A stretch of 63,997 bases of DNA, filler included, from an uncultured Methanosarcinales archaeon (GTDB taxonomy: Archaea; Nanobdellota; Nanobdellia; Woesearchaeales; CAZKBD01): NCBI GenBank assembly GCA_964550945.1. It is 16 parts of 16 records of this genome, joined end to end, with 100 filler letters (N's around TTAATTAATTAA, not from the genome) between each part and the next. Parts side by side here need not be neighbours in the genome. Positions count along the whole stretch, not along the records: positions 60,828 to 63,997 come from CAZKBD010000137.1; 15 more parts are not named here. One strand, given 5' to 3'. The notes beneath the pieces were generated by a model. It ran no database searches and was not told the origin of the DNA. It saw nothing but the letters and a program-made list of their open reading frames with translations. Of the stretch, positions 1-63,997 are shown in pieces (positions within the stretch are counted from its first letter, which is position 1; every line of letters starts with the position of its first letter). A program made the position numbers and the translations under genes.

Positions 1-51
1 GGCTTATTTATTGAGAAATGGAGGAGAAAGCTTATCCAGAAGACAAAATGA
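1..51 (+). CDS. C-terminal fragment of a DUF2157-type membrane protein (GLFIEKWRRKLIQKTK*), probably the end of the gene at 4823-6391
   Basis: Frame 1 is open to TGA at 49-51, which overlaps the next ATG (ATGA). The first 6 nt GGCTTA equal the last 6 nt of the minus-strand ORF truncated at 4823 (...IFGGL). Confidence 0.6.
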   Translation, partial: GLFIEKWRRKLIQKTK

Positions 52-563
52 AAGAGATCCATAAATTAGCAATTGGATTAAGTGTGATTCTTCTAATTAC
101 TGGGGGATTGATATTATCTTTAGCAATGCCTCTTGCTAGTTCAAGAACAGCTGTACTTGACACAAGGCCCGTAGACCCATTTGATGTGTTTAGGGGCCAA
201 TACATGAGCATCAATTATGAGATCAGCTGGATTCCTGCAATTAAGACTGCAGAGCAAGGAGATGCTGTTTATGTCATTTTAAAGGAAGATAAAGATAAGA
301 TTTCCAGGTATGAAAGCACCTCATTAAGCAAACCAAAAGAGCAGAACTTCATCAAGGGCATTGTTAGAGAGAATAATGGCGAGAATCTAAGAGTAGAATA
401 CGGCATTGAGCAGTATTTTTTTGAGAGAGATGCTTACATTTCACAGGCTAATCTAACTGTTGAAGTAAAGATCGGCAAATCAGGACAAGCAAGGATAATG
501 CAGTTATTGCAGTTAGGCAAGCCAGCTAAGATAGAGTATGAAGAGCCTAGATTGACTGATTAG
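48..563 (+). CDS. GDYXXLXY-family membrane-anchored protein
   Basis: N-terminal TM helix; PVDPFDVFRGQYMSINY variant of the signature; YGIEQYF motif. Start at ATG 48 preferred because of the ATGA overlap. Confidence 0.8.
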   Translation: MKEIHKLAIGLSVILLITGGLILSLAMPLASSRTAVLDTRPVDPFDVFRGQYMSINYEISWIPAIKTAEQGDAVYVILKEDKDKISRYESTSLSKPKEQNFIKGIVRENNGENLRVEYGIEQYFFERDAYISQANLTVEVKIGKSGQARIMQLLQLGKPAKIEYEEPRLTD

Positions 564-953
564 CTAAATTTGAGATAGAATAAGTTGATATTATTACGCA
601 GAATCTCTTTTATAAGCTGGTCTTTGTTTTTCATATCTTTTTTTTCAAAAAAATGCAGTTCTACATTCTTGTTTGTTCTATAACATCTCCAAAATTGCGA
701 CATTGAGAGTATACGCCGTTTTATTATTAATTTTCATTTATTATTCAATTTCGTTTTATTGATATTTTATCATTAGCATATGTCCTATTTGGCTCCTGGA
801 ATCTGAAGCAAAAACCATTTTTCATAGTGGATTATGTTTATTGATTATTTGCAATTATTTTAATTTTACCAGTCATTTTAAAAAAATAAATAATCTTCAC
901 TTTTATTGTAGCAAAAAAGAGATGGTATAGCACACATTTACCAATTTAGAATT

Positions 954-1742
954 TTACTTAAAAATTCCTTTTAACCACACCTTAAATCTTGACCAGAAAT
1001 CAGTTTTTATAGGCATTTCCATTTCAAAAGTGTTTCCACCCACATATGTACTACTTCTTTGACAATTTCCTCCAACTTCTGAAGTAATTGTTATTGTATT
1101 CCAATATTCATTCTTAATAACGGCAATACCATTGCCCTCAACAATTGAACATCCCGACTCTTGCACTCTTTCTTTATAAGAATTCAATAATGGAAATTGG
1201 TCTGACATTGAAATTGGTAAGCGATATCTCGTAAACTCATCTTCTTGAATATTATATTCTATAAAATAGTCTCCTGAATTTAATCTGACAGTTGAATTGC
1301 CAGATAATACTGCATGGGTATCATTATATCTCAACATAGAAACAAATTGGGAAATTTGTTTTTTAGCCTCGAATTGATTAATTGCAGAATGAATTTGTTG
1401 TTGTGTTAATGGGGGATAAATATGAACTTGATTATATTCATTGATGACTATGTGAATACCTATTGAATAGTTTATGTCAAAATTTGAAATTTTTTCTGAT
1501 GACATTCTCAAATCTGAAAATACTTCTTTTGATTCAGTTCTTCCTGAATTCATTTGCCTATAAAAATATGATTCATCAATGGAAAAATCGGAATATTCTT
1601 CAAAATCTGGATAATTTTTTATTAATTCAAAAAATGGAGAAGAGTCATTTATTGGTATTCGTGGTGGCTGTGTACGAGCTGATACAAAAGAAATACATAT
1701 CATTAATATCAAGGTAATTGAAATGGAAATAATTTTTCTCAT
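954..1742 (-). CDS. Hypothetical secreted protein
   Basis: 262 aa ORF with a signal peptide and a C-terminal amphipathic FWSRFKVWLKGIFK tail. Confidence 0.6.
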   Translation of the reverse strand: MRKIISISITLILMICISFVSARTQPPRIPINDSSPFFELIKNYPDFEEYSDFSIDESYFYRQMNSGRTESKEVFSDLRMSSEKISNFDINYSIGIHIVINEYNQVHIYPPLTQQQIHSAINQFEAKKQISQFVSMLRYNDTHAVLSGNSTVRLNSGDYFIEYNIQEDEFTRYRLPISMSDQFPLLNSYKERVQESGCSIVEGNGIAVIKNEYWNTITITSEVGGNCQRSSTYVGGNTFEMEMPIKTDFWSRFKVWLKGIFK

Positions 1743-1862
1743 GATGAAAGATTAAGAGTGAGACATATAAATACTTATCGCTAACTTCAATCTTGATCGA
1801 AGTCTAAAAATTCAAGAATGAAATAAGGAGACCCCCTTTTAGAATAAATGTTATAATCCAGC

Positions 1863-2408
1863 TTATTTCTCCAAATACTCTTTTAATTTCTCAACGGCCA
1901 TCCTTCTGAATTTTTTTACTTTTTCTGCTTCTTTAATTTCACCATAAGTTTGTTTTTTTCCTTTTGGAATAAATATTGGATCGTGGCCAAAGCCAAAATT
2001 GCCTCTAATTTTTTCTGCGATTTTTCCTTCTTCTATTCCTAAAAATGAAATAGGCTCTTTTTTTGGCTCACAATAAGCTACAGCTGACTTATAGAAGCAA
2101 GTCCTGTCTTTTACGCCTTTCATCAGATTTAATATGCCTGCTAAGCCAATCCTTTTGTGAATGTAAGCAGAGCATGTTCCAGGAAAATCGTTCAGATATT
2201 TAATGAATAATCCAGAATCTTCTACAACAACCGGCTTTTTTAGTATATCTGCAAGCTGTCTTGCTGCTAATTTTGCTATTTCTTCTGGATCATCGCTTCT
2301 AAGCTCAGGATAAGCCATTTCGATATGGCTTATCTTTATTTTATCTCCCAGAATAGCCTTGAATTCTTTTAGCTTGTTTTTGTTTGAGGTTACAAAAGTT
2401 ATGATCAT
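1863..2408 (-). CDS. rdgB: Non-canonical purine NTP pyrophosphatase (RdgB/HAM1/ITPase)
   Basis: FVTSNKNK, VVEDSGL, FPG and GFGHDPIF motifs. Confidence 0.93.
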   Translation of the reverse strand: MIITFVTSNKNKLKEFKAILGDKIKISHIEMAYPELRSDDPEEIAKLAARQLADILKKPVVVEDSGLFIKYLNDFPGTCSAYIHKRIGLAGILNLMKGVKDRTCFYKSAVAYCEPKKEPISFLGIEEGKIAEKIRGNFGFGHDPIFIPKGKKQTYGEIKEAEKVKKFRRMAVEKLKEYLEK

Positions 2409-4642
2409 TTAGAAAAATCACCAATCTTCGCTCCTGTGACTTTAACCAGATCAGAACTCTTCATCTTTATTGAATTTGTATGTGTGCCTGCGTTAAATGC
2501 TATGGTCTCATTTTCTGTTACAGATCTATCTATCCAAACAGGAACATTAAAGAGATTGCCAAATGGAGGAACTGATCCTATGCTAAGGCCAGATATTTTC
2601 TTGACTTCTTCAGCTGTTGCCAGCTTTATGCTTTTTAGATTAAGGGTGTTTTTGAATTTATCAAGGTCTATCTCTTTTGATCCAGAAACCACGCCCTGGA
2701 AAAAGCCTTTTTCTGTCTTGCAGATCATTGCTTTGCAGCCCTGCTTTAATTCAGTGCCTCTAACTTCTGCAGCCTGCTCTGAGGTATAGACTGCTTTGTG
2801 CTCCATTGTTTCGTACTCAATTTTTTCTTTATTTAATGAGTCTTTGATTTTTTCAAAGATTATATTTTTTTCTGGAACTTTTATAACATCAAGCTTAATG
2901 TGGAGCTCTTTCAGCTGCAAATCATCTACTTCTGAAGGCGAGCCATCCATCAATGACTCTACATCCTTTGTTTTTGGGAATGCTATTACCTCCCTAATTG
3001 ATTCATTATTTGTAAGGATAGCGGTTAAGCGGTCAAATCCAAATGCAATGCCGCCGTGAGGAGGAGCGCCATACTTGAAAGCTTCCAACAAAAAGCCGAA
3101 TTTTATATCTGCCTCTTCTTTTGATATGCCTAATAAGTCGAATACCTTAGATTGCACATCTCTCCTATGTATCCTTATAGACCCACCACCAAGCTCTACA
3201 CCATTTAGAACCATATCATATGCCTTTGCTTTAACCTTTAATGGTGCTGTATCCAGCAAAGGAATGTCCTTATCTTTTGGAGATGTGAATGGATGATGTA
3301 TTGCCATATGCCTTTGCTGCTCTTCATCAAACTCAAAAAGAGGGAAGTCAGTCACCCAGAGAAAGGTGTAATTTTTTTTGTCGATAAGGTTCAGTCTTTT
3401 AGCTAAGAATAACCTGATGTTGCCTAAACTTGTGTTTGCAACAAAATGCTTATGGTCTCCCACAAACAATAAAAGATCGTTATCTTTTGCATTTGTAGCT
3501 TTAATTATCTCTTTCTGGATTTTTTCGTTAAAATATTTTACAATTGAGCTTTCCAGCTTTCCATTTACCAGTTTTGCCCATGCAAGGCCTTTTGCCCCAT
3601 ATACCTGGCTTAGGCTTATCAGCTCATCAACATCTTTTCTTGAAAAATTCGCACATCCTGGAGCATTAATGCATTTGATAATGCCGCCTGCTGTGATTGT
3701 GTCTGTAAATACCTTAAAATCAGAGCCGTTTACTATATGAGAAACATCAATCAGCTCAAGGCCAAACCTTATATCCGGCTTATCGCTCCCATATCTGCTC
3801 ATTGCTTCATCATAGCTTATCCTTGGGAAGGGTGTTTTGATGGTAATATCAAGAATATCTTTCCAGATTTTTTTCATCAATCTTTCCATGATTTCATATA
3901 TGTCTTCTTCATCAATAAAGCTCATCTCAACATCTATCTGGGTGAATTCTGGCTGCCTATCAGCCCTTAAATCTTCATCCCTGAAGCATTTTACTATCTG
4001 ATAATACCTGTCACAACCTGAGACCATTAAAAGCTGCTTAAATAACTGAGGGCTTTGAGGCAATGCGTAAAATTTCCCTGGATTAACTCTAGAAGGAACT
4101 AGGTAATCTCTGGCGCCTTCTGGCGTTGATTTTGCAAGCATTGGCGTTTCAACTTCTAAAAAGCCTTCGCTGTTGAAGAATTCTCTTGCAGACTGGGCAG
4201 ATTTATGCCTTACCATCAAGTTATGCTGCATTGTTGGCTTTCTTAAATCTAGATAACGATACTTTAAACGCATATCCTCGTTTATTTCAACTCTCTCGTC
4301 AATTTCAATTGGAGGGGTTTCTGCTTTATTTAGGATTATCAATTTTTCTGCAAAGACCTCAATTTCTCCTGTTTTTAGCTTTGGATTTTCGAGCCCTTTT
4401 CCTCTTGCTTGAACAACCCCTTCAATATGCAGAACATCCTCTCTCCTTAAATGCTCAGCTTCTTTATGAGAGGTTTTGTTAAATTCAGGATTAAACACTA
4501 TTTGAGTCAGGCCATAGCGATCCCTTAGGTCAATAAATATACCCCCGCCGTGGTCTCTTCTTGAATTGATCCATCCATTCAGGATTACTTTTTTAGTGAC
4601 GTCTTTCTTAGCCAATTCCCCACATGTATGCGTACGTTTCAT
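2405..4642 (-). CDS. aspS: Bacterial-type aspartyl-tRNA synthetase (likely non-discriminating) with a C-terminal YbaK/ProX-like domain
   Basis: RTHTCGEL, RRDHGG, LPQSPQLFKQ, FRDEDLRADRQPEFTQ, GAD insert, GAPPHGGIAFGFDR. An extra ~150 aa follow with the YbaK Lys (GCKAM) and GSVPPFG. Confidence 0.95.
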   Translation of the reverse strand: MKRTHTCGELAKKDVTKKVILNGWINSRRDHGGGIFIDLRDRYGLTQIVFNPEFNKTSHKEAEHLRREDVLHIEGVVQARGKGLENPKLKTGEIEVFAEKLIILNKAETPPIEIDERVEINEDMRLKYRYLDLRKPTMQHNLMVRHKSAQSAREFFNSEGFLEVETPMLAKSTPEGARDYLVPSRVNPGKFYALPQSPQLFKQLLMVSGCDRYYQIVKCFRDEDLRADRQPEFTQIDVEMSFIDEEDIYEIMERLMKKIWKDILDITIKTPFPRISYDEAMSRYGSDKPDIRFGLELIDVSHIVNGSDFKVFTDTITAGGIIKCINAPGCANFSRKDVDELISLSQVYGAKGLAWAKLVNGKLESSIVKYFNEKIQKEIIKATNAKDNDLLLFVGDHKHFVANTSLGNIRLFLAKRLNLIDKKNYTFLWVTDFPLFEFDEEQQRHMAIHHPFTSPKDKDIPLLDTAPLKVKAKAYDMVLNGVELGGGSIRIHRRDVQSKVFDLLGISKEEADIKFGFLLEAFKYGAPPHGGIAFGFDRLTAILTNNESIREVIAFPKTKDVESLMDGSPSEVDDLQLKELHIKLDVIKVPEKNIIFEKIKDSLNKEKIEYETMEHKAVYTSEQAAEVRGTELKQGCKAMICKTEKGFFQGVVSGSKEIDLDKFKNTLNLKSIKLATAEEVKKISGLSIGSVPPFGNLFNVPVWIDRSVTENETIAFNAGTHTNSIKMKSSDLVKVTGAKIGDFSK

Positions 4643-4722
4643 AGAGCATCAGAATTAGAATATTATTTATAAATGTTGTTATAACAAATCATCTCAACCA
4701 TTCCTTTTTTAATTTTTGAAAG

Positions 4723-4822
4723 NNNNNNNNNNNNNNNNNNNNNNNNNNNNNNNNNNNNNNNNNNNNTTAATTAATTAANNNNNNNNNNNNNNNNNNNNNN
4801 NNNNNNNNNNNNNNNNNNNNNN
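4723..4822. other. Artificial contig linker; identical linkers at 9471, 14160, 18659, 23156, 27477, 31426, 35336, 39225, 43035, 46755, 50385, 53867, 57303, 60728
   Basis: Identical 100-nt spacers with a central TTAATTAATTAA (stops in all six frames). Confidence 0.98.
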
Positions 4823-6391
4823 TAAGCCGCCGAAAATCAAGATTATCCCGCCTATAATAAAGAACAAGCTTAAGCTGGTATACCCCCAAAAGTCCATAAT
4901 AAATCCTATATACCTGGTTATAACATCCAAAGAGAAGAATATTATCCCCAAGTTAATGAGTGCAGTATTCTTTTTCCATGTGCCATATCCAATGATGATT
5001 AATATAAGCAAAAGAAATATAAGATTGGCAAATATCCATACTGCCCACAAGCTTAATGGCACTTTATTTTTTTGCCCATAATATCCGACATAGGTTGCCT
5101 GCCATTTGCATTTATCTTGTGTTGAGCATGCATCATAATTATTGTTAAACTCACCACACGGACTTTTAACATCGCAAAAATTTCTTATCCATTTGCAATC
5201 CAGCTCTTTAGATCCTATACATGACTGTTCATCCCTAAAATTATAGCATGCCTTTTCATTGCATACGCCATCAATCCATGTGCAGTTCAACCTAATGCAG
5301 CTAGATTTATCTTTATGATCATAGCATGTTATTTCTCTGCAGCCTCCAATCGGCTTTGCAGTTGAATCCTTAATATTTTTTAATTCTTCAGGAGATGGGC
5401 CCCATTCGCACTTTACTGAGGAATTTTCGCAAGAATTTTGGTCATTATAGATATAGCAATTTTTTATCATGCAATTATTGTCTTTCCAAACACATTTCAT
5501 GTCCTCAGGCGCTTTATTGCATAAGTCCTTAGTTCTGATGTCATAGCAGCTTTTTTCAAAACAAACACCCATGCTATCAGCAACAAAACCAGTAGAGCCG
5601 ATCAATACAGCCAATAAAAATATGATTGTAGTGAACCAATATAACTCCTTTTTAGCTACTGCCTTTTGCTCTAAAGCTTTGATTATCCCTATGATCAAGA
5701 TAATTACTGCAACAAACAATAATACTATCAAGAATATCATTAACAGAGCTAGATAACTTGCATTTGACCATAGAGCAGGTAAAGATGATTGGAACGTAAT
5801 GAGATAAACAAAGAATAAAAGATAGAATATGGTCCACCACCGATAAACATTGGTGAATTCGTGCTTCTTTGCTGAATGTATTAAGTATAGCCCATAAAAC
5901 AATACTCCTGATATAAGAAAGCTCAACGCAAGAATGCCTAGATAAGGCTCGCTGTGGTTTGACTCAAATATCGCCAGAAATTGTATTATCATCCATATAA
6001 TAAACTCTATCAAAGCGATTATGATGCTAAAAGGCGAAGTGAAAATATAGGATGTGAGAAAAACCCCTATCCAGCATAGGAAAAACAGCCACGCTATGCC
6101 TTGTAATGTTGTGCTGGTATTGAATATCTGCGCAATCAAAAAAATGCTTGCTGTATACAGAAGCGCTCCTAGCACAATCAAGGCATTTCCTAATCCATGA
6201 TATTTTTTTAATTTTAAGAAATGGCTTGCAATATAAGCTCCGCAAGTAGCTGACAGCAGTATGATGATCTTGATTGTTGAATTCAACTGATGCCAGTTTT
6301 GCGCAACAAGCCAGATAACTCCTAACGCTATTAAGATAGAGCCAAAAACAGCTACAATTGTTCCAAATGAAGCGGCTTTTTTGTTTAACAT
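4823..6391 (-). CDS. DUF2157-family multi-pass membrane protein with a Cys-rich repeat insert (3' truncated by linker)
   Basis: GSILIALGVIWLVAQNW, LIAQIFN and many TM helices; ~160 aa of C-x(n)-C-x-W-x4-C repeats. Confidence 0.8.
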
Positions 6392-6462
6392 GATATACGG
6401 CAAATATATTCATCTGTATTATAAAAAACTATCGGTAGATTTATGTCACGTTTCCAACTAAC

Positions 6463-6555
6463 AAACCCAACAACAATGGCGAGGACGAGGCGGGGGTAGG
6501 CTCCTTCGGAGTGCCGAGTAGCGAAGCGTCCGAAGCCATTATTGTTGTTGGGTTT
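6463..6555 (+). repeat. Dispersed structured palindromic element, family A, copy 1
   Basis: Stem AAACCCAACAACAATGGC / GCCATT(ATT)GTTGTTGGGTTT enclosing GAGGACGAGGC...GTGCCGAGTAGCGAAGCGTCCGAA; homologs at 8998 and 46855. Confidence 0.85.
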
Positions 6556-6638
6556 TGCTGCTAAGAAAACCGTTACCTTAGAAAGTGCACTCTACAATTA
6601 CCGATAGCTATTTAAACAATTGTAATTAACCAAAGCTA

Positions 6639-6950
6639 ATGCCTCGCGGAAGAAAACCACAAAGCCCAATAAGGCAGAACATAATTGATATGCTATTCTT
6701 CTTAAAAGAAGCTTATGGATACGATCTCTATAGAAACTACATAACCATATTCCCTAAAGTAACCATGCGCTCTATCTACTATCATCTCAAGAAGGGCCTT
6801 GATTTAGGAGAGATAAAAATCAGCAGGATCCAGAAATCCCAGGGAGATTATAGCTGGGGCAGTGAAGCAGAAAAGATATATTATGGCTTAGGAGAAAATG
6901 CAAAGCCAACTGGAAATTTGCAGGTGAAGAAGGTATTAGATAAACCATAA
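6639..6950 (+). CDS. Small winged-helix-like hypothetical protein
   Basis: 103 aa; YGYDLY...MRSIYYHLKKG...EKIYYGL resembles a PadR-like wHTH. Confidence 0.6.
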   Translation: MPRGRKPQSPIRQNIIDMLFFLKEAYGYDLYRNYITIFPKVTMRSIYYHLKKGLDLGEIKISRIQKSQGDYSWGSEAEKIYYGLGENAKPTGNLQVKKVLDKP

Positions 6951-6987
6951 GGCGATTTAAGACATGAAAAACCAATTTTGCAAGGCT

Positions 6988-7467
6988 CTATTGATTTAAT
7001 ATTTTGTTGATATTCTTAAAGAAGATTGATGCATTATCAAGAGACTCTTTTGCTGGGTCTCGATTTGCTTGTGGCAGTTTTTGGTAAGTAAATTCCCCTC
7101 TTTTGCTTTTTTCTTTGGTAAAAATGCCTAGCAGCTCATCAGCTTTTATCAATATTTTTTTATAAATTTTCAGCAATTCGACATCAATTTTTCCAGTTTT
7201 TACAAGATAAGCTTCAAAAGCCTCTATTGTTTTCTTGTGCACTTCTGGGGCTTCGGTTTTAATTCCTTCGTTAATTAATATTGCTTTTGCAGAATAGAAT
7301 ATGGAATAGTAAGAATGGCTAATTACTGTGCTATAAAAAGTAAACTCTTTTTCTAGTTTAAATTGTTCTTTCTGAAGAACAGGGTTGCTTGAAATATCAA
7401 AGAGCATTTGAGCTGCTACAAGCTCATTTTCTGCCCTTTGGATATATAATCTTGCTTCGTCATTCAT
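6988..7467 (-). CDS. HEPN domain protein (toxin of an MNT-HEPN pair)
   Basis: SHSYYSIFYSAKAIL, H motif, R-x4-Y (KRGEFTY); overlaps the upstream nucleotidyltransferase gene. Confidence 0.85.
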   Translation of the reverse strand: MNDEARLYIQRAENELVAAQMLFDISSNPVLQKEQFKLEKEFTFYSTVISHSYYSIFYSAKAILINEGIKTEAPEVHKKTIEAFEAYLVKTGKIDVELLKIYKKILIKADELLGIFTKEKSKRGEFTYQKLPQANRDPAKESLDNASIFFKNINKILNQ

Positions 7468-8074
7468 ATTGCCTGCCTTTGATAAGATGAATATACTCAA
7501 TAAAACCATAGTACACCAAGTTATTTTTATATATTTGTTTTCCTATATTTTCGAACTCAGATTTTAACATCTCTAAAAGCTCATATATGGTAAAGGCATG
7601 ATAATCTAGTTTCAATATCTCTCTCCTCTTGATAGTTTCTATGTAAGGCGCTATATCTTTTTTTGTTTGCTCTGAATCAACGATAATTGCCACATCCAAA
7701 TCAGATTTAGCCGTTGCTTTATTTTTAGCATAGCTGCCAAACACAATCAGAATAAAAAACTTGGTTTGCTTGAATATTCTTTTTTGAATTTCGCTAAGCA
7801 GTTCTTTAGGAATCTTTCTTTTTTTTAGTTCTAACTCATTTATCAGGTTGAGATAAGATATAGTCAAATTGTTGTCTAAATCTAGTTGGTAGGTTGTTAC
7901 ATCTCCCACATTCTTTGTTTTTACTATATCCTCATTTTGAAATTCCTTTAATGCAATCTGGACGATATTGTTTGATTTTTGTTTGCTTAATGTTTTAATC
8001 TGCTTGAAAGTTAAATTAGCAAACAAATCCTTTTTCAGTACAGAAAGTATGTTTAGTTGCTCTTTTGTTAACAT
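7460..8074 (-). CDS. HTH + minimal nucleotidyltransferase (MNT antitoxin)
   Basis: FGSYAKNKATAKSDLDV polymerase-beta motif; N-terminal HTH-like region. Confidence 0.88.
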   Translation of the reverse strand: MLTKEQLNILSVLKKDLFANLTFKQIKTLSKQKSNNIVQIALKEFQNEDIVKTKNVGDVTTYQLDLDNNLTISYLNLINELELKKRKIPKELLSEIQKRIFKQTKFFILIVFGSYAKNKATAKSDLDVAIIVDSEQTKKDIAPYIETIKRREILKLDYHAFTIYELLEMLKSEFENIGKQIYKNNLVYYGFIEYIHLIKGRQYE

Positions 8075-8214
8075 TTTACCTATTTTTTGGTTATTCAATA
8101 CCTATTTTTTGGTAGATATATAAATGTTTCTGTTTTGAATGAATCAATTTGGTCTGAGCTCAATAAGAAATCTAATAATGTTCTGAATAATATTTTGGCT
8201 AACTGCCATTTAAC

Positions 8215-8907
8215 TCACCTTTTTATCTTCCTCAAGAACCCAAGTAAAGCAAAAGCCTCTCTTCTTGTCAGGAACGCTTTTCCAATCATTCTTTTCCAGA
8301 TTGTTCTCTGAGTTTCCTTTTTCTCCTTTGTGGCAAACTCCAATCCATTCAGAACTTCATCTACTAACCTCAATATGATTTCTTTTTCCTTTTTAGAAGC
8401 AGGGATTATATGGCTGGTAGTTGTTTCTTTATTCAATCTTTTAAATATCTCATATAGAATTATTGACAATGAATGGCTTATGTTCAAAACAGGATATTCT
8501 TTTGGAGTTGGTATTGTAACAATAAAATCGCATTTTTGTATCTCCTTGTTTGTCAATCCAGAGCCTTCCCTTCCAAATAATAATCCAACTTTAGCTTTCT
8601 TAATCCCAGCCAGCTTATCAGCAAGCTGCTCAGGGCTTATAGGGCTTCTTGGGATGTTATAATCAGTTCCTAGGACAGAAGTGGTCCCAATCAAATAATC
8701 AAACCCATTTAAATAAGATTTCTTTTCTACTTTAATCTTCCTCAACAGATCATTAGCATGCTTTGCCCTATTCCTGGATTCCTGGCTTAGATAATCACAT
8801 TTAGGGTTTATCAAAATCAAGCTATCAAAGCCAAAATTCTTTGTAATCCTGGCTATAGCGCCAACATTCCCACTAATCGAAGGCTCCATTATTATAATTT
8901 CAATCAT
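8215..8907 (-). CDS. trmJ: SPOUT tRNA methyltransferase, TrmJ/TrmH family
   Basis: EPSISGNVGAIAR, LFGREGSGLTN, IPTPKEYPVLNISH. Confidence 0.85.
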   Translation of the reverse strand: MIEIIIMEPSISGNVGAIARITKNFGFDSLILINPKCDYLSQESRNRAKHANDLLRKIKVEKKSYLNGFDYLIGTTSVLGTDYNIPRSPISPEQLADKLAGIKKAKVGLLFGREGSGLTNKEIQKCDFIVTIPTPKEYPVLNISHSLSIILYEIFKRLNKETTTSHIIPASKKEKEIILRLVDEVLNGLEFATKEKKETQRTIWKRMIGKAFLTRREAFALLGFLRKIKR

Positions 8908-8997
8908 TTTTTGTTAATAACCTATATGTATTTAAAATGTTTACCACTGTTGCGCATTGTTAACTTAAGTGGGAAAAGTTTAAGCTGTTAAATTCGA

Positions 8998-9084
8998 GGC
9001 AACAACAATGGCGAGGACGAGGCAGGGGATGTCCCTTAAGGGGTGCCGAGTAGCGAAGCGTCCGAAGCCATTATTGTTGTTGCC
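8998..9084 (+). repeat. Family A structured element, copy 2
   Basis: GGCAACAACAATGGC...GCCATTATTGTTGTTGCC; core nearly identical to copy 1, central hairpin different. Confidence 0.85.
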
Positions 9085-9217
9085 GAGAATAAGAACAACA
9101 AATACAACTTGACTTAATCTCCAATATTGTTNNNNNNNNNNATTTATAATCTTTTTTGATTTAGTACTTTTATCACAATAATATTTTTAAATAAACCTCA
9201 ACCATAAATCTTCCAGT

Positions 9218-9470
9218 ATGAACAAAACTCCTTTATACGAAGAGCACATCAAGTTAGGTGCGAGGATAGTAGAGTTTGGCGGCTGGCTCATGCCTGTGTT
9301 TTATACAAATGTTATTGAAGAGCATATTGCAACAAGAACAAAAGCCGGCTTGTTTGATATCTGCCATATAGGAGAGATAGAAATAACCGGCAAAGACGCA
9401 TTTAATCTAATCCAGAAGCTGATAACCAATGACTTAGGAAAATTGCCAAAAAATAAGGCATTCTACACAG
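9218..9470 (+). CDS. gcvT: Glycine cleavage system T protein (5' fragment)
   Basis: KTPLYEEH, EFGGWLMP, GLFDICHIGEI. Confidence 0.9.
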
Positions 9471-9570
9471 NNNNNNNNNNNNNNNNNNNNNNNNNNNNNN
9501 NNNNNNNNNNNNNNTTAATTAATTAANNNNNNNNNNNNNNNNNNNNNNNNNNNNNNNNNNNNNNNNNNNN

Positions 9571-10531
9571 GCTGCTTATGCGATGAAATTCAACTCTTGG
9601 CTAAAGCCAAGAAGGTTTCTTTCATACAGCGAGCCTAAACTTTTGGAGACTATACGTGTTCTTAACGACGGTAAGTCTAAATATCAAGCCCGCAAGATTG
9701 CGGGCATATCCAAACAACGAGTATATCAAGTTTGGAAGATTTACAATGAAACTGGTCTGCTCCCAGAAATAGGCAAAGCAACAGGCAGACCTGTAAAAGT
9801 TGTTGAAGATTGGGAAGTTCAGCTTGTGAAAGAATCCTATGAGAAGTATAGGGTATCAGCCGATACACTAGAACGCCTGATAAAGCGTGATTCTGATAAG
9901 CATATCCCTCACAATAAAATACATAAACTTCTCTTAATGCTAGGCTATGCAAAAAAGAAAGATAAAACTGACATTCGTAAAAAAATATGGATACGTTATG
10001 AACGAAGGCACAGCTTAACGGCAGTACATATCGACTGGCATTATGATGGTAAAATCTATGTCTTTGCCGTAATAGATGATGCTAGTAGGAAAATGCTTGC
10101 ACTGCTTGAGACAAACTCTGCGACGACAGATTATTCCATTCAAGGTATGATATTTGCTTTGGAATATGGCAAGATCAAGCAATGTATTTCCGACCATGGC
10201 GCACAGTTTATATGCAATGTGGAAGGCGACTCAAAGTTTAAGGCTTTTCTTGAAGCCAATGGAATCAAACAAATATTGTGCAGGATAAAACACCCCCAAA
10301 GCAACGGCAAAATCGAGAAGTGGTTTGATTTATACGACAATCATAGGCACGCATTCCAAACAAAAGAAGATTTTCTTAACTGGTACAACAACATAAGACC
10401 GCACAGAAGCTTAAAATTTGAGGAGTTGGAAACTCCCCAATTAGCTTTCATACGCAAGATGAAAGCGGAGGCTTAATAAAGATGAAACAACCAACAAAAT
10501 CATCGAGGTCAAATAATTTCAGGATACTACA
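9571..10531 (+). mobile_element. IS481-family insertion sequence (left end lost at contig edge)
   Basis: Transposase 9583-10476 followed by ...CAGGATACTACA at 10531, matching the TGT...ACA termini of IS481. Confidence 0.75.
9583..10476 (+). CDS. IS481-family DDE transposase (HTH + rve domain)
   Basis: HIDWH, IDDASR, SDHGAQF, PQSNGKIEK, YNNIRPHRSL. Confidence 0.92.
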   Translation: MKFNSWLKPRRFLSYSEPKLLETIRVLNDGKSKYQARKIAGISKQRVYQVWKIYNETGLLPEIGKATGRPVKVVEDWEVQLVKESYEKYRVSADTLERLIKRDSDKHIPHNKIHKLLLMLGYAKKKDKTDIRKKIWIRYERRHSLTAVHIDWHYDGKIYVFAVIDDASRKMLALLETNSATTDYSIQGMIFALEYGKIKQCISDHGAQFICNVEGDSKFKAFLEANGIKQILCRIKHPQSNGKIEKWFDLYDNHRHAFQTKEDFLNWYNNIRPHRSLKFEELETPQLAFIRKMKAEA

Positions 10532-10582
10532 ATTTTTTCTAGTTACGAAAGCTTTATAAACAAAATAGCTATTCTTCCAGCA

Positions 10583-10777
10583 ATGGGACGTATAAAAACT
10601 AAGCTTATCAAAAGGGTCACAATTGGATTAGTTAGAGACCACAGGAACGAGTTTAGCACAACTTTTGACAAGAACAAAGCAGCAGTAACTAAATTTGTGA
10701 ATATCTCAAGCAAGAAATTGAGGAATACCATTGCAGGTTATGCTACCAGATTGATGAAGCACAAGGAAGAGGATTAA
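10583..10777 (+). CDS. rps17e: 30S ribosomal protein S17e
   Basis: MGRIKTKLIKR...F..NK...SKKLRNTIAGYATR. Confidence 0.95.
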   Translation: MGRIKTKLIKRVTIGLVRDHRNEFSTTFDKNKAAVTKFVNISSKKLRNTIAGYATRLMKHKEED

Positions 10778-10824
10778 AGCCTTTAGTTTGGCTACAGCAG
10801 TAAAAACAACAAAGGTGGTTAAAC

Positions 10825-11106
10825 ATGGGAGATGACAACAATATCTATATTGGCGGAAAGCCATTCATGAACTATGTTACGGCAGTTGTAATGCAGTTCA
10901 CGACAAAGAACGCAAATGAGATAGTTGTTAAGGCAAGAGGAAAATTTATCTCCAGGGCAGTAGACGTTTCAGAAGTTGCTGCAAAAAGGTTTCTTGAAGG
11001 AACAGTAGGCATAAAGGACATAAAGGTTGACTCAGAGGAATTCCAGAATAAAGAAGGAAAAAATGTCAGAGTTTCTTCAATAGAGATTGCATTGGCACGA
11101 AAGTAG
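10825..11106 (+). CDS. albA: DNA/RNA-binding protein Alba
   Basis: IGGKPFMNYV, KARGKFISRAVDV, VSSIEI. Confidence 0.95.
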   Translation: MGDDNNIYIGGKPFMNYVTAVVMQFTTKNANEIVVKARGKFISRAVDVSEVAAKRFLEGTVGIKDIKVDSEEFQNKEGKNVRVSSIEIALARK

Positions 11107-11176
11107 ATCAATTTCATTTATACTTTATTTTTTCTAGTTAATTTTAAATATAAGATAAGGCTAGAAACATAATTGA

Positions 11177-11262
11177 GGGCCTATAGCATAACCTGGATCG
11201 TGCAATCGGCTTCGGTCTAAGGCAGAAACCGATTGATGGGGGTTCGAATCCTCCTAGGCTCG
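11177..11262 (+). tRNA. tRNA-Arg(UCG) with a 12-nt intron at 37/38 (11216-11227)
   Basis: Acceptor GGGCCTA/TAGGCTC; anticodon stem ATCGG/CCGAT with CT-TCG-G; T arm GGGGG TTCGAAT CCTCC. Confidence 0.9.
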
Positions 11263-11333
11263 TTCATGCTATTGAGCAAAGCGAAATAGCATTAATAATC
11301 CGCAGGTTGATAAGGGTGCAGTCCCTTATGTGG

Positions 11334-11352
11334 GAATCCTCCTAGGCTCGTT
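11334..11352 (+). repeat. 19-bp direct repeat of the tRNA-Arg 3' end (att-like)
   Basis: GAATCCTCCTAGGCTCGTT is identical to 11246-11264. Confidence 0.9.
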
Positions 11353-11573
11353 ACCATTTTGGTTACAAAAAAAGATAACATTAACCATAAAAAAGAGGTA
11401 AATCAGCAGGACAACTGTTCTTGATGTGATGTACTTATTAAGAGTTACAGCAATTCTTATTATGAGTATTGGATCTGTATCTTGGTAAATATCCTGTTTT
11501 AGTCATTGGGGCTTCCTAAGCGCCCCAACTCACTAAGGAGATTTCAGAGATGGTTTAGAATATATGATTTACG

Positions 11574-11589
11574 TTAAGGTAACAGTCTC
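11574..11589 (-). mobile_element. Solo IS6-type terminal inverted repeat
   Basis: TTAAGGTAACAGTCTC is the exact reverse complement of the IS6 TIR at 58166-58181. Confidence 0.7.
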
Positions 11590-11649
11590 GATCTAACTAA
11601 ATATTTATAAACTAGGTTAAATTCTGCTATCACTTATTGGTAGATAATC

Positions 11650-12327
11650 ATGACTCGAGAAATCGCATTGTTGGTATGCAACTCAAATAGAAACTCCCCT
11701 TACCTAGATCCTTTTGGAATTAAGAAATATTTTTCTCGCCTTCATCCAATAGGGCCTTATATGTTAGCTGCAGCAACACCCTCTAGTGTTGACGTTAAGG
11801 TTTGTGAACTCCAAGATGTTCCCCAATATTACGGTGATTCTAGAATTAGGCTTGTGGGTTTTTCAGCTCTTACAACCAATATTGTACCTGCTATGTATGA
11901 GGCATCTAGAAAGTTTAAGGAAAATGGGATCCCAGTTATTTGGGGAGGAACACACGCCTCATGTGTCCCTAGCGAACCAGTAAGGCAAGGAATCGATGCT
12001 GTTGTTGTTGGTCCAGGAGAGGCGGCTTGGCCTCAAATAGTCCAGGATGTGCTAGATGGTAATTTGCGCCAAGTTTATTTTGGCACTGCTAGTGCAAAAA
12101 ATAATCTGCTCCCTTCTGAGCAGGCTGCTATTGAACAACGAGCTACATTTACAGTGGATGATTGGCATTTTGGCTCGGTATCTCCTGATTGGTCTTACTT
12201 GAATGTCAAACCGGCAGGATTATCAGTACAGGCAACATCTGGATGCCAAGTTTATGATCAAAGACCACCTCATCAGCCTGTTCTAGATAATCGAAGAAGG
12301 GATTATCACAATCATGGTATGAGATAA
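11650..12327 (+). CDS. Cobalamin-binding domain of a B12-dependent radical SAM protein, ending at the first Cys of the motif (truncated or stand-alone)
   Basis: LVGFSALT, VIWGGTHAS, VVGPGE, QATSGC, then unrelated residues and a stop. Confidence 0.7.
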   Translation: MTREIALLVCNSNRNSPYLDPFGIKKYFSRLHPIGPYMLAAATPSSVDVKVCELQDVPQYYGDSRIRLVGFSALTTNIVPAMYEASRKFKENGIPVIWGGTHASCVPSEPVRQGIDAVVVGPGEAAWPQIVQDVLDGNLRQVYFGTASAKNNLLPSEQAAIEQRATFTVDDWHFGSVSPDWSYLNVKPAGLSVQATSGCQVYDQRPPHQPVLDNRRRDYHNHGMR

Positions 12328-12419
12328 ACTTCACTCTAAAACTTATAGTTGTTTATTATGTTTCCTTTATTAACAGTTCTATCGTCTCAAAACCTTTAAA
12401 TAAGCAGCCTTATTCTCCT

Positions 12420-13724
12420 ATGGCCATGACTGAGTTGCATGTAGCAGAGATGAAAGTAATATTTGACCAACAGGGAGATAGGAATTTCAGTAAGATAGGG
12501 ATAACAAACTGGTTCGGCAGACCAGTAATGGTAGAATATAATGGGAACAGGTTCAATTTTGACCTAGAGGGAAGGGTAAATAGGATTGATGGGATTCCCG
12601 GCTATAGTTGGGATTGGATAGAACGGACAATTGCTGATGACTGGATCTATTATGACAGGGTTTGGGGATCTAGAAACATTCCACAACCTTCAGGGATTAT
12701 AGGTGATGCTGCCTGGGCTGTCAATGGAAGAACTGATCTGCCTATGCTTAAAGGCCATGATGGACTGGAGAGAACTTATGCTTTGCGAACAGAAACTTTT
12801 GATATGCTAATAGAATCAATAAAAGAGATTGTTGAAAAAAAGCCTTTTGTAGGTTATGAATCCGGTCAAGAAGCGAGTGCTGCTGATAAAGAAAGGCTTA
12901 GGAATTTCTTAGGCAAGGCCGCAAACAAAGGCAGGCAGCAGCTTAAGACAGATGCTGAAATGCTGCATAACATTTCTGGGTATGTAAACGTACTTCCTCC
13001 AGATACCATAAAGATGGGCTACCAAGTAATCCTGATTACAGTGATGACTGGATGCGACGGATGTAGATTCTGCCCATTTGGAGATGGTTCAGAACCCCTG
13101 ATAAGAACCCCAGAGGATATAGATAGGCAGATAATGATATCAGCAGCATTTTACGGAGATGATCTCAGCAATCATAATTCTGTTTTGCTAGGCCATAACA
13201 ATGCTATTGCTGCAGGCCGAGAATTGTTAGAATATGCAGCAAGAAAAGCATATGAAACATTCATGCAAGGAGAAAAATATGTTGATAGCTCAAATCTTTT
13301 CATGTTCTCGACAAATAGGAGCTTTTGTGAACAACCGCATAGTACATTTGATATGCTTGAAATGCTTCCTTTTGAGAAAGTGTACATCAATATCGGTTGG
13401 GAAGCTGTGACTGATGACAATTTAGGGGCATTAGGAAAGGCGCAAACAGCAGAAGAGGTTAAAGAAGGCATGAGAAAAGCAGGAGAGATAAACAGAAGGG
13501 ATGGGAAGTTGAGAATATCAGGCAATTTTATCTTAGGAGATAATTTAGGTGAAGATAATGCACAAGGCATTGTAAATTGTGTGAGAGAAACAGCGTATAC
13601 AGGACAGTTATATCTCTCACCTTTGATTGACATGTGCAGAAGTGGGCAGGCAATGAATGACTTGAGGGCTATAAGGGGTATTCCAGGAGTTAGAGTGCAT
13701 CTTTACACTATGCAAAGGATGTGA
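12420..13724 (+). CDS. Radical SAM domain protein with atypical CxxCxxC spacing
   Basis: VLPPD...GCDGCRFC, LGHNNA, INIGWEA, LGKAQT, GNFILG. Confidence 0.75.
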   Translation: MAMTELHVAEMKVIFDQQGDRNFSKIGITNWFGRPVMVEYNGNRFNFDLEGRVNRIDGIPGYSWDWIERTIADDWIYYDRVWGSRNIPQPSGIIGDAAWAVNGRTDLPMLKGHDGLERTYALRTETFDMLIESIKEIVEKKPFVGYESGQEASAADKERLRNFLGKAANKGRQQLKTDAEMLHNISGYVNVLPPDTIKMGYQVILITVMTGCDGCRFCPFGDGSEPLIRTPEDIDRQIMISAAFYGDDLSNHNSVLLGHNNAIAAGRELLEYAARKAYETFMQGEKYVDSSNLFMFSTNRSFCEQPHSTFDMLEMLPFEKVYINIGWEAVTDDNLGALGKAQTAEEVKEGMRKAGEINRRDGKLRISGNFILGDNLGEDNAQGIVNCVRETAYTGQLYLSPLIDMCRSGQAMNDLRAIRGIPGVRVHLYTMQRM

Positions 13725-13772
13725 GCAAGAAAGATAATGGCGACCTCAGTAGAAGAGTAATTTTGATTACAT

Positions 13773-13928
13773 TGTCAAGAACCACCAATCAGAGATTGGT
13801 GGAATGAAGCGAAGCGTCATTCCCCTTATTGATTCAGGTGGTTCTTGAGCATGCTCAGAAATTTTCCAAACCAAAATTGATGTTTGGCTTTACGCCACTA
13901 ATCACAGATTAGTGGAAAATTTCTGACA
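13773..13928 (+). repeat. Dispersed double-hairpin element, family B, copy 1
   Basis: TGTCAAGAAC...GTTCTTGAGCATGCTCAGAAAT...ATTTCTGACA; homologs at 20871 and 23028. Confidence 0.8.
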
Positions 13929-13994
13929 TTTTAGGAAAATCTAGCGAAAGGTTTATATATAAGTTGATACTATTTGTATATCAACTGATATAAC

Positions 13995-14159
13995 ATGCAA
14001 GGTTTAAAACTTACAAAAGAAGAATTAATAGAAAAAAAAGACAAGAAGGTATTGAGATATCCTAATTTGAATACTGTCTTGATGGTGGAAGATTTTCTTG
14101 AAAAGCATAGAGATATGCCTATCCAGATATCTGAGCTTAGGGATAAACTTCCAAGGCAA
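13995..14159 (+). CDS. Hypothetical protein (5' fragment)
   Basis: ATG after a TATA-like box; YPNLNTVLMVE; runs into the linker. Confidence 0.5.
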
Positions 14160-14259
14160 NNNNNNNNNNNNNNNNNNNNNNNNNNNNNNNNNNNNNNNNN
14201 NNNTTAATTAATTAANNNNNNNNNNNNNNNNNNNNNNNNNNNNNNNNNNNNNNNNNNNN

Positions 14260-17200
14260 AATGCCATCTGAAATTGCACTGCATTCCTGCATTGTTAATC
14301 CACAATCATTACAACCATAATTGCCATACCAGCATTTGCCAGCATTGCTGCAGCAATCAGCATCACTGCCAGCAGCACAATTAGCAGGGCAAATGCCATC
14401 TGAAATTGCACTGCATTCCTGCATTGTTAATCCACAATCATTACAATCAGAGGTATTGACACGGAAGTAAACATAGTCACTTTGTCCTATCTTGCCCTTG
14501 GAGTCATTTCCATAGATTACTATAATATTAAGGCCTTCAATAGCAGTTACTGTTATATTAGCCCCCACACCATCAGGGCATAATTCTGTATTATTTTTTT
14601 CTTCATTTAAGCTATAACCGCACCAATCCCAATCTTTATTTGAAGTCCAGTTTAAATCAATTGAGGCAATATCATAAACAGTGTTATTAACAGGGCTAAG
14701 GATATTTATTACAGGCGGTTCTCCAGAGTCATATTCACAACTATAAGTTCTATTTTCTGGAGGATTGTTGTCGGATTTAAGGTTTGTTAATTGGTAACAT
14801 TTATTTGTATCATTGTACCACCTTATTTTTGTATTATCCGGCATACAGCTTGTATTTACCTCTGCCCAATTTGGAATGCAATAGTCGCATTGCTGAGATT
14901 CAAATTCTGAATAGTCCCCATTATAGGAGTCAGAATCTAAATTTGTTTGCTCATAACAACTATTTTTATCACTGGCTTCATTACAATATTCCAAGTCATT
15001 TTGTTGGCAGTCATCATAACCAGAACATTGCCATGAAGGAGTGCAGTAGTCGCAGCTTGCAAATTGGTAATCATAGAATGTCTGGTTGCTTACTTCTCCG
15101 CATCCATTGATGTCGTATTGCACCAAGTTTCTTTTTTGCTGGACAGTGTTATTTACTAAGCATGATGTTATGTTAGCCCATATGCTCCATGTTGTATTTG
15201 CCATGCTTGGAGTGCAGTAGTCGCATGCTATATACTGGTAATCCCAGTAAGTGTTGTTGATTCCATTATTCCAAAGATCAGATTCTAATCTTGTTACAAC
15301 ATAGCAAGAGCTATAATTCTCATCATATTCTATTTTACTTCTGTTCTGCAGTTTTGTATCATTAGCTAAGCATGATGTTTGGTCTTGCCAGCTGCTCCAT
15401 GTTGTGTTGACAATAGAAAAACTGCAATAATTGCAGCTTTCATAAGTCTCATTGTCAGCAGGCAAATTTTCATTACTATTGCAATTATTAGTATCTATAT
15501 AACTAATAAGATTTGTATCATTAATTAAGCATGAATTATTCTCCTGCACCCAATTTGGTATACACATGTTTACAGCAAAGTAAACATAATCACTTTGTTC
15601 TATTTCTGCATCAGTGCCTCTGCCATATATTATCATATTATGTATTCCTTCTGATAGACCTGTTAGAGTTATATTTTTAGGAACCTTAACAATACCCATT
15701 TCCCACAACATTGCTTCTTCATAAACCATAGGCATATTATGATCAACTCTAAGACCATTCCAACTAGAGCCATCAAAACAATACCATGCCGAAGTAATAG
15801 GATTGTGACTACTAACAATCTTAAATTGCAAAACTGATTGGTCCCAACATGATTGAGGGATGTTAAAATCTGTTTGGAATCCCCAATCTTTGACACGCCA
15901 AAGACTAGTGCTTAGTGCTCCAGAGGGTTTAACATAATTAACATAAATATTAGCTTCGCAACAATTTATTCCACCTACCTGCCCCTCGGCCTGTCCCCAA
16001 CTATTCCAATTTCCATCATAAACATTAGACACTTTTGCATAGGAATATGAATTATCCCATTCCCCTTCAACTGTGTAAGTACCACCAGCCAAACCACCAC
16101 AAGCAGTAGCAGAAGTTGCTGATTCTTGGTAACACCAATTTGTTGGACAAATATCAGTATTATTGTCTATCCCATCCAAACTATAACCGCACCATTCTAA
16201 ATCTTCATCAGAAGTCCAATTCAAATCTATTGAATTTATGTTATAAACAGTGTTATTAATAGGGCTAAGGATATTTATTACAGGCACACTTTCAGGTCCA
16301 CAGCTTACATAAGTGCCATTATCCGCAGGCAAATCCTTAATGCTATTGCAATTGTTAGTATCTACATAGCTAATAAGTTTTGTATTATCGATACAGGCAT
16401 TATCCTCTTGTATCCAATTTGGTACACAACCTTGATTTACTGTTACACTCACAACCTGGCTGTCGGTTAATATACCATCATTAGCTGTTACAAGAACATC
16501 ATAAGTCCCTGCATCTTCTGCAGTAGTTTGCCATTCAAATGCATTATTTGTTTGGGTAAATCTTGAGTCGTTTATGGTTACTGTTAAATCATCTCCCTCA
16601 TAATCCAAAGCTGTGTAATTTATTATTACCTTGTCATTTTCAAGATAAATTGGCTGGGTGACAGCATAAATAAAAGGAACATTATTTGTTGTTAAAAGGT
16701 AGCTTATAGTTCTGTCCTGACCCAGGTAATTAAGCTCCAAAGTTAAGGTATAGCTCTGGTCTTCTTTTGTAAGCCCACTGAATGATACTGTATGCAGGTT
16801 ATTGCCTTTACCTATTGTTTTTGTAAAGTTTCCCTCATTCAGAATGTTATTGCCATGCGCTAAATAATACCTTGCTTTTAAATCAAAATTTTTGCCCGAG
16901 TAAGAATAGAAATTAATTTCGATGACCGGGCTTTCGTTTAACGAAACTGGTATGCTTGCCATTGGCCCAAGTATTGTTGTAAATAATGAAAATTCATCAT
17001 AATTCAAGGTTTCATTATCCTGCATGAATTCAACACTATAAGTATACATGCCTTCTTCACTTGGAGCAATAAAGGAAGCATTGTAATCTGTAATATTAGT
17101 TGTTGTTTCCTCTTCCCATAATTTGTTGTTGTTTTGATCAAAAATAGCTAATGAGCCGTTAACTGCCATATCTGTCAAAGGCATTAATTCAATGCTTACA

Positions 17201-18531
17201 TTTACAATACTGCTTACAGGGACTAAAATAGGCACGCCAATATTTTTTATTAAAATAGGGCTTAATGCAATATAATCAACAGAATAATTGAATTTTTTGT
17301 ATAATCTAAAAGTTCCTTGTGTGCAGTTTGTTATCTCTATTGGACTTATTCTTGCAATAAAATCCAAGCTGTTTTCAGCGTATGCATTTTCAAAATTAGC
17401 TTCATAGCTTTTATTTTCTTCATAGCAAGTCCTGTTTACAAAATCAAGTTCATAAGAGGGTAGAGTATTTACTGATATGTCTACACTGTCCCAAACATGA
17501 TCCAGAGAGAAATTTGTGATTAATGTATTTGTTGGGAAATGGGTTGTCCTTACTGCTAATGGCAAGACTAATTCGCCATATTCCTGGTTTTGGAATGCAT
17601 TTTCTGCGTTTATTATTGAAAAGTTTTCTATTTGGTCTATTGTATAAGATGGAATTTCAAAAACTAAATGTTTTCTGAATTTTGAGTAGTTTCCTATTTG
17701 CTCTAGGAATTCAATGTTTGGCGCTAGATTTTCAAGGAAATTATTGCAGTATTTCCTTATTTTTTCTTTGTCTGACTCTGACCAGTCCATGTCAACTATC
17801 TGTAGTGGATTACCATATAACGCATAAGATTGAAGCACTAAGCCTATCAAATTATCGCTTGATGATGCTGAGCCTCCGTTGTAATGGAAATTTCTTGCAT
17901 CCTTGAAAACTTCTCCAATCGTTTTTTCATCCAATAACTGGCATAAGAATGATTTAGTAAATTGCGGACTGTTAAATGATGTTGGTGCGATAATTGTACT
18001 GTCTCTAACTAATCTCGATACGAAAGTATCTTCTTTTGGCAGATAAGAGCCTGCATAAGGGCTGTCCCATAATAATAACGGGTTGTTTGTTTCGAAAGAG
18101 AGTTGCCAGTCTTTAACATGGGTTGGAGTTACTTCTTTATCTGACCATTTAGACTGATATGGCGATACCGCATATAGTGAATCCACCTTTCCTTTAGTCT
18201 CTAATAGGATTAATTCATTTTCTTGAATATTATTAATTTTATTATCCAAATCATTTGTAATCCAACCGGAAGGAATTGTATACTTATCATTCCCAAATTG
18301 TTCATCCAAAATAGATTTTTTTGTGTTAAAATCCTGCAATCTTGCATCTCCGAAATAAGTAGCATGATCCAAGTCAATAGAACCCCTCTGCATCTGCCTT
18401 ATCATTTCTGTCGGGCTTTCCCCCACTATTCTTGAGACTGTAGAGGTTTCTTCGTAGGTGGTTATGGCTGAGGCTATGTTGATTATGAAGAGGAATAATA
18501 ACAATGTTGGAAGTGTTTTATTTGTTTTCAT
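14260..18531 (-). CDS. Large secreted surface protein: C25/gingipain-like region, Ig-like domains, Cys-rich repeats (3' truncated)
   Basis: Signal peptide; IGEVFKDAR...YALYGNP; repeated CDYCTP/CIPNW and PVINILSP..N domains; many N-x-S/T sequons; exact DNA repeat 14260-14313 / 14392-14445. Confidence 0.75.
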
Positions 18532-18890
18532 TATCTCATCAATTCGTCTTTTTTATCTCACCAAAAGTTTTCTCTTTGAATTTTCAATAATTTCAATTTC
18601 TAATCCGAGATTTTTCATTTCATTATGTAAAATATCAATTCCTTCGCCTAATGTTTCGNNNNNNNNNNNNNNNNNNNNNNNNNNNNNNNNNNNNNNNNNN
18701 NNTTAATTAATTAANNNNNNNNNNNNNNNNNNNNNNNNNNNNNNNNNNNNNNNNNNNNGAATATACATCAAAAATCAGGGGGTGCTTACAGAGGAGAAAC
18801 GCAAAAGTTTACTATAATTATTGCGCCAGTTATTGTATATGATTTGGATTAAATAAAAAGAAAGAGAAAAAAAATAAAAATTTAAATTGT

Positions 18891-19409
18891 TTATCCAGTT
18901 GTTGTTGTTGCTCCGCCTGTTGCTGCAGCTGCTTTTACTATAATCTTTCCACTCTTCTTTGATATCAAATCTAAGTAGCTGATTGTTCCTGCTGCGTCAA
19001 ACTTCTTTGAATAAGCTGTTTTTGGCGCTATTGGCCCGCTTAATATTGGCGTTCCAAGTGCCGCATTCCTAGTTTCCTGTGCATTCACCCATGTTACTGT
19101 ATCGCCTACATTGATTGTAAGCTCAGCTGGCTCTAAACCTGCTGCAGTAATCTTAATGTCTCCTTCCGGCAAGGTTGTTGCTGGAGGCGCAGTTTCCGCA
19201 GGTGCAGTTGGTGTATCAGCTGGTGCTGCAGGTGGCGCTTCTGGTGCTGCCGGTTCTGCAGGTGGCGCTTCTGGTGCAGCTGGTGCTGCAGGTGGCGCTT
19301 CTGGTGCAGCTGGTGCTGCAGGTGGTGGCGCTGCTGGTGGTGCTTGTGGTTGAGCGCATCCTACCATCAACACTATCAGAAACAATGCTATTGCGTACGC
19401 ATACTTCAT
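18891..19409 (-). CDS. Lipoprotein with a Pro/Ala-rich repeat linker and a cupredoxin-like C-terminal domain
   Basis: MVGC lipobox; PAAPEAPP repeats; EPAELTINVGDTVTWVN. Confidence 0.7.
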   Translation of the reverse strand: MKYAYAIALFLIVLMVGCAQPQAPPAAPPPAAPAAPEAPPAAPAAPEAPPAEPAAPEAPPAAPADTPTAPAETAPPATTLPEGDIKITAAGLEPAELTINVGDTVTWVNAQETRNAALGTPILSGPIAPKTAYSKKFDAAGTISYLDLISKKSGKIIVKAAAATGGATTTTG

Positions 19410-19461
19410 TTTTTCACCTCTTTGCATAATATGCAAAATATCATTAATTTAGACTAAAACT

Positions 19462-20400
19462 CTACTCACTTATATAATTTTCGTTTTTGTTTTGTTTTTC
19501 CATGCTCAAAACTGCGTTTAATGATTCAACTGCAACCTCTATCTGCTTATCATCTGGTTGATTAGTTGTTAATTTTTGGAGCAATAAGCCTGGTTTGATC
19601 AAGGCCCTTAAGAGTATATTGCCTTTGTACTTGTCGCTTAATTTTAATAATTCGTAGGAAAGGCCTGCGATTATTGGGATTAACAGTATTCTTAATGGAA
19701 ATAATATGCTTTTCTGCAGCCAAAACCCTAGTTGGAGGAAATCTTTGTATGCTAATATCGCAACTGAGGGCAATATTGAAAAGACAAGTATGCTAATAAC
19801 CAATACTATCATTACAAAGCTGGTTCCGCATCTTGGATGCAAAGTGCTGAAGTTCTTGATATTCTTTATTGTTAGTTCCTTTTTTGATTCATAACAGTGT
19901 ATTGTTTTGTGCTCTGCTCCATGGTATTCAAATATCCGTTTAATGTCTTTGATGCGCGATATTATAATCAAATAAATCAAAAATAAGGCAAGTCTGATAG
20001 CGCCATCAATTAGATTGAACAATAGTGGATTGATCTCTTCTTTAAAACCTGCAAGGTTAGTTACAAAGTAAGGCAAAGCAACAAAGAATAAAATAACAAA
20101 ACCAAAGGAAACTGCTATCAATAATATCGTCTCTTTTAATCCAAATGTTTCTTTTTCATCTTCCTCTACAAATTGGTTGCTGCTCCAGATCAAGGATTTT
20201 ATTCCTAAGACGAGCATATCTATCAGGTTTACAATTCCCCTAATGAAAAATAATTTTGCCCATTTTGGCCTTTGATTTAGCTTCTCTTTTTTTGTTACAA
20301 TTTTGCCGTTTTCTTTTCTGACAGAAATCGCAAAGCTATTTGGGCCTTTCATCATCACTCCTTCGATTACTGCCTGTCCGCCGATATTTTGCTGTTTCAT
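19462..20400 (-). CDS. DUF1385 family membrane protein
   Basis: IGGQAVIEGVMM, FEYHGAEHK, HPRCGTSF. Confidence 0.92.
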   Translation of the reverse strand: MKQQNIGGQAVIEGVMMKGPNSFAISVRKENGKIVTKKEKLNQRPKWAKLFFIRGIVNLIDMLVLGIKSLIWSSNQFVEEDEKETFGLKETILLIAVSFGFVILFFVALPYFVTNLAGFKEEINPLLFNLIDGAIRLALFLIYLIIISRIKDIKRIFEYHGAEHKTIHCYESKKELTIKNIKNFSTLHPRCGTSFVMIVLVISILVFSILPSVAILAYKDFLQLGFWLQKSILFPLRILLIPIIAGLSYELLKLSDKYKGNILLRALIKPGLLLQKLTTNQPDDKQIEVAVESLNAVLSMEKQNKNENYISE

Positions 20401-20696
20401 TTGAATAGCTTGTCTGAACTTAATTTTTCCGGCCTGCAATCGCCGTTTGGCCTTATTGCAACTGGATAAAGCCTGCAAGTTGTAGGCCTTGATTTATAAA
20501 TCTTGCAGCTTGTTTTTTTGTTTTGATTTAGAAAGATGCATTGGTCGTTTTTCATTTTTAGAAAAAATAATCCATCGGGTGATTGCTCGACAAAGTCTTT
20601 ATGGCCGAGCCGGGTTATTTTTTTAATTTCTTTCGCGCTAACCCACGGAGATATTTTGCAGCATGCTCCGCAGCGGCTGCATTTGAAGTTTTTCAT
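20397..20696 (-). CDS. YkgJ-family CxxCxxCC cysteine-cluster protein
   Basis: CSRCGACC...CIFL...CKIYKSRPTTCRLYP. Confidence 0.9.
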   Translation of the reverse strand: MKNFKCSRCGACCKISPWVSAKEIKKITRLGHKDFVEQSPDGLFFLKMKNDQCIFLNQNKKTSCKIYKSRPTTCRLYPVAIRPNGDCRPEKLSSDKLFK

Positions 20697-20870
20697 TTAG
20701 GCTGATAGGAAAATTAGAAGATTATAAAGGTTTGGGTTTTAAAAAAAGAGAACTGTTATTTTCAGTTTTTTAATAAAAAATAGAATGTCATCAATAAAAA
20801 GATTAAAGTTAAGAGATAAAGAATGAATTTAAAATAATAATTATCTTCTGGAATTTTAAAATCAATGGTA

Positions 20871-20918
20871 TGTCAGAAATCGAGATTTCTGAGCACGCTC
20901 AAAAACTTTGTTTTTGAC
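20871..20918 (-). repeat. Family B double-hairpin element, minimal copy
   Basis: TGTCAGAAATCGAGATTTCTGAGCACGCTCAAAAACTTTGTTTTTGAC. Confidence 0.75.
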
Positions 20919-21190
20919 GAACCTAGCGGGAAACTTGCTTTTCTTAGATATCTGCGCAGTTTGAGAATGTTGTTCTAAAAAGTTATAAAAAGGATGAATT
21001 ATGTTTTGTTCTCAGAAAAAAGTTACCCTCTTTTTTTATTGATCGCTATATTTCTTGTTCTTTTGTTTATCAAATACTTCAGCCATTTTATTCAGACACG
21101 GGTTCATTCCCTTTTCTGACATTTCTCTTATTTCAGTCATTGACCAGTCTTTCCTATTTGTCGTATACAATGTATCGAGTCTGTTCATAT

Positions 21191-21718
21191 TTACTTGTCT
21201 CCTGCTAGATAACGTGCTGTATTAACATTTCTTATTGTCATGAACTTGTATGATTTATGGCCGATAATCTTGGTCAGATGGCTTTTGTTGATATTTTTTC
21301 TTTTGACATTCCAGATAATGGCTCCTTTAACATATTTGATATCAATAAATTCTTTTTTTGTAGGCAGAATATTAACTATTTCTTTAGAATCTATATCACT
21401 GAACAAATATGCGACATCGGTCTTCTGTTCAGAATCGTTCTGCCATGTCTTTGGAATGGCACCTGTTATCTTCTTTATTTCTTGCTCTGTTTTAATGAGC
21501 GCTGGAATGTCAAATCCAAATTCTTTTTTCAAACTTGCTTCGACTTTCTTCTGCAGATTTTTCTGGCTTTCGCTTGATTCGAAGAAAACGTTTCCTGAAT
21601 TAATATAGGTCGACACATTAATGCAACTTAAAGACTCAAAAAGAGTTTTGAGTTTTTTCATTTCAACCTTTTGATTGCCCCCAACATTAATTCCTCTGAG
21701 TAATGCAACATATCTCAT
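21191..21718 (-). CDS. DUF1697 family protein
   Basis: YVALLRGINVGG, TYINSGNV, TIRNVNT. Confidence 0.92.
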   Translation of the reverse strand: MRYVALLRGINVGGNQKVEMKKLKTLFESLSCINVSTYINSGNVFFESSESQKNLQKKVEASLKKEFGFDIPALIKTEQEIKKITGAIPKTWQNDSEQKTDVAYLFSDIDSKEIVNILPTKKEFIDIKYVKGAIIWNVKRKNINKSHLTKIIGHKSYKFMTIRNVNTARYLAGDK

Positions 21719-22077
21719 TTTGCTTTAACTTCTTTCATTCTAAATTTTACCATTTTCTTGATTATATCAAAAGGAATAGATTCGTCAATTGGAAATTGGA
21801 CTGAACCCTTTGCTTGTTTATAGGGGGCCAACTCTTTTTTGAAAGCAACAATTGCCGACGGAGTAGGATAAAAACCGATATGATTTTTGAATGCAGCGAA
21901 ATGCACTAAATTCATACCATTTAGTTTAAACGTAGGTATTCCATAATTCATTGTTCCTTCAGCTTCTGGTGTTAACTCTCTGATAATTTGTCTTAATTCT
22001 TCTAAGATAGTTTGAACATTTTTAGGAAATCTGACAATATATTCATTTATTGAGATAATTTGTTTGGATTGTTGCAT
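21715..22077 (-). CDS. DUF1801 (YdhG-like) protein
   Basis: YGIPTF, VHFAAFKNHIGFYP, KGSVQFP. Confidence 0.9.
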   Translation of the reverse strand: MQQSKQIISINEYIVRFPKNVQTILEELRQIIRELTPEAEGTMNYGIPTFKLNGMNLVHFAAFKNHIGFYPTPSAIVAFKKELAPYKQAKGSVQFPIDESIPFDIIKKMVKFRMKEVKAK

Positions 22078-22362
22078 AATATTATTTTATAGCTCAAACT
22101 TTTTAAATATGTTGTTTTCATAATTAAAAAAATAAAAAAAGGCGAGACTGTTACCTCGCGTGTTTTGTTTCCAACGCCCTAAGTTTTTGCCTTAGGAAGC
22201 GTAGCCAAGTGTAGCTACAGCGCACTTTCTAATCCACGATATCTGCCGTCGCTAAATGACTGATTCACTCCTTAGTGGCCTTGTAGCGCTTTTTTGAAAA
22301 TCCGACATAACTACTGATTAGTAGCGAAACATTTATAATCTGCATGATGTTTCTATGATTCA

Positions 22363-22893
22363 ATGACTCAAACACTTGAAAGTTTGCTTGAAACAGATGC
22401 TCCAACTGATGCAGTATTAAGTGTATTTAGCGAATACTCAAAATCTGCTGCTGTCAATCCTGCAATCTCAAAACAAGTTATTGAAAAATATGCAGCGAAA
22501 TTCTCAGCTAAAGAAGCTCATACAGCATATACACACTATGAATCTGGTATGTCAAACCAGTTAGCAAATGGGTTTCCTGGTTTAGCTATTGATTATTTTA
22601 TAGGCATGAATCAATTAGCTGCAGTAATTGCGGGAAAAGATCCAGAGTTTGATACAAGGATTCTAGATCAAGATGCTATTACCTTAAAAATTAAAAAGTT
22701 GCTGGTTGAAGCACATTCAAAGAAATCTGTAAGCCACATAAATTGTGCGATATATATGCTACAAGCGTATGCTAAAACCTCAGAAGATATTCCTGAAGAT
22801 GAAAGAAGAGGGTATAAGGCTGGTGCTGAGTGTTTTAAACCAATGGCTGAGTTGAAATCAGTATCTTTAATGGAATTTAACTATCAAGGTTAA
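22363..22893 (+). CDS. Hypothetical protein
   Basis: 176 aa ORF after a TATA-like TTTATAA; no recognisable motif. Confidence 0.6.
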   Translation: MTQTLESLLETDAPTDAVLSVFSEYSKSAAVNPAISKQVIEKYAAKFSAKEAHTAYTHYESGMSNQLANGFPGLAIDYFIGMNQLAAVIAGKDPEFDTRILDQDAITLKIKKLLVEAHSKKSVSHINCAIYMLQAYAKTSEDIPEDERRGYKAGAECFKPMAELKSVSLMEFNYQG

Positions 22894-22924
22894 ATTGCGT
22901 TCGTTTCCATTTCTTCTTTTAGTT

Positions 22925-23150
22925 GACTAAAGAACCGCCAGTCATAGACTGGCGGGATTCCGCTGCATAGCAACTAAATGTTCTATGCTGTTGGCTGGCG
23001 GTTCTTAGTCCTCAGAAATTTTCCAAATGTCAAGAACTGCGGACTGAAGTCCACAGCGTGCAGTTCTTGAGCATGATCAGAAATCGCTTGCTTGCTCTGG
23101 GTTAAAACCCCTTGAGCGTGCGCATTAGCGATTTCTGACATGTCAAAAAG
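22925..23150 (+). repeat. Cluster of family B elements (degenerate 22925-23027, complete 23028-23140, start of another at 23141)
   Basis: AAGAACCGCC...GGCGGTTCTTAGTCCTCAGAAATTTTCCAAA, then TGTCAAGAAC...GTTCTTGAGCATGATCAGAAAT...ATTTCTGACA, then TGTCAAAAAG. Confidence 0.75.
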
Positions 23151-23521
23151 AAGATNNNNNNNNNNNNNNNNNNNNNNNNNNNNNNNNNNNNNNNNNNNNT
23201 TAATTAATTAANNNNNNNNNNNNNNNNNNNNNNNNNNNNNNNNNNNNNNNNNNNNCCATCCTCTTCTAAAGAGCTGTTTGTTTCGTTTTGGTTTATACCA
23301 AAAACAGCAATGAAAAATATAGAACTTAGTAACAGTAGCAAAATAATGGTCTTTAACTGGGCTCTTTTTTTATACATTAATTTACCCTCTTTTTAACAAA
23401 TTGGAAACCGCAACTTATATTTAAACCTTTTTATTTTTCTCGACGATAAATTGATAAGTTTACACCTAACCAAATTGTTTTTTCAGCTCTTTTTTAGTTT
23501 ATTTTTCAATACAATAAAATG

Positions 23522-23575
23522 AGGGTTATGGGTAAGAAGACGTGAAAAAAGGGAGTGTCCTTACCCTATAACCCT
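23522..23575. other. Intergenic hairpin (terminator or small structured element)
   Basis: AGGGTTATGGGTAAG ... CTTACCCTATAACCCT. Confidence 0.5.
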
Positions 23576-23914
23576 TAAAGCCAGTTTAATCTAGTATGAC
23601 TTTGAGTTTAGATTAATTTTATCAAAAACCTTCTTGCATCTTTATCTTTAATTTGTCAATTTCAACAAACTCATCTGGAAGAGCAGGTGTATGGGTTTCA
23701 TTAGAATCGCTAACAGTCTGGTTTAAAACGACAGCACCAACAAGTATAGAACCTAGTAGAACTGCAACAAGAGCAAACAAACTAAACTGACCTTTATCGT
23801 TAAATATAATCAAAACCCCCTCTTTTAAAGATAAGAAAGAATAACTTCTATTTAAATCCTTTGTTACTACCGTCGAGAAAACTGGAAAACTATCCGATTA
23901 TATTTTATATAAAA

Positions 23915-24973
23915 TTAACCTTTTACTAATATAATATTTTCGCTTTTAACAACAACCTTGCCTTTTTTGCCTTTGATATTGTTGAGCTCTTCAGAAGAGT
24001 AATTTGTGATGCCTTTTGCAATATCGTCTATCTCTATTATATCGCTTTTTTTAAAATTTCCATCTACACCAATGACGCCTACAGCCAACAAACTCGATCT
24101 TCCTTTTAATAAAACCTCTTTGGCAGTTTCATTTACAGCTACCTTTCCTTTAGCTTTTGAATGAAGAATCCATCTTTCTTTATTGGACAGCTTCTTCTTT
24201 GAAAGGAATAATGTGCCTAACTGCTCTCCATCAACTATCCTGCTGATCACATCTTTTTCATGCCCATTGCAGATAACCATATTGCAGCCGCTTTCCATTG
24301 TAACCTTTGCTGCATTAAGCTTTGTTTTCATGCCTCCAACCGCAAAAACACTTCCTTTTTTTCCAGCCATTTTTTGGATGTCAGAGGTTAACTCTCTTAC
24401 AACTGCAATCTTCTTCGCATCCTTATGGCTTTTTGGGTCTTTGTCGTATAATGCATCTATATCGCTTAGCATGATTAGGAGGCCGGCATCTGTCTTGCTT
24501 GCAACTAAAGCTGATAATTTATCATTATCCCCAAAATTAGCATCTATCTCTTCAGTTGCAATAGCATCATTTTCATTAATGACTGGGATCACTCCAAGCT
24601 TAAGCAATTCCTCTATGGAGTTTTTTAGATTAAGATATTTTTTCCTGTCAGAGAACTCATCATAAGTCAATAGAATCTGTGCGACTAGCTGGTTATACTT
24701 TCTAAATGCATTGTGGTATGCCTGCATAACCCTATTCTGGCCGATTGCTGCGCATGCCTGCCTTAATTTTATATCCCTTGCTTTTGTTTTGATGCCTAAC
24801 TCATGGCAGCCAGAGCCAATTGCTCCGCTTGTCACAATAATAATTTCGTTGCCTTTTTTTCTTAAATCAATAATCTCTTTTGCAAGGCCTTCAATATAGC
24901 CTGAGTCTATAGTTCCATCTATCTTGGTCAAGGTATTTGTCCCAATCTTTATTACAATCCTTTCTGGTTTCAT
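23915..24973 (-). CDS. proB: Glutamate 5-kinase with PUA domain
   Basis: VIKIGTN, VTSGAI, AAIGQ, INENDA, FGDNDKLSA, GGMKTKL. Confidence 0.95.
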   Translation of the reverse strand: MKPERIVIKIGTNTLTKIDGTIDSGYIEGLAKEIIDLRKKGNEIIIVTSGAIGSGCHELGIKTKARDIKLRQACAAIGQNRVMQAYHNAFRKYNQLVAQILLTYDEFSDRKKYLNLKNSIEELLKLGVIPVINENDAIATEEIDANFGDNDKLSALVASKTDAGLLIMLSDIDALYDKDPKSHKDAKKIAVVRELTSDIQKMAGKKGSVFAVGGMKTKLNAAKVTMESGCNMVICNGHEKDVISRIVDGEQLGTLFLSKKKLSNKERWILHSKAKGKVAVNETAKEVLLKGRSSLLAVGVIGVDGNFKKSDIIEIDDIAKGITNYSSEELNNIKGKKGKVVVKSENIILVKG

Positions 24974-25554
24974 AGCCCCATAACACCGGTTATTCCTTTG
25001 ATTATAAACTGAACTGCAATAGCTGCCAGGATCAGCCCCATAATTCTAGTAATAATGTTTGAGCCTGATTTGCCTAGTATCTTGTAAAGATAATTTGAAT
25101 ACCTTAAAATCAGCCACGTGCAAAAAAGGGCTATAATTGCTGCTATCAATGTAATCAAAATGCCATGCTCGCCTACAAGTATTATTGTAGTGGTTATTGT
25201 TCCAGGGCCGGTTATTAATGGGGTTCCTAATGGAACTGAGGCAACATCAGCGCCTTTATGATGCCCTTTCACCACTTGTATGCCAAGAACATAAAAAATG
25301 GAAAATATAAGCAAAATTATGCCTCCTGCGATTAGGAAACTCTCGGTAGTTATCCTAAAAAATTCAAATATCTTAATGCCTAAAAATAAAAATATAAATA
25401 GCACTACTGAAGCTACAATTATAGCCCTATGAATGTTATGGGATATTTCCTTTGCTTTCATTCCTTTTGTTAGCGAGATAAAGATAGGTATATTGCCTAT
25501 TGGATCCAGTATAACAAACAATATTACAAATGATTTTATGATTTCCTCTATCAT
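24970..25554 (-). CDS. MarC family membrane protein
   Basis: LDPIGNIPIF, VPLGTPLITGPG, TRIMGLIL. Confidence 0.93.
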   Translation of the reverse strand: MIEEIIKSFVILFVILDPIGNIPIFISLTKGMKAKEISHNIHRAIIVASVVLFIFLFLGIKIFEFFRITTESFLIAGGIILLIFSIFYVLGIQVVKGHHKGADVASVPLGTPLITGPGTITTTIILVGEHGILITLIAAIIALFCTWLILRYSNYLYKILGKSGSNIITRIMGLILAAIAVQFIIKGITGVMGL

Positions 25555-25555
25555 T

Positions 25556-26878
25556 TTAGCCTCCTTTTGTCAGAATCTTATGCGTAAATCTTTTTGCGTT
25601 CTTGCCGCTATAATCAGCAACAATATGGCCATTTCCAATCAATCTGTACTTGTAGATTGTAAGGCCTTCCAGGCCAACAGGGCCTCTGCTATGAATTTTA
25701 TTTGTGCTAATTCCAACTTCAGCCCCTAAACCATACCGGTATCCATCGCTGAATCTTGTAGAAGCATTCCACATGACTGAGCTTGAATCAACCAAATCCA
25801 TAAACTTGAAAGCAGCAGCTTTGTTTTCTGTAATAATAGCATCAGTATGCTTGCTGCCGTACTTATTTATATGGGCAATTGCCTCGTCAATATCATTGAC
25901 AATCTTTATTGACAAAATTAAATCTGTATATTCGGTTTTCCAGTCTTTTTCAGCTGCTTTTTTTATTAATTTACTATTTTTGATTACTTTCTTTACGTAT
26001 TGATAAGATTTGTCATCCAGCCTTAACTCTATATTATTCTCCAGATATTTTTTAACCAGCTTTAACAAAAGCTTGTTTACAATTTTCTTGTTCACCAGCA
26101 AGGTTTCCATTGCGTTGCATACAGCAGGATACTGGCATTTGGCATCAAAACAAACATCCAATGCTTTTTTTATATTGGCATCCTTATCAACATAAACATG
26201 GCATATTCCTTCACTATGCCCTAAAACCGCTATTTTAGTATTTTCCTGAACATATTTCACAAACTTGTTTGAGCCTCTTGGGATAACTAAATCAATAAAT
26301 TCATCCATCTCAAGCATCTTTTTGACTTCTTCCCGTGTTTCCATTAGCTGAACTGTATCTATCGGAATGAATCTTTTTATTGCATCCCTGATTATTGCTG
26401 CTAAAGCTTTATTTGTGTTTGCTGCTTCAGAGCCTCCTTTCAAAATAACAGCATTCCCTGATTTGATTGCTAAGCTGGATATTTGGACAACAACATCTGG
26501 CCTTGACTCAAATATTGCGCCAATAACTCCAATAGGAGTGCTCACTTTGTATAGCACAAGCCCCTTGTCCAGTTCAGTAATTTTAAGTATTTTGCCGACA
26601 GGATTTTCTAAGTTTATTACGGATATAACTCCTGCAATCATGTCTTTTATTTTTTGCTCATCCACCAATAATCGCTTGTACAAAGCATTAGATAATTTTC
26701 CTTCTGCAAGCCTAGCATCCTTCTTATCTGCTTCCAGGATTCTTTTTTTGTTCTTTTCAAGCGCTTTTACGATGGATTTTAAAGCATTGTTCTTTGTTTT
26801 TGTTGTGGCTGAAGCTAGTTTCAATGAAGCTTCTTTTGCCTTTTCGCATTCTTCTAAAACTTTATGGTTTAAGTTCAT
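25556..26878 (-). CDS. proA: Gamma-glutamyl phosphate reductase
   Basis: IFESRP, KSGNAVILKGGSEA, IPRGS, CNAMETLL, NASTRFSDG, RGPVGLEGL. Confidence 0.96.
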   Translation of the reverse strand: MNLNHKVLEECEKAKEASLKLASATTKTKNNALKSIVKALEKNKKRILEADKKDARLAEGKLSNALYKRLLVDEQKIKDMIAGVISVINLENPVGKILKITELDKGLVLYKVSTPIGVIGAIFESRPDVVVQISSLAIKSGNAVILKGGSEAANTNKALAAIIRDAIKRFIPIDTVQLMETREEVKKMLEMDEFIDLVIPRGSNKFVKYVQENTKIAVLGHSEGICHVYVDKDANIKKALDVCFDAKCQYPAVCNAMETLLVNKKIVNKLLLKLVKKYLENNIELRLDDKSYQYVKKVIKNSKLIKKAAEKDWKTEYTDLILSIKIVNDIDEAIAHINKYGSKHTDAIITENKAAAFKFMDLVDSSSVMWNASTRFSDGYRYGLGAEVGISTNKIHSRGPVGLEGLTIYKYRLIGNGHIVADYSGKNAKRFTHKILTKGG

Positions 26879-26949
26879 TTTTTAGTTATTTTATTTTTAG
26901 TGATTGGTTATTAGTTCGAATAATGGTTGTAAGATGGACAAATTCCCCC

Positions 26950-27476
26950 TTAACACCAGCTATAAGTGTTATCCTTTCTGCAGGTTTCAGCCTTAATCGT
27001 TTCAACTTCTGCCTTCAAATCCTGTATGAACAAAACATTAGCAGCAGCAACATCATCATAATCAACTGAAGGATATGCCTTTTCATCTATTATTGCCTGT
27101 TTGGTTGAATTAACCTCAATGTAATTGCCTTCTCCATCCATTATTATGCTTGTCTCATTAACTTCGCCATATATAGGAACCTTGATATCATAGACAACCT
27201 TAGGCAATAATGGCTGCACATCTTCTGCAATTAATCCAATCCTTTCTTTGCTGTCACCCTTAAAGTTATAGATAACAGGGTTTAGCTTTAAATAATTTTC
27301 CCAAAGGGCAGCATTAATTGTAATATTTTGGATATTTTCCTTAAAAGCCTTTGAAGATGAGCAGCTTGACAATACTCCTCCATTTATGCATAAGTCAGTT
27401 GCAGATGCTGCTGCTAAGCTGGTTACATTTATCTGGCCAACAACTGTAAGAGCTTGTGCTGGCGAGGTTGTGCCTA
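26950..27476 (-). CDS. C-terminal fragment with a Peptidase_S74-like intramolecular chaperone domain
   Basis: GTTSP repeat-like segment, S-x3-KENI, IGLIAEDV, VDY plus coiled coil; frame open to the linker. Confidence 0.8.
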
Positions 27477-27606
27477 NNNNNNNNNNNNNNNNNNNNNNNN
27501 NNNNNNNNNNNNNNNNNNNNTTAATTAATTAANNNNNNNNNNNNNNNNNNNNNNNNNNNNNNNNNNNNNNNNNNNNAAAAACCCCATTTCAGTCACTTTT
27601 CCTATT

Positions 27607-28788
27607 ATGAACCTAAAAGAGGAAGCGCTGAATCTGCACAGAGCCAATCACGGCAAGCTGGCAACCAAATCCAAAGTAAAAGTTGCAACAAAAGAAGACC
27701 TGAGCTTGGTATACACTCCCGGAGTTGCAGAGGTTTGCAGGGAAATAGCCTCAAACCCAAAAAGCGTTTATGACTACACAATGAAGTCTAATTCTGTTGT
27801 TGTTGTAACAGACGGCTCGGCAGTTCTTGGTTTGGGCAATATTGGAGCAGAGGCTTCATTGCCTGTGATGGAAGGAAAGTGCATCATATTCAAGGAATTG
27901 GCTGATATAGACGCTTTCCCAATTTGCATCAAGACACAGGATGAGAACGAAATAATAAGCATAGTGAAGAACATAGCGCCTGCCTTTGGCGGCATTAATC
28001 TTGAAGACATATCTGCGCCAAGATGCTTCACAATAGAAGAGCAACTGCTCAACATAGGCATTCCTGTGATGCATGATGACCAGCACGGCTCTGCCATTGT
28101 TGTTCTGGCAGCCTTGATAAATGCCTCAAGGGTTGCCAGAAAAGAAATAGAAGACTTGAAGGTTGTGATTAACGGCGCAGGAGCAGCAGGCATGGCAACT
28201 GCAAAATTGCTTACGTGCCTTGGCATTGACAAAAAGATATGCACATCTGTCAGAGAGCTTGTTCTTTGCGACAGCAAGGGCATCATCTATGACGGAAGGC
28301 CAGACTTGAATGAATTCAAGAAACAGATGGCAAAAATGACAAACAAGTCAAAAAGGCAAGGCAATGTCCAGCATGCTCTGGAAGGCGCTGATGCTTTCAT
28401 AGGGCTTTCAAGAGGCAATTTGCTCACCGCACATGATTTAAAAGCCATGAATGCAAATTCAATTGTTTTTGCAATGGCAAACCCTACTCCTGAGATATCT
28501 TATGACGAGGCAAAAAAGGTTGCAGCGGTTGCAGGCACAGGCAGGAGCGACTTTCCCAACCAAATAAACAATTCTTTGGCGTTTCCGGGATTGTTCAGGG
28601 GCACTCTTGACGCAAAAGCCACAAAGATAAACAACGAAATGAAAGTGGCTGCAGCTCATGCAATAGCAGGCTGCGTAAAGCCTACAAAAGACAACGTTCT
28701 TCCTTACACGCTTGACAGGCAGGTCGTTCCCAGAGTTGCTGAGGCTGTGAGAAAGGCTGCGATTGAGGCTGGGATTGTAAGGAGATAA
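27607..28788 (+). CDS. NAD(P)-dependent malic enzyme
   Basis: YTPGVAE, DGSAVLGLG, MEGK, INLEDI, HDDQHG, GAGAAG, NQINN. Confidence 0.95.
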   Translation: MNLKEEALNLHRANHGKLATKSKVKVATKEDLSLVYTPGVAEVCREIASNPKSVYDYTMKSNSVVVVTDGSAVLGLGNIGAEASLPVMEGKCIIFKELADIDAFPICIKTQDENEIISIVKNIAPAFGGINLEDISAPRCFTIEEQLLNIGIPVMHDDQHGSAIVVLAALINASRVARKEIEDLKVVINGAGAAGMATAKLLTCLGIDKKICTSVRELVLCDSKGIIYDGRPDLNEFKKQMAKMTNKSKRQGNVQHALEGADAFIGLSRGNLLTAHDLKAMNANSIVFAMANPTPEISYDEAKKVAAVAGTGRSDFPNQINNSLAFPGLFRGTLDAKATKINNEMKVAAAHAIAGCVKPTKDNVLPYTLDRQVVPRVAEAVRKAAIEAGIVRR

Positions 28789-28792
28789 TCAC

Positions 28793-30217
28793 TCATCTAT
28801 CATATTTCCATTTATTGGATTTTTTTACTTCTTCTATCTGCTTGGGAGTTAAATCTGGTGTGATTGGCATAACCCATTGGGTAGTATTGCCTTCAATATT
28901 ACAAATTTCCTTATAATAATGATTTGTTAATTCTCTTAATCTCCCATCAGGATGCGTTAAAGGTGATGCCAGCGATGTAAAATCAAGTCCTTGAAAAGAT
29001 TCAGGATTTTTTAGCAATAATTCTATTGCTTTTACATTCCCGGGATAAATCCATCCCTTATTTCCAGGAATGAAATTTTTTGCTACATGAGGGCGCGGCA
29101 CAGCTTCGTAAGTATCCACCATAGCTTGTGTGAATTCACAAGCAAGTTTCAAAGTTTTTTCGGTATCAACTCCAACATGCCCGAACACCATTAATATTTC
29201 TGGGATAATCCCAAAATCTCTTCTGGCAGATTGAATAGCCTCTAAACATCTCTTTTCATCATTAATCTCTTTATGCACGCCTTTCCAGACTTGGGGGGTC
29301 ATACCATCAACACCAAATCCCGCAGTATGAAATCCAGCTTCTACTAGATTTCCTATATAGTTAGCATGCTTATCTCTTGCATTTAAATAAAGAGCCGGAG
29401 TTGATAACCCACGCAATCTTATTTCAAAACCAGGATTACTTTGCTTTACGTCTTTAACTGCATATGCAAATTCATTTAATTTATGCGGTTTTTGAAATGT
29501 ATCAAGGTTAGACATGTATATATTTAATTCTTTTATCCCGAAACTTTTAGCTTTCTTGACGAGATATTCCAAATCGTCCTTTATTATTTTAGGATTTCTG
29601 TAAACCTCTTCTGCCTGTATAATTGGTTTGCCAGTTGTGTCAAGAATAGTCCTATTAGCGCCGCAAAAATCGCAATGGAACATGCACCCTTGTGAAACAT
29701 ACAGCCCAAACTCTTTGGATAGGTACATCTTCATCATCTCGTCAGGTATTTTTTCATAGGCTGGAATTAATGATGTTCTTTCAGGAGGAGATAACATACC
29801 TGCTTCTATCCCTAAAACAGATGCAAGCGTTTTATCATCATTTCCATTGTAAGCAGAATCTCCAAATAATCTCTTGAATTGCTTTTGAGACAAGCCATTG
29901 GGAGAACTGGAAACTACCTGGCCTCCAAGCAGATAAATGGCTTTTTCTTGTACACGTTCGTCTATTTCTTTCTGTAATTTTATAACTTCTGGAATATAGG
30001 GCGCGCCAAGAAGATTAATTCCAACATAACTGGATGATAATTGCATTGGCTTTATGTTTTCATCATGCAGTTCTACATCAACACCTGCAGCAATCAATCT
30101 TGCAGCTGCTGTAAGCAAAGATGTCGGCATATACACATGCCCAAGTGCGCTCTCGCTAACGGCTGGAGCATAATTATGCCTTGGCTGAATTAAATCTACT
30201 TTTACCATTAACACCAC
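28793..30217 (-). CDS. Radical SAM protein with a B12-binding-like N-terminus
   Basis: SQGCMFHCDFC (CxxxCxxC); DEN and LLGGQ in the N-terminal region. Confidence 0.8.
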   Translation of the reverse strand: MVLMVKVDLIQPRHNYAPAVSESALGHVYMPTSLLTAAARLIAAGVDVELHDENIKPMQLSSSYVGINLLGAPYIPEVIKLQKEIDERVQEKAIYLLGGQVVSSSPNGLSQKQFKRLFGDSAYNGNDDKTLASVLGIEAGMLSPPERTSLIPAYEKIPDEMMKMYLSKEFGLYVSQGCMFHCDFCGANRTILDTTGKPIIQAEEVYRNPKIIKDDLEYLVKKAKSFGIKELNIYMSNLDTFQKPHKLNEFAYAVKDVKQSNPGFEIRLRGLSTPALYLNARDKHANYIGNLVEAGFHTAGFGVDGMTPQVWKGVHKEINDEKRCLEAIQSARRDFGIIPEILMVFGHVGVDTEKTLKLACEFTQAMVDTYEAVPRPHVAKNFIPGNKGWIYPGNVKAIELLLKNPESFQGLDFTSLASPLTHPDGRLRELTNHYYKEICNIEGNTTQWVMPITPDLTPKQIEEVKKSNKWKYDR

Positions 30218-30330
30218 CCAATATCTAAAATTTAATCACTAACTAATGGTAATTTTAGGCAAAGATACTAATTAAACTTCCTCTCAATTTTTAACCGCTT
30301 TATAGAAAAGCTTAAATAGAATTACATAAA

Positions 30331-31326
30331 ATGGCTATTATAATGGAAAAAATAAAGCTAGACTTGACAGATAGGAAAATATTGGCAGAGCTGGACAAAA
30401 ACTGCAGAATTCATAATTCAACATTGGCAAAGAAGGTAAACAAGTCAAGAGAAGCAGTAAAATACAGAATCCAGCAGCTTCAGAAAAATGGCATAATACA
30501 AGGATTTATCACATCAATCAATCCAAACAAGCTTGGCTATTATATGTTCAAAGTTTATCTAAAGCTTGAAAATATACCCAATGAAAGAGAAACGTTCTTT
30601 GAAGAACTGAAGCAAAACAAAGATATCTATTGGTTTGGCATTTCTGATGGCGTATTTGACGTTGTTTTTGCCATACTTTCAAGAAGCATAACGGGATATT
30701 TTGAAAAAATAAACACACTGCTTTCTAAATGGGAGCATTTAATAGTCAGCAAAGTGCTAGGCACAATGGTAGACACGAGGCAATATAACAAAAAATTCTT
30801 CACAAACGACGCAAATGGGCAATTTGTAATTTTTGGAGGGGATGTTGTGGATAATAAAATTGACGAGTTAGACTCAAAAATATTGCTTATACTGGCTAAT
30901 GAATCCAGGATCCCATTGATGGAATTGGCAAGAAGGATTAAGTCTACCATAGAGATAGTGCGGGGGAGGATAAGAAAGCTGGAGGAGAAAGGCATAATAT
31001 TGAATTACAGAATTGCCGTTGATTTCAATAAATTGGGGTTGGAGTTCTTTAAGGCAATAATATATTTCAGAAAATTATCGGAAAAAGATGAAAAATCCTT
31101 ATTTGAATGGATGAGAATACATCCAAACTCGCTTTATTACATCAGAAGCCTGGCTCCTTGGGAGGTTGAGTTTGAGTTCGCCGTTGAAAGCTATCAGCAT
31201 TTTAATAAAATCATCAATGATTTAAGAAAAAAATTTCCGCATGTAATAAGAAATTATGAGCATTTAATAATGATACATGAAGAATGGATGCCTGCATATC
31301 AGGAACTGCTGCAAAATAAATCATAA
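30331..31326 (+). CDS. Tandem Lrp/AsnC-family transcriptional regulator
   Basis: Two AsnC HTH units (LDLTDRKILAEL; IDELDSKILLIL). Confidence 0.9.
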   Translation: MAIIMEKIKLDLTDRKILAELDKNCRIHNSTLAKKVNKSREAVKYRIQQLQKNGIIQGFITSINPNKLGYYMFKVYLKLENIPNERETFFEELKQNKDIYWFGISDGVFDVVFAILSRSITGYFEKINTLLSKWEHLIVSKVLGTMVDTRQYNKKFFTNDANGQFVIFGGDVVDNKIDELDSKILLILANESRIPLMELARRIKSTIEIVRGRIRKLEEKGIILNYRIAVDFNKLGLEFFKAIIYFRKLSEKDEKSLFEWMRIHPNSLYYIRSLAPWEVEFEFAVESYQHFNKIINDLRKKFPHVIRNYEHLIMIHEEWMPAYQELLQNKS

Positions 31327-31525
31327 ACTTAAACCAAACATTTAAAATACTTCTTCTATTCTGATTTTCCTAACATTATGAACTCTATAGAAGTTTATGA
31401 CTTGGTAAAAACCTTCAGGGAGAAANNNNNNNNNNNNNNNNNNNNNNNNNNNNNNNNNNNNNNNNNNNNTTAATTAATTAANNNNNNNNNNNNNNNNNNN
31501 NNNNNNNNNNNNNNNNNNNNNNNNN

Positions 31526-31760
31526 CAAATTTTAATCTATCTTCGAAATAGGCTATAGTTGAACCATCTGGCGAAACTTTTGGGAAACTAATACCTGACC
31601 TGTAGGCTGAAGTTATTAATCTTCTTATTGCTTTAACTTCAATTTCTGGTTTGGCTTCAGCAGCCTGAACAACAGTAGAACCAGCTAGAGGAGATAATGC
31701 TAGACCCGCCATTGCTTTACAGAATGTACGTCTCGTAATATCCCCTAAATCATTGCTCAT
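31526..31760 (-). CDS. Tat-signal protein with a TolB/PD40-like repeat (fragment)
   Basis: ITRRTFCKAM twin-Arg motif, hydrophobic stretch, PKVSPDGSTIAY. Confidence 0.65.
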
Positions 31761-31901
31761 AAATGTGGGATTGTAAGCAAACTTATAAACTTTATGGATA
31801 TTTCAGTCTATATTTGTTTTATGCTAAGTTTGTCAAGAGATATAATGAACATATTGATTAACCGCTAGTTTTAAATTTTTTGTTAATTATAGAAAGACAT
31901 T

Positions 31902-32402
31902 TCAAGATTTATCATTCTTGTTGGGTCCTTTTTTAAAAATAAGATATCCAACAACTGCAGCTGATATAATCCCAAGATATGGCAAATAAATGCGAGTAAA
32001 ATACGAATGTATCGCTTGTTCCTTCTGCATTGCAAATTCTAATGCTGGTTGAGTCTCTGAGATAGTTAAATTATCGATTATACCCCTTGCATGTGCAAGT
32101 ATTAAGAGGATTATAGCCACCCACAATAGAAAACCAACCAATTTGTAAAATTGGTAATATTTTTCTGATTTAAAGATATTCTCACTTGATAACCAAATAA
32201 AAAAGAACGAAAAAATACCTATGAAAGCTACTTTTACCAGGATAGTCAAAAAAGCGGAATTTCCAGTCATCAAAAATATTGGGTTAGTTTCGAATGCCAT
32301 CCATTTGCCAAAATAGAAGGTCAGGATATCCAAAATAACTGCAATCCACAAACCAATTAGAAGAGTATTCCTTATTATTTTTTTGTGTTGATCGTTTATC
32401 AT
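31902..32402 (-). CDS. Small membrane protein (DUF5658-like D..T...E.NP motif)
   Basis: Four TM segments; LDILT...FETNP. Confidence 0.6.
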   Translation of the reverse strand: MINDQHKKIIRNTLLIGLWIAVILDILTFYFGKWMAFETNPIFLMTGNSAFLTILVKVAFIGIFSFFFIWLSSENIFKSEKYYQFYKLVGFLLWVAIILLILAHARGIIDNLTISETQPALEFAMQKEQAIHSYFTRIYLPYLGIISAAVVGYLIFKKGPNKNDKS

Positions 32403-32536
32403 TTTATCCTGTCTTTTATCTCGTTAATGCTCATCTTGTCCAAATTTTTCCCTAATTTCCTGTATAGCTGTATCCTTTGATACTTCTCCCAATCATCACT
32501 CATGCCCAAGTCCAGAAATTTGCTCCAAAATTCCAT
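32399..32536 (-). CDS. 45-aa hypothetical protein (absent from the ORF track)
   Basis: MEFWSKFLDLGMSDDWEKYQRIQLYRKLGKNLDKMSINEIKDRIK*; AGGTAG upstream; ATGA overlap with the next gene. Confidence 0.5.
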   Translation of the reverse strand: MEFWSKFLDLGMSDDWEKYQRIQLYRKLGKNLDKMSINEIKDRIK

Positions 32537-32542
32537 TTTGAT

Positions 32543-32956
32543 CTACCTGCTTCTTTTTGATTTTTTCTCACTTTCATTTAGCCACTTGATTTTCTTCTTG
32601 ACAAGATCAATAGCAGCTTTCTTGTTATTCTCAATCTCTTCTGTAACTTTGTCAGAGACCTTTGCTTTTAGCTTAGACAGGCTCTTTTGTATCTCCAGCA
32701 GCTCTTTGCGGTCGTTTGTAAGCTCAATCCTAGCTTTGAGAGTGTAAAAATAATCTTTTATGTGGTCTAATGCTGTGTCTTTTTTTGCATAATCAAAAAT
32801 ATCCTCAAAAAAACCGGGTTTCTCTGCAGCTTCTTCTAGAGTTATATCTTTCTCATCTAGTGTTGTCTGCTTATCATCATTCTTTTGCTCAGACTGAGAG
32901 CTGATGTATATGTTTTCATTGCAATTCGGGCATCTTGCTTTAATTGTGATTTCCAT
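32543..32956 (-). CDS. Zinc-ribbon-like (CPNC) plus coiled-coil protein
   Basis: GGTGAT RBS before ATG 32956; ARCPNC. Confidence 0.6.
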   Translation of the reverse strand: MEITIKARCPNCNENIYISSQSEQKNDDKQTTLDEKDITLEEAAEKPGFFEDIFDYAKKDTALDHIKDYFYTLKARIELTNDRKELLEIQKSLSKLKAKVSDKVTEEIENNKKAAIDLVKKKIKWLNESEKKSKRSR

Positions 32957-32966
32957 TTTTATCACC

Positions 32967-33428
32967 TTACCATATAACTGATTTAGTTGATTCATTAACA
33001 ACCCATTTCCCATTTATCTTATTCAAAAATACATAATACTCGCCTTTGCAATTCTGTATTCCTTTTGTTATCTTGTTTATTGGCGTGCAATCGTATTTGA
33101 TGAAAGCGACAAAGGTATCATTATCCATCATTCTTGAACAGCAGGATTGTTCATTTTCCTGGCTTTTAGCCCATCTTTCTGATACAAATTGTGCAGCAAA
33201 ACTTCCGTCCTTGATATTTAAATAGATGAAATAACTCAATGCAAAGATGGAAAATATGCCAATACCAATTCCAATAAAGGGCAATACTTTCTCCCACATT
33301 TTTGTCTTTGGCTTTTTCCTTAGCTTCTTGATCAGGTCAAGCTGGCCTTTATCGTACTGAGACCTCTTTTTTTTCTTTTTCAGCTCTTTTTTGACGCTTT
33401 TTATTATCTCAATCTCTGTCTCATTCAT
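32967..33428 (-). CDS. Hypothetical single-TM protein
   Basis: Basic N-terminus, one TM helix, Cys-containing C-terminal domain; overlaps the upstream gene. Confidence 0.6.
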   Translation of the reverse strand: MNETEIEIIKSVKKELKKKKKRSQYDKGQLDLIKKLRKKPKTKMWEKVLPFIGIGIGIFSIFALSYFIYLNIKDGSFAAQFVSERWAKSQENEQSCCSRMMDNDTFVAFIKYDCTPINKITKGIQNCKGEYYVFLNKINGKWVVNESTKSVIW

Positions 33429-33694
33429 CCTTTGCCCCGATGATCTTTTTTCTTGGCTACCTGTAAGCCTATTGGCTCTTTATACACAGCCTTGTTTATT
33501 TTTAATGGTGAACACTTCTTATGATATGCAGCTAACTGATATGCTTCTTTGACTCCTACTTTAAAATCAGACTTTGGATCTTTCTCAATCATTTCGTCAT
33601 ATAAGCATAAAGATACAACTTCATCTCCTATCTTAAATTCTTTAAAACACATACCGCACCTATCTAAGCTCTTAACATCTATTTCATATCTCAT
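33425..33694 (-). CDS. Putative zinc-finger protein (CxxC...HxxC)
   Basis: GGTGA RBS before ATG 33694; CGMC and HKKC. Confidence 0.6.
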   Translation of the reverse strand: MRYEIDVKSLDRCGMCFKEFKIGDEVVSLCLYDEMIEKDPKSDFKVGVKEAYQLAAYHKKCSPLKINKAVYKEPIGLQVAKKKDHRGKG

Positions 33695-33868
33695 TTTATC
33701 ACCCTCACCGTTTTCTAAATCGGCGTTTGTTTGAGGAAAGATGAGCATATATTTAAACCTTTCTATATTTTTTATAGACAATTCCATAAGATTTATATAC
33801 AAGTAGCTATTTACTAACTAAATATTTATATAATTTGAGTAATTACAACCTCATCAGGGGGTGTTTTG

Positions 33869-34444
33869 ATGCAGAAAGTGATGATATCTACACTATGGGA
33901 AGCTAATGTTGTGCCTATAGTGATCTATAAGCTGACTCCTTCTAAAGTTATCCTGGTTACTGATGATAATTCAAAAAGGAAAAAAGCATCTTCTGACTTA
34001 AAAAAGCAGTTTCCTAATGTCAAGTTTGATTCTGTCAAAGTGCATGAGTTTGATGTTCCTGAAGTCACTAAGAAAATTGTTGAAGCTGCCAAAAAAGAAG
34101 AAGGCAATGAAATTTATATACATGTCACAGAAGGAAGAAAAACAATGTTTTTAGGCGGTATTTTTGCTGCTTCTATGCTGAAAGATAAGACAAAAGGAGC
34201 TTTTTATCTAAGGGAAGACAATAATGAACTGATGAATGTGCCTTTGATGGAATTTAAGATATCTGATACAAAAGCCAAAATCCTGAAAGAATTAGGCAAA
34301 GGCAACCGTAAAGTAGCAGATATCACAAAAAAAGCAGATGTGCATAGAAGCCTTGTATATGCAGCAATAAAGGATATGATAAACACTGGCTTATTAACAG
34401 CAGACTGGAAACTGACTGATGCTGGCAAGATTGCGGTGATGTGA
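33869..34444 (+). CDS. CARF-like + winged-HTH transcriptional regulator (Csa3/DUF6293-like)
   Basis: VMISTL strand, KVILVTD, HVTEGRKTM (CARF motif 2-like), C-terminal HTH and LTDAGKIA wing. Confidence 0.75.
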   Translation: MQKVMISTLWEANVVPIVIYKLTPSKVILVTDDNSKRKKASSDLKKQFPNVKFDSVKVHEFDVPEVTKKIVEAAKKEEGNEIYIHVTEGRKTMFLGGIFAASMLKDKTKGAFYLREDNNELMNVPLMEFKISDTKAKILKELGKGNRKVADITKKADVHRSLVYAAIKDMINTGLLTADWKLTDAGKIAVM

Positions 34445-34446
34445 AG

Positions 34447-35335
34447 ATGAAAAAATCTAAAAAGATGCAAAACACGGAAAGGGAATTTTCTCAGGTAATT
34501 TCACTTATTCAAAAAGCCAAAGAAAAGGCAATTTGTTCTGTTAATGCGGAACTAATCTCCTTATATTGGAATGTAGGAGAATATATCAGTAAAAAGGTCG
34601 GATCTGCGGAATGGGGGGAAGGGATAGTTGACAATTTAGCAGAATATATCCAAAAAAAAGAGCCAGAAATAAAAGGCTTTAATCGGCGTGGGCTCTTTAG
34701 GATGATGCAGTTTTATTCTGAATATAAGAATAATAGAAAAGTGTCTCCGTTGTTGACACAACTTAGCTGGAGCAATCATCTCTTGATATTATCCAAAACT
34801 AAATCTATTGAGGAGAAGGAATTCTATATCCTTTTATCAATAAAAGAGAGATATTCAAAGCGGGAGTTGGAAAGGCAGATTGATAGCAGCGTTTTTGAGC
34901 GCCAAATGCTATCTAATAAGAAAGTGTCACCAGTGGCGACACAATTGAATCAGGGGCTTGCAAACTGCTTCAAAGACACTTATGTTCTTGATTTCCTTGA
35001 CTTGCCGAAAAACCATACTGAGAAAAATTTGCAGACCGCATTGATTGAGAATTTTAAGCATTTTGTGCTGGAATTTGGAAAAGATTTTGCTTTTGTCGGG
35101 CAGGAATATAGGGTGCAGGTCGGAAACAATGATTATTTTATAGATTTGCTTTTCTATCACAGAGGGCTTCAATGCCTGGTTGCTTTTGAATTGAAAACCG
35201 AAGATTTCAAGCCAGAGTTTGTAGGGAAGCTAAATTTTTATCTAGAAGCTCTTGACAGGGATATAAAGAAGAAGCATGAAAACCCATCTGTTGGTGTAAT
35301 CCTGTGCAAGAGCAAGGACGATGAGGTAGTTGAAT
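34447..35335 (+). CDS. YhcG/DUF1016 PD-(D/E)XK nuclease-domain protein (3' truncated)
   Basis: YWNVG, LSWS.H, KDTYVLDFL, IDLLFYH, FELKTEDF, GKLNFYL. Confidence 0.93.
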
Positions 35336-35601
35336 NNNNNNNNNNNNNNNNNNNNNNNNNNNNNNNNNNNNNNNNNNNNTTAATTAATTAANNNNNNNNN
35401 NNNNNNNNNNNNNNNNNNNNNNNNNNNNNNNNNNNCAAAGAAAGTCTCAATCTTTACATTAAATAATCTATTTATGAACTCTTTTATTTTATCTAATAAA
35501 TCGGTCATATTAAGGATACATATTATAGAGGATTAATAAATATTCCTATTTTTAAACGGAACTCCCCCAACGACTAAAAACTAAACGACTAACTGACGAA
35601 A

Positions 35602-35679
35602 TGTCCCCTTTGATACTTGTTCTTGATGTATCGCTTTGCTCATTTGATAGAACGCCCTCTTTCTCAACTTTGCTTCGCA
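35602..35679 (+). repeat. Homolog of the right end of the large structured element (62058-62134, opposite strand)
   Basis: TGTCCCCTTTGATACTTGTTCTTGATGTATCGCTTTGCTCATTTGATAGAACG nearly matches the reverse complement of 62082-62134. Confidence 0.8.
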
Positions 35680-35866
35680 ATTTCTCCCACTTTGTAGTCA
35701 GAAGGATTTAACAACATGCATATGTTATATCTAATAGTCTATTGAAACTAAATGAATTCAGAAAAATAAGGATAATAACGCCTGAAAAATTTGACAAAAT
35801 CTGTTAAAATACATTCTCCATTATCATTCCAAAACATTTTTAAATACACCATAATATTTACTAATA

Positions 35867-37690
35867 ATGATGTCTCATACAATCCATAAGCTGGTGCCAG
35901 ACACTTCTGTTTTGATAGAAGGCCTTGTATCCCAAAAAATCGAAAAGAACGAACTAGAAGTAGATGCTGTTATAATCCACGAAGCAGTCTTGGCAGAGCT
36001 GGAGTATCAGGCTAATCTGAATAAGGCCATTGGTTTTTTAGGCCTGGACGAAATAAAAAAATTAAGGGATATTTCAAAAAATAAATTCTCAATTGAGTTT
36101 GAAGGCCAAAGGCCTAAAGCTTCTGAGATAAAATACGCTTCACTTGGCGAGATTGACAGCATGATAAGGCAGCTCGCCTGGGATATTGATGGGACTTTAT
36201 TGACATCAGACAAGGTTCAGGCAAAAGTTGCAGAAGCTCGCGGTGTAAAAGTAATCCATATCGAGCCTACAAAAATAGAAAGAAAGCTCATACTTGATAA
36301 GTTCTTTGATGAAACAACCATGAGTGTTCATTTAAGGGAAAATGTTGTTCCTTATGCGAAAAAAGGATTTCCAGGCAATTGGAAATTTGAAGCCTTAAGA
36401 AAAAAGGAGTTAACTCGGGACGAGATTCAGGACATTTCAAAAGAGATCATTGAAGAGGCAAAATTAAGAAAAGACGGATTTATAGAGATAGAAAGGCCAG
36501 GCTCAACCATTGTTCAATTAGGCAAATACAGGATTGTAATAACCAAGCCCCCATTTTCAGATGGCTGGGAAATAACAGCAGTAAGGCCTGTCAGAAAATT
36601 GAACCTGGATGATTACAAGCTGTCTGAAAAGCTAAAAAAGAGGATTGCAGAGCAGGCAGAAGGGGTTTTGGTTGCCGGAAGCCCGGGAATGGGAAAAACA
36701 ACATTTGCGCAGGCATTAGCTGAATATTATGCTGATCAGGAAAAAATTGTTAAGACAGTTGAAGCGCCAAGAGATTTAATTCTGCCTGATAAAATAACCC
36801 AGTATTCCCTAAGCCACGGAGATGCACAAGAGATTCATGACGTACTATTATTATCAAGGCCAGACTATACTATCTTTGATGAGATGAGAAATACAGATGA
36901 CTTTAGGCTGTTTGCAGACTTAAGATTGGCAGGCGTTGGCATGGTAGGAGTAGTTCATGCAACTAACCCTATTGACGCTATCCAAAGATTTATTGGGAGG
37001 GTTGAGATGGGTGTTATCCCTCAAGTGATAGACACAGTTGTTTTTATCAAAAATGGATTGATAAACAAAGTTCTAAGCCTAAAAATGACCGTTAAGGTTC
37101 CATCAGGAATGACAGAAGCAGATTTGGCAAGGCCAGTTGTTGTCGTTAATGATTTTGAGACGCAGAAATTAGAGTATGAGATATATTCTTACGGAGAGCA
37201 GACAGTTGTTATTCCTGTAGAAAAAGGCAAAACCAGATCAGGAGCGCATCAATTAGCCCAAAAAGAAATCGAACGTTATTTCAGCAATTATTCAAGAAAC
37301 TGCAGAGTAGAGATGGTCTCAGACAATAAATGCATTGTTTATGTTCCTGAGAGTGACATAGCAAGAATCATTGGCAAGCAAGGTAAAAATATAGATGAGA
37401 TCGAAAGCAGCTTAGGCATGAGCATAGATGTCCAGGAGCTTGGAGAAAAAAAAGAGCAAGGCGAACAAAAAGAAACTAATTATGACATAAGAATGAAAAA
37501 AAATTCAATTGTATTGGATCTCGGCCTTGAAAATCAAAACAAAGATGCTGATATTTATTTAGATGACACTTTTATCCTGACTGCAAGAGCAGGCAATACA
37601 GGAGTAGTAAAGATAAAAAAGAACAATAAGATAGGCTATTCATTGATAAAGTCAATTGATTCTGGAAAGAAGGTAAGGGTTCTTGTTTGA
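35867..37690 (+). CDS. PINA-type ATPase (PIN + P-loop ATPase + KH domain)
   Basis: VPDTSV PIN motif, GSPGMGKTT, FDEMR, C-terminal IIGKQGKNI KH motif. Confidence 0.92.
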   Translation: MMSHTIHKLVPDTSVLIEGLVSQKIEKNELEVDAVIIHEAVLAELEYQANLNKAIGFLGLDEIKKLRDISKNKFSIEFEGQRPKASEIKYASLGEIDSMIRQLAWDIDGTLLTSDKVQAKVAEARGVKVIHIEPTKIERKLILDKFFDETTMSVHLRENVVPYAKKGFPGNWKFEALRKKELTRDEIQDISKEIIEEAKLRKDGFIEIERPGSTIVQLGKYRIVITKPPFSDGWEITAVRPVRKLNLDDYKLSEKLKKRIAEQAEGVLVAGSPGMGKTTFAQALAEYYADQEKIVKTVEAPRDLILPDKITQYSLSHGDAQEIHDVLLLSRPDYTIFDEMRNTDDFRLFADLRLAGVGMVGVVHATNPIDAIQRFIGRVEMGVIPQVIDTVVFIKNGLINKVLSLKMTVKVPSGMTEADLARPVVVVNDFETQKLEYEIYSYGEQTVVIPVEKGKTRSGAHQLAQKEIERYFSNYSRNCRVEMVSDNKCIVYVPESDIARIIGKQGKNIDEIESSLGMSIDVQELGEKKEQGEQKETNYDIRMKKNSIVLDLGLENQNKDADIYLDDTFILTARAGNTGVVKIKKNNKIGYSLIKSIDSGKKVRVLV

Positions 37691-37692
37691 TT

Positions 37693-39096
37693 TTATCTTC
37701 CTATTGCTGATAAAACTCCTACACACCATTCATGCTCTCTTCGGTCTGCTGCTTCTATTGTTCCTGGCATCTGATACGGCTTAATATTCTGAAAATATGT
37801 TTCCTGAAGGTTTACCAAATGACGCAAAGCCTCATCAGCTCTAAAACTATTAGGCAAAACTGTTCCATAACTTGTTCGTCCACTCACCCAGTCTCTATTA
37901 TCTCTGAATTCTGTAAATGGTTTAGCTTTACCTACACCGTATGAAACATTTACAGCTACTTCATTTCCATCATGCCTGAATAACACTTTTGTAGGCCTGC
38001 CCTGTTCACCAATAACAAGATCATCATTATAATTTTCCCATCTAAGAACTTGCTCTTTTGCAAACATTTCTGCTGCTTTGTCTTCATGGTAGATCGTTAA
38101 TGCATCTTTTAATGCAGAAACTCTTGCTGCATGGATTCCCTGCCATCTTGGCGGGTCTATCTTATAATGGTACACCCGTTCAACAAGCTGATAAGGCCTA
38201 TCCGGATCTTCTATCCTTATTGAAAATAGGTATTCTCCTGTGCTTATCTCTTTTTCCTTTACCTCAAACCCCACTCCAGCGGCATAATCTCCCAAATCTA
38301 CTTGGGTAGCTAGGGTTGCTGGCCTTGCACCAACACTATTTCTTCCATATAAACTATACCCATAACCTAACCTTTTTAAGTCGCAATCTATCTCTATCCC
38401 AACAAATTCATGATGTTTAGGTGGCTTTTCTATTCTTTGTCGTAATCCAGCAGGTCCTTCAATTCTTGCTGATTCAATTAAGTCATTAAATGTTGGCAAA
38501 AATAAGTTATCATCCTCTAAGACTCTAACTTCTTCTGGCTCAATGCCTATTCCAATCACCCATGCATAAGCACCAGGCCCTTTTTCTCCTATCCAGTTAG
38601 TCCTGTAAAACTCTGCAATAGTGCAGCCATTTACAGTTACAAGTGACCTCATATCCGGGCTTGGTTTAAGGTAATCAGGAGCCAATCCCACTCTCTCCAT
38701 TTCTTGCCTTATCAAGTGGTCTCTTCTCTCATTGAATTCTATCCATGCGCTATCTTTATCACGGAATAACAAATTTTCTAAAAATTGTCCATTCTCAAAG
38801 ATTGTAATTTGGTAAGTTCCACCTAAATCATGAATCACCATATCCCTAATTGTGTGCCATGGATCTAAGCTGCCAATCCTTGCAACATGGTACTCTGAAA
38901 TATGCTCATTCTCAGGGATATAGTATCTTATTCCATTTTTCTCTGTTACTTCATTGGAATGTTCTGCTTCAATCAGACCTAATAGCTGATCAAGAGTTCT
39001 TGTTTCTTCCCTAATAACTATAGGTACAACTGCTTGCCCAAAAGCATACCCCTCAACAAGTTGCGTAGTAGTATCATCAAGTGTAGCAGTGCTCAT
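37693..39096 (-). CDS. Hypothetical 467-aa protein
   Basis: Long ORF with an RBS-like GGTGGGAG upstream; no recognised motif. Confidence 0.7.
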   Translation of the reverse strand: MSTATLDDTTTQLVEGYAFGQAVVPIVIREETRTLDQLLGLIEAEHSNEVTEKNGIRYYIPENEHISEYHVARIGSLDPWHTIRDMVIHDLGGTYQITIFENGQFLENLLFRDKDSAWIEFNERRDHLIRQEMERVGLAPDYLKPSPDMRSLVTVNGCTIAEFYRTNWIGEKGPGAYAWVIGIGIEPEEVRVLEDDNLFLPTFNDLIESARIEGPAGLRQRIEKPPKHHEFVGIEIDCDLKRLGYGYSLYGRNSVGARPATLATQVDLGDYAAGVGFEVKEKEISTGEYLFSIRIEDPDRPYQLVERVYHYKIDPPRWQGIHAARVSALKDALTIYHEDKAAEMFAKEQVLRWENYNDDLVIGEQGRPTKVLFRHDGNEVAVNVSYGVGKAKPFTEFRDNRDWVSGRTSYGTVLPNSFRADEALRHLVNLQETYFQNIKPYQMPGTIEAADRREHEWCVGVLSAIGR

Positions 39097-39324
39097 CTCC
39101 CACCACCTCTTATATGCCTATCTGTTAAGAACACCAAGAACTCTTCTTTTTTGGGACTAAACAGTTTGTTTTCCGTTTTAATCACCAATTTATTTTACTA
39201 TTTCACAGTAGTTAAAACTTATTTNNNNNNNNNNNNNNNNNNNNNNNNNNNNNNNNNNNNNNNNNNNNTTAATTAATTAANNNNNNNNNNNNNNNNNNNN
39301 NNNNNNNNNNNNNNNNNNNNNNNN

Positions 39325-40650
39325 CTTAAGATAATCAGTAGGTGAATGGGTTTTGCCGTCTTCACCAACATCAATTGAATTGTGAGTTGTAACTAATTTT
39401 AGATTTCCATCATTCATTGCTGTTAGCATATGCTCGTTATAGGTCATGCCATGCCCGAAAACTCCAAACATTGCCAGCCATGTTGAAACTCCCCTTGTTG
39501 AAACAGTTCCAGCTGTCACAGCAGTGCTGTGCTCCTGGACTCCTGCCTGAAAGAAATTATTTGGAAATGCTTGTGCAAAACCAGCAGTATTCACAGAACT
39601 TGCAACATCACAATCAAAAACAGCAATTGGCGAATAACCTTCTCTTGGGGTTCCATTCTCATTAAGTGTGCGTTTTGCTATATCAACTAAAGTTTTTCCA
39701 AATGCAGCCCTGCATGCCATTTTATCAGTATAAACTATTCTATCTCCAACATCAACTCTTGTTTCAAATAATGGCCTTCCTTGGAATCCTGTTGTTTGAT
39801 CACTTGCTCTTAATGCTGCATATTGTTCTAATCTGTTCTCATCGCCTAAATCAGCACAAGCAGCAGCTAAATCTTTTACTGGTTGGCCATGATATTTGTG
39901 AGTTCCTGCTGCTTCTTTAACGCCATTGCCCATAACTGTTTGTGCTAATATCACGTTAAAAGGTTTGGTTAGAGCAATACCAGACTCACTGCTCAAACTA
40001 ATAAATTGATCTCCATAAGCCTCACGTACCTCCCATCCATTTTCAATGAAATTACCGGGGACGTTCATAGGCATTACAGATTCAGTTGTACCGCTTAACT
40101 GCTGGCCGTTCATATCAACAAGGATGGTCACATTTCCTAAATCATATTTTTTCATAAATCTTAGTGATTCAGCAATAGGCCCTTTTGTCTGCTCTCCATC
40201 GCCCATTGCGCATAATATATGTGTATATTTATATCCTAACATCCTATCAGCAACAGCATGGCCTGCAGCAATCGCTGGCCCATAACCTAAATGGCCAGTT
40301 GAATCCCAAATAAAAGGAAAGTGATGAGAAACATGCCCGTCAACAACATCGTCTAAAGCTCTAAACTTTGCAACCATTACGTCATGTTTATCTGCTGGGA
40401 TTAGCCCTAAAGCAGCTATAGAAGCATATACTAAAGCAGAATAATGGCCCCCGCTTATTACAACCTTGTCACCAGTAGGATCATAAGGCTTATTTGGGTT
40501 TAGAATCAGACTGTCAATTCCAATTAACAAAGCTTCTGTAAAACCTAATGGCCCGCCAATATGGCCAGACTTTGCCACAGCAGTCATATGGACAATATCA
40601 CTTCTTACTTGCCTTGCTAAAACTTCTAACCTTTCTTGAGTACCAATCAT
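39325..40650 (-). CDS. tkt: Single-chain transketolase (3' truncated)
   Basis: SGHIGG, SGGH, TGHLG, GDGE TPP motif, HG, AGVQEH, VGEDGKTH. Confidence 0.9.
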
Positions 40651-40788
40651 ATTTATCCCCCTGATTATAATAATCTTCTTAGACAATCTTAAAGTGATGA
40701 AGCACTAATATAAAAATGTTACTATTCTAAAATAGGTATATCGCTCTATGACAACTTTTAAATATATCCCTAAGAATAACTCAATTCA

Positions 40789-41358
40789 ATGAAACAAAAA
40801 ATAAGAAAGGCTATTTTGGAAGAAAGGAACAAATTAACAGAAAAAGACATCAAAGAGAAGTCCAAACAAATAAAATCAAAACTTTTCTCATTGCCAGAAT
40901 TCAAAAAAGCAAAAACAGTGATGCTCTTTGCATCATTTGGCACTGAAGTTTTTACCCATGACATGATAAAAGAAGCGCTTAAACACAAGCAAGTAGCTGT
41001 TCCGGTTGTTAAAGGCGATAATTTGATAGCATCTAAAATAATTGATTTTAACGATTTGAACAAAAAGAGCAAATTTGGAATTTTAGAGCCATCAAAAATA
41101 AAAGAAGTGGATATTAATGAAATTGATTTAGTGATTGTCCCAGGAGTTGCTTTCGACTGCGCTGGCTACAGAATTGGTTATGGAAAAGGCTATTATGACA
41201 AATTTTTGAATGACTTTGAAAAAGAAAAGGTTGCTTTGGCGTTTGAACTGCAAATCCAAAAAGAGCTGCCAAATGAAGATCATGACGTTGTTGTCGATAA
41301 AATAGTAACTGAAAAAAGGATCATTAGGTGTGACCAGCTTCTTAAGTGTGATATATGA
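40789..41358 (+). CDS. 5-formyltetrahydrofolate cyclo-ligase
   Basis: GILEP, IDLVIVPGVAFD, RIGYGKGYYD. Confidence 0.95.
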   Translation: MKQKIRKAILEERNKLTEKDIKEKSKQIKSKLFSLPEFKKAKTVMLFASFGTEVFTHDMIKEALKHKQVAVPVVKGDNLIASKIIDFNDLNKKSKFGILEPSKIKEVDINEIDLVIVPGVAFDCAGYRIGYGKGYYDKFLNDFEKEKVALAFELQIQKELPNEDHDVVVDKIVTEKRIIRCDQLLKCDI

Positions 41359-41419
41359 ACTATAGTATAGAAATATTTAATAACCCGCTTAAAATCAATT
41401 TACAGAGTATGGGTGATTG

Positions 41420-41614
41420 TGATTTTCAGTTAATAATAAAATAATAATAATTCCACTAAAAATATTATATCAAAACATAAACATTTAATTTAAAATAAAA
41501 ACAATCACCAGTAATTTAAAATCAATGGTGATTATTAACCAATTAAAATAAAGATCAATGATAAAAATAATAACTTTTTACCAACTACTATCCAAGGTAA
41601 CACATACTTTTGTA
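41420..41614 (+). repeat. AT-rich dispersed non-coding element, family C (also 56881-57080; partial 20756-20869)
   Basis: Co-linear blocks TGATTTTCAGTTA, CAGTAAT-TTAAAATCAATGGTG, ACCA(A/G)CTACTATCC(A/T)AGG, ATACTTT(T)GTA. Confidence 0.7.
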
Positions 41615-41641
41615 TATTAAACAATAAACAAGGTGATTTAA

Positions 41642-42952
41642 TTGAATCTGATGAATGACTTGAAAAAATCCGATCCTGAGATTGCGAAAGCCATTAGGGA
41701 TGAAATAAAAAGAATAGAAACAGGCGTTGAGCTAATCCCTTCTGAGAATGATGTAAGCAAAGCTGTTCTGCAGGCAATGGGGTCAGTATTCACAAATAAA
41801 TATTCTGAGGGGTATCCTCATAAAAGGTATTATGGCGGCCAGGAATTTGTTGATGTTATTGAAGACTTAGCAATCAAAAGGGCTAAACAACTATTCAATT
41901 GCGAGCATGTTAATATCCAGCCATATTCTGGTTCTCCAGCAAACCAGGCTGTTTTCTTCGCTTTGCTTAATCTAGGCGATAAATTCATGGGCCTTGATCT
42001 TAACTGCGGCGGCCATTTGACTCATGGAAGCCCTGTAAATTTCTCTGGAAAAAATTACAGATGTATTCCTTATCCAGTTGACAAAGAAACAGAACTTTTA
42101 GATATGGATTTTGTAAGAAAATTAGCTTTAAAAGAAAAGCCAAAGATGATTGTTTCTGGCTTGACAGCCTATCCTAGGGTTATTGAATTCAAGGCATTTC
42201 AGGAGATTTGTGAAGAGATTGATGCTTATCACATGTCAGATATAGCCCATATATCCGGGTTATGCGCTACTGGAGTCCATCCTTCACCAGTTCCTGTTGC
42301 AGATGTTGTTACAACAACAACTCATAAAACCTTAAGGGGCCCAAGAGGCGCAATGATCATGTGCAAAATTGAAGATAGGCTGCATAACCAATACCATGCT
42401 AATTCAAAAAAGAACCTTGCTGAATTGATTGACAGCGCTGTTTTTCCTGGCTTGCAAGGCGGCCCTCATGATCATGTGACAGCTGCAAAAGCAGTTGCTT
42501 TTGGAGAAGCGCTAAAGCCAGAGTTCAAGGATTATGCCAAACAGATAGTGAAAAATGCAAAATCAATGGCAGATGAATTAATGGCTCAAGGCATAAAATT
42601 AGTCACAGACGGAACAGATAATCACCTGATGCTTATTGACTTAAGGCCAAAAAATCTTATTGGCAAGGGAAAAGAAGTTCAAAATGCAATGGATGAGGCA
42701 GGGATTACTTTAAACAAAAACACTGTTCCCTATGAGCCAGCTTCTCCATTCAACCCATCTGGATTAAGGCTAGGCACTCCTGCAGTAACAACTAGAGGGA
42801 TGAAAGAAAGCGACATGAAAGTTATTGCACAAGGTATTGTAAAAGTGATTAACAATTATCAAGACAAATCAGTATTAAAAAAAGTCAGGCAGGACATTTT
42901 AGAGCTGACAAAACAATTCCCCCTATATCCTGGATTGGATATATTAGAATAA
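41642..42952 (+). CDS. glyA: Serine hydroxymethyltransferase (bacterial type)
   Basis: LIPSEN, NKYSEGYP, GGHLTHG, TTTTHKTLRGPRG, FPGLQGGP. Confidence 0.97.
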   Translation: MNLMNDLKKSDPEIAKAIRDEIKRIETGVELIPSENDVSKAVLQAMGSVFTNKYSEGYPHKRYYGGQEFVDVIEDLAIKRAKQLFNCEHVNIQPYSGSPANQAVFFALLNLGDKFMGLDLNCGGHLTHGSPVNFSGKNYRCIPYPVDKETELLDMDFVRKLALKEKPKMIVSGLTAYPRVIEFKAFQEICEEIDAYHMSDIAHISGLCATGVHPSPVPVADVVTTTTHKTLRGPRGAMIMCKIEDRLHNQYHANSKKNLAELIDSAVFPGLQGGPHDHVTAAKAVAFGEALKPEFKDYAKQIVKNAKSMADELMAQGIKLVTDGTDNHLMLIDLRPKNLIGKGKEVQNAMDEAGITLNKNTVPYEPASPFNPSGLRLGTPAVTTRGMKESDMKVIAQGIVKVINNYQDKSVLKKVRQDILELTKQFPLYPGLDILE

Positions 42953-42976
42953 CACAAATTTGCTAGCAAATTTGTG
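42953..42976. other. Perfect 24-bp palindrome directly after the glyA stop
   Basis: CACAAATTTGCTAGCAAATTTGTG. Confidence 0.6.
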
Positions 42977-43134
42977 GAATATAAAATTTGAGCTAAATCT
43001 CAAGTTTTTATATCCTAATAGGGTGGGATATTACNNNNNNNNNNNNNNNNNNNNNNNNNNNNNNNNNNNNNNNNNNNNTTAATTAATTAANNNNNNNNNN
43101 NNNNNNNNNNNNNNNNNNNNNNNNNNNNNNNNNN

Positions 43135-43897
43135 AATTGCTGCAATGACTGCTGCTTTTTTAAGCCAAGGCGGCTTGATTTTTGGAGGCATATTTGGAGC
43201 CAACCTTTTTGCAATCCCTATTTTAGGGTTTGTTTTGCTAATTGGGAGAAAAATAAAAACCCAGCAGAAGGTTATTGGAAATCTGCCAATAACTACCTTC
43301 TTTATGTGTGTTCTGCCTCTTATTTTGGTTATTGACGGGTTTTTTTCCAGGATGGATGGATTCATATCATTAGCCGCTTTTGTTGTCTATATAGTCAGGC
43401 TTTGGCAAGGAGAGACATATCTTGGGTCTATGAGAAAGGATATTGCATTCAAAGACCTATACAAGGATATGATCATCTTTAGTATAGCATTAGCAGCAAT
43501 GCTTTTAAGCGCTAGATTCCTGGTGTTTTCTTCTGTAAGGGCAGCGCACCTATTGGAAATTAACCCATTTGTGGTCGGCCTGTTGATAATAGGGATTGGA
43601 GGATCATTCCCAGAACTGACTGTCCAAATAAGGTCTGTGCTAAGGAAGCATCATGATATAGCGTTTGGGAATGTGCTTGGAAGCATAGTGGCAAACTCAA
43701 CATTTGTTGTTGGCTTAGTAGGAATAATCAGCCCGTTTTTTATCAGCTTTAAGCTGGTTTATCTGATTTTTATATTTCTTGCAGCAGGCATGCTTTATAT
43801 CCTGTATCTTATGGGGAGGGATTATGTCAATTGGAAGCATGGCGTTATCTTAATTTTTATTTATGTCTTGTTTTTGGTGTTTGAGTTTGCGTTTTGA
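43135..43897 (+). CDS. Na+/Ca2+ exchanger (CaCA) family protein (5' truncated)
   Basis: GANL, GGSFPEL, GNVLGSIVAN repeats. Confidence 0.85.
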
Positions 43898-43938
43898 ATT
43901 CCAACACCTTTATAAAAAACAAGTTATTCTGATGCTGT

Positions 43939-45621
43939 ATGGAAGCTGCGTTCAAGGAATTGATAAAGGAAATAGAAAAGAATAAAATAAAAAACCAATA
44001 TAGACTGAATATTTTAAAAAATAAGATTTCTAAGAAATACAAATTAGAAAAGATACCTACAAATATTGAGATATTGTGCCATTTACCACCAAATAAGATT
44101 AATAAGTTTAAGAGATTGTTAACAACTAAGCCAACAAGGACTATTTCTGGAGTTGCTGTTTGCGCAATAATGACAAAGCCGATGAAATGCCCACATGGCA
44201 AATGCATAATGTGCCCTGGAGGTGTTGATTCTGCTTTTGGTTCTGTTCCACAGAGCTATACAGGAAAAGAGCCTGCAACAAGAAGAGCGATAAGGAACAA
44301 TTATGATCCTTATCTACAAGTTATGAACAGATTAGAGCAATATACAATCTTAAACCAGGATACCACAAAGATTGAGCTTATTGTTATGGGAGGAACTTTC
44401 CCTAGTTTTCCTAAAAAGTATCAAGAGGAATGTATAACCCACTCATTTAAAGCTATGAATGATTTTAGTGATCTTTTTTTTAAGAAAAATAAGCTTGATT
44501 TCATTAGATTTAAAGAATTCTTTGAGTTGCCAGGAAATGTCCATGATAAAACAAGAGAAGAAAGGATTCATAAAAGATTATTATCAATAAAAAATAAAAA
44601 AACCTGCCTAGAAAAAGAACAGAAGAAAAATGAAAAATCTGCTGTAAGATGCGTTGGCTTGACAATTGAGACAAGGCCGGATTATGCAAAATTAAAGCAT
44701 GCAAATGAAATGCTAAGATTAGGAGCAACAAGGATTGAGCTAGGTGTCCAAACAATTTATGATGATGTTTTGAAAACAATAAAAAGAGGCCATAGTGTTA
44801 GTGATTCTATTGAGGCAACAAGGATCTTAAAAGATTTGGGATTCAAGATAAATTACCATATGATGCCTGGATTGCCTGGAGTTAGCCTGAAAAAGGATCT
44901 TTTTGCGCTAAAAGCATTGTTTGATTATGAGGAATTCCAACCAGATATGCTAAAGATTTATCCGTGCATGGTGTTGAAAGGAACTAAGCTTTATGATCTG
45001 TGGAAAAAAAAGAAGTATATCCCATTAATGACTAAGCAAGCTGCTGAGCTTATTGCTGAATTTAAGAAAATAGCGCCAGAATATTTGCGCATAATGCGCG
45101 TTCAAAGAGATATTCCTACAGTTATGACCGAAGCTGGTGTTGATAAAACAAATTTAAGGCAGTATATTGAGCAATTGATGAAGAAAGAAAAGATAAAATG
45201 CAGATGTATAAGGTGCAGAGAGCCTAAACTAAAAAAAATATCTAAAAATATTAAGATAATAGAACGGCATTATATAGGTTCAGAAGGCAATGAGTTTTTT
45301 ATATCTGCAGAAGATACAAAGAATGATATTATCTTAGGATTTTGCAGATTAAGGTTTCCATCCCAATGCTTAAGAAAGGAGATAACTAATGACTCTGCTT
45401 TGATTAGAGAGCTTCATGTTTATGGAGAGGCAGTTCAAATTGGAAAAAAAGGAAAAGTGCAGCACAAGGGGATAGGAAAGACATTATTAGGGGTAGCAGA
45501 AAAAACAGCAAAAACTTATTATAAGAATAAGATGATTGTTATTTCTGGGATAGGAGCGAGAGAGTATTTCAGGAAATTAGGGTATAAGAGAGAAGGGGTT
45601 TATATGTCAAAGAGATTGTAG
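43939..45621 (+). CDS. elp3: Elp3 tRNA U34 carboxymethyltransferase (radical SAM + KAT)
   Basis: CPHGKCIMC, PQSYTG.EP, IETRPD, RELHVYG, QHKGIG. Confidence 0.95.
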   Translation: MEAAFKELIKEIEKNKIKNQYRLNILKNKISKKYKLEKIPTNIEILCHLPPNKINKFKRLLTTKPTRTISGVAVCAIMTKPMKCPHGKCIMCPGGVDSAFGSVPQSYTGKEPATRRAIRNNYDPYLQVMNRLEQYTILNQDTTKIELIVMGGTFPSFPKKYQEECITHSFKAMNDFSDLFFKKNKLDFIRFKEFFELPGNVHDKTREERIHKRLLSIKNKKTCLEKEQKKNEKSAVRCVGLTIETRPDYAKLKHANEMLRLGATRIELGVQTIYDDVLKTIKRGHSVSDSIEATRILKDLGFKINYHMMPGLPGVSLKKDLFALKALFDYEEFQPDMLKIYPCMVLKGTKLYDLWKKKKYIPLMTKQAAELIAEFKKIAPEYLRIMRVQRDIPTVMTEAGVDKTNLRQYIEQLMKKEKIKCRCIRCREPKLKKISKNIKIIERHYIGSEGNEFFISAEDTKNDIILGFCRLRFPSQCLRKEITNDSALIRELHVYGEAVQIGKKGKVQHKGIGKTLLGVAEKTAKTYYKNKMIVISGIGAREYFRKLGYKREGVYMSKRL

Positions 45622-45783
45622 ATAACTTGCCTTAACGGATACGTGGTTTTTGACAAAGTAATCAAACGCGACTCTTCTCACTCCATTGTGCAACCCTAGC
45701 AAAACTCTAAAATAGGAAAGCGTAGCGGATTTTAGAGCTTAATAAAGAAAATCTTTTAATACAATACAAGATTATACTTCTTT

Positions 45784-46716
45784 ATGGATAAGGAAAACGT
45801 TGAATTCAAACCAAAATTCATTGAAAGATATGAGAAACTAACTAATTTTGAAGATTTTAAGAAGTATTCTTTGGAGTTTCTTAGAAGATCTGTCAGGATA
45901 AACACTTTGAAGATATCTATAAGCGAATGCAAAAAAAGGCTTGAAGAAAAAGGATGGCAGCTAACTCAAATACCTTGGTGCAAAGAAGGATTCTGGGTTG
46001 TGCATAATGAAGGAAGGAGAGATATTGGAAACACTTTAGAGCATTCTTTAGGCCATATCTATGTGCAAGAGGCTGCAAGCATGATTCCTCCTATTGTTTT
46101 AGGCCCACAACCAGGAGATATTGTTTTAGACATGTGTGCTAGCCCAGGAAGCAAATCCAGCCAGATAGCACAGTACATGGAGAATAAAGGGATTTTGGTC
46201 GCTAATGATTACAAGGGAATTAGGATAGCTCCTTTAGGTATAAATCTTCAGAGATGCGGCATTAGTAATGCAATAATCACCTTGATGGAAGGCAGATGGT
46301 TTAAGGACTTGAGATTTGATAAAATTTTGGTAGATGCTCCTTGCTCTGGCACAGGCACAATAAGGAAATCATTCAAGACTTTGATGATATGGAATCCAGA
46401 TGTTATTAAGAGGTTAGCAGGCCAGCAAAGGCAGCTGATTGAAACTGCTTTCGATATTTTAAAAGAAGATGGAGTTATGGTGTATTCTACCTGCTCATGC
46501 GAGCCTGAGGAGAATGAAGGCATTATTGATCATTTATTGAACAATCATGATAATGCCAAATTAGAAAAAATATATCTGGATGGGCTAAAGGTATCAAAAC
46601 CAATATTAGAGTTTGAAAAGAACAGATACAGAAAAGAGATTGAAAATTGCTTAAGGATATGGCCTCAGGATAATGATACTGAGGGGTTTTTTGTTGCGAA
46701 GATAAGAAAAACATAA
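45784..46716 (+). CDS. NOL1/NOP2/RsmB-family RNA m5C methyltransferase
   Basis: QEAASM, DMCASPGSK, DAPCSG, YSTCS, GFFVA. Confidence 0.94.
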   Translation: MDKENVEFKPKFIERYEKLTNFEDFKKYSLEFLRRSVRINTLKISISECKKRLEEKGWQLTQIPWCKEGFWVVHNEGRRDIGNTLEHSLGHIYVQEAASMIPPIVLGPQPGDIVLDMCASPGSKSSQIAQYMENKGILVANDYKGIRIAPLGINLQRCGISNAIITLMEGRWFKDLRFDKILVDAPCSGTGTIRKSFKTLMIWNPDVIKRLAGQQRQLIETAFDILKEDGVMVYSTCSCEPEENEGIIDHLLNNHDNAKLEKIYLDGLKVSKPILEFEKNRYRKEIENCLRIWPQDNDTEGFFVAKIRKT

Positions 46717-46854
46717 ATATTAGTAAGAATGATGGGTTTTTATGGCAAAAATGANNNNNNNNNNNNNNNNNNNNNNNNNNNNNNNNNNNNNNNNNNNNTT
46801 AATTAATTAANNNNNNNNNNNNNNNNNNNNNNNNNNNNNNNNNNNNNNNNNNNN

Positions 46855-46993
46855 CCAAAAAATAACAATAATGGCTTCGGACGGCTTCGCCTGCTCGCCA
46901 CTCCGTGACTTGTGAGCGAGTTCGCTCTCAAACGAACTCACTCGCATGTCACGAGCCAACCCTCGGCTCGCCCTCGCCATTGTTATTTTTTGG
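46855..46993 (-). repeat. Family A structured element, copy 3 (long central hairpin)
   Basis: Reverse complement CCAAAAAATAACAATGGCGAGGGCGAGCC...GTGGCGAGCAGGCGAAGCCGTCCGAAGCCATTATTGTTATTTTTTGG. Confidence 0.85.
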
Positions 46994-47051
46994 AATAAAC
47001 TATTTACTGAACCCTTTCTTAGAAGTGTTTAATTTGTTCAATAAGAAAATA

Positions 47052-47366
47052 TTACTTATAGGGGAAACGCATAAACCTCTTGCATTCAAGGCAGTAATAG
47101 ACAACATGGCCTTCTTTTGTCCTTATGCGGCAGTTTTTGCCTGGCACAAGGAATTTGTGGCAATGCTTGCAGAATCTTCTTTTTAATTCTCTAGGGATCT
47201 TAACTTTGTATTTCATTGCTATTTTTCTGGCTAAGCTCACATAGCGGTTGGCAAGCTTTTTGTCTTTATTAAAGATAGATTTTGCTTCTCCAAATAGTAT
47301 ACTGATTCTTTCTTCGGCTATTCTCTGAAATTTCCTGGATTTTTTGGAGTAGTGTCTTTTTCCCAT
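47052..47366 (-). CDS. rnp4: Ribonuclease P protein Rpp21
   Basis: IAEERI, RYVSLARKI, FCKHC...CLEC. Confidence 0.92.
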   Translation of the reverse strand: MGKRHYSKKSRKFQRIAEERISILFGEAKSIFNKDKKLANRYVSLARKIAMKYKVKIPRELKRRFCKHCHKFLVPGKNCRIRTKEGHVVYYCLECKRFMRFPYK

Positions 47367-47420
47367 TATCTATACCTAAAATGAGAATATTTAATAAGTT
47401 TACTGAATTTATTGGCTAAA

Positions 47421-48686
47421 ATGCTTACATTTCTAAAGAAGATATTCCAAAAAGAAGATAAGGAATCAGAAAAGGAGACTATAAAAATAGAGAATGTTGA
47501 ATCGTGGCTTGATAAAAAGATCAAAGAGTTTAATGAAAGCCTAGATAGTAATCTACAAGGATATATCGGAAAGCTGGATAATGAAATAAGCGATACCAAG
47601 AAGAACCTTGATGTTCTTGGAAACGCTAAGCTTCACAATCCTAACATAACTGTCAGAGAAAAACAATTCATGGAAGGAAACCGCGAGGCTTATCTAAAAA
47701 GGGTTGATTTGTTCTTAAAAGGGTTATCTTTAGAGAAAAAGGATTTCAAAGCGCTAAAAGAGGTTTGCTCTTCTTTTGATAAAGAATTAGAAGGTTTTGG
47801 AAAATCTACTTTCAAAGCCTATCAAGTGCTTCAGCATTTCTTTGCGCATGAATCAAGAAATATTGCTATAAACATAAAGAATCTTGAGCGTATTTTTAAG
47901 GAGTTGAAGGGATTCTTAGACAGGAATGATATTGCATATGTAGAGAAAATGAAAAAAGAGTCGGTTTATTTAAAGGATAATATGAACAGGAAAGATGAAT
48001 TAAAAAGTTTATTGGATAAAGAAGCACATATTGTCAAAGAATTGGAAGATAAAAGGATGAAAGCTGAGAAAGAGATCAAAGAACTACATGGAAGCCAAAG
48101 GTATAAGGAATTTAAGGGTTTGGCAGATAAACAAGAGGGTGTTAATGGGCTTATTAATGTCCACAAAAGTATGTTGCTGCAATCATTTTCAATTCTTGAG
48201 CATTCTTTAAAGAAATATGTGAGGATGATTCTGGAAGAAGAGGATGTTTTGAAGGATTACATTGAAAATCCAGTCAGCAGCTTATTAGAGGATAAAGAGT
48301 TAAAGATTTTGAAAATATTAAAAGGCTTGGAAAAGAACATTATCGAGGATAAGATTGAACTGAAAGACAAAAAAAGGGACAGGACACTGGATGAGATAAG
48401 AAAATTGAATAAAGAGTTCTTTGAAGATTTTATTGATAAGTATACTGCGTTGGATGATGGATTGTTAAAGCTAAAGAAAGAAATTGAAGAGAATAAGATA
48501 AGAGATAAAGAAGAAGAGCTAAAAAATAAATCAGAAGAAATTAATAAAAAAATTGAAAAAATCAGCGATAATATTGATAATTTAAAGAAAGAATTCAATG
48601 ATATCCATATTCAAAAATTGAAAGAGAACTTGGAGAAAGAGATAAAAGAGAATTTGAAAGTTGATGTTGTTATTTCTTTCTCTTAA
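47421..48686 (+). CDS. Coiled-coil hypothetical protein
   Basis: Lys/Glu-rich heptad pattern. Confidence 0.7.
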   Translation: MLTFLKKIFQKEDKESEKETIKIENVESWLDKKIKEFNESLDSNLQGYIGKLDNEISDTKKNLDVLGNAKLHNPNITVREKQFMEGNREAYLKRVDLFLKGLSLEKKDFKALKEVCSSFDKELEGFGKSTFKAYQVLQHFFAHESRNIAINIKNLERIFKELKGFLDRNDIAYVEKMKKESVYLKDNMNRKDELKSLLDKEAHIVKELEDKRMKAEKEIKELHGSQRYKEFKGLADKQEGVNGLINVHKSMLLQSFSILEHSLKKYVRMILEEEDVLKDYIENPVSSLLEDKELKILKILKGLEKNIIEDKIELKDKKRDRTLDEIRKLNKEFFEDFIDKYTALDDGLLKLKKEIEENKIRDKEEELKNKSEEINKKIEKISDNIDNLKKEFNDIHIQKLKENLEKEIKENLKVDVVISFS

Positions 48687-50253
48687 CTTTTTGAGCTTCT
48701 TCGACAGCATCCCTGCCTACTGAATCTCCGTTAATCAGCTCTAAGGTTGCACCACCTGCGCTTGTTATTGTTGAGAATGAATCTTCTGCATGGTATTTAT
48801 TTATTCTGGCTGTGGTATCACCACCAGCTCCGATTGTAATGCCTTCGTTTTCTTTGCATACCTTTGCTACTGCAAATATTCTTGCATCTGTTTCTGATAC
48901 CTCTTCTACTCTAGGGTCTTCAATTGAATAAGGGCCTGACTGCAGGTAGATTCCTGCATTTGTAATTACACTAACTATTCTTTCTAATGTTTTTGGGCCT
49001 TCTCCCACTGCTAACCATCCTGTTGGAATTCCTGTTGCTTCTTCATGAACCCTAATTTGCGTATCTTGAGGCAGCATTCCTGCTTTGTCAGGAGCAGCAT
49101 TAGCAAGCGTATGGTCATATGAAGTAATTACTTCAACGCCTTTTCCCTTTGCTTTAGCCATTACACTATAGGCGAAAACAATTTGTTCTCCTTCCTGGCC
49201 CCACCTGATATAAGAATCTCCAATCAGGCTTTTTATCTCTTCATCAGTAATTTCGAGCAAGGATTTTAATTCGTCACTTTTTTGTTTTTGAAGTTGTGCT
49301 GTAACCTCTTCTGCTTTTTTCTTGTCTTTTCCCGCTGATTTAGCTTCCTGAGTTATCCTTTGATTATATCTACCAACAATCTCGTTTACCTTATCTAATT
49401 GTGATTCTATTCTAGAGCCGTAATGCTCAGCTAAAATGAAAGTGTAAGTAACTGCGCCTCCTGTTATTATAGCGTCTCCTTCCCTCATTCGGTCTATAAG
49501 GTCAACGGCAACAGTTATCTTAGAGACAATACCTGGATCTGATTCGATTTTTCTACCACAAAGCCCAAATACAAATGAGCCTCTTTCAGGATCTTCAAGT
49601 TTCTGCCTTAGGCTGCCTATATTTTCAAGAACATTTGCATATTTCAATCCATAGACCACTTGCCCGCCATTTTTAGCTACAATCAATGGCGTTGTTATGA
49701 TGGTGGCTTCTGGCCTGTGATTTTGGGTCTCATTTTCATTTACATATATCCCGCCAGCACCAACTAGTGAGGCTATAAATTCAGCAAAATCAGGATCGTT
49801 TGAATTTGCTTCTGGATCATATCTTACATTTTCAAGAACAAGAACCTGGCCTTTTTTCAAAGATTGTGCTAGAGCTTGAACTTCTTCTCTATGCTGGTAT
49901 GTGCTTTTAGGGGTTCTGTCTTCATAACAATCTGGAGCAATTAAAACCCCATGATTTAGTATACCCTCTTCCCTTAATATTTGCTCAATCCTTTTTGCGA
50001 CGGGGGCCATACTGAAATCAGGGTCTACTCCTTTAGGCCTTCCACACCAGCCTGCAGCCAATATAACCTTAGCACCATGTTCAACCGCATATCTTAATGT
50101 GGGGATAATATCTCGGATTCTGGTGTCATCGGTTACTCTTGCAGGATCAAGTAAATCTTTAGTTTGGTCTAATGGGACATCTAAACCTGCTCTAATCATA
50201 ACATACTTTCCAGTAATAGCTACATCCTTAATTGTCATTCTATATTCAGCCAT
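48670..50253 (-). CDS. pgk: Highly divergent phosphoglycerate kinase-family protein
   Basis: DDTRI, GRPKG, VLENVR, HR, AGGDT, AGGATL are present; several motifs are altered and there is a long helical insert. Confidence 0.75.
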   Translation of the reverse strand: MAEYRMTIKDVAITGKYVMIRAGLDVPLDQTKDLLDPARVTDDTRIRDIIPTLRYAVEHGAKVILAAGWCGRPKGVDPDFSMAPVAKRIEQILREEGILNHGVLIAPDCYEDRTPKSTYQHREEVQALAQSLKKGQVLVLENVRYDPEANSNDPDFAEFIASLVGAGGIYVNENETQNHRPEATIITTPLIVAKNGGQVVYGLKYANVLENIGSLRQKLEDPERGSFVFGLCGRKIESDPGIVSKITVAVDLIDRMREGDAIITGGAVTYTFILAEHYGSRIESQLDKVNEIVGRYNQRITQEAKSAGKDKKKAEEVTAQLQKQKSDELKSLLEITDEEIKSLIGDSYIRWGQEGEQIVFAYSVMAKAKGKGVEVITSYDHTLANAAPDKAGMLPQDTQIRVHEEATGIPTGWLAVGEGPKTLERIVSVITNAGIYLQSGPYSIEDPRVEEVSETDARIFAVAKVCKENEGITIGAGGDTTARINKYHAEDSFSTITSAGGATLELINGDSVGRDAVEEAQKVKRKK

Positions 50254-50484
50254 TCTACAGTGCACCCCCTAAAAGATGTTCACTAGCTTATAAAAAAATC
50301 AAACTAATATAAATAACTTGCCAAAAAACCGGATGTGGGACAGGATTAGCTAATTTCTATGCTGTTTCTTATAGAAGTTGAATANNNNNNNNNNNNNNNN
50401 NNNNNNNNNNNNNNNNNNNNNNNNNNNNTTAATTAATTAANNNNNNNNNNNNNNNNNNNNNNNNNNNNNNNNNNNNNNNNNNNN

Positions 50485-53400
50485 ATTATCAATTGCTGTC
50501 CAGTTAAAGTCAATTGTATCGCTGGTTGTGTTGAAATTGTCTATTGGTCTGTTAAGTACGATGCTTGGTATTGCTGAGTCAGCTGTGATGGTATAATTTG
50601 TTTCACTGTATGCTGCATTACCTAAGCTATCATTACACCAGATGTTCCAAATGTATGTTCCATTTGTTAAGTTCAGTTTTATCTTGTCGGCTACAGCTGA
50701 TGTCACACTTGCGTCAGTTGCGTTAGCTAGCCATAATCCATCGAAATTGCCGTACAATACACAAGTCTCTATGCCTAGTGAGTCAGTAGCTGTAAAATCA
50801 AATGTTACATTGCCATCGCTCTGCCAGGTATTGTTTGCTTTATCCAGACTAATCACTGGAGCAGTAATATCTCTTGTAAATATCCTTGTCAAAGATGTAT
50901 TTGCATTAGTTGCATTATCTACACAAGTAACATTCCATGTATGAGTTCCTTCAGGAATTCCTTCAACACTAACATTAAAAGCAGTCCCATTAGCAGATTC
51001 ATTATTGGAAACATTCACAACACCATCTATTGTTAAATTACAAGTTAAACCAGTATCTAGATTATCAATCGCTGTCCAGTTGAAGTTGATTGTATCACTG
51101 GTTGTATTGTAATAATCAATAGGAGCATTTAATACGATTGATGGTTTAGTTGCGTCAATAGTTACACTTCTTGTTTCTGTTGTGTTTACATTCCCAGCCA
51201 AATCTTGGGTATAACCCTTGAATGTGTGGTTTCCATCTGGAAGTGAAGTGAAATTATGTGAAACATATTTCGATGATGTGTTTGCGTATAGCCCCCTTAT
51301 TTCTTCTGCTGATAAGCTTCTGTTGAAGATCATTACATCATCAATTGTGCCGTTGAAAAATAAGTCAGGATAATAGGATTTATCTATGCTGATATATAGA
51401 TTGTCGTTAGTGATTTCATTAAAATCAACCGTTCCTAGGGTTCCGGTGTTTGATGCTGCCAGTGCTCCATTTAGATATAACGATATATTCGTTGTGTTGT
51501 ATACTCCAACAACATGATACCACATACCTACGTTTGCTGTTGCTAATGCATGAATGTAGTTTGTATTATAAGGAGTAGCAATAAAAGCCTGGAAACCCGA
51601 ACCTCCTAAATGGGGTCTTAGAACTAAACCATTGGAATTAATGTTAACTCCGTCTCCCAGCGTAATCCCTGCGTATCCAAATTGATTTGCTTTGAACCAT
51701 GCAGATATAGTAATTTCATTTTGTGCTGATACATCCATAACATTATTGATTTGAATATAGTCACCATCACCATCAAACTCAAAACCCTTTCCTAATTTTC
51801 CTGAATCTGTCTGGCTTGCATTCCCAAAAGCAGTTCCATTATTCCTCCCAATGTAATCAATAACGCCATCTCCACTTGAATTCAAATCATCCATTCTCCA
51901 CCAACTTACCAAACTATTATCAAAATCAATGAATGTAGAGATGTTATTGTTGTCTGCTGCTGAGATGTTTACAAAGATATAATCGTCAGCTTGTATTGAG
52001 CTGTCTGCAGGGGTTTGGGCGTCTGCAATACTAATGTTTGGGTAGACAGTATCTATCAGGAAATTATAAGTGTCTGAATAATCCAAATTACCCGCACTAT
52101 CATTACAACTTATAATAAACGTATAAGAGCCATCTGCTATTGATGAGTTTGTATAATTAGCTCCTGTATTGCTTGAATTTAAAGTCATTGTTGCATTAGG
52201 AGTACCGCTAATGGACAATCCACACCAGCTTGCTCGTTCGTTTATAGAGGCATTAAAGTCAAGACTGCTTTGATTCCAATTTGAATTATTTGCAGGAGTG
52301 AGTATTGTTACTGTTGGTGCTGTTGTATCAATTGTAAACACAATAGAACCTGAATTTTCATTACCAACGGTATCATTCACCCAAATAGTAACATTATGCT
52401 GCCCTTCTGTCCATGTAACTGCCGTTATATTTATGCAATTTGCTAATGTTGTGTTACTGCTCATTGTATCATTAGAATACCAGCAAGAATCAACACCTGT
52501 TCCAGAATCACTAACAGTATAATTAACATTCAATCCAGTATTAGATGTGTTGGTGTTATTTTCTGGCGAGATTATTGTTATAATTGGAGCAGTAATATCT
52601 CTTGTAAATATCCTTGTTAAAGAAGTATTAACATTAGTTGCATTATCTACACAAGTAACATTCCATAAATGATTTCCTTCACCAAATCCTGCAACTGTAA
52701 CATTAAATGCTGTTCCATTTGCAGACTCAATATCTGAAATATTCACAACCCCCTCAGCAGTTAAATTACATGTTAAACCATTATCCAAATTATCAATCGC
52801 TGTCCAGTTAAAGTTTATTGTATCACTGGTTGTATTGAAATTGTCTGGAGGATAGTTTAAGTTGACTGCAGATTTGGTAGTGTCTACCACAAACCATGTT
52901 GTAACTGTCTTGTTATTACCTACAACATCTCTGCTACCATAGATAGTAATTGTATAATTGCCATCTGGATAACCGCTAATATTGACCAAGTCTGTCCAGC
53001 TATGACTAGTTGTGTAAGCTCCCCACCCAGTTGAATTGAACTGAACCTGATGACCTGATGAGTTTGTAATATTATATTCTGTGTAGTTAAGGTGCCAATC
53101 TTGGACAATAATATTCAAGGTGAAATTATCATTATAGTACGCTCCAGTTATAGGAGGTGTGATAAACTGGACATTCGGATTTTTGTTGTCTACTTGGAAA
53201 CTAACATTTGTTATTCTTAAGTTACCTAAAGTATCGTTCGCATAGACAATAAACGTGATGTTCCATTCTGCGTCTTCGTCAAAGGTGGTGTTCCAACTAG
53301 TGTCCCAATCCTCGGATGCATTCAATGTATTGTTTACAAATATCTCAGAAGAGTTTGAAGTGTTTACTATCTCGTATCGCGCTGTATCTACCCCCACTAA

Positions 53401-53866
53401 GGTATCTGCTATATCAGTATAGAAGTAGATTATCCACCCCAAAACATCCCCCTCTTGTGGACTATTTATAGTTATTGTTGGTGGAACTTGATCCATAGTT
53501 AAGGTTCGGATTTCTGACGTTCCAGTATTACCTGAATCATCTGTACAATTGACATACCAAGTATGTGTGTTATTGCTGATTGTACTTGGTGTAAAAGTGG
53601 TATTGGTGCCTGTTAATGTACTTATATTTGTGCTTGCATTGGCATTATCTATATACAGTGAACAATCAAGTACTGAATCTATAACATCTGTCACATTAAA
53701 GATAAAATTAGTAACTGAATCAGTTGTGTTTGTGATGTTTTTTGGAGCTAATAAAGTAATATCAGGAGGATTCATGTCAACTGTGAAATTTTGTGTTAAA
53801 GATGTGTTTACATTAGTTGCATTATCAACACAAGTCACATTCCATAAATGATCTCCTTCAGGAATC
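50485..53866 (-). CDS. Large surface glycoprotein fragment with Ig-like repeats and a LamG domain
   Basis: Repeated WNVTCVDNATN / INFNWTAIDN units; LamG motifs FDGDGDYI, WYHVVG, GTIDDVMIFNRSLS; open at both ends. Confidence 0.85.
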
Positions 53867-53966
53867 NNNNNNNNNNNNNNNNNNNNNNNNNNNNNNNNNN
53901 NNNNNNNNNNTTAATTAATTAANNNNNNNNNNNNNNNNNNNNNNNNNNNNNNNNNNNNNNNNNNNN

Positions 53967-54500
53967 AGCATTGATGTAAAAGAAAAGGTTAAAGAGCTTG
54001 ATCTAGAAATAGAAAAAGCAGCTGGCTTAATGATCAATGCGTATAGAAATAATAAAAAAGTATTGATTGCAGGCAATGGCGGATCAGCAGCAGATGCCCA
54101 GCATGCTGCTGGAGAACTTGTAGGAAGGTTCAAAAAAGAAAGAAAGGCCTTGCCTTGCATTGCACTAACAACAGATTCTTCAATTATAACAGCATGGTCT
54201 AATGATTATAGTTTTGATACAATATTCTCAAGGCAGATAGAAGCCTTAGGCAACAAAGGTGATGTATTTATAGCTATAAGCACAAGTGGCAACTCAAAAA
54301 ACATTATAGAAGCAATAGACCAAGCAAAAAAGCATGGACTAAAAGTGATCACTCTGCTTGGCAAGGATGGCGGATTAATGAAAGGGAAGGGAGATGTAAA
54401 CATTATTGTTCCATCCAACAATACTCCTAGAGTCCAAGAGTCGCATATAATGATCCTGCATATTATTTGCGAGTTGGTTGAAAAAGGTGTTTTTGAATGA
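53967..54500 (+). CDS. gmhA: Sedoheptulose-7-phosphate isomerase (5' truncated)
   Basis: GNGGSAADAQH, NDY, ISTSGNS, RVQE.H. Confidence 0.95.
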   Translation, partial: SIDVKEKVKELDLEIEKAAGLMINAYRNNKKVLIAGNGGSAADAQHAAGELVGRFKKERKALPCIALTTDSSIITAWSNDYSFDTIFSRQIEALGNKGDVFIAISTSGNSKNIIEAIDQAKKHGLKVITLLGKDGGLMKGKGDVNIIVPSNNTPRVQESHIMILHIICELVEKGVFE

Positions 54501-55399
54501 AAGCGCTAGTTACAGGAGGAGCTGGATTTATCGGCTCTAATCTTGCTTTAGAGCTTGAAAAGCAAGGCCATAAGGTTATTGTTGCAGATAGGATGTCAAC
54601 AGGAACAAAGAACAACCTTGATGGGTTCAAAGGCAAAATTCTAAAAACCGATATTTCAAAACCATTTGAAATTAAGGAGAAACTAGATGCGATTTTCCAC
54701 ATCGCAGCAATCACAGACCCACGGTTTAAAGACGATAATGAGATGATAAAACAGAATCTGGAAGGATTTAGATTGATGATAGAGCTGGCAAAAAAGAATA
54801 ATGCTAAATTAGCCTATGCATCTTCTGCAAGCTTGTATGGCAATGGACAAACGCCAATGAAAGAAGACCAAAAAAAAGAGCTGTTAAGCGCTTATGCAAA
54901 ATCCAAGCTTATGATGGATGAGATGGCTGAAAAATTAGCAGATAATATGCATATTGTTGGCCTAAGGTATTTTAATGTTTATGGCCCAAGAGAAGCGCAT
55001 AAAGGAAGGCCTGCTTCTATGATATATCATTTAAGCAATCAGATGAAAGCAGGAAAAAATCCGAGAATCTTCAAAATGGGCGAACAAAAAAGGGATCATG
55101 TCTATGTAAAAGACTGCGTAAAAGCAACTATGCTGGCAATCGAAGGCAAACCAGGAGTTTATAATGTTGGAACAGGCATTGCAACAAGTTTTAATGAGCT
55201 TATCAAGGTTTTTAATGAAGTGCTTGGAACAAGTTATGAGCCAGAATATTTTGATATGCCTTATGATCCAAAAACATATCAGGCGAATACGCAAGCTGAC
55301 ACTAAAAAAGCAGAAAAATATCTTAAATTCAAATCAGAATGGCCGTTAAAAGACGGACTTAGAGATTATATGGGGTGGTTAGATGAACAAGCTAACTAG
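54497..55399 (+). CDS. hldD: ADP-L-glycero-D-manno-heptose 6-epimerase-like SDR
   Basis: TGGAGFIGSN, YASSA, YxxxK, GLRYFNVYGPREAHKG; heptose operon context. Confidence 0.85.
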   Translation: MKALVTGGAGFIGSNLALELEKQGHKVIVADRMSTGTKNNLDGFKGKILKTDISKPFEIKEKLDAIFHIAAITDPRFKDDNEMIKQNLEGFRLMIELAKKNNAKLAYASSASLYGNGQTPMKEDQKKELLSAYAKSKLMMDEMAEKLADNMHIVGLRYFNVYGPREAHKGRPASMIYHLSNQMKAGKNPRIFKMGEQKRDHVYVKDCVKATMLAIEGKPGVYNVGTGIATSFNELIKVFNEVLGTSYEPEYFDMPYDPKTYQANTQADTKKAEKYLKFKSEWPLKDGLRDYMGWLDEQAN

Positions 55400-56354
55400 C
55401 TTCTTAGAAAGATTCAAAGAGAAAAAAATAATTGTGATAGGGGACATCATGCTGGACAAATATATCTGGGGGTCTGTTGACAGGATAAGCCCAGAAGCTC
55501 CTGTCCCTGTTGTTAAAGCTATAAAAGAGGATTATGTTCCAGGAGGAGCAGCAAATGTTGCTAACAACATTGCTGCACTAGGAGCTAAATCATTCATGGT
55601 TGGGATAACGGGGGATGATGCAGCTCGCTCTATTTTAGTATCAGAACTAAAAAAAAGAGGGATTGATACAAATGGTGTTTCACAGGATAAGGACAAGCCG
55701 ACAACACAAAAGATAAGGGTTATTGGCCAAAAACAACAGCTGTTAAGGATAGACTATGAAAAAGTGGATTATCTAAATAATGAATTTGAAAATAAGACCA
55801 TTAAATTTATTTCTGATCTAATTGATGATATAGATGCAATTATTGTATCAGATTATGCAAAAGGGGTTATCACAAAAACATTAATGGCAAACATAGTCGA
55901 GTTGTGCAGAAAAAAGAACAAAATAGTGATTATTGACCCAAAACCAAGGCATCTGGATTATTACAAAGGAGCTACATTAATGACTCCGAATATGAAAGAA
56001 GCGCAGGAAATGTTCAACATCACTTATGAAGCAGATGGAGGCATAGATGAAATTGGGAAATACCTATTAAAAAAGATTGATGCTCCTGTCCTGATAACAA
56101 GAGGAGAACAGGGAATGTCATTATACGAGAAGGATGGAAAAATAACCAATATCCCTACTAAAGCCAAAGAGGTTTATGATGTTACTGGCGCAGGTGATAC
56201 TGTTGTAGCTACTTTAACTTTGTCTCTAGCTTCTGGCGCAAATATGACTGAATCAGCAGCAATTGCCAATTACGCAGCAGGGATAGTTGTCGGAAAGATA
56301 GGAACATCAACAACAAATGTTGAAGAGCTAAAGAGAGCCATTGAAAATGAATAA
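55383..56354 (+). CDS. rfaE1: Heptose-7-phosphate kinase (RfaE domain I)
   Basis: RISPEAPVPV, GGAANVA, SDYAKG, DVTGAGDT. Confidence 0.93.
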   Translation: MNKLTSFLERFKEKKIIVIGDIMLDKYIWGSVDRISPEAPVPVVKAIKEDYVPGGAANVANNIAALGAKSFMVGITGDDAARSILVSELKKRGIDTNGVSQDKDKPTTQKIRVIGQKQQLLRIDYEKVDYLNNEFENKTIKFISDLIDDIDAIIVSDYAKGVITKTLMANIVELCRKKNKIVIIDPKPRHLDYYKGATLMTPNMKEAQEMFNITYEADGGIDEIGKYLLKKIDAPVLITRGEQGMSLYEKDGKITNIPTKAKEVYDVTGAGDTVVATLTLSLASGANMTESAAIANYAAGIVVGKIGTSTTNVEELKRAIENE

Positions 56355-56883
56355 GGCCGTGTTTTTAGACAGAGATGGTACGCTAAATATAGACCCAGGA
56401 TATGTCCGTAAGATTGAAGATTTTGAATTATATCCTAATGTGATAAAAGCTTTAAAATTATTAAAAAATTTTCAATTGTTCATAATAACAAACCAATCAG
56501 GAATCGGAAGGGGCTATTACACAGAGAAAGATTTCCATAAATTCAATAATCATCTGATAGCTGAACTAAGAAAAGAAGGCATCAATATAAAAGAAACATT
56601 TTACTGCCCACATCATCCTGACGAAGAATGTGACTGCAGAAAGCCCAGCACAAGATTCATAAAAGAAGCCGCAAAAAAATATGGTTTGGATTTAAAAAAA
56701 TCATTTGTCATTGGCGACCATCCCCATGATATTGAGATGGGTCATAAAGCAGGGATAAAAACAATCTATATGCTTACCGGGCATGGAGAAAAACACAAAA
56801 AGGACCAGAAACATAAGCCTGATCTGGTCACTTATGATATACTTGAGGCTGCAAAATGGATAATAAAGATGGATAAAGATTGA
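56347..56883 (+). CDS. gmhB: Heptose-1,7-bisphosphate phosphatase
   Basis: FLDRDGT, TNQSG, CPH...CDCRKP, IGD. Confidence 0.93.
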   Translation: MNKAVFLDRDGTLNIDPGYVRKIEDFELYPNVIKALKLLKNFQLFIITNQSGIGRGYYTEKDFHKFNNHLIAELRKEGINIKETFYCPHHPDEECDCRKPSTRFIKEAAKKYGLDLKKSFVIGDHPHDIEMGHKAGIKTIYMLTGHGEKHKKDQKHKPDLVTYDILEAAKWIIKMDKD

Positions 56884-57102
56884 TTTTCAGTTAGTAATAA
56901 TTAAAAAATAATTATAAAACCAATAATAACTTAAAGTCAAAAGATTAATAAACAATTTAACATAAAAAAAGTATCAGTAATCTTAAAATCAATGGTGGAT
57001 TATTAATCATTAGACTAACAATCAACTATAAAATTAAATAATTATTACCAGCTACTATCCTAGGCGAACAATACTTTGTAAATTACAGAAAGGTTACGGA
57101 AG

Positions 57103-57302
57103 ATGAACAACAAAATAAAAACAAAAAATGAGATAAAAAAGATAGTTGAAGAGCTGAAAAAACAAGGCAAGAAGATAGTAACAACTAACGGTGTATTTGA
57201 TATTCTTCATATAGGCCATATAAGGACATTTGAGGAAGCAAAAAGGCAAGGCGATGTTCTAATAGTTGGTTTGAATAGTGATTCTTCTGTTAAAAAGCTA
57301 AA
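57103..57302 (+). CDS. rfaE2: Heptose-1-phosphate adenylyltransferase (RfaE domain II), 5' fragment
   Basis: [20 protein letters not shown]. Confidence 0.85.
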
Positions 57303-57609
57303 NNNNNNNNNNNNNNNNNNNNNNNNNNNNNNNNNNNNNNNNNNNNTTAATTAATTAANNNNNNNNNNNNNNNNNNNNNNNNNNNNNNNNNNNNNNNNNN
57401 NNCTTTGAATTTTCTATAAACTTAGAAGTAACTATTTTATATTCGGAGGTACTATTTTAACGGTTTTCGTGTAGAATTAAGCCTCTTTAAAACTATCGTA
57501 CAAGAATTGCATTAAGCATCTTGGTAAAGCAAGTATTTAAAATTTTCGCTGCTGGAATAACTAATTTGTTCAGAAAGATATATAAACTAAGAACAAGTAT
57601 CTTAAGCAT

Positions 57610-57954
57610 ATGGGTAAGAAAAAAGAACAGATTGCTGAGCAGGAAAAGCTGCAGCAGGAAATAAGCAGGATTAAATTGCCGAGGGGCAATCAAACATTAG
57701 GGATTCTGGATCAGCGCTTAGGAGCCTCAAGAATGAGGGTTAGATGCCTGGACGGAAAAACAAGAATATGCAGAATCCCGGGCAGATTAAAGAGAAAATT
57801 ATGGGTAAGGGAAGGCGATATTATTATTGTAGAGCCATGGGAATTCTCAGGAGAAGGCAAAGGAGATGTATTATATAAATACACCCCAACACAAGTTGTT
57901 TTCCTAAAAAACAAGGGCTACTTAAAGAAAATTGAAGAGATGGATGAGTTCTGA
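57610..57954 (+). CDS. eif1a: Translation initiation factor aIF-1A
   Basis: CLDGKTRICRIPGRLK, WVREGD. Confidence 0.93.
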   Translation: MGKKKEQIAEQEKLQQEISRIKLPRGNQTLGILDQRLGASRMRVRCLDGKTRICRIPGRLKRKLWVREGDIIIVEPWEFSGEGKGDVLYKYTPTQVVFLKNKGYLKKIEEMDEF

Positions 57955-58165
57955 TTATGTTTAGATTACGGCGTTGTTGAAAATCTTGAGTTCGTAGAAT
58001 AGGTGTTTCCCATACGTAAAGCGAACCCCACTTTAATTTACTGAAGACAGAGAGGCACACGAACGTAAAAAATACTTCGCTTAATTTAAGCATTACTGGA
58101 AAGAGGGATAATCTGTCGCAAGATTTAAATAGAACTTTACAAATTTATAGACTATGGGGTTGTTT

Positions 58166-59093
58166 GAGACTGTTACCTTAACTTACTCGTTGAATAGCAC
58201 ATTATCTGCGGACGTTTTGCAACGTCTCTGCCAAAAATCTTTTAAATCAGCTTCACTTTAAAGATTTAATCTTGGAGGCAGTTGCTTCATAACATTGGGA
58301 ATGCTTGTTCAAGCGTTGAAGATGCTTCCAAGAACTTCTTTTCATAAAACATCTTCTTGAGATGTTTGCGCAGCATGAATAATTGTGCAAACTTGTTTGC
58401 ACTTTCTATATTTTCAAAATTGTACCTGAATTTTTCAAGGTAGGAATCTATCTCAGAATTAAGGCTCTCAGCTGGATTGTTTGTAATCCAGTAAAACTTC
58501 TTCTTGTATATGAATCCCTTTCCATTAATGCCAGCAATGACGCTTTTGCATTTCCTTCCCAGAAATTTAGCTGAACTGTCATAAGCATGAAGCCCATCTC
58601 TTATCAAGATGTCAACTTCCCTGCCTATTTTACGTCGAGCTTCTATAAAAAGCTTTTTTGCAGAATCGAAGTCTCTGAATTGGGTTACAATGCAGTGAAT
58701 AAGATTGCCAAAGCAATCTTTTATACTCCACCAATAATGCCATTCTCCTCCAACTTTTACATATTTTTCATCTGCGTGGCATATCAAAACATCACTTGTG
58801 CATTGGTAAGGTGGAAGGATTATTCCATCAGCAAACTTATTTGTCCATTCGCAAACTGTCTTGTAACTAACGCTTGCCCTGAAGAGCAAGAACAGCAATA
58901 TTGACACTATTCTTGATGGAAGAAAAATATGCAGAATAATTGCAAATCTTATTACAATTATAGGGTTCCTGTATCTTTTAAGATAGCCATTTTTTGCCAT
59001 GTTGAAGCACCTCTTTTAGTGCCCAAACTCACTTTCTTTGGAGAAAATTGTGCTTTGAGAATAAATATGTTTTGAGATTAAGGTAACAGTGTC
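58166..59093 (-). mobile_element. IS6-family insertion sequence, 928 bp
   Basis: 16-bp TIRs GAGACTGTTACCTTAA (58166-58181) and TTAAGGTAACAGTGTC (59078-59093), similar to the IS26-type GGCACTGTTG end; no target duplication seen. Confidence 0.85.
58287..59000 (-). CDS. IS6-family DDE transposase
   Basis: HADEKYVKVGG, RDGLHAY, NNPAESLNS. Confidence 0.88.
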   Translation of the reverse strand: MAKNGYLKRYRNPIIVIRFAIILHIFLPSRIVSILLFLLFRASVSYKTVCEWTNKFADGIILPPYQCTSDVLICHADEKYVKVGGEWHYWWSIKDCFGNLIHCIVTQFRDFDSAKKLFIEARRKIGREVDILIRDGLHAYDSSAKFLGRKCKSVIAGINGKGFIYKKKFYWITNNPAESLNSEIDSYLEKFRYNFENIESANKFAQLFMLRKHLKKMFYEKKFLEASSTLEQAFPML

Positions 59094-59112
59094 TGAACAT
59101 ACCAATCACCTT

Positions 59113-59149
59113 AATTAACCTCTTTCATACAGAACTCTATAAAAACTTT
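59113..59149 (-). promoter_or_regulatory. Promoter unit duplicated at 59701-59739
   Basis: Shared TACAGAACTCTATAAAAACTTT and AATTAACC; on the minus strand a TATA-like TTTTTATA precedes an RBS and ATG in both copies. Confidence 0.65.
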
Positions 59150-59180
59150 ACTTTTAAAAAGAACGCCCTACAGAGAATAC

Positions 59181-59690
59181 TTAAATATTCTTTAAATTTA
59201 CATAAACAAAGTTTATACCTTCCACATCTAAATTCTTCTTTTCAATATGGCTTAAATGTCCATTATAATCAAAACAAATAAGATACTTTAAGGTCGTGTT
59301 TTTCTTAAATCCTTTCAAATATTCTAAGTTACCTTTCAATTCTTCTATTAATTTTTGTTTATTCATCTTCCAATACATTTTTAGTTCTATTAATGCTTCA
59401 AATTCTTTTGGATTTAAAGAATCAGGAACACCATTTGTTTTTTTAAACTCCACCTTATCATTTTTAAAAAGAGCCATATCTATCCTTGCATTCTTTTTGT
59501 AATCTTTATGCCCTGAATACAATTCTGTAGTAATAATAAACTGTTTTTCTAATCTTTTATTTAATTCAGAAAATAAAAGGCAATTCAAATCATTTTCATA
59601 AATTAGTAGGGGTAATTTTCTACCTTCTTCTTTACACTTCTCTTTAATTAATTCTATACTATCTAATATTATCTGGTTAATATTCATCAT
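59181..59690 (-). CDS. Putative PD-(D/E)XK nuclease-fold protein
   Basis: ENDL, RIDMAL, IELK pattern. Confidence 0.6.
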   Translation of the reverse strand: MMNINQIILDSIELIKEKCKEEGRKLPLLIYENDLNCLLFSELNKRLEKQFIITTELYSGHKDYKKNARIDMALFKNDKVEFKKTNGVPDSLNPKEFEALIELKMYWKMNKQKLIEELKGNLEYLKGFKKNTTLKYLICFDYNGHLSHIEKKNLDVEGINFVYVNLKNI

Positions 59691-59828
59691 AATTTCCCCC
59701 AATTAACCCTATTCTTGTACAGAACTCTATAAAAACTTTGCTCTCTTACTCCATTAATACCAACATAATACCTGCAGTATACGAATCCAATAAATTTAAA
59801 TATAAATTACTTAATTTAATTGCTGAAA

Positions 59829-60727
59829 ATGGAAAAAGATGAGATTGAACGTGACGTTGATGACATTTTCAAGGATTTTGAATATAATGTCACAGGCAAA
59901 AAAGATGCTCCTAAAAGCCCCTCTCCACAAATAACTCCTAAAAAATTAAGCGGAGATGAAGATTTTCTGGAAGATAAATACAGGAGAGAGCAGGAGCTTC
60001 TGGAAGAAAAGTATGAGAAGGAGAAGGAGCTTTTGGATAAGAAAAGAAAAGAAGACTTAAAAAGAAAGAAAGAGGTAGAGTTACGCGAAAACATACTTCG
60101 CCAAAAATCCGCGCCTTTAAAGCCTGCCAATAAGAGCAGCGTAAATGTAGAAAGGATAGGCTATTTGGCCATAATTATTGTTTTGGTTGCTTATATTGCT
60201 ATAGATCTGTCTTTTTATCATGGTGGGAAAAGCGCTGAAGCCAAGAAGGACCAGGCTGTTGCTCCTGCCACTATAACTCCTAATACCACAATAGAGCAGA
60301 GCAAGAGCAATGAAAGCAAAGAAGTTAAGGCTGAAGAAAAGGAGGAAGAGAAAAAAGAAGAGCCAGTTGTACCAGCTGCCAATGAAGGAACAAAGCTATC
60401 CGGAAAAATTATATTGAAGATTGACAATATTGCTACTGAAATTTCTGAAAAGCTCAACGATACAGGATACATAAACAGCGTTACTTTTACTATAGACAAT
60501 GGCAAGGACAAGGCTTTAACACCTATAGTTGATGTTTATGCCTATGACAGCGAAATGGACAAGATGTGGGAAACCAAAAACAGGGGCCAGTATAAAGGCG
60601 CTGCCATCAGCTCTGGTAATCAACAAACCGTAACCATTGATTTACTTCCAAAAACTTTTAGAAATCTTGATTTGAAGAAGGATATAAGATTAACATTAAA
60701 TGATACTAATGGAGGGTTTATTGTTGC
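59829..60727 (+). CDS. Hypothetical single-TM protein (3' truncated)
   Basis: Charged N-terminus, one TM helix, external beta-rich domain. Confidence 0.65.
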
Positions 60728-61176
60728 NNNNNNNNNNNNNNNNNNNNNNNNNNNNNNNNNNNNNNNNNNNNTTAATTAATTAANNNNNNNNNNNNNNNNN
60801 NNNNNNNNNNNNNNNNNNNNNNNNNNNCAGCAGCCTCACGGCTGCTCGGGTTTATGTTTCTATCGAGATTCGGGACAGAGCCTGATGGCGCGGCTCTGTC
60901 CCGAAAGCGGTTACGGGCATCAGGCCGAGCCTTTGCCATTGCGGGAACAAGGGCGTTGTTGGGGGTTGCCCCCTGCGGGGTGCCGAGTAGGACTTCCCAG
61001 AGAAGCCCGTCGAGCCGCCAAATGGAACTACAACTGCATCAAAAAGAAAAATTCAAAATGTCGTAGAACATATCCGCTTAAACGAAGTTTTGTCCGACCT
61101 CGTGAGTGAGCCCCCAAAAAATCCTCTCTCTGGGGCGAAGGCTGTCCAAGAACAATAGAATACGGAGCCCAAAAAC

Positions 61177-61440
61177 CTATTTGTATATCCTATCATGATG
61201 GTCAAATTCCTCAAAAGTAACTTTCTTAAGATTATCATCAACTGAAAACAAAAGAACAAAACTTTTGTCTATGTGGACGCTCTTGAGGTGTTGTAATGGG
61301 CTTCTGAGATTCTTATAATGCTGTGGATTTCGTATTACTTCTGCAATCTTATTATGGATAATCTCTAGTTGTTTTTTGTTCTTTTTCCCTATTTTCTCAA
61401 ATATCTTGTCCAAGTGATCTCTAATTTCAAAGGAGTGCAT
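61177..61440 (-). CDS. RelE/ParE-family toxin
   Basis: NPQHYKNLR, VHIDKSFVL, DHHDRIY. Confidence 0.85.
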   Translation of the reverse strand: MHSFEIRDHLDKIFEKIGKKNKKQLEIIHNKIAEVIRNPQHYKNLRSPLQHLKSVHIDKSFVLLFSVDDNLKKVTFEEFDHHDRIYK

Positions 61441-61441
61441 T

Positions 61442-61684
61442 TTAATTCATACCATATCTTTTTCTGAAGTTCTCGAGAGTGCCTATCTTTATAGTTTTTT
61501 CTTTAGATATCTTCTCCATCTTCTGGATAAATTCAGGTTGCAATTCAGGCTCCAATAACCCCCCTCCACAACTTAAAACAACTTTTTCAATAGCTTCAGA
61601 CTTATCTTTAAGATTATACCTGGCCTTTACAATATTCAAGATTTGATTTGCATCTTTCGAAATGTTTACCATTGCTTGTACCAT
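61442..61684 (-). CDS. DUF2683-like antitoxin
   Basis: MVQAMVNI...ILNIVKARYNLKDKSEAI...EPEL; lies directly upstream of the toxin. Confidence 0.8.
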   Translation of the reverse strand: MVQAMVNISKDANQILNIVKARYNLKDKSEAIEKVVLSCGGGLLEPELQPEFIQKMEKISKEKTIKIGTLENFRKRYGMN

Positions 61685-62240
61685 ATATCTCACCAATACA
61701 CTATATATATCTCATATATATAAATGTATAGGTTTTTGGGCTCCGACTAAAGTAAAAGATTTCTTTGACAGCCGAAGCGACGAGCTTTGATGCGAGGAGC
61801 GACCGACCCGTTTAGCACATCGGAATTTAACGAAGTTTATTTTTCAGAGCGGAGGAATTTTGAGGCAACCCACAAAATTCCGACCTCGAAAAATAAATTT
61901 GGGAGAGCAGGGGAAAACGCTTGGCGTTTTAGGCGAAGCCGACCCTGCGAACCGTTAAATTCCTGTTAAGTTCGTTTCCCATACGCAAGTGTGGGAAACC
62001 TGCGTCCGCAGAGTTGTGTTTAAGTTCCAATCAATTCGAGCGTAGCGAGTGTATATGTGCGAAGCACGGGGGGAGTTCAGTCGTTCTATTAAATGAGCGA
62101 ATGCGATACGTCAAGAACAAGTATCAAGGGGACAATTTTAATTCACAGGGAATTTCGTTTATACAAATTTTCATCGGAATATTTAAATAGAAGTTATGCC
62201 TTGACTTATGATATATCACAGTTTAAGGGGGATTTCGCTA

Positions 62241-62468
62241 ATGACTAATACAAAACAAAAGATACTGGAATTTCTAAAAAAGGCAGATTGGCCTTCAACA
62301 ACAGAAGACATTGCCGCAGAAGTAAAAGTATCTTGGAATACAGCACAAGTGCATCTTCTAAAAATGGTTCACGAAGGAATTCTAAAATATAAGAAAGTCG
62401 GAAGACAAAACCAGTTCTGGTTAAATGAAGGATATGAAAAATACTTCAAACGGGGGGATAAAAAATGA
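62241..62468 (+). CDS. Small winged-HTH regulator
   Basis: KILEFLK...TTEDIA...SWNTAQVHL...KKVGR. Confidence 0.75.
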   Translation: MTNTKQKILEFLKKADWPSTTEDIAAEVKVSWNTAQVHLLKMVHEGILKYKKVGRQNQFWLNEGYEKYFKRGDKK

Positions 62469-63112
62469 AAAATTTATTTGTTGTGTGCGGTATAATATTT
62501 ATTCTATTAATTGGAGGCTGTTCAAATCAAACTGATACTTCTGATACAACTAAACCAATAACAAAAGATACTAAGGCATTAGTTGAAGAAAAATCAGTAC
62601 AAAAAGATGCAGAGCCTTCAATAATTCAAAGATCACAAGCAACAACAAAAACAACATCTGAATTAGCTTTAGTATTATCAGATTTGCCAGAAGGCTACAC
62701 AATAAAAGAAAGAACTCCCAGACTCAAGTCTGATGTGAGTAAAGAAGCAATCGATTTAGGATGGGAAGATGGTTATTATATCAGGTTTGCTCGTATAGGG
62801 GAAGATATTTTTGATGCTACAGTAATAGAGCAATTTATTTCGATTTATCCCATTAATGACGTTAAAAAAGTTTTAGATTTGCCAGAACAATCAAATGAGA
62901 ATGTTACTTACGAAGAATTACCCTCATCTGATTTAGGTGTTGAAAGCAAGGCTTATAGGATAACCTATATTGATGAATTTGGCACACAAGAAAGAGTTTA
63001 CCAGATAGAATTTTTCAAAAAGAATGTTTATCAAGAGATTGATATGTCCGGTACAGCAACGGATTATGAACTATTAAAGGAAATTGTCAAAAAATCTATT
63101 AAAAAGATTTAG
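62465..63112 (+). CDS. Putative lipoprotein
   Basis: LIGGC lipobox; SDLPEGY. Confidence 0.7.
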   Translation: MKNLFVVCGIIFILLIGGCSNQTDTSDTTKPITKDTKALVEEKSVQKDAEPSIIQRSQATTKTTSELALVLSDLPEGYTIKERTPRLKSDVSKEAIDLGWEDGYYIRFARIGEDIFDATVIEQFISIYPINDVKKVLDLPEQSNENVTYEELPSSDLGVESKAYRITYIDEFGTQERVYQIEFFKKNVYQEIDMSGTATDYELLKEIVKKSIKKI

Positions 63113-63121
63113 ATTTTATGA

Positions 63122-63928
63122 ATGTGGAATGTTATGAACCTAAAAAATATTGAAAATAATGCAAAATACATCTCTAATTTTAGATCCATACATTGTAGTG
63201 GGTTATCTGATTTATTTATGCCAGAATCAAAATTAATTCAGTTTGATTTGGTAGATATTTACAATAAATGGAATAATTATCTAGGGAAAAAAGATTTGTC
63301 TTTCTCCAGATTTTTAAGTATTTATCATAATGATTTATTGCTCACTTATGCATTAAAGGAAGCTATCTTGTCTTTAAATAAGCTTGATGTTGAAAAATGG
63401 AAGTATAAAGAACAATTAAAAGATTGGGAAAAAATGAACCTTATGATTAAGAGCCATGAAGCCGTGTACCATCTAGTTAATTTAACAGTACTTTTACGAA
63501 TTAACTACGAGCGATTTATCCTTTGCTTACAAGAGTTATTTCAATGTAATAAGGGAAAAAAATTTGAAGCAAAAAGGAAAGCAATAATTTATAAAATTAA
63601 TGAGAAAAAGATAAATCAAAATCTTATTAAAGTGGTTGAATCTATTGATATTGGTAACATCAAAGAGTATCGTGAGAAAATAATACATAAAAGCGGCTTA
63701 TATTTTCAAGAGTTTTTTCCATCTGCCAAAAGTAATTTAGATTTTGATGTGTTCTTGAGCGAGATTAGGAACGAAATTGTTAAATTTTATATCCTAATAC
63801 AAAGATTTATTTATTGTTCCATTGGCGAAAAGCCAAAATTTAACTTAAACTATGGTCATATATCGAAGGAGGAGTTTAATAAAAGACTTAAAGAAAGTAA
63901 ATCTAAACTGTCTGAAGAAGTGAAATAA
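63122..63928 (+). CDS. Hypothetical protein with a HEPN-like R-x4-H motif
   Basis: All-helical composition with IKEYREKIIH. Confidence 0.55.
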   Translation: MWNVMNLKNIENNAKYISNFRSIHCSGLSDLFMPESKLIQFDLVDIYNKWNNYLGKKDLSFSRFLSIYHNDLLLTYALKEAILSLNKLDVEKWKYKEQLKDWEKMNLMIKSHEAVYHLVNLTVLLRINYERFILCLQELFQCNKGKKFEAKRKAIIYKINEKKINQNLIKVVESIDIGNIKEYREKIIHKSGLYFQEFFPSAKSNLDFDVFLSEIRNEIVKFYILIQRFIYCSIGEKPKFNLNYGHISKEEFNKRLKESKSKLSEEVK

Positions 63929-63997
63929 AATGGAAGACCATAATAAAGCATTAGTTGTATTTCAGAGCAAGAAAATCCGAAGAACTTGGTTTAAAGA

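What the first reader, a model, noticed from the sequence alone, without database searches (positions are those of the whole stretch)
60828..62134. Large self-folding non-coding element that loops out an intact toxin-antitoxin operon
Seen: in an AT-rich window, two GC-rich non-coding arms flank a RelE/DUF2683 operon and are complementary in nested order. The pairs are CGGAGCCCAAAAACCTAT 61163-61180 / 61728-61745 (18 bp perfect, containing the toxin stop codon), GGCTGTC 61140-61146 / GACAGCC 61767-61773, CCTCGT 61098-61103 / GCGAGG 61792-61797, GCTTAAACG 61076-61084 / CGTTTAGC 61809-61816, and GGAACT-ACAACT 61024-61035 / AGTTGT-AGTTCC 62012-62028. Each arm also has its own multi-branch domains, e.g. 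GGAATTTAACG 61822-61832 / 61953-61963 enclosing several hairpins. No transposase, integrase or RT is inside, and I could not find group I/II intron or RNase P motifs. Inference: a ~750-nt scaffold with a cargo loop, comparable to the ORF loop of introns. It could be an ssDNA-folded non-autonomous mobile element or a large ncRNA stabilised by TA addiction. The left end is cut by the contig edge.
Basis: partly seen in the sequence, partly recalled or inferred. Interest (0 to 1): 0.85.

Follow-up and report, generated by a model that had tools for sequence, protein, structure and literature searches.

The report
Toxin-antitoxin genes inside DNA recombination hairpin
In small uncultured archaea, a folded-DNA site that marks where gene cassettes are swapped sometimes carries a whole toxin-antitoxin gene pair in the tip of its hairpin, which probably makes the cassette hard to lose.

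Summary
The inner pairings are real, but this is not one ~750-nt RNA-like scaffold. It is a decayed piece of an integron-like cassette array in a DPANN archaeon, in five parts: an IS5-type end, a dispersed hairpin, a folded-DNA recombination site holding a RelE/DUF2683 operon in its loop (61069-61816), a second site fused to it (61817-61968), and a cassette trailer.

Homologous sites occur empty, with a GAA-triloop tip (11 loci), or filled. All 7 complete filled sites hold a TA-like pair, of four kinds, flanked by GNA at 10/10 left and 8/9 right junctions. The window's cargo is inverted relative to homologs.

C-GNA-G hairpins number 59 on one strand versus 2 on the other (27 sites), which favours ssDNA over RNA. 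Sites show the integron circular-cassette signature (11/12). One filled site is tandemly duplicated at the crossover. A dif-like 11-6-11 site lies upstream of one XerA-like paralogue group (17/28 versus 0/27); the three such proteins scanned lack the IntI insertion.

The scan noted this cassette system before on other DNA, and genes in attC loops in phages. The TA-in-tip variant with an empty allele is new here. Activity is inferred, and this copy looks damaged.

The parts
60828..60882 (-). End of an IS5-family insertion sequence (terminal repeat 60869-60882; transposase lies beyond the contig edge). Not part of the hairpin system.
   Evidence: Contig L208, 99.86% identical to this contig, continues into a DDE_Tnp_1 / IS5-type ORF with a matching repeat at its other end; depth 5-10x above the unique sequence here
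60892..60905 (+). Second, inverted copy of the IS terminal repeat, 9 nt from the first
   Evidence: other contigs branch at 60892
60961..61057 (+). Remnant of a separate dispersed hairpin ('module A'), here the end of the preceding, gene-less cassette; its 5' arm is lost
   Evidence: 11 of 61 genomes match the left arm, mostly this piece; contexts; twice in the G015 array
61058..61068 (+). 11-bp recombinase-binding arm; inferred crossover between 61068 and 61069 (AA|C; G|TT on the other strand)
   Evidence: The same arm is followed by three different sequences exactly after AAC in the window and two G015 copies, one of them the dif-like site upstream of the XerA-like gene
61069..61136 (+). 5' arm of the TA-loaded attC-like site (2-nt bulge 61071-61072, stem from 61073, GAAGTT box, CCTCGTG level)
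   Evidence: alignment A1 with filled and empty homologues; folds
61137..61180 (+). Left end of the TA module: GAA triloop remnant (61137-61139), module-end helix (61140-61147), inner inverted repeat (61163-61180)
61177..61440 (-). RelE/ParE-family toxin, 87 aa
   Evidence: PF05016 23.3 bits (cut-off 23), TIGR00053 E 1e-18 below cut-off
61442..61684 (-). DUF2683 putative antitoxin, 80 aa from ATG
   Evidence: PF10884 31.4 bits; antitoxin role inferred from gene order
61728..61776 (+). Right end of the TA module: inner inverted repeat (61728-61745), module-end helix (61767-61773), GAA (61774-61776)
61777..61816 (+). 3' arm of the TA-loaded site, truncated: its closing TGTTA core is missing
   Evidence: comparison with complete filled sites L205, L211, L218
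61817..61968 (+). Second, unloaded attC-like site; lacks its ATTG-N4-TA left arm and is fused to the first
   Evidence: 26 of 61 genomes match the right arm; loose ends at 61817 in three runs carry the normal left arm, and one contig bridges 60953-61846
61969..62139 (+). Non-coding cassette trailer with small GNA hairpins, shared in modules among many cassettes
62208..63928 (+). Genes of the cassette that follows the second site: winged-HTH, lipoprotein-like and unknown ORFs
   Evidence: an 80%-identical HTH cassette lies on own contig C19; cassette membership inferred

Best explanation
The core of the finding is an attC-like recombination site of a XerA-paralogue, integron-like cassette system of DPANN archaea (Woesearchaeales by inference from homologue titles), whose terminal loop has been filled with a toxin-antitoxin operon. 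Shown by sequence comparison: (1) the site family, with a TAACA / 2-nt bulge / stem ... TGTTA core; (2) empty and filled alleles that are collinear except for a module sitting in the GNA triloop tip; (3) at least four kinds of TA-like pair in that slot, in both orientations; (4) cassette boundaries at AA|C. Inferred: the window + strand folds as ssDNA and, with the two bulged bases flipped out, presents an 11-6-11 dif-like duplex that the XerA paralogue recombines with the double-stranded dif-like site upstream of its own gene. A TA pair in the loop travels with the site, kills or stalls cells that lose the cassette or delete the hairpin, and, as a 550-700 nt loop, should restrict folding to moments when the DNA is single-stranded. 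The window's own copy is probably no longer recombinogenic, because two sites are fused with loss of a core and an arm.
For: Empty tips in 11 of 24 loci inspected, 9 of 11 with C-GAA-G. Seven complete filled sites, all with a TA-like pair; six were retrieved by arm matches (G044/L218 first by the right arm), not by cargo (families). GNA at 10 of 10 left and 8 of 9 right junction lines. Compensatory changes across the cargo in the inner repeat and module-end helix and in the basal stem. C-GNA-G hairpins 59 on window +, 2 on -, 6 shuffled, in 27 sites; classical attC bottom strands also have GAA tips (PMC5027507, passage). Right flank of a site matches the NEXT site's left arm better than its own in 11 of 12 pairs, 4/4 in 7 versus 0, and in 4 of 4 complete filled sites tested. 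In L205 a filled site occurs twice, identical for 120 of 120 available bases from TAAC with no upstream identity. A dif-like 11-6-11 site lies within 300 nt upstream of 17 of 28 genes of one XerA-like group versus 0 of 27 of the other; family sites within 1.4 kb upstream in 8 of 30 versus 1 of 28.
Against: No experiment. The own genome holds only a 215-aa tyrosine recombinase, not the full XerA paralogue. The window's site lacks its closing core. Cognate arm pairs were the most stable in only 4 of 7 filled sites, tied in 1, beaten in 2. The stems were selected for pairing and the attI pattern was written from group-B examples, so both lean towards the model (the shared ATTG-N4 arm was not in that pattern). 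Inverted-repeat covariation can come from arm homogenisation rather than selection. The tree is the quick one. Most DUF2683 TA homologues have no bracket (7 of 76 at score 24 or more versus 11.6% shuffled), so the link is a property of a rare site variant. No excision or inversion joint of the TA was seen in four runs of contigs.
Confidence: 0.78

Rival explanations
1. The TA module is itself a non-autonomous transposon (ends GGCTGTCC / GGACAGCC, 3-bp GNA target duplication), or a hairpin-ended circle that repeatedly inserts into GC-GNA-GC tips, parasitising the recombination sites as group IIC-attC introns do attC. This is compatible with the best explanation and differs on whether tip insertion is ongoing.
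For: Filled = empty + module with GNA on both sides; host stems differ in L313/L314; an IS5-type element with a loosely similar terminal repeat is adjacent.
Against: All complete cases sit at the main tip of family sites, none in the many other GNA hairpins of the trailers. The two triplets differ in 5 of 7 complete sites, unlike a fresh duplication. The shared right flank GCGGAA suggests one ancestral insertion with later cargo swaps. Likeness to the IS repeat is a few bases only.
Confidence: 0.2
2. The hairpins are REP/MITE-like dispersed palindromes spread by a HUH or DDE transposase, and the TA pair merely lies between two inverted copies.
For: Modules are dispersed and mosaic; an IS200-like gene is next to the G040 site; IS-repeat-ended hairpins exist in relatives.
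Against: The circular-cassette signature, the one-orientation link to the XerA paralogue and its dif-like site, and exact empty/filled collinearity are not expected from random palindromes.
Confidence: 0.08
3. A large structured non-coding RNA with an ORF loop, like a group I/II intron.
For: Strong predicted RNA folding on both strands; 7 C-UNCG-G loops on the minus strand versus 0.8 shuffled.
Against: GNA triloops outnumber UNCG 59 to 7, and those UNCG loops are by-products of CC-GNA-GG; GNRA is not enriched. No Rfam match. The region is a composite whose outer helix is not conserved. The cargo can lie in either orientation.
Confidence: 0.04

Closest known systems
Integron attC sites and cassette arrays (IntI/attI/attC), including archaeal integrons (Ghaly et al. 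2022, PMC9668308)
   Same: Folded single strand with AAC/GTT core, extrahelical bases, GAA-tipped variable terminal structure, crossover at G|TT, circular-cassette complementarity, array beside a divergent tyrosine recombinase gene, TA and restriction cargo.
   Different: Recombinase matches XerA_Arch best and lacks the IntI insertion; a single 2-nt bulge next to the core instead of an unpaired central spacer plus L-box extrahelical bases; sites 76-186 nt, and 753-1092 nt when loaded, against 57-141 bp for attC (PMC5027507); TA inside the site instead of as its own cassette.
TA cassettes of Vibrio chromosomal integrons (Richard et al. 2024, PMC13108822, abstract only)
   Same: Promoter-bearing TA pairs that punish cassette excision.
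   Different: There the TA is the gene of a cassette; here it sits in the loop of the recombination site, which may also close a cassette with another gene (L218) or none (L205).
Archaeal XerA/dif (Cortez et al. 2010, PMC2958812)
   Same: 11-6-11 site geometry and a single XerA-type enzyme.
   Different: A paralogue group, not the top-scoring housekeeping XerA, is linked to the arrays, and one partner is a folded single strand. Phage CTX using XerCD on folded DNA is the recalled analogue, not checked here.
Group IIC-attC introns (PMC3001079, search listing only) and IS1111-attC elements (recalled)
   Same: Genetic cargo lodged inside a cassette recombination site.
   Different: Those encode their own RT or transposase; this module encodes only a TA pair and sits in the apical loop, leaving the core intact.

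Membership tests
Integron (IntI/attC) | Tyrosine recombinase with the IntI-specific additional domain | tested here: not met
   Three XerA-like proteins scanned (two array-linked): best NF040815; TIGR02249 188-194 bits (cut-off 265) in two stretches; across the two array-linked proteins the best stretches end at profile position 171 and begin at 238
Integron (IntI/attC) | Site is an imperfect palindrome with AAC/GTT core and crossover at G|TT | tested here: met
Integron (IntI/attC) | Unpaired central spacer of 5-6 nt, L-box extrahelical bases, length 57-141 bp | tested here: not met
   One 2-nt bulge (TC in 19 of 27) then a paired stem; 76-186 nt, loaded 753-1092 nt versus PMC5027507 passages
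Integron (IntI/attC) | Cassette ends are complementary in the circular form | tested here: met
   11 of 12 pairs; 4 of 4 filled sites
Integron (IntI/attC) | attI-like primary site beside the divergent recombinase gene | tested here: met
   dif-like 11-6-11 site in 17 of 28 versus 0 of 27; in relatives, not in this contig
Integron (IntI/attC) | Strand-selective recombination of the folded bottom strand | not testable with these tools
   only indirect: GNA triloop bias 59 to 2
XerA/dif chromosome-dimer resolution | Housekeeping XerA acting on one double-stranded dif | tested here: not met
   Only 1 real site near the 30 top-scoring XerA loci; link is to a paralogue group; the chromosomal dif was not located
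Known structured RNA (Rfam 15) | Match to a covariance model at its gathering score | tested here: not met
Non-autonomous DDE transposon (MITE/composite) for the TA module | Terminal inverted repeats and an identical target duplication, varied targets | tested here: inconclusive
   Inverted ends present; flanking GNA triplets identical in only 2 of 7 complete sites; all targets are site tips
Type II toxin-antitoxin system | Toxin inhibits growth and the partner neutralises it | not testable with these tools
   family matches and two-gene order only

The most novel reading that the evidence does not exclude
A selfish, enzyme-less TA module spreads by strand exchange between GNA-tipped DNA hairpins into the loop of folded recombination sites, turning the site itself into an addiction and rate-control device for an undescribed XerA-driven integron analogue. 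The nested 'Russian doll' stems of these sites would be the record of repeated tip insertion, with TA cargo swapped and flipped at an inner inverted repeat.
Probability: 0.25. Interest if true: 0.85.

Novelty: new variant of a known kind. Interest (0 to 1): 0.66.

Why it matters
It shows that a structure-defined DNA recombination site can hold a whole operon in its loop and still appear at exact crossover junctions, five to ten times longer than any described attC. It offers a direct test of how TA systems stabilise cassette arrays, with natural empty, filled and inverted alleles of one site. It also supports, with independent counts, an integron-like system run by a XerA paralogue without the IntI domain, which bears on how integrons arose from Xer recombinases. 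Such sites are probably missed by attC models (inference; I did not run one).

Tried and rejected
Rfam scan: nothing. One search was an uninformative two-genome pattern search. TA-first search: 78 loci fetched, 75 scored plus the window (3 partial matches dropped); brackets no commoner than shuffles. Left-arm pattern over 401 genomes: 28 matches versus 15 control; I took 5 as real by their sequence and opened 3 loci. Metagenome pattern: 30 loci, 6 family sites (3 new distinct elements plus 2 copies of the window's element and 1 duplicate), the rest chance in GC-rich genes. Viral contigs: one chance hit and two blanks. Class-wide left-arm search found only promoter-like matches outside the own genome, so filled sites are rare. 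First site finders were too strict or too noisy (in one search, 51 hits versus 69 reversed) and were not used for counts. No RNA holder listed; this is no evidence on expression. Contigs of four runs showed no TA inversion or excision joint; contigs cannot show absence. The record behind L208 could not be opened further, so the right end of the array and its recombinase gene are unseen. The careful tree did not finish. Rejected: one 750-nt scaffold; intron; housekeeping XerA as the linked enzyme.

Full report
Setting. The window is a string of contigs; the finding is the first 1.3 kb of own contig C137. The closest TA homologues come from records titled Woesearchaeota, so I infer a DPANN host. 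A named metagenome contig, L208, is 99.86% identical over 2,848 nt and runs further left. Its purF gene is 60.6% G+C and only 59% identical in protein to the own genome's, whose contigs over 5 kb stay under 39.3% G+C. C137 may therefore be misbinned or recently transferred; I cannot tell which.

Observation. The listed pairs exist and the arms around the TA fold with z -6 to -8. Rfam gives nothing. But the region is composite. 60828-60882 is the end of an IS5-family element. 60961-61057 is a separate dispersed hairpin.

The site family. The right arm has matches in 26 of 61 genomes of the order, own included. A finder for TAAC-A, two bulged bases, a 10-bp stem and a closing TGTTA gave 42 distinct sites against 10 in reversed sequence. 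Four look like chance. Unloaded sites are 76-186 nt. In 27 of them the bulge is TC in 19, the stem varies with pairs kept (partly by selection), and the left flank is ATTG-N4. C-GNA-G hairpins number 59 on the window + orientation, 2 on the other, 6 in shuffles; GNRA loops are not enriched. GNA triloops as stable DNA mini-hairpins is recalled knowledge. PMC5027507 (passages) states that most mobile-integron attC bottom strands have a GAA terminal loop and that attC sites are 57-141 bp.

Cassette logic. For 12 adjacent pairs, the four bases right of a site match the left arm of the next site better than its own in 11 and worse in none; 7 are perfect versus 0 (five of the 42 rows were dropped first, and only sites with a downstream neighbour count). 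This is what a circular cassette closing at AA|C predicts. The arm at 61058-61068 is followed by three different sequences exactly after AAC in the window and two G015 copies.

Enzyme. The 30 top-scoring XerA loci had one real site nearby. A quick tree of 60 XerA-like proteins split them into two groups. In one, a dif-like 11-6-11 site lies about 90-190 nt upstream in 17 of 28 genes with enough DNA, against 0 of 27 in the other. Family sites lie within 1.4 kb upstream, in one orientation, in 8 of 30 versus 1 of 28. The pattern was written from examples of that group, but the ATTG-N4 arm it recovered was not part of it. The proteins scanned lack the IntI insertion, which PMC9668308 and PMC8138268 (passages) treat as defining. 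PMC2958812 (passages) gives the 11-6-11 geometry of dif and shows XerA can recombine alone. With its two bulged bases out, the folded site has the same geometry (inference). The own genome holds only a 215-aa recombinase.

The TA slot. Searches with the arms found complete loaded sites at own C65 (VapB-like + PIN), L205 (same), L313 (PIN pair), L025 (RHH + RelE), L211 (68-aa unknown + zinc-ribbon/antidote-like; TA role inferred) and L218 (DUF2683 + RelE); partial ones are L184, L314, L315, L317 and a second at C65 with an AbrB-like + RelE-like pair, named by eye. With the window, 7 of 7 complete sites carry a TA-like pair. Of 24 loci opened from a right-arm search (26 found; own and one unpublished left out), 11 are the empty form, 9 with a C-GAA-G tip. 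Empty L232 and filled L211 are collinear except for the module. GNA flanks the module in 10 of 10 left and 8 of 9 right junctions. The inner repeat and module-end helix show two-sided changes across 550-700 nt of cargo. Swapped-arm folding favoured the cognate pair in 4 of 7, tied in 1 and failed in 2. The other complete sites have the TA reading from the left arm; the window's is reversed, and its closest homologue L092 (89%) keeps after the toxin stop the flank that the window has on the promoter side, so the cargo has flipped at the inner repeat. Most DUF2683 pairs have no bracket: the slot belongs to the site, not to the TA family. Loaded sites are rare, about 6 of the 401 sampled genomes across several searches.

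Loaded sites still act as cassette ends: 4 of 4 tested show the next-arm signature, and L205 holds a tandem copy identical from TAAC onward with different upstream arms. The window's copy is damaged: the loaded site lacks its closing core and the next site lacks its left arm. A contig bridging 60953-61846 and two metagenome contigs show the fusion is real.

How it likely works. Folding of the + strand during replication or transfer, XerA-paralogue exchange at AA|C with the dif-like site, and addiction by the TA pair are inferred. PMC13108822 (abstract) shows TA cassettes kill cells when excision is too frequent. PMC8946536 (passages) reports up to a 4-log drop for long terminal loops under replicative conditions but not with ssDNA delivery, which suggests the loaded site also excises rarely. 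How the module entered the tip is open: GNA on both sides fits loop-to-loop exchange or a 3-bp duplication, but one ancestral event with later cargo swaps fits as well.

Novelty. Five literature searches showed, in listings and the passages read, no XerA-run cassette arrays in DPANN and no TA operon inside an attC loop. The library lacks most subscription journals and I read no supplements. Earlier scan notes describe the same cassette system on other DNA and genes in attC loops of Bacteroidota phages; none matched the TA unit by sequence. It works like an integron but fails two defining tests, so I class it as a new variant.

Noticed in passing
L208:1-2245 versus G000: A contig 99.86% identical to C137 continues into a 59% G+C IS and a 60.6% G+C purF, far outside the own genome's composition: misbinning of C137 or recent transfer of the array.
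   Followed up: partly
G000:C65:6400-10719: The own genome has a cassette array with two more TA pairs in inverted-repeat loops and a minimal 21-nt site; a different dispersed repeat has inserted into the right arm of one loaded site.
   Followed up: partly
window 60961-61057; L023, L024, L029, L031, L034, L036, L038, L039: 'Module A' is its own family of GC-rich dispersed hairpins, next to the XerA-like gene in G015 and G029 and in one case (L039) bounded by IS-like terminal repeats with an apparent 10-bp duplication.
   Followed up: partly
window 60869-60905: Two IS terminal repeats face each other 9 nt apart, like an IS dimer junction or a repeat-targeted insertion.
   Followed up: no
L101/L068, L098, L099: Other DUF2683 TA pairs sit as ordinary cassettes whose two ends are complementary to each other, a second way of bracketing.
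   Followed up: partly
L025, L289: Site stems are built of repeated CTC / GAG-CT levels nested up to three deep, as if grown by repeated insertion at the tip.
   Followed up: no
window 58287-59000: IS6-family (DDE_Tnp_IS240) transposase ORF on another contig of the window.
   Followed up: no
L025:784-1200 (minus orientation): An IS200-like gene (named by eye) lies next to the G040 loaded site.
   Followed up: no
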